Source: an uncultured Verrucomicrobiaceae bacterium
Lineage (GTDB): Bacteria; Verrucomicrobiota; Verrucomicrobiia; Verrucomicrobiales; Verrucomicrobiaceae
Length of the DNA stretch: 13,946 nt
NCBI GenBank assembly: GCA_964573315.1
Contig: CAZNKC010000146.1
Location: 1-13,946, forward strand
Direction of reading: 5' to 3'
Made by a program: the position numbers and the translations under genes. Shown here one piece after another: positions 1 through 13,946 of this stretch. How positions within the stretch are numbered: position 1 is the first letter of the stretch; each line of letters begins with the position of its first letter. The notes beneath the pieces are model-generated. The model was not told the DNA's origin. It ran no database searches and saw only the letters and a list, made by a program, of their open reading frames with translations.

Positions 1-56
1 ACAAAAACATCCGCGTCACCGACTACTACCCCTTCGGCAACCCGGATTTTCCGTGA
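1..56 (+). CDS. Possible 3' end of an upstream gene truncated by the window edge. Frame 3 reads ...KNIRVTDYYPFGNPDFP* with TGA at 54-56.
   Basis: The frame is open from the window edge to TGA at 54-56. Hairpins and a T-rich tract follow, consistent with a gene end. Only about 18 codons are visible, so this is weak. Confidence 0.25.
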   Translation, partial: KNIRVTDYYPFGNPDFP

Positions 57-98
57 TCCAAAGTACCCCGCCTCTCCGAGGCGAATATCATCCCCGGA

Positions 99-128
99 GG
101 GCGGGATTCTATTCCCGCCCATTTGTTT
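99..128 (+). terminator. Candidate rho-independent terminator. GC stem gggcggg (99-105) pairs with cccgccc (114-120) around an 8-nt loop, followed by atttgttt.
   Basis: Read directly from the sequence: a perfect 7-bp all-GC stem followed by a T-rich tail (6 of 8 T), lying downstream of the putative gene end at 56. Confidence 0.4.
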
Positions 129-213
129 CGCAAGGTATTCAGGCAAGATGCCTGAATGACTCCTCTCAGGTTGAAAACCCGAACTACACCCGCCGCCACA
201 GCGCACCCCTGCC

Positions 214-361
214 GGTAGGGACGCACTGCGCGCGTCCCACTTTCTCGTGGGGGGCGGAGGCGGTGGGGTGGCGCGGAGCTTTCTCAGTCGCAATGCCCCA
301 AGAAGCTCCGCACCGCCTCCGCCCGCTCTCATAATGGGACGCGACGTAGCGCGTCCCTACC
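214..361. repeat. Nested inverted-repeat, stem-loop-rich element. Outer arms ggtagggacgc (214-224) and gcgtccctacc (351-361). Inner perfect 14-bp arms gggcggaggcggtg (252-265) and caccgcctccgccc (311-324), plus gcggagct (273-280) and agctccgc (304-311). Two similar local hairpins of the form gggacgc...gcgtccc lie at 218-238 and 337-357.
   Basis: Reverse-complement relationships verified base by base. No credible ORF explains this region; the ORFs called here are Arg/Gly-rich junk. Confidence 0.6.
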
Positions 362-437
362 CAGATGCGGGCAAGATGCCAAATGCCGCGGCGGCTCATC
401 CTTGACGCCGGTCACTTGTCAGACAATAGTGACTGAC

Positions 438-674
438 ATGACGACCACCATTCGCGAATTTCAAAGGCAGTTCCGGAAAATCCGGCAACGGGCCAAGGCC
501 GGCGAGGAAATCCTCGTCACCGACGCCAGCGGCGTCACCTATTCTTTCAAGGCCAAGCGCACCGCCTCCGCCAGCTTTGCCGAAAAGGCCGCCGACCTGA
601 TCGGTTCCTACCGGTCAGAGAAAGGCGACATCGCCTCCAACCCGGAACACCTGAGCGGTTATGGCGGCTCGTGA
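438..674 (+). CDS. vapB: Type II antitoxin, VapB/Phd-like (about 78 aa). The ORF track begins at TTG 402; the first ATG is 438.
   Basis: The N-terminus MTTTIREFQRQFRKIRQRAKAGEEILVTDASGVTYSF matches the antitoxin pattern of Phd/YefM- and VapB-type proteins (TxxExRxxxxxxxxxxxxGExvxIT). It overlaps the downstream PIN-toxin start by 14 nt (ATGGCGGCTCGTGA), the typical TA operon layout. Confidence 0.7.
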   Translation: MTTTIREFQRQFRKIRQRAKAGEEILVTDASGVTYSFKAKRTASASFAEKAADLIGSYRSEKGDIASNPEHLSGYGGS

Positions 675-1080
675 GCATCTGCTGGATGCCGGGCCGTTGG
701 TCGCCCTTTTTGACGCCTCGGACCGGGATCACGCCTGGGCCGTGAAAACGGTCGGAAAGTTGCGCGCGCCACTCATCACCTGTGAAGCCGCTCTTTCCGA
801 GGCTCTTTTCCTTCTTCGCGGAGATCCCGCCGCCCCCCGCAAGGTGGGCGCGCTTTTTGAGCGGGAACTCCTCATCTGCCATCCCATCATGAACAGCGAG
901 GCCGCCGCCGTTCTGGCCTTGATGCAAACCTATCAGGACGTTCCCATGTCGCTCGCCGACGCCTGTTTGGTCCGCCTTTCCGAAATCATCCCGGCCTCCA
1001 CCGTGGTCACCCTGGATTCCAATTTTTCCATCTACCGCCGGCACCGGCGCAAGCCCATCCCTGTGGTGTCACCGCATTGA
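661..1080 (+). CDS. vapC: PIN-domain ribonuclease toxin VapC (139 aa)
   Basis: LLDAGPLVALFDASDRDHAWA is the PIN N-terminal beta1 with a conserved Asp. Further acidic positions are in CEAALSEALF, SLADACLVRLSE and VVTLDSNF. The size is about 140 aa and the gene is translationally coupled to the upstream antitoxin. Confidence 0.85.
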   Translation: MAAREHLLDAGPLVALFDASDRDHAWAVKTVGKLRAPLITCEAALSEALFLLRGDPAAPRKVGALFERELLICHPIMNSEAAAVLALMQTYQDVPMSLADACLVRLSEIIPASTVVTLDSNFSIYRRHRRKPIPVVSPH

Positions 1081-1175
1081 AGCAACCCGGTTTCGCCTGT
1101 TCAGCATACAGCAGTCCCATGAACCCACCACAAAAACGCCAAGAACATGCCAACCCCGGCCCGGCGTACGGGCCG

Positions 1176-1979
1176 ATGCGGACGCTTTCCTATTACCTGT
1201 GGCAATGGGCGGACAATGACACGACCGGCCCGCCGGACGAGATCGTCTCCCGCCTTCTGGCGGGAAAGATGCACGCGGCCATTGAGGACTTTGACCCGGC
1301 GGAATTGCTCGCTTGTCTCGAAAAAGGAGCCGAGGCCGGACGGACGCAAGGCGAGCATTGGGAATGGCAGGTGATCCCCAATCGGGACAAAAACCGCGCC
1401 GCCACCGTCTTTCTCACCGGCGAAGCGCCGGAGGGGCTGCACTGCCATCAAATCCAAATGGCGCGCGAGTTGTGGTCGCTGCTGCTGGCCCGGCACATGA
1501 ATATCCATTCAGACTGCGAATCGCTCTGGATGGGGCCACACCTAAAACGAAACCATTTCAAAACCGGACAAGATGTGGTGGAATTTGACGTGGACGAAAA
1601 AGACATCCGTATTCTACTCCTAACATTGAGACGCTCCTTGAAAAACCCCTTTGCCCTCCTGGAAAATCGAAAAGGCGAATTTGTGCAGTGCTACCTGGAG
1701 AAACGCCGACGCTATGTACTGGAGTGGCGGCAATGGCATGTGCCGCTTTGCGATGACACCAACGAAGGTTACTACAGCCATTGGCGGCTCATGGACCAAC
1801 AGAGACTGGCCGCCTTGACACCGGAACAACGAAGCCGGGCAGATACGGTGGAGGTGCCTGACGACCAAGAACCCGACTTGGTGCCTTTCTCGCTGGTGGT
1901 GGAGGCATTTCAAGCCTTCATTCGCGGCGAGCCGCCGCCGCGCCTGGAGCACTGGCGGCTCATCAATGCCGAAATATGA
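1176..1979 (+). CDS. Hypothetical protein, paralog A of an unrecognised family with a conserved N-terminal SYYLWQWADND motif (about 267 aa from ATG 1176). The ORF track extends to TTG 1077, and an alternative ATG lies at 1119.
   Basis: Long ORF with protein-like composition. It is clearly homologous end to end with the next gene (N-terminal SYYxWxWADNDxxGxPDE...MHxAIxxFDP...GExWxWQ and C-terminal AxQAFxxxEPxP...EW). Its stop overlaps the next gene's start (ATGA at 1976-1979). Confidence 0.75.
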   Translation: MRTLSYYLWQWADNDTTGPPDEIVSRLLAGKMHAAIEDFDPAELLACLEKGAEAGRTQGEHWEWQVIPNRDKNRAATVFLTGEAPEGLHCHQIQMARELWSLLLARHMNIHSDCESLWMGPHLKRNHFKTGQDVVEFDVDEKDIRILLLTLRRSLKNPFALLENRKGEFVQCYLEKRRRYVLEWRQWHVPLCDDTNEGYYSHWRLMDQQRLAALTPEQRSRADTVEVPDDQEPDLVPFSLVVEAFQAFIRGEPPPRLEHWRLINAEI

Positions 1980-2842
1980 CCGCCAGCTACTATTTTTGGA
2001 AATGGGCCGACAACGACCTGCCCGGCCGTCCGGATGAAGTCCACGCCAGCCTGCTGCGCGGCCGGATGCACCCGGCCATCCAGCCCTTTGACCCGTCGCC
2101 ACTGGTGAAGCTGTTGCAGAAGGATGCCGCGCGCGGTCGGGAGAAGGGCGAGGAGTGGGACTGGCAGATTGTATGGGAACAAGAGCCACGCCACGCCAAG
2201 TTTGTGTTTGTGACACTGCCCACCCCGCCTTCAACTGAGCCTGAAAAAAACAGGATGGCACGCCGCTATTTGCGCCAAGTTGTTTTTGGTTGGTCTGGAG
2301 AATCGCGCACGGATTTCGCCGGCTCGCTGCCAAAGCAGAACGTCTGGCTCCCAGGAGGCGGCTCTCCATGTGTTTGGGATCCTTCCACGGCGGATTTGCC
2401 CCGCTTGATAAAGGACCTCGGCCCGTCTGGTGAGAAAGGTCATGCCATGCTGATGAACCACAAAAACGACTATGTCCAGATCGCGGCGCTGCGTGGAAGA
2501 TTCACCGTGGAATGGAGGGACGCCGACTATATGAAATCGTGGGATGCGTTTGAGCATTGGCATCTTCGCTATCGGACACCCGCCAGAACCTTGAAAGGCC
2601 GGGCTATCCAACGGCGGTTTGTTCCAGATGGCCTGCCGATCGTTCGGAATTACAAAGGGAAATGGTTTTATCGCCTGACCCAGTCCCACGAATTCGAGCT
2701 AATCTGCCCTTCCGACGTGCTGGCTTTGCTGCAAGCCTTCATGCACCGGGAACCGCGTCCGTCTTTCTTCGAATGGGTTTCTCTCACCGAGGAAATGAAG
2801 CATCGCCCTGCCGATTACATGCCTTGGAACGACGACTTTTAA
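1976..2842 (+). CDS. Hypothetical protein, paralog B of the same family (288 aa). Starts MTASYYFWKWADNDLPGRPDE.
   Basis: Homologous to paralog A over its full length, with a longer middle region. The ATG at 1976 overlaps the upstream stop in a 4-nt ATGA arrangement typical of translational coupling. Confidence 0.8.
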   Translation: MTASYYFWKWADNDLPGRPDEVHASLLRGRMHPAIQPFDPSPLVKLLQKDAARGREKGEEWDWQIVWEQEPRHAKFVFVTLPTPPSTEPEKNRMARRYLRQVVFGWSGESRTDFAGSLPKQNVWLPGGGSPCVWDPSTADLPRLIKDLGPSGEKGHAMLMNHKNDYVQIAALRGRFTVEWRDADYMKSWDAFEHWHLRYRTPARTLKGRAIQRRFVPDGLPIVRNYKGKWFYRLTQSHEFELICPSDVLALLQAFMHREPRPSFFEWVSLTEEMKHRPADYMPWNDDF

Positions 2843-2852
2843 ATACGAAGCA

Positions 2853-3677
2853 ATGTCCCTCATCCCCCATCCTGAAATCCAGCGCCTCATGGAGCTGAAC
2901 GCCGAATTGCGCGCCGAGCTGGCTGACTTGCTGGCCCATGCGCATGATCTCGTGCGCACCGTGCGTCCAAACCTGCTGGCGATCTACCAGTCGAAGCTGG
3001 GCGCATGGGAGCTGGAGAAGCTGAAAGCGCAGTTCCGCGTGGCGCGGCTGAAGCGGGTGATCGAGCTGGCACAGGCCAGCCTGAACCGGGGCGCGCCGCC
3101 GGACATGGGGCAGATCGAAGCGCAGGTGCGCGAGGAGCAGGTGCTGTGGGAGGTCAAGCTCAAGGAGAAGGCGGACAAACTGCAAAATGCGGAGCATCTT
3201 CTGGCAAACCAGCTTTCCCGCAAGGACAGCGCGGAGTTCAAGAAGCTCTACCATCAACTCGTGAAGCAACTGCACCCGGACCTGCACCCTGATCAGGATC
3301 AGGCCGCGCGCCATCTCTGGCAGCAAGTGCAGGATGCCTACGATGCGGGTGATCTGGAAGGGTTGCGCGCGCTCGCGCTCCTGCAGCATGAGCCGGAGAA
3401 AACCGCCGCCATTTCCGACTCGCTGGAAAAGCTGCAAGCGGAATACGCATTGCTGGAAAAACGCATCGCGGAACTGGAAGCGAGGATCAAGCAAATCGCG
3501 AGCGAGCCGCCTTTCACCTTTGAAGATGACCTGCAAAACGAGGCCTGGGTGGTCATGCGGCGTACCGCCTTGGAAAAAGAGACACAGCCGTTGCAAGAGC
3601 AGTCCGCCGCGTTAGAGAAGCACCTGCAAACCCTCATCCCTCCGCATGTCCCAGGAATCCAGTTTGGTCTCAATTGA
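2853..3677 (+). CDS. J-domain (DnaJ-like) coiled-coil protein, 274 aa. The J-domain is internal at about nt 3225-3375 with a duplicated HPD (LHPDLHPD).
   Basis: FKKLYHQLVKQLHPDLHPDQDQAARHLWQQVQDAYDAGDLEGL matches J-domain helix II, the HPD loop and helix III (KxxYxxLxxxxHPD ... F/WxxxxxAY). The flanking regions are heptad-like and Leu/Glu/Lys/Ala-rich (ELEARIKQ, LEKLKAQF). It starts 10 nt after paralog B ends. Confidence 0.8.
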   Translation: MSLIPHPEIQRLMELNAELRAELADLLAHAHDLVRTVRPNLLAIYQSKLGAWELEKLKAQFRVARLKRVIELAQASLNRGAPPDMGQIEAQVREEQVLWEVKLKEKADKLQNAEHLLANQLSRKDSAEFKKLYHQLVKQLHPDLHPDQDQAARHLWQQVQDAYDAGDLEGLRALALLQHEPEKTAAISDSLEKLQAEYALLEKRIAELEARIKQIASEPPFTFEDDLQNEAWVVMRRTALEKETQPLQEQSAALEKHLQTLIPPHVPGIQFGLN

Positions 3678-4050
3678 TCCCGCGCTGCTGGCGCTCATCC
3701 ACGGCAGCTTCGGCGGAGATGGGGCGCTGCTGCCCTTTGCCAAGGAGATCATGCTTATCGAATGCCTGATCGCCGGCACCAGCCACCTCGACTTGGCGGA
3801 GGTGGCGCCGGGGCTGCTGCCCGGCACGCTGCTGGTGCTCAAACGCGAGCCGCAAAACCCGCACGACGCGCTGGCGATCATGATTTTCACCGAGGCCGGG
3901 CATCATCTGGGCTACATCCCGCGCGCCAAAAACGAAGCCGTCGCCCGCCTGATGGATGCCGGGAAACTCTTGTTCGGACGCCTTGAGTCCAAGGAATGGC
4001 AGGGCGCGTGGTTGAAGGCTCAGATGCGCGTCTTCATGCGGGATTTTTGA
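3646..4050 (+). CDS. Standalone HIRAN-domain protein (134 aa from ATG 3646). The true start could be an internal TTG or GTG, since it overlaps the upstream gene by 32 nt.
   Basis: CLIAGTSHLDL...LLPGTLLVLKREPQNPHDALAIMIFTEAGHHLGYIPRAKNEAVARLMDAG matches the HIRAN consensus (GxxxhxxxxxLxxGxxLxLxREPxNPxDxNAIxV...GxxLGYVPRxxNxxLAxLMD). Confidence 0.8.
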   Translation: MSQESSLVSIDPALLALIHGSFGGDGALLPFAKEIMLIECLIAGTSHLDLAEVAPGLLPGTLLVLKREPQNPHDALAIMIFTEAGHHLGYIPRAKNEAVARLMDAGKLLFGRLESKEWQGAWLKAQMRVFMRDF

Positions 4051-4239
4051 GGAGCCTTCCGCTTCCTGAGAAACGATGAACCGCTCCCTGCTGGGGATCA
4101 TTCAGATTGCCCGTGAAATCCCGATTTGAACGCGCCAAACCCGTTCATGGCTGAGGAACAGCCATCCCGCAGAATGCCCGCCGGGTTCCATCGATGAGCA
4201 TTGGACGGGAGAAAAACATGGCATTTTCTCCTGAACACG

Positions 4240-4551
4240 ATGAATGCCGCCACCATGACCACGCCGCTGGGATTGCCCCGCGAGCTTTTCTGGGACGTAA
4301 ACCCGGAGATGCTCGATGCGGACACCCACGCCGCCCAAATCATCGGGCGGGTGGTGGAGCGCGGCTCCCTCGCGGCTTGGCACACAGTACGCCGCCATTA
4401 CGGAGATGCCCGCATGATCCAGGCAGTCACCACTTTGCGCGATCTCAGCCCGCGGGCGGTGAGCTTGTGTTGCGTGGCCTTCAACCTTAAACGAGAGGAT
4501 TTCCGATGCTGCACCGCGAGGCCCTTCCCCCCGGCGCCCTGGGTTTACTGA
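4240..4551 (+). CDS. Small hypothetical protein (about 103 aa from ATG 4240; the ORF track starts at TTG 4201). Family not recognised.
   Basis: A good RBS, GGGAGAaaaacATG, lies directly upstream of 4240. The composition is protein-like (LFWDVNPEMLDADTHAAQIIGRVVERGSLAAWHTVRRHYG). It lies convergent to the giant gene. Confidence 0.55.
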   Translation: MNAATMTTPLGLPRELFWDVNPEMLDADTHAAQIIGRVVERGSLAAWHTVRRHYGDARMIQAVTTLRDLSPRAVSLCCVAFNLKREDFRCCTARPFPPAPWVY

Positions 4552-4688
4552 CGGCGCTCTGCGCGCATCCGGCGCTCGCGGCTTGGATAGTGGCGCAACC
4601 ATCTTGGTTGCGCGGGCAAGCTGGAAGCTTGCCCCACCTTTTGCTCCGCGCCGCCTACCGCCCTCGAAAAAAATGGGAGAAAATATAA
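4506..4688 (+). CDS. Possible small ORF (60 aa, Ala/Leu-rich). Alternatively it is the frameshifted C-terminal continuation of the 4240-4551 gene.
   Basis: It overlaps the previous ORF by 46 nt in a different frame, and the overlap contains a C6 homopolymer at 4526-4531. The low-complexity sequence lowers confidence that it is an independent gene. Confidence 0.3.
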   Translation: MLHREALPPGALGLLTALCAHPALAAWIVAQPSWLRGQAGSLPHLLLRAAYRPRKKWEKI

Positions 4689-4702
4689 TTCCTCCCTCCA
4701 CT

Positions 4703-7700
4703 CTACTTCCGCTTCAACGTCGGTTGCTCCACCTTCGACTCCACCGCCACCGGTAATTCCTCTTTTTCGGATTTCGGGCTTCGGGCTTCCGAACTTTCCT
4801 CCACCGGCATCACCTTGATCTCCACGTTCACCGGCACTGCGCGCAGGCCGTCGATGATCGCGCTCAATCGCTCCACCGTCACATCCGCCAGCGTCGCGGG
4901 CTGGGCCTGCTGCGCTCTCGCCGCTTCCAGGGTTTCCTGAATGCGCTCCAGCCCCACCGTGAACGCGCTCAGGTGGCCGCCGATGCGCGCCACCGGGTCG
5001 TCCTCGCCCGCGCCGCCGGTGAGCAGGTTGCGACCGAAAGTCTTGCGGATGTTTTCCCAGCGCCCGGCGTCCTCCGCGGTCAGGCGGTTCGTGATCTCGC
5101 GCCACTTGAGCAGGTTCGCCTCCGCGGCTTGGCTCAGCGTCTGGCTTTCGCCGCGATAGTGATCTTCGATCAGACCATCCACCTCCTGCATCGTCATCAG
5201 CGGCCGCACTTTTTCCGCAATGCGGTTCATGTTACGATAGGAGCCTTGCAGCTTGAACGGCGGCTCGGTGCGATAGGCGTCCTCGGTGGCGGCGCTGCGG
5301 ATGTACTCCTGATTCACGCGCAGAATGACCTCCCGCACCTTGAGCAGGCGCTCCATCACCTCGATGGCCTCCTGCATTTCGTCCGCGCCGTGGTTGGCCT
5401 CGAATTCCGTGTCCTCCTGGCTGCCGGTCACGGCGATCTTCAAAGCGGTGAGCGCGTCCTTGTGGCTGCGCGCGGCGATGCGCGACAGCGCGCTGTTGCT
5501 GGTGAGGCAGTTCTCGATGTAGCTGTCCTTGAACGCCTCCTCGTGGCCGCCGAGGATGTCGCCCAGATTGTAGGTGTCGGCACGGTTCGCCAGCATGTCC
5601 GGCACCTGGAACTTGCCGCCCACTTCGGTATAAGGGTTGCCCGCCATCACCACCGCCACCTTGCGCCCGCGCAGGTCATAAGTACGCGCCACGCCGCGAA
5701 ACACGCCCTCGATGCGCCGCTGACCGTCGCAGAGTGGGATGAACTTCTGCAAGAACTCGGGATTGCAGTGCTGGATGTCGTCCAGATAAATCATCACGTT
5801 GTCCCCCATCTCCAGGGACAGGTTCAGCTTCTCGATCTCCTGGCGCGCGCTGAGGTTCGGCGCTTCCGCCGGATCGAGCGAGGTCACCAGATGCCCGATG
5901 GCCGGGCCGTTGATTTTCACCAACGTGATGCCGAGCCGGTTCGCCACGTATTCCATCAGCGTGGTCTTGCCGTAACCGGGCGGCGAGATCAACATTAAGA
6001 GGCCCATGCGATCCGTGCGCGTGTCCGCGCCCACCGCGCCGATCTGTTTCGCCAGATTGGCCCCGATGATCGGCAGGTACACTTGGTCGATCAATCGGTT
6101 GCGCACAAAGGAACTCAGCAACCCGGCCCTGAACTCCTCCAGCCGCAGCTCCGCGCGCCGTTTCACCAGCACCTCGTGCTTGCGCTTGATAAACGCCTCA
6201 TAACGCGGCGCCACCTGCGTCACATGCCGCGACAAGCGCAGCATGAACTCGTGATAATCCAGTGTCATCCCACCCTGTTCGATGCGCGAATGCGCGCCCG
6301 TGAAGCCTTTAATCTCCATCCGCGACGGCGCTTCATGCGGCAGGTTCAGCGGCGGATCGTCATGCAGCACCAGCAGCGCCGCGGCCTCCGCCCGCGTGCC
6401 GCTCTCCGTCTCCGGGTGCAAACGCAGCAGCCATTCCAGCGCGATCTCGAACGCCAGCCAGGGCTGCTTTTCCAGCGAGCGCAAAGTCTCCTCAAAATCA
6501 GACGCCGCCCGTTTCACCGTCAGTTCCTTCCGAAACGCCCGCACCAATTCCGCCGCCGCGTGCGAACGCGAAAACGGCAACGACGGATGCTTCGCGTCAA
6601 GCTGCATCAGTTCATCAGAGAGGCAGGCGGCCGCATGGAGCGCCGACGATTCGTCGGCATTGCCACAATGAATTCCGACGACTCGTCGGATCTCCCCAAC
6701 AAGCACCGCATCCACCTCCACCCCACCACCGTCAACCAGCCGCGCCAGCCGCCCGCGCGCCCGCATCCGCGCCGCCACCGCTTGTTTCTCCGGTCCATCC
6801 TCCCAAGCCTGCCAGCAAATCAACGCCAGCCCGCGCGCCAGCGGCGCATGACGCAACAAGCCCAAATAGACCCGCATCTCCGCCAGCGGCTGCGCCAGCA
6901 GCGCCGCGTCGTGATCGTGAACGCCCTTGGTGTAGCCCTCGTGAAACCGCTCCGCCATGAACTTCTGAATGGCCTCCAGCCGCGCCGCTTCATCGGCATC
7001 CGCAAACCCGCGCAAAGCCTCCATGCCCTGCGCCGCCAAGCTTTCCACCCAGCGATACGCCAGATACTCCGCGCGATACACCTCCCGCGTCTCCGCCACC
7101 GACTCCAGCTCCCACACATCCCGCAGCGCGTCGAGTTCCGTGTCCTCCACCTTCTCGTAAAAGCGTGTGCCCGTCAGGTGAAACCACAAGCCGCCCTCGC
7201 GCGTCAGCATCGTCAACTCCAACGGCTGCCGGTTCACCGTGAACCGATGCTGTCCAAGCTGGATGAGATCGCCGCCCTCCACAAACAACTCCGCTTTGTC
7301 GCGAATCTGCTTCACCGCTTCCTCGCGCAGCGTCTTGAAGCGCGTGGCGATCTCGTCCGCGCGCACGCTGTCGCCCAGCGCGCGCAAGTCCTCGATCAAA
7401 TCCCGCGCCTTCACCGCCATCGCGTCCGTGGCCAGATAGGAATGCGCCTCCTCTGCCGTGGATAGCGTGGCCAGACGATTTCGCACGCTGGCCAGCACGC
7501 GCTCCGCCGCCTGCGCCAGCGCCTGGCTGCGCCGGTTGCGCGCCTCCACCAGTGATTGCCGCCGCGCGTCAAACGCCGCCTGCGTCTCCTCGCGACGCCG
7601 AATCAATTCCTCGGCAAAGCCCTCGAAATCCCCAAACCGACCCTCCAACTCCTCGATGCGCACCATCATGCGAGTCATCGCCTCATCGCACTTGTCCGGC

Positions 7701-9817
7701 GTGTCGCACAGCTCGATCTGGCTCACCACCGCCTGCTTGAGCAGATTCAACTGCGCGTGAAACTCCGCCGCGCCCTCGCTCTTCGCCATTTCGTCACGCC
7801 GCGCTTTCACCAGCGACCGCGCCTGGTTCAAGCGCGCGAATAAAGCCGAGATGTTTTCCGTGATGCGCGTCGTCTCCGTGGCGTCTCGAATCGTCAAGGA
7901 ACTCACCACGCTGATGAGCAATTCCAAATCCGTGCTGGTCTCCCGCAACGCCGTGTCCAGTTCGTCCGCCTCGGTGACCTTCGCCACCGCCGCCAGCCGC
8001 CCTTGCTGCTCCGCGATCTGCTTTTCATACGGCGCCAGCGACTCCGCTTGCAGCAGGAACTCCGTGCAACGCCCGCCCAGCGCGTCCGTTGCCTCAGCCA
8101 CTTCCGCGTCCAGCGCCGTCAGCGCCGCCTCATCCACATAGCGCGTCTCCCGCGCCGCGATGATCTTCCCGCGCAACTCGCGCAGCACCGCCAGCCCTTT
8201 GACAAATCCCTGAATTTCCCCATGCCGCGCCGAATCCGCCTCCCGCACCGCGCGCCGCGTCTCCTCCGTCAAGCCCGCCACCTGCTCCGCCGCCGCCGCG
8301 CGCAGCCGCCGCACCTTTTCAAACTCCCCGAGCGCCGACTCCGCCGCGCCCTTGATCAAAAGCAGCGTCTCGCGCAGCCCGCGCGCCTCCGCCTTGTCCA
8401 GCCAGAAATAACTGTCCGTGATGTCCCCGGTGATCCGCGCCAGCTCCACGTACAGCCCCGAGTAACTGTCATCCTTGCCCAACAGCGTCAGCACCCCGCG
8501 GCACTCCGCCATGCAGCGCACGATCTCCGCGTTGCCGATCTTCCCCAGCAGGCTGTCCGCGTGCTCCCCCGCCGCCTGCTGATCCGCCACGAACGGCGTC
8601 TGCCAGGCCTGCACCGCGTGATGCTTGCGCGGCTCGTTCTCGCCGTTGAGCACCACCAGCTCGCCGTTTTGAAACAAGGCAAACCCGTGGCTGATGATCG
8701 GCGTCGCCAGCTTTTGCTCCACCAGATTGTAGGACAGCAGCAGATAGGTGCCGCTTTCCAAATGATCGAACGCATAGAGCGTGTCCTCGCCGTTCGCCGA
8801 GGTGATCTTGCGCTCGAACCGCAGCGGCGGCAGGCCGGTGTCAAACGTCCGCACCTCGCCGGTTTGCAGCACATAACCACGCGGAAACAAAATGCCGTGC
8901 CCGTCCGGCAGCAACACGCAACTCTCCGCGATGCCATCCAGCCGCGTCACCTCCTGCGTGCGCTGGTTGAAGACCAGATAACGCCACGTCTTCTCCTGAT
9001 ACGGCAGGATTTTGAGCAGGATCAGATTGCCCAGGATCGCGTAATGATACTCCGCGTCGTCGAGAATTTGATCCCTGTTGTCCACCGGCTCCGAGTAAAT
9101 GCCCGCGCCCGTGCTGGTGTTGTCCTCCACCTTCACCGTCAGATCGCCGCCCACCGTCTCCACAAACACCCGGTCCTCGATCGACACATGCGGATGCGTG
9201 CCGTGGCGGTAAGCCTCGGGCCGCGCCCGCTTCCACTCGAACTCGTGCGACGGCGGATAGACGAACTCGTGATCGAAACGGTTGCCCAGGTACTCCAGCG
9301 TCCCCTTGTCCGTGTCCACCCGCCACTTGAACGCCTTCACCTCCGTCACGTCCCGTCCCACCTGGAACACCATGTAGAGCGAGTTCAGCGTGCGATGAAA
9401 CTTCAAAAAGCTCGCCGCCTTGTAGTAGCGGAACAGATAATCAAAATCCTCCGTAAACGCCTTGTCCTCCAGCAGCCCCTCCTTGTTCGGATGGAAACTG
9501 TGATCGGAGGGATCGTAATCATAGACCGCAAACAGATCCTCGGGATGAAGCTGCGACTTCAACCCCAGCACTACGTTGTAACCGAACACAAACCGCTTCG
9601 GCCCGATGCCCGACATGTCCCGCGGCACGCAGTTGTGCTCCGTCGTCAGCCGCGCCGTGGACAGCAGGCTCGTCTCGATGCCGCCAAAGATCGCCTTGCG
9701 ATCCTCGTTCAGCTTCTCCAGCCGCGCCCGCAACTCCGCCCCCTGCGCGTCCAGCCGCTTGCGAATCACTTCATAAGCGCCGGCTTCAAGTTTGGCTTCT
9801 GGGAGGATGTCGGACAT
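4703..9817 (-). CDS. Giant multidomain protein. The ORF track gives 4703..9832 (1709 aa) via a TTG start; the first ATG gives about 1704 aa. It has an N-terminal beta-rich domain of unknown family, a very long predicted alpha-helical/coiled-coil middle, and a dynein/MoxR-type AAA+ (AAA_5-like) ATPase module near the C-terminus.
   Basis: Uninterrupted 5.1-kb ORF. Walker A LISPPGYGKTTL is encoded by the reverse complement of + coordinates about 5957-5985. Walker B VMIYLDDIQ is at about 5775-5800. The sensor/second-region motif VVMAGNPYTE...LANRADTY resembles the dynein/midasin/MoxR pattern (ATMNP...RF). There are hundreds of residues of Ala/Glu/Arg/Leu-rich helix-type sequence. I cannot assign the protein to a named family. 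Confidence 0.95.
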   Translation of the reverse strand: MSDILPEAKLEAGAYEVIRKRLDAQGAELRARLEKLNEDRKAIFGGIETSLLSTARLTTEHNCVPRDMSGIGPKRFVFGYNVVLGLKSQLHPEDLFAVYDYDPSDHSFHPNKEGLLEDKAFTEDFDYLFRYYKAASFLKFHRTLNSLYMVFQVGRDVTEVKAFKWRVDTDKGTLEYLGNRFDHEFVYPPSHEFEWKRARPEAYRHGTHPHVSIEDRVFVETVGGDLTVKVEDNTSTGAGIYSEPVDNRDQILDDAEYHYAILGNLILLKILPYQEKTWRYLVFNQRTQEVTRLDGIAESCVLLPDGHGILFPRGYVLQTGEVRTFDTGLPPLRFERKITSANGEDTLYAFDHLESGTYLLLSYNLVEQKLATPIISHGFALFQNGELVVLNGENEPRKHHAVQAWQTPFVADQQAAGEHADSLLGKIGNAEIVRCMAECRGVLTLLGKDDSYSGLYVELARITGDITDSYFWLDKAEARGLRETLLLIKGAAESALGEFEKVRRLRAAAAEQVAGLTEETRRAVREADSARHGEIQGFVKGLAVLRELRGKIIAARETRYVDEAALTALDAEVAEATDALGGRCTEFLLQAESLAPYEKQIAEQQGRLAAVAKVTEADELDTALRETSTDLELLISVVSSLTIRDATETTRITENISALFARLNQARSLVKARRDEMAKSEGAAEFHAQLNLLKQAVVSQIELCDTPDKCDEAMTRMMVRIEELEGRFGDFEGFAEELIRRREETQAAFDARRQSLVEARNRRSQALAQAAERVLASVRNRLATLSTAEEAHSYLATDAMAVKARDLIEDLRALGDSVRADEIATRFKTLREEAVKQIRDKAELFVEGGDLIQLGQHRFTVNRQPLELTMLTREGGLWFHLTGTRFYEKVEDTELDALRDVWELESVAETREVYRAEYLAYRWVESLAAQGMEALRGFADADEAARLEAIQKFMAERFHEGYTKGVHDHDAALLAQPLAEMRVYLGLLRHAPLARGLALICWQAWEDGPEKQAVAARMRARGRLARLVDGGGVEVDAVLVGEIRRVVGIHCGNADESSALHAAACLSDELMQLDAKHPSLPFSRSHAAAELVRAFRKELTVKRAASDFEETLRSLEKQPWLAFEIALEWLLRLHPETESGTRAEAAALLVLHDDPPLNLPHEAPSRMEIKGFTGAHSRIEQGGMTLDYHEFMLRLSRHVTQVAPRYEAFIKRKHEVLVKRRAELRLEEFRAGLLSSFVRNRLIDQVYLPIIGANLAKQIGAVGADTRTDRMGLLMLISPPGYGKTTLMEYVANRLGITLVKINGPAIGHLVTSLDPAEAPNLSARQEIEKLNLSLEMGDNVMIYLDDIQHCNPEFLQKFIPLCDGQRRIEGVFRGVARTYDLRGRKVAVVMAGNPYTEVGGKFQVPDMLANRADTYNLGDILGGHEEAFKDSYIENCLTSNSALSRIAARSHKDALTALKIAVTGSQEDTEFEANHGADEMQEAIEVMERLLKVREVILRVNQEYIRSAATEDAYRTEPPFKLQGSYRNMNRIAEKVRPLMTMQEVDGLIEDHYRGESQTLSQAAEANLLKWREITNRLTAEDAGRWENIRKTFGRNLLTGGAGEDDPVARIGGHLSAFTVGLERIQETLEAARAQQAQPATLADVTVERLSAIIDGLRAVPVNVEIKVMPVEESSEARSPKSEKEELPVAVESKVEQPTLKRK

Positions 9818-9843
9818 GATTGGTAGCGGCAACGATTTTTTAG

Positions 9844-9869
9844 ACAGGATTCACAGGATGAACAGGATT
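9844..9869. promoter_or_regulatory. Three tandem direct repeats of ACAGGAT at 9844-9850, 9853-9859 and 9863-9869 (spacing 9 and 10 bp), immediately upstream of the giant gene start. On the coding strand they read AATCCTGT x3 at about -27 to -52 from the ATG.
   Basis: Counted directly in the 76-nt intergenic spacer between the membrane-protein gene stop (9909) and the giant-gene start (9817). Confidence 0.45.
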
Positions 9870-9908
9870 GGGGAGAGTGGCGGGAGTTGGAGTCAAGGCT
9901 TTAGCCGA

Positions 9909-11006
9909 TCATTTCACGGGTGGCGTCGCAGATTCAGAGTGAGGAATAGCCACCACCGGCTCCCGGCCGCGCGCGATCAACGCGATCTTTTTTTGCTGCG
10001 GCTGAAGAATGCAAATCTGGCTGCTCCCAAGTTGAAACACCACCGAGTCATTCTCCAAATGAGTGGCATTTCTGACCCGCCAAGCTGTAAAGGGAGTCTC
10101 GATAGAGAATCGAAAGCGAGATTCATCCAACAGATTCCTCCCTGAAATTCCCTCTACCGCCATAAATCCTGCCCGGTAAACCCAAGGAGTAGCTGGATTG
10201 AATCGAGGAGCTTCGCCAGTCAGTCCAGCTCCTGAACGAATCGGTCTTGCGCTATCCTGGGAGGTTGAATCGGCAACTAGGGATGCAAAATCTTCCACCA
10301 ATATCTTTTCCCTACTTCCGCCCGATGACCGTTCATCAAAGTAAACTCCAAGGTCAAAACGTCCGTCCTTGCGGGCAACAGGAAAGAGCCAACTGGCTTT
10401 CCGTTTGTCACCAATAGCCACGACAAGTTGTGCATCGCCGCCGTCAAGGCCGATGCGCAATACTTCATCGCCTTTCTTTGAGATAAAATAAATCTCATGC
10501 GGAGACTCCGGCGCGATCTCATGCGCATCGACCATTTGAAGCTCGGTTACAAGGCTCGCCGAACTCAGGAACACATACCCGGCGACCAAGACCAAATAAC
10601 TCGCCAGATGCACCAGCACCGTGGCTTTTAGGGCAGACGTCACCCGGTTTGCTCGACGTAATACGACCCGGAAAAACGGCAATTCAATCGCGAGTGTAAT
10701 GACGAATGCGCCAAACAGCATCACCACAAACCAGCTTCGGAGGTTTTCAATGGTCACAAAGCTGGGAGTCATCACAGGAAGCAATGTGAAACCAACCCAG
10801 GCCGAAACATAATTCGCAAGGATGATCAAAGGAGCGGCGGTTTTGATTTTCGCGCCAAAAAACCGCGATAGAAGCCATGCCTCAAACAAGCCAATGACGG
10901 CATTCCCCAAGACAAGATGCAGCATCTCCGCCCACACCAAAGTTGTCCCGACATTCGCGAGAAACACGGGAAAGGCCATTGGGGATGATTGGAAATCGAG
11001 AGGCAT
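9909..11006 (-). CDS. Polytopic membrane protein (365 aa). About five N-terminal TM helices plus a C-terminal soluble domain of roughly 200 aa, probably extracytoplasmic. Family not recognised. Visibly lower GC than its neighbours.
   Basis: ATG at 11006. Hydrophobic segments FPVFLANVGTTLVWAEMLHLVLGNAVIGLF, APLIILANYVSAWVGFTLLPV, WFVVMLFGAFVITLAIELPFF and VLVHLASYLVLVAGYVFL. It sits on the same strand as the giant gene, 76 nt upstream of it. Confidence 0.85.
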   Translation of the reverse strand: MPLDFQSSPMAFPVFLANVGTTLVWAEMLHLVLGNAVIGLFEAWLLSRFFGAKIKTAAPLIILANYVSAWVGFTLLPVMTPSFVTIENLRSWFVVMLFGAFVITLAIELPFFRVVLRRANRVTSALKATVLVHLASYLVLVAGYVFLSSASLVTELQMVDAHEIAPESPHEIYFISKKGDEVLRIGLDGGDAQLVVAIGDKRKASWLFPVARKDGRFDLGVYFDERSSGGSREKILVEDFASLVADSTSQDSARPIRSGAGLTGEAPRFNPATPWVYRAGFMAVEGISGRNLLDESRFRFSIETPFTAWRVRNATHLENDSVVFQLGSSQICILQPQQKKIALIARGREPVVAIPHSESATPPVK

Positions 11007-11062
11007 GGTTGGCGTTCAGGGTTGACTTCGTGTCTCGTTTTGCCTGGCTCAGCCAGTTGATG

Positions 11063-11093
11063 CTGTAGCGGCGTGTCCTGGACACACCGCTAC
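11063..11093. terminator. Strong hairpin (13 bp with one mismatch, 3-5 nt loop) between the flotillin gene stop (11106) and the membrane-protein gene start (11006). Possible terminator or attenuator for - strand transcription, although no U-run follows on the - strand.
   Basis: tgtagcggcgtgtc (11063-11076) pairs with gacacaccgctaca (11080-11093); checked base by base. Confidence 0.35.
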
Positions 11094-11105
11094 AAACCGA
11101 CAAGC

Positions 11106-13196
11106 TCACTTCTTCTTCCCACCCAGCACCGCCGCCGCGGGCTGATCCGCCAGATTGAACCGCGATGCCGCGCCGACCAGGCTTTGCAGCTTGTTCAGCG
11201 TCGCCGTGTCCGGCCCCAGGCCCATGAGCCGGCCCAGCAGCGCCGCGACGGTGACGTTTTTCACGTCCTCGCTCGACACGCCGAACTGATCCACCAAGCC
11301 GCGGAGCTGGCCTTTGAAGTATTCGGGGTCGCCGTTGAAGAAGGTTTCCTTCACGTCGGACAGCACCTGGCTGTTCGCCACCAAGCGGTCCACGGCGCGG
11401 CCGTTGCCGATGGCCTGCGTGATCTTGTCGAAGAACTGGCTCTCGCCGCCGACGATCTCGATCTTCGCGGACTTCATGGCCTCGCCCAGCACGCCGGCCT
11501 GGGCTTCGGCGATGTCCTTCTGGATGTGGATCTGCGCCAGTTCCACGGCCTTCTGCTTGTCCAGGTTGAGCTTGAACTCCTCGTGCTCGCGACCGGCTTC
11601 CTCCAGCAGCTTCATGGCCTCCGCCTTGTTGCGGATGCCATCGGCTTCGGAGGCCAGCTTGAGTTGCAGCACTTCGGCATCGACCTGCCCTTGCTTCTGT
11701 GAAGCCTCGGCTTTCGCCAGTTGCACCTTGGCCTCGCCCAAGCCTGGAGCGGCGGTGGTGGCGGAGGTGGCTTCGGCCATGAGTTTTTCCGCCTGGCTTT
11801 CGCGGGCGGCGGCTTCCTGCTTGGCCTCGGCCAGGGTCAGGATCTCCTGAGCGTGCAACTCGGCGGCTTCCTTGGCGGCTTCGGCGGCCTTGGTCTGGTT
11901 GAAGGCATCTTCTTCCGCCTTCAGCTTCGCGGATTCCTTGGCGGCCTCGGCTTCCTTGATCTTCTGAATGAGCTGCTCCTGCGCGGCTTTTTCCGCCAGG
12001 GTGACGGCGACCTGCTTCTCGCGGTCGGCGGTGGCGAAGGCCTCGGTGTCCTTGATCTTCTGCTGCTCGATGACCACGGTTTTTTCCAGCGCCACGCGCT
12101 CTTTGATGACCTCCTGGATGTTCTTCTTCTCGATTTCGACCGCCTTTTCCTTCTCGATGCCCTTGATGGCGGTGACGCGCTCGCGTTCGATCTGCTCCAG
12201 CATCCGGTCACGCTCCACACGCTCCAGTTCGATGCCGTCGGTGCGCTCCTTGTTGCGCATGGCGACGAGGATTTGGCGGTCCTTGTTCTCGGTGGCCACC
12301 GCGATGTCTTCCTCCGCCGCGATGCGGGCGCGTTCCGCCTTCATGCGCTCTTCCTCCTGCACTTTGACCGTCTCTGCCTGCTCGCGCGCTTGCACGCTTT
12401 CGACGTCGCGCTTCTGCTTCGCTTCGGTTTCGGAAAGCTGGCGCTCCAACTCCAGAATCGCCTCACGCGCCTGCACGTCCTGCTGCTTGATGACTTTTTC
12501 TTTGTCGCGCTGGATGTGGTTGGCCAGCTTCGCCTGGGTGGCGGTGAGTTCGGTGATTTTTTTGATGCCTTCGGCGTCCAGAATATTGTCGGGATCGAGG
12601 TTTTCGAGTTGAGTCTGCTCCAGGAAGTCGATGGCGCAATCGTCCAGGGTGAAGCCGTTCAGGTCGGTGCCGATGACCTTCAGGATTTCCTCTTTGAAGT
12701 GGTCGCGCTCATTGTAAAGTTGCACGAAGTCGAAGCGTTTGCCGACGGTTTTAAGAGCCTCGGAGAACTTGGCGTCGAAAAGAGTGCGCAGAGTGTCCAA
12801 AGCGGAAGCGCGGGCGCAGCCGATGGACTGGGCGACGCGTTTCACATCCTCTTCCACCTTGTTGATGCGGACGAAAAAGGCCACCTTGATGTCGGCGCGC
12901 AGGTTGTCCTTGCAGATCAGGCCCTCGTTGGCGCGGCGCTCGATCTCAATGCGTTTGACGGAGATGTCCATGTACTCCGCCTGATGCGCCACCGGGATCA
13001 CCAAAATACCATTGAATGAAACCTTGGTATTGCCGATGCCGTTGCGCACGATGGCCTGTCCCTGCTGCACCTTGCGGAAGAAGCGCGAGAATAAAACGAG
13101 AATGCCCGCGAAGATCGCAATGATGATGACGACCACAAAAACGCTGAGAGAGGAGAGCATATCGGGAAGCAAAGCGAGAGGGAATAGAGTGTGCAT
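11106..13196 (-). CDS. Flotillin-family SPFH/band-7 protein, YqiK-like (696 aa from ATG 13196; an alternative ATG at 13160 puts the TM helix right at the N-terminus). N-terminal membrane anchor, SPFH domain, long Glu/Ala/Lys-rich coiled coil.
   Basis: TM segment LSSLSVFVVVIIIAIFAGILVLF. The SPFH core VRNGIGNTKV...GILVIPVAHQAEYMDISVKRIEIERRANEGLICKDNLRADIKVAFFVRINKVEEDVKRVAQSIG resembles bacterial flotillins (YqiK/FloT). The EA-rich repeats (EAEAAKESAKLKAEEDA...) match the flotillin domain. Confidence 0.93.
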   Translation of the reverse strand: MHTLFPLALLPDMLSSLSVFVVVIIIAIFAGILVLFSRFFRKVQQGQAIVRNGIGNTKVSFNGILVIPVAHQAEYMDISVKRIEIERRANEGLICKDNLRADIKVAFFVRINKVEEDVKRVAQSIGCARASALDTLRTLFDAKFSEALKTVGKRFDFVQLYNERDHFKEEILKVIGTDLNGFTLDDCAIDFLEQTQLENLDPDNILDAEGIKKITELTATQAKLANHIQRDKEKVIKQQDVQAREAILELERQLSETEAKQKRDVESVQAREQAETVKVQEEERMKAERARIAAEEDIAVATENKDRQILVAMRNKERTDGIELERVERDRMLEQIERERVTAIKGIEKEKAVEIEKKNIQEVIKERVALEKTVVIEQQKIKDTEAFATADREKQVAVTLAEKAAQEQLIQKIKEAEAAKESAKLKAEEDAFNQTKAAEAAKEAAELHAQEILTLAEAKQEAAARESQAEKLMAEATSATTAAPGLGEAKVQLAKAEASQKQGQVDAEVLQLKLASEADGIRNKAEAMKLLEEAGREHEEFKLNLDKQKAVELAQIHIQKDIAEAQAGVLGEAMKSAKIEIVGGESQFFDKITQAIGNGRAVDRLVANSQVLSDVKETFFNGDPEYFKGQLRGLVDQFGVSSEDVKNVTVAALLGRLMGLGPDTATLNKLQSLVGAASRFNLADQPAAAVLGGKKK

Positions 13197-13232
13197 GGCG
13201 GGGTGGAGGGTGTTATGGTGTTGAGGAAAAAA

Positions 13233-13907
13233 TCAGTCGGTGTCAGATTCGGAAGCGGAAGCCGGCTCGATATAATACCAAACGCCGTCCGCCGAGGCGC
13301 TGACGACGCGCGCAGCTTCGCCTTTTTGCAGAGGCGGCGCGCCGGGCGCCACGCGGACATTGAGCAGCACCGGCGCTCCCTTGCCGGGGAGTTGCAACTG
13401 CCCGTGGCGCTCGTCCACCGTCGAAGTCGTCACCGTACCGGTCTGTCCGATGACGCTGACGGCCTCCGTGTCGGCATCCGCCATCGCGGCAAACAACCTG
13501 CCGACGGGCAGTGTCACGAGCTTGGTAATCACCAGCCCGATCGCCGACGCAGGGACGAACAACAGCACCGCGCGCCCCATGTCGCGGCTGCCCGGCTCGC
13601 CGTTGTACATGTAATTGAGGATCAGCGCGGCAGTCCAGGTGAAGAGCACCGCAAAACTCCCCCACACCGCAATGGGCACCTTGGCAAACCCCAGCAGCCT
13701 GCCCGCCGCCACCCACGCCCCGCCCAGGGCGGAAGGCCCGTGATGATGCGCGTCGGGTGCGTCCGGCAGGTCCGCACTGTCCAGGATGCTGCTGTCAAAA
13801 TCCGCCCCGCCCAGAACCACCAGCAGCCAATAAAACAGCACCAGCCCCAGCACCAGTGTGGCTGGGAGTTGATGCGCGCTGAAGGCTTCTCGGATGAACT
13901 CCATCAT
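13233..13907 (-). CDS. NfeD-like / YqiJ-like inner-membrane protein (224 aa), the usual partner encoded upstream of flotillin.
   Basis: N-terminal TM helices (LPATLVLGLVLFYWLLVVLGG; VPIAVWGSFAVLFTWTAALILNYMY; AVLLFVPASAIGLVITKLV). The C-terminal beta-rich segment VSVIGQTGTVTTSTVDERHGQLQLPGKGAPVLLNVRVAPGAPPLQKGEAARVVSASADGVWYYIEP is consistent with an NfeD OB-fold. It lies 36 nt upstream of the flotillin gene on the same strand, mirroring the E. coli yqiJ-yqiK and Bacillus nfeD-floT arrangements. Confidence 0.8.
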   Translation of the reverse strand: MMEFIREAFSAHQLPATLVLGLVLFYWLLVVLGGADFDSSILDSADLPDAPDAHHHGPSALGGAWVAAGRLLGFAKVPIAVWGSFAVLFTWTAALILNYMYNGEPGSRDMGRAVLLFVPASAIGLVITKLVTLPVGRLFAAMADADTEAVSVIGQTGTVTTSTVDERHGQLQLPGKGAPVLLNVRVAPGAPPLQKGEAARVVSASADGVWYYIEPASASESDTD

Positions 13908-13946
13908 GACCGTCGGGAGGAAATTTCAGGGCGACTTTAGACGCCC

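Follow-up and report, generated by a model that had tools for sequence, protein, structure and literature searches.

What does a protein of 1704 amino acids with one AAA+ module near its C-terminus do in the cell, and do the genes around it indicate with which partners it works? The question was raised by a gene in the window, that is, the whole stretch of DNA analysed, a complete contig of 13,946 bp. A first-pass annotation had proposed a membrane-associated remodelling or defence ATPase; remodelling turned out to be the best reading of the evidence, while defence was unsupported.

Identification of the ATPase gene and its family

The gene is located on the minus strand, an orientation that the coordinates of the first-pass annotation lacked. 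The open reading frame is uninterrupted from either a TTG at 9832 or an ATG at 9817 to a TAG at 4705-4703, and the ATG form is an exact match to the NCBI-called product P0001, so that the giant protein of about 1700 amino acids claimed previously is real. Homology searches identified 2821 database proteins at E ≤ 0.001, the best 120 of which were collinear over approximately 99-100% of the protein and shared its Pfam domains, and 710 clusters (50% identity) contained the N-terminal domain of the giant ATPase; on the basis of these matches, a chance ORF was discounted. The gene and the element following it are:

4703..9817, minus strand: giant ATPase gene, 1704 aa (ORF list and translation; full-length collinear homologues)
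4675..4696, minus strand: terminator-like hairpin and T-run, a few bases 3' of the ATPase stop (consensus scan only)

The position of the terminator-like hairpin after the stop codon suggests that the ATPase gene is the last of its transcription unit. A minus-strand ORF of 199 aa (4102-4701) was considered as a fourth gene and rejected. It looks spurious because a plus-strand ORF at 4201-4551 matches Pfam DUF6922 (E 6.6e-16); in addition, it has an odd composition and no homologue, and the terminator-like site separates it from the ATPase gene.

Along its full length, the protein belongs to an already catalogued family (Pfam DUF3686, DUF7902 and AAA), which occurs across many phyla, in no fewer than 586 species genomes, and is automatically named 'DNA repair ATPase'. 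Literature searches by Pfam name and accession found no experimental work on the DUF3686 family, and among the papers listed none connected a 'DNA repair ATPase' to flotillin or to SPFH/PspA. An operon of flotillin, YqiJ-type and ATPase genes was described computationally in 2024, with a proposed role in sub-membrane dynamics; that study contained no experiments and gave the ATPase a sentence or two (PMC11237479). As one supplement of that paper mentions neither the propeller nor YqiJ nor DUF3686, the ATPase studied here was equated with the published one by reproducing the operon rather than by accession. The architecture had initially been considered impossible to place; it is that of an orthologue from a family whose operon is already computationally described, and not a new system.

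Domain architecture of the ATPase

Combining Pfam searches, AlphaFold models and a 24-sequence alignment of the family, which was collinear, the protein was divided into the following regions:

9686..9784, minus strand: N-terminal long helix, aa 12-44 (AlphaFold2 model m74df07a25da9, H12-44, pLDDT ~79-94)
8588..9673, minus strand: beta-propeller, aa 49-410, about seven blades by predicted-strand count; core of DUF3686
7283..8587, minus strand: first helical region, aa 411-845 (~435 aa), by DSSP on the model, with helices of up to ~58 residues
7118..7282, minus strand: small beta domain, aa 846-900, with strands at 851-889 predicted in both models
6110..7117, minus strand: second helical domain, beta hairpin and long pre-AAA helix, aa 901-1236 (model m5806ce2e9ad7)
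5498..6109, minus strand: AAA+ core, aa 1237-1440
4898..5497, minus strand: helical insert, lid and C-terminal helical domain, aa 1441-1640 (model)
4706..4897, minus strand: poorly conserved C-terminal tail, aa 1641-1704 (pLDDT <50, lowest conservation in the protein)

DUF3686 (PF12458) matched aa 28-471 (window 8405-9736; E 4e-176) with 586.4 bits, the cut-off being 25, and covered profile positions 1-448 of 448. The two stretches quoted as evidence for a beta-rich N-terminal domain, DYDPSDHSFHP and FKWRVDTDKGTLEY, both fall within it, and the propeller region of the model was all-beta with pLDDT of approximately 90. Foldseek matches of the propeller in the PDB comprised Elp1 WD40, the clathrin terminal domain, IFT-A, paraoxonase and prolyl oligopeptidase; every match was to a propeller protein. 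A clathrin/IFT-like 'protocoatomer' reading suggested by these matches was rejected, as the TM-scores were low (0.08-0.17), the propeller alone explained the matches and the helices form long bundles, not a solenoid.

The first-pass annotation had described about 600 aa of helical sequence ahead of a P-loop module at about 1,190 aa. The distance between propeller and AAA+ is closer to 800 aa, the small beta domain splitting it into two helical regions, and the AAA+ core starts at approximately aa 1237 and has its Walker A lysine at position 1284. DUF7902 (PF25472) was found at aa 593-676 (window 7790-8041; E 5e-23, 81 bits), and with this domain mid-protein and one AAA near the C-terminus the protein is collinear with family members of ~1600-1900 aa. 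Although two homologues are labelled 'phage shock protein A' by JGI, a PspA-like middle region was rejected, since Pfam searches of the helical region gave no match to PspA, SMC or SbcC even at E ≤ 10, PspA_IM30 being absent from every helical segment. Residues G855, F859, N862, Q864, H880, G883 and T884 of the small beta domain were invariant in alignment A2. The region from aa 901 to 1236 was modelled with pLDDT mostly above 90 and is the least conserved of the structured parts, and the last ~50 residues of the protein (from about aa 1658) are predicted to be disordered. No hydrophobic segment that could span the membrane was found in the ATPase, and Pfam searches identified no protease or peptidase domain.

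A single MoxR/dynein-type AAA+ module

The motifs of the AAA+ module and its surroundings are located as follows:

5960-5986, minus strand: Walker A SPPGYGKTT, aa 1278-1286
5771-5794, minus strand: Walker B MIYLDDIQ, aa 1342-1349
5672-5728, minus strand: beta hairpin before sensor 1
5570-5638, minus strand: sensor-1 NPYTE to LANRAD arginine, aa 1394-1416 (NPYTE...LANRADTY)
5225-5263, minus strand: invariant PPFKLQGSYRNMN motif, candidate sensor 2 (invariant columns R1516-M1530)

Each of the motifs quoted in the first-pass annotation was present in the translation. The dynein/MoxR-like AAA_5 domain that it had placed near the C-terminus was recovered by Pfam, with AAA_5 and AAA at aa 1274-1397 scoring 27-31 bits, above their gathering cut-offs. 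The fold of the module was closest to MoxR, midasin and dynein, its closest structural relatives being CbbQ and NorQ, and Walker A, Walker B, sensor 1 and the arginine finger were intact. The Walker B motif carries DD in place of the usual DE. Walker A, Walker B, sensor 1, the LANRAD arginine and the GSYR motif were invariant across 24 diverse members, the AAA core being the most conserved region of the ATPase. Judged by its sequence, the protein therefore appears to contain one catalytically intact AAA+ module of the MoxR/dynein type. The assignment of PPFKLQGSYRNMN as candidate sensor 2 was made by analogy with the lid motif of MoxR ATPases. As had been noted before, a vWA domain is lacking: neither Pfam nor the AlphaFold models revealed one, and no vWA/MIDAS partner was matched in the ATPase or its neighbours in the window.

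A search of PDB sequences with the ATPase gave P-loop-level matches to RuvB and p97 only. The RuvB similarity bears on the role in DNA repair implied by the names of the family, DUF3686 being described in Pfam as 'ATPase involved in DNA repair' and the NCBI product being 'DNA repair ATPase'. Apart from these names, a DNA-repair ATPase would be supported by local similarity to RuvB over ~50-75 residues, but this is confined to the P-loop region and weak, at 22-23 bits compared with NCBIfam equivalog cut-offs of 282 and 299. Pfam searches found no DNA-binding, nuclease, SMC, SbcC or RecN domain in the protein, and its conserved neighbours (see below) are membrane proteins, making a function in DNA repair extremely improbable. 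The database name is an annotation artefact, which presumably arose when a coiled coil was falsely matched to the SbcC-type COG 'ATPase involved in DNA repair'. Widespread as it is, this product name is misleading and should not be propagated.

Conserved linkage with flotillin and a YqiJ-type protein

Three further genes upstream of the ATPase gene lie on the same strand:

9909..11006, minus strand: inserted 365-aa membrane protein, between the flotillin and ATPase genes (the 5-TM protein of the first-pass annotation)
11106..13196, minus strand: long YqiK-type flotillin, 696 aa, with N-terminal TM, SPFH domain, long coiled coil and conserved C-terminal region
13233..13907, minus strand: YqiJ-type (NfeD-like) 3-TM protein, 224 aa, first gene of the cassette, with three hydrophobic segments

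The nearest of these had been taken as evidence for membrane association. Its stated distance of 76 nt from the ATPase gene holds when measured from the TTG, but is 91 nt from the ATG. The gene had no homologue in the 82 relatives' loci compared, was missing in the closest relative (83% identity) and had a GC content of 0.517 and a GC3 of 0.533, compared with a GC3 of 0.80-0.83 in the cassette genes; it is therefore a low-GC lineage-specific insertion. The encoded protein, which belongs to no Pfam family, is not part of the conserved system. The true conserved partners, which were overlooked, are encoded by the next two genes upstream.

The flotillin was 30% identical to YqiK of E. coli (E 8e-48), and Band_7 was detected with an E-value of 6.4e-11 in its isolated N-terminal 253 aa, where the hydrophobic anchor consists of two adjacent hydrophobic stretches. 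A Pfam scan of the full-length flotillin returned nothing even at E ≤ 10, which we suspect to be due to its coiled-coil composition, and a search of PDB sequences gave no match. Flotillins of the cassette are highly conserved and mostly 650-725 aa in length. For the 224-aa protein, plain BLASTP against E. coli YqiJ found nothing, so that a family profile was needed; this matched YqiJ with an hhalign probability of 96.95% (E 1.3e-10), and Pfam YqiJ_N was matched in 11 of 32 members of the YqiJ-like family.

Linkage was counted in 60 loci with enough upstream sequence, taken from the best 80 of at least 586 genome loci. In this set, flotillin was upstream of and co-oriented with the ATPase gene in 58 loci (the exceptions being L022 and L056, without an adjacent flotillin) and the YqiJ-type 3-TM gene was also upstream in 49. 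The arrangement spans Verrucomicrobiota, Planctomycetota, Bacteroidota, Desulfobacterota, Clostridia, Myxococcota and Lentisphaeria, and was also found in Streptomyces and Pseudomonas plasmids. Further carriers of the ATPase gene include Proteus mirabilis and culturable Flavobacterium, Leeuwenhoekiella and Myxococcus. A PspA-like cluster was present in 14 loci. In Leeuwenhoekiella, CesT_Tir_1 (E 1.6e-56) and PspA (E 2e-41) are encoded just upstream, and plasmid pQBR103 has the order YjfI-PspA-...-SPFH-ATPase. This CesT/Tir-PspA dyad, seen in homologous loci of Bacteroidota and pQBR103, was absent from close relatives on long contigs and from the window, which extends only 39 nt beyond the yqiJ-like gene on its upstream side. 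Other than the PspA, CesT/Tir-like and HTH genes upstream in Bacteroidota, no recurrent extra neighbour was observed in the related loci. Flotillin was more tightly conserved with the ATPase than any other neighbour, and sequence outside the three cassette genes differed among close relatives.

This variability of the flanks, which are otherwise ordinary, is relevant to the proposal of a defence function, in which the membrane scaffold and large NTPase would form an anti-phage or abortive-infection system that responds to infection by killing or arresting the cell. In favour of this, many defence systems contain large multidomain NTPases with repeat domains, a PIN toxin and a HIRAN protein matching the PADLOC candidate PDC-M03B are also encoded in the window, and in one relative a toxin-antitoxin pair is inserted within the cassette. 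Against this, the ATPase, flotillin, YqiJ-like and inserted membrane proteins matched none of the families of PADLOC-DB 2.0 at E ≤ 0.01, in line with the earlier statement that the architecture could not be placed in BREX, DISARM and several other defence systems. There was no match among 50,697 phage records, and the 13 matching records out of 72,556 from plasmids were mostly megaplasmids or chromosomes filed as plasmids. Pfam detected no effector domain (nuclease, TIR, protease or pore) in the ATPase, whose AAA core is highly conserved across phyla, unlike what would be expected of fast-evolving defence genes. We regard a role in defence as very improbable.

A proposed role in remodelling of flotillin scaffolds

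Because its gene almost always directly follows the flotillin gene pair, the ATPase is most likely an ATP-driven partner of the scaffold. Overall, we favour, with some reservation, the reading that this gene belongs to a conserved membrane cassette of three genes and encodes its cytosolic ATPase, an AAA+ remodeller coupled to a flotillin/YqiJ (and PspA) scaffold. By comparison with the solved structures of QmcA-YbbJ, HflK/C and flotillin-1/2, YqiJ and flotillin may assemble at the inner membrane, on its cytoplasmic side, into an SPFH cage or scaffold. The ATPase would oligomerise via its AAA+ module into a ring, like other MoxR-type ATPases, its helical arms holding the propellers outward as putative binding modules for the conserved C-terminal region of flotillin and, where present, for PspA. 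ATP hydrolysis might then remodel, disassemble or recycle these assemblies under membrane or envelope stress, a step that would be functionally analogous to the action of Vps4 on ESCRT-III or to that of AAA+ enzymes paired with other SPFH proteins.

That the genes are functionally coupled is shown by their linkage, which does not name the substrate; flotillin might be a mere anchor or regulator. Also at odds with the favoured reading are the DD in Walker B, the lack of the vWA partner with which canonical MoxR ATPases work, the two loci without an adjacent flotillin, and the flotillin operons of E. coli and, as far as is known, B. subtilis, which function without an ATPase of this kind. The ATPase could instead be a client-directed segregase or chaperone, which the flotillin/YqiJ scaffold merely recruits to or confines at membrane microdomains and which extracts, unfolds or assembles other proteins associated with the membrane or complexes that contain cofactors, as CbbQ and NorQ do with their clients. 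That CbbQ and NorQ, both client-remodelling chaperones, are its closest structural relatives is consistent with such an activity, as are the propellers, which are generic protein-binding platforms, and the precedent of the HflK/C cage, which corrals FtsH, an AAA+ enzyme with other substrates. We nevertheless consider this alternative unlikely, as no conserved fourth gene adjoins the cassette as a possible client, the vWA adaptor is absent, the ATPase has neither a TM segment nor a protease domain, and no other neighbour approaches flotillin in the tightness of its conservation with the ATPase.

Within the preferred reading of a scaffold remodeller, a more specific proposal is put forward tentatively: the DUF3686 ATPase could be a dedicated, Vps4/NSF-like disassembly or remodelling motor of flotillin cages whose propellers dock on the C-terminal region of the long flotillin. 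In that case, the flotillin microdomains of bacteria from many phyla would be dynamic, ATP-regulated compartments, and a soluble, non-proteolytic AAA+ protein would join the SPFH-AAA+ pairings (HflK/C-FtsH, prohibitin/m-AAA, erlin/p97). The role of bacterial flotillins is still unresolved (PMC13086221). The family provides a conserved, enzymatically tractable flotillin partner in hundreds of species, with a Walker A lysine, propeller and arms open to mutation, trapping and imaging, and makes it testable whether SPFH cages are actively remodelled, and by what.

Comparison with known systems

The components and gene order of the window are those of the published operon in its 'abbreviated' form, except for the foreign membrane-protein gene between flotillin and ATPase; the extended form (CesT/Tir-PspA-YqiJ-flotillin-ATPase) was reproduced with ATPase homologues in Leeuwenhoekiella and pQBR103 (PMC11237479). 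The first two cassette genes are homologous to E. coli yqiJ-yqiK and B. subtilis yuaF-floT. Unlike in the cassette, no ATPase gene follows yqiK in E. coli, and the cassette flotillins are ~130-170 aa longer, with a conserved C-terminal region that does not align with E. coli YqiK. To our knowledge, B. subtilis yuaF-floT also lacks an ATPase gene.

MoxR proteins (CbbQ, NorQ and RavA, with midasin and dynein as relatives; Pfam AAA_5/AAA_3) are ~250-500 aa in size and have a vWA/MIDAS partner. In contrast, the 1704-aa ATPase carries a propeller and ~800 aa of helices ahead of its AAA+ module, has DD in Walker B and has flotillin, not a vWA protein, as its conserved partner. Proteins of the SbcC/RecN/SMC type possess an ABC ATPase head whose two parts are separated by a long coiled coil, with an N-terminal Walker A and a C-terminal signature and Walker B, whereas the giant ATPase has a single contiguous AAA+ domain (aa 1237-1440) and an N-terminal propeller, and matched none of the Pfam families SMC, AAA_23 and SbcC.

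SPFH cage structures and the enclosure of FtsH by HflK/C have been summarised previously (PMC11348225, PMC13086221). HflK/C-FtsH resembles the cassette in pairing an SPFH-family scaffold with an AAA+ machine at the membrane. FtsH is a classical-clade AAA+ protein with TM helices and an M41 protease domain that sits inside the cage, whereas the giant ATPase is soluble and MoxR-type, has no TM anchor or M41 domain, and would be physically paired with its scaffold judging from gene order only. Further SPFH-AAA+ pairs are prohibitin/m-AAA protease, SLP2/YME1L and erlin/p97. Vps4/ESCRT-III, like CdvC/CdvB, offers a functional analogy only, in that a membrane-remodelling polymer is genetically linked with an AAA+ ATPase; PspA, encoded in the extended operon, belongs to the ESCRT-III superfamily.

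Identification of the giant ATPase gene and structure of its product

The window is one whole NCBI contig of 13,946 bp belonging to a Verrucomicrobiales-like genome, and the giant ATPase is encoded on its minus strand, which corrects the first-pass annotation. The gene proposed there is real: its ORF is intact, the ATG form of 1704 aa matches the protein annotated in the public record, and all of the motifs quoted for the protein were found in the translated ORF.

Features of the giant ATPase
9832 (TTG) or 9817 (ATG) to TAG at 4705-4703, minus strand: uninterrupted ORF
aa 12-44: long N-terminal helix (AlphaFold2)
aa 28-471: DUF3686 (Pfam, full-length match, E 4e-176)
aa 49-410: all-beta domain of about seven four-stranded blades by our count (AlphaFold2)
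aa 417-844: long helices of up to about 58 residues (AlphaFold2)
aa 593-676: DUF7902 (Pfam)
aa 851-889: small beta domain (AlphaFold2)
about aa 915-1150: second helical domain (AlphaFold2)
aa 1188-1224: hairpin and long helix (AlphaFold2)
aa 1237-1440: AAA+ alpha/beta core, with a beta hairpin immediately ahead of the sensor-1 strand (AlphaFold2)
aa 1274-1397: AAA and AAA_5 (Pfam, weak yet over threshold)
aa 1278-1286: Walker A, SPPGYGKTT
aa 1342-1349: Walker B, MIYLDDIQ
aa 1394-1416: NPYTE...LANRADTY
C-terminal to the core: helical insert, lid and C-terminal helical domain (AlphaFold2)
C-terminal end: tail of low confidence, predicted disordered from about aa 1658 (AlphaFold2)

Two AlphaFold2 models, covering aa 1-900 and aa 841-1704 and built with 49-sequence alignments, had mean pLDDT values of 85.2 and 84.6, respectively. 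The earlier domain reading was largely correct, with small corrections to the AAA+ position and the helical length: the P-loop module had been placed about 1,190 aa into the protein and its AAA+ core begins near aa 1237, while the helical stretch, given as roughly 600 aa, is about 800 aa long and interrupted by a small beta domain. Foldseek matches of the aa 1-900 model were beta-propellers only (Elp1, the clathrin terminal domain, IFT-A, paraoxonase and prolyl oligopeptidase). No hydrophobic segment was present, and Pfam searches identified no nuclease, protease, DNA-binding or vWA domain, the last as already noted. The giant ATPase is soluble and combines an intact MoxR-type AAA+ module with a propeller and helical arms. 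An alignment of 24 family members, the most distant at about 31% identity, showed Walker A, Walker B (DD), the sensor-1 Asn, the LANRAD Arg and QGSYRNM to be invariant. Conservation was by far highest in the AAA core, which shares 59-71% identity with the most distant members, whereas the remaining parts share 17-35%. From this conservation we infer an active ATPase.

Conserved partners and an inserted gene

Three genes upstream of the ATPase gene on the same strand encode products of 365, 696 and 224 aa; the next real gene past it is convergent and encodes a DUF6922 protein.

Genes flanking the giant ATPase gene
13233-13907, minus strand: YqiJ-type protein, 224 aa (profile match and hydrophobic segments)
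11106-13196, minus strand: YqiK-type flotillin, 696 aa (YqiK similarity and Band_7)
9909-11006, minus strand: 365-aa membrane protein, between the flotillin and ATPase genes
4201-4551, plus strand: DUF6922 protein, convergent with the ATPase gene (E 6.6e-16)

Sequence comparison identifies the 696-aa product as a YqiK-type flotillin, with 30% identity to E. coli YqiK (E 8e-48) and a Band_7 match when its N-terminal 253 aa were searched alone (E 6.4e-11). A Pfam scan of the full-length protein returned no family even at E <= 10, and automated annotation is therefore liable to overlook the flotillin link; the precomputed Pfam column was also empty for flotillin homologues in related contigs. The 224-aa protein has three hydrophobic segments and is assigned to the YqiJ type by its family profile, which aligned with E. 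coli YqiJ over 184 columns (hhalign probability 96.95%, E 1.3e-10), and by a Pfam YqiJ_N match in 11 of 32 family members.

Linkage was surveyed by searching 82 related loci with the window's proteins, counts being restricted to the 60 whose upstream sequence was 3 kb or longer. A flotillin homologue was upstream of and co-oriented with the ATPase gene in 58 of these (the exceptions being loci L022 and L056), and a YqiJ-like gene was present as well in 49. Flanks beyond the three cassette genes varied even among close relatives. Cassette flotillins are mostly 650-725 aa long, compared with 553 aa in E. coli, and are highly conserved, including a C-terminal region that could not be aligned to E. 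coli YqiK. The flotillin and YqiJ-like genes, beyond the 365-aa gene, are the true partners of the ATPase, which is genetically tied to this pair across phyla.

The co-oriented membrane-protein gene had been taken as a sign of membrane association, with the question of whether it always lies upstream of orthologues. It does not, and the argument fails with it: the gene is a foreign insertion, because no homologue occurred in any of the 82 loci (0/82), it is missing from an 83%-identical relative with a flotillin-ATPase gap of 193 nt, and its GC3 is low (0.53, against 0.80-0.83 in the three cassette genes). The copy in the window is an orthologue, and its insertion is incidental. The inserted gene's product, which matched no Pfam family, has four or five TM segments, and its C-terminal half is beta-rich. 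At the same intergenic position, locus L085 carries a PhdYeFM-PIN toxin-antitoxin pair and several Bacteroidota carry assorted, unrelated small ORFs, of which some are predicted to have TM segments; this short spacer looks like a hot spot for insertions. Loci to set beside the window for spacer cargo are L084, L085, L066, L054 and L020.

A terminator-like hairpin lies 3' of the ATPase stop codon and suggests that the ATPase gene is the last of its unit. A 199-aa minus-strand ORF (4102-4701) begins 1 nt past this stop and overlaps the DUF6922 gene; it looks spurious, DUF6922 being encoded on the opposite strand. Four further plus-strand genes (1077-4050) may form a separate unit, possibly a defence-related one. 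The first two (1077-1979 and 1976-2842) overlap in tandem and encode paralogues (29% identity, E 9e-33) sharing an N-terminal YY(L/F)W(Q/K)WADND motif, with no Pfam, NCBIfam or PADLOC match. Immediately after them come overlapping genes for a coiled-coil protein (2853-3677) with a sub-threshold DnaJ-domain match (27.4 vs 27.8 bits) and a 134-aa HIRAN-domain protein (3646-4050, E 1.4e-16) matching six models of PDC-M03B, a candidate system in PADLOC (best E 4e-11). A PIN-domain (VapC-like) gene (661-1080, plus strand, E 1.6e-06), preceded and overlapped by a 90-aa ORF (402-674, plus strand) with a faint Phd/YefM-like match (E 0.21), probably forms a toxin-antitoxin pair with it.

Distribution of the ATPase family and extended operons

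A large protein collection contained 2821 homologues at E <= 0.001, the best 120 of which were collinear over 99-100% of their length with an identical Pfam set; an exhaustive representative search placed the propeller domain in 710 clusters at 50% identity. Full-length members have 1600-1900 aa. A genome scan identified relatives in at least 586 species, in Verrucomicrobiota, Planctomycetota, Bacteroidota, Desulfobacterota, Clostridia, Myxococcota, Lentisphaeria and Fibrobacterota-like MAGs, to which tblastn of plasmid records added Streptomyces, Nonomuraea, Deinococcus, Pseudomonas, Proteus, Vibrio, Photobacterium and Halomonas. Architecture varies among some homologues: P0303 (1950 aa) has HEAT-repeat Pfam families in addition, and in P0130 and P0258 the propeller begins at about residues 410-670, implying long N-terminal extensions. 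A 1711-aa member with 49% identity in a eukaryotic protein set (EukProt g33011.t1) could be contamination or gene transfer.

The operon was described computationally in 2024, with abbreviated forms lacking PspA being more widely distributed (PMC11237479), and that of the window is such an abbreviated form. Fourteen Bacteroidota loci have a conserved cluster of genes ahead of the cassette; in Leeuwenhoekiella it comprises CesT_Tir_1 (E 1.6e-56) followed by PspA_IM30 (E 2e-41), and an HTH-S24 regulator is encoded divergently. On the Pseudomonas fluorescens SBW25 plasmid pQBR103, ten genes (84437-97641) encode YjfI, PspA, rhomboid, DUF2491, DUF350, DUF1190, glutathionylspermidine-synthase-like, hypothetical, SPFH and 'DNA repair ATPase' proteins, in this order. 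Here polyamine-linked genes of the yjfI-pspA-yjfKLM type and a gene in the YqiJ position stand together with those for a rhomboid protease, an SPFH protein and the giant ATPase. The ATPase is sometimes tied to PspA too. In Streptomyces the order is hypothetical, flotillin, 'DNA repair ATPase'. This is the usual name of homologues where the source names them, and it is the sole support for a role in DNA repair, which is scarcely credible given a RuvB similarity of 23 bits against cut-offs near 290. A defence system is highly improbable: there were no PADLOC matches for the cassette, no phage copies and few on plasmids, the flanks were ordinary and no effector domain was present.

Discussion

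CbbQ and NorQ are hexameric remodelling chaperones. In the mechanism proposed here, the AAA+ module would drive ring formation by the giant ATPase, and the arms would hold out the propellers, which may bind the C-terminal region of the flotillin and, where it exists, PspA; ATP hydrolysis would then lead to remodelling or recycling of sub-membrane assemblies during envelope stress. SPFH proteins form large membrane-attached cages, including HflK/C, QmcA-YbbJ and flotillin-1/2, and HflK/C encloses the AAA+ protease FtsH (PMC11348225, PMC13086221). Functional coupling of the ATPase to the flotillin scaffold is very probable, and the remodeller statement taken as a whole is somewhat favoured; a tentative suggestion is that its substrate is the flotillin cage itself. 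An alternative, rather unlikely, is that the ATPase is a chaperone or segregase directed at clients and simply makes use of the scaffold.

The literature searched contained no experimental study of this family, for which pQBR103, a well-studied megaplasmid, offers a convenient way in. New here are the quantified linkage, the assignment of propeller and AAA+ clade from structure, the demonstration that the adjoining 5-TM gene is foreign and the case that the 'DNA repair' label has no foundation. The family could offer an attractive means of studying what bacterial flotillins do, but it is not a new kind of system.

The architecture, at first considered unplaceable, belongs to a catalogued family: the giant ATPase belongs fully to the Pfam DUF3686/DUF7902/AAA family, and the window's cassette falls squarely within the abbreviated flotillin/YqiJ/propeller-AAA+ operon class. 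The protein is not of the SMC/SbcC, RuvB, FtsH or Vps4 type. Its AAA+ module is predicted to work like those of MoxR ATPases; however, canonical MoxR has a vWA partner, which the giant ATPase lacks, and the giant ATPase is several times larger.
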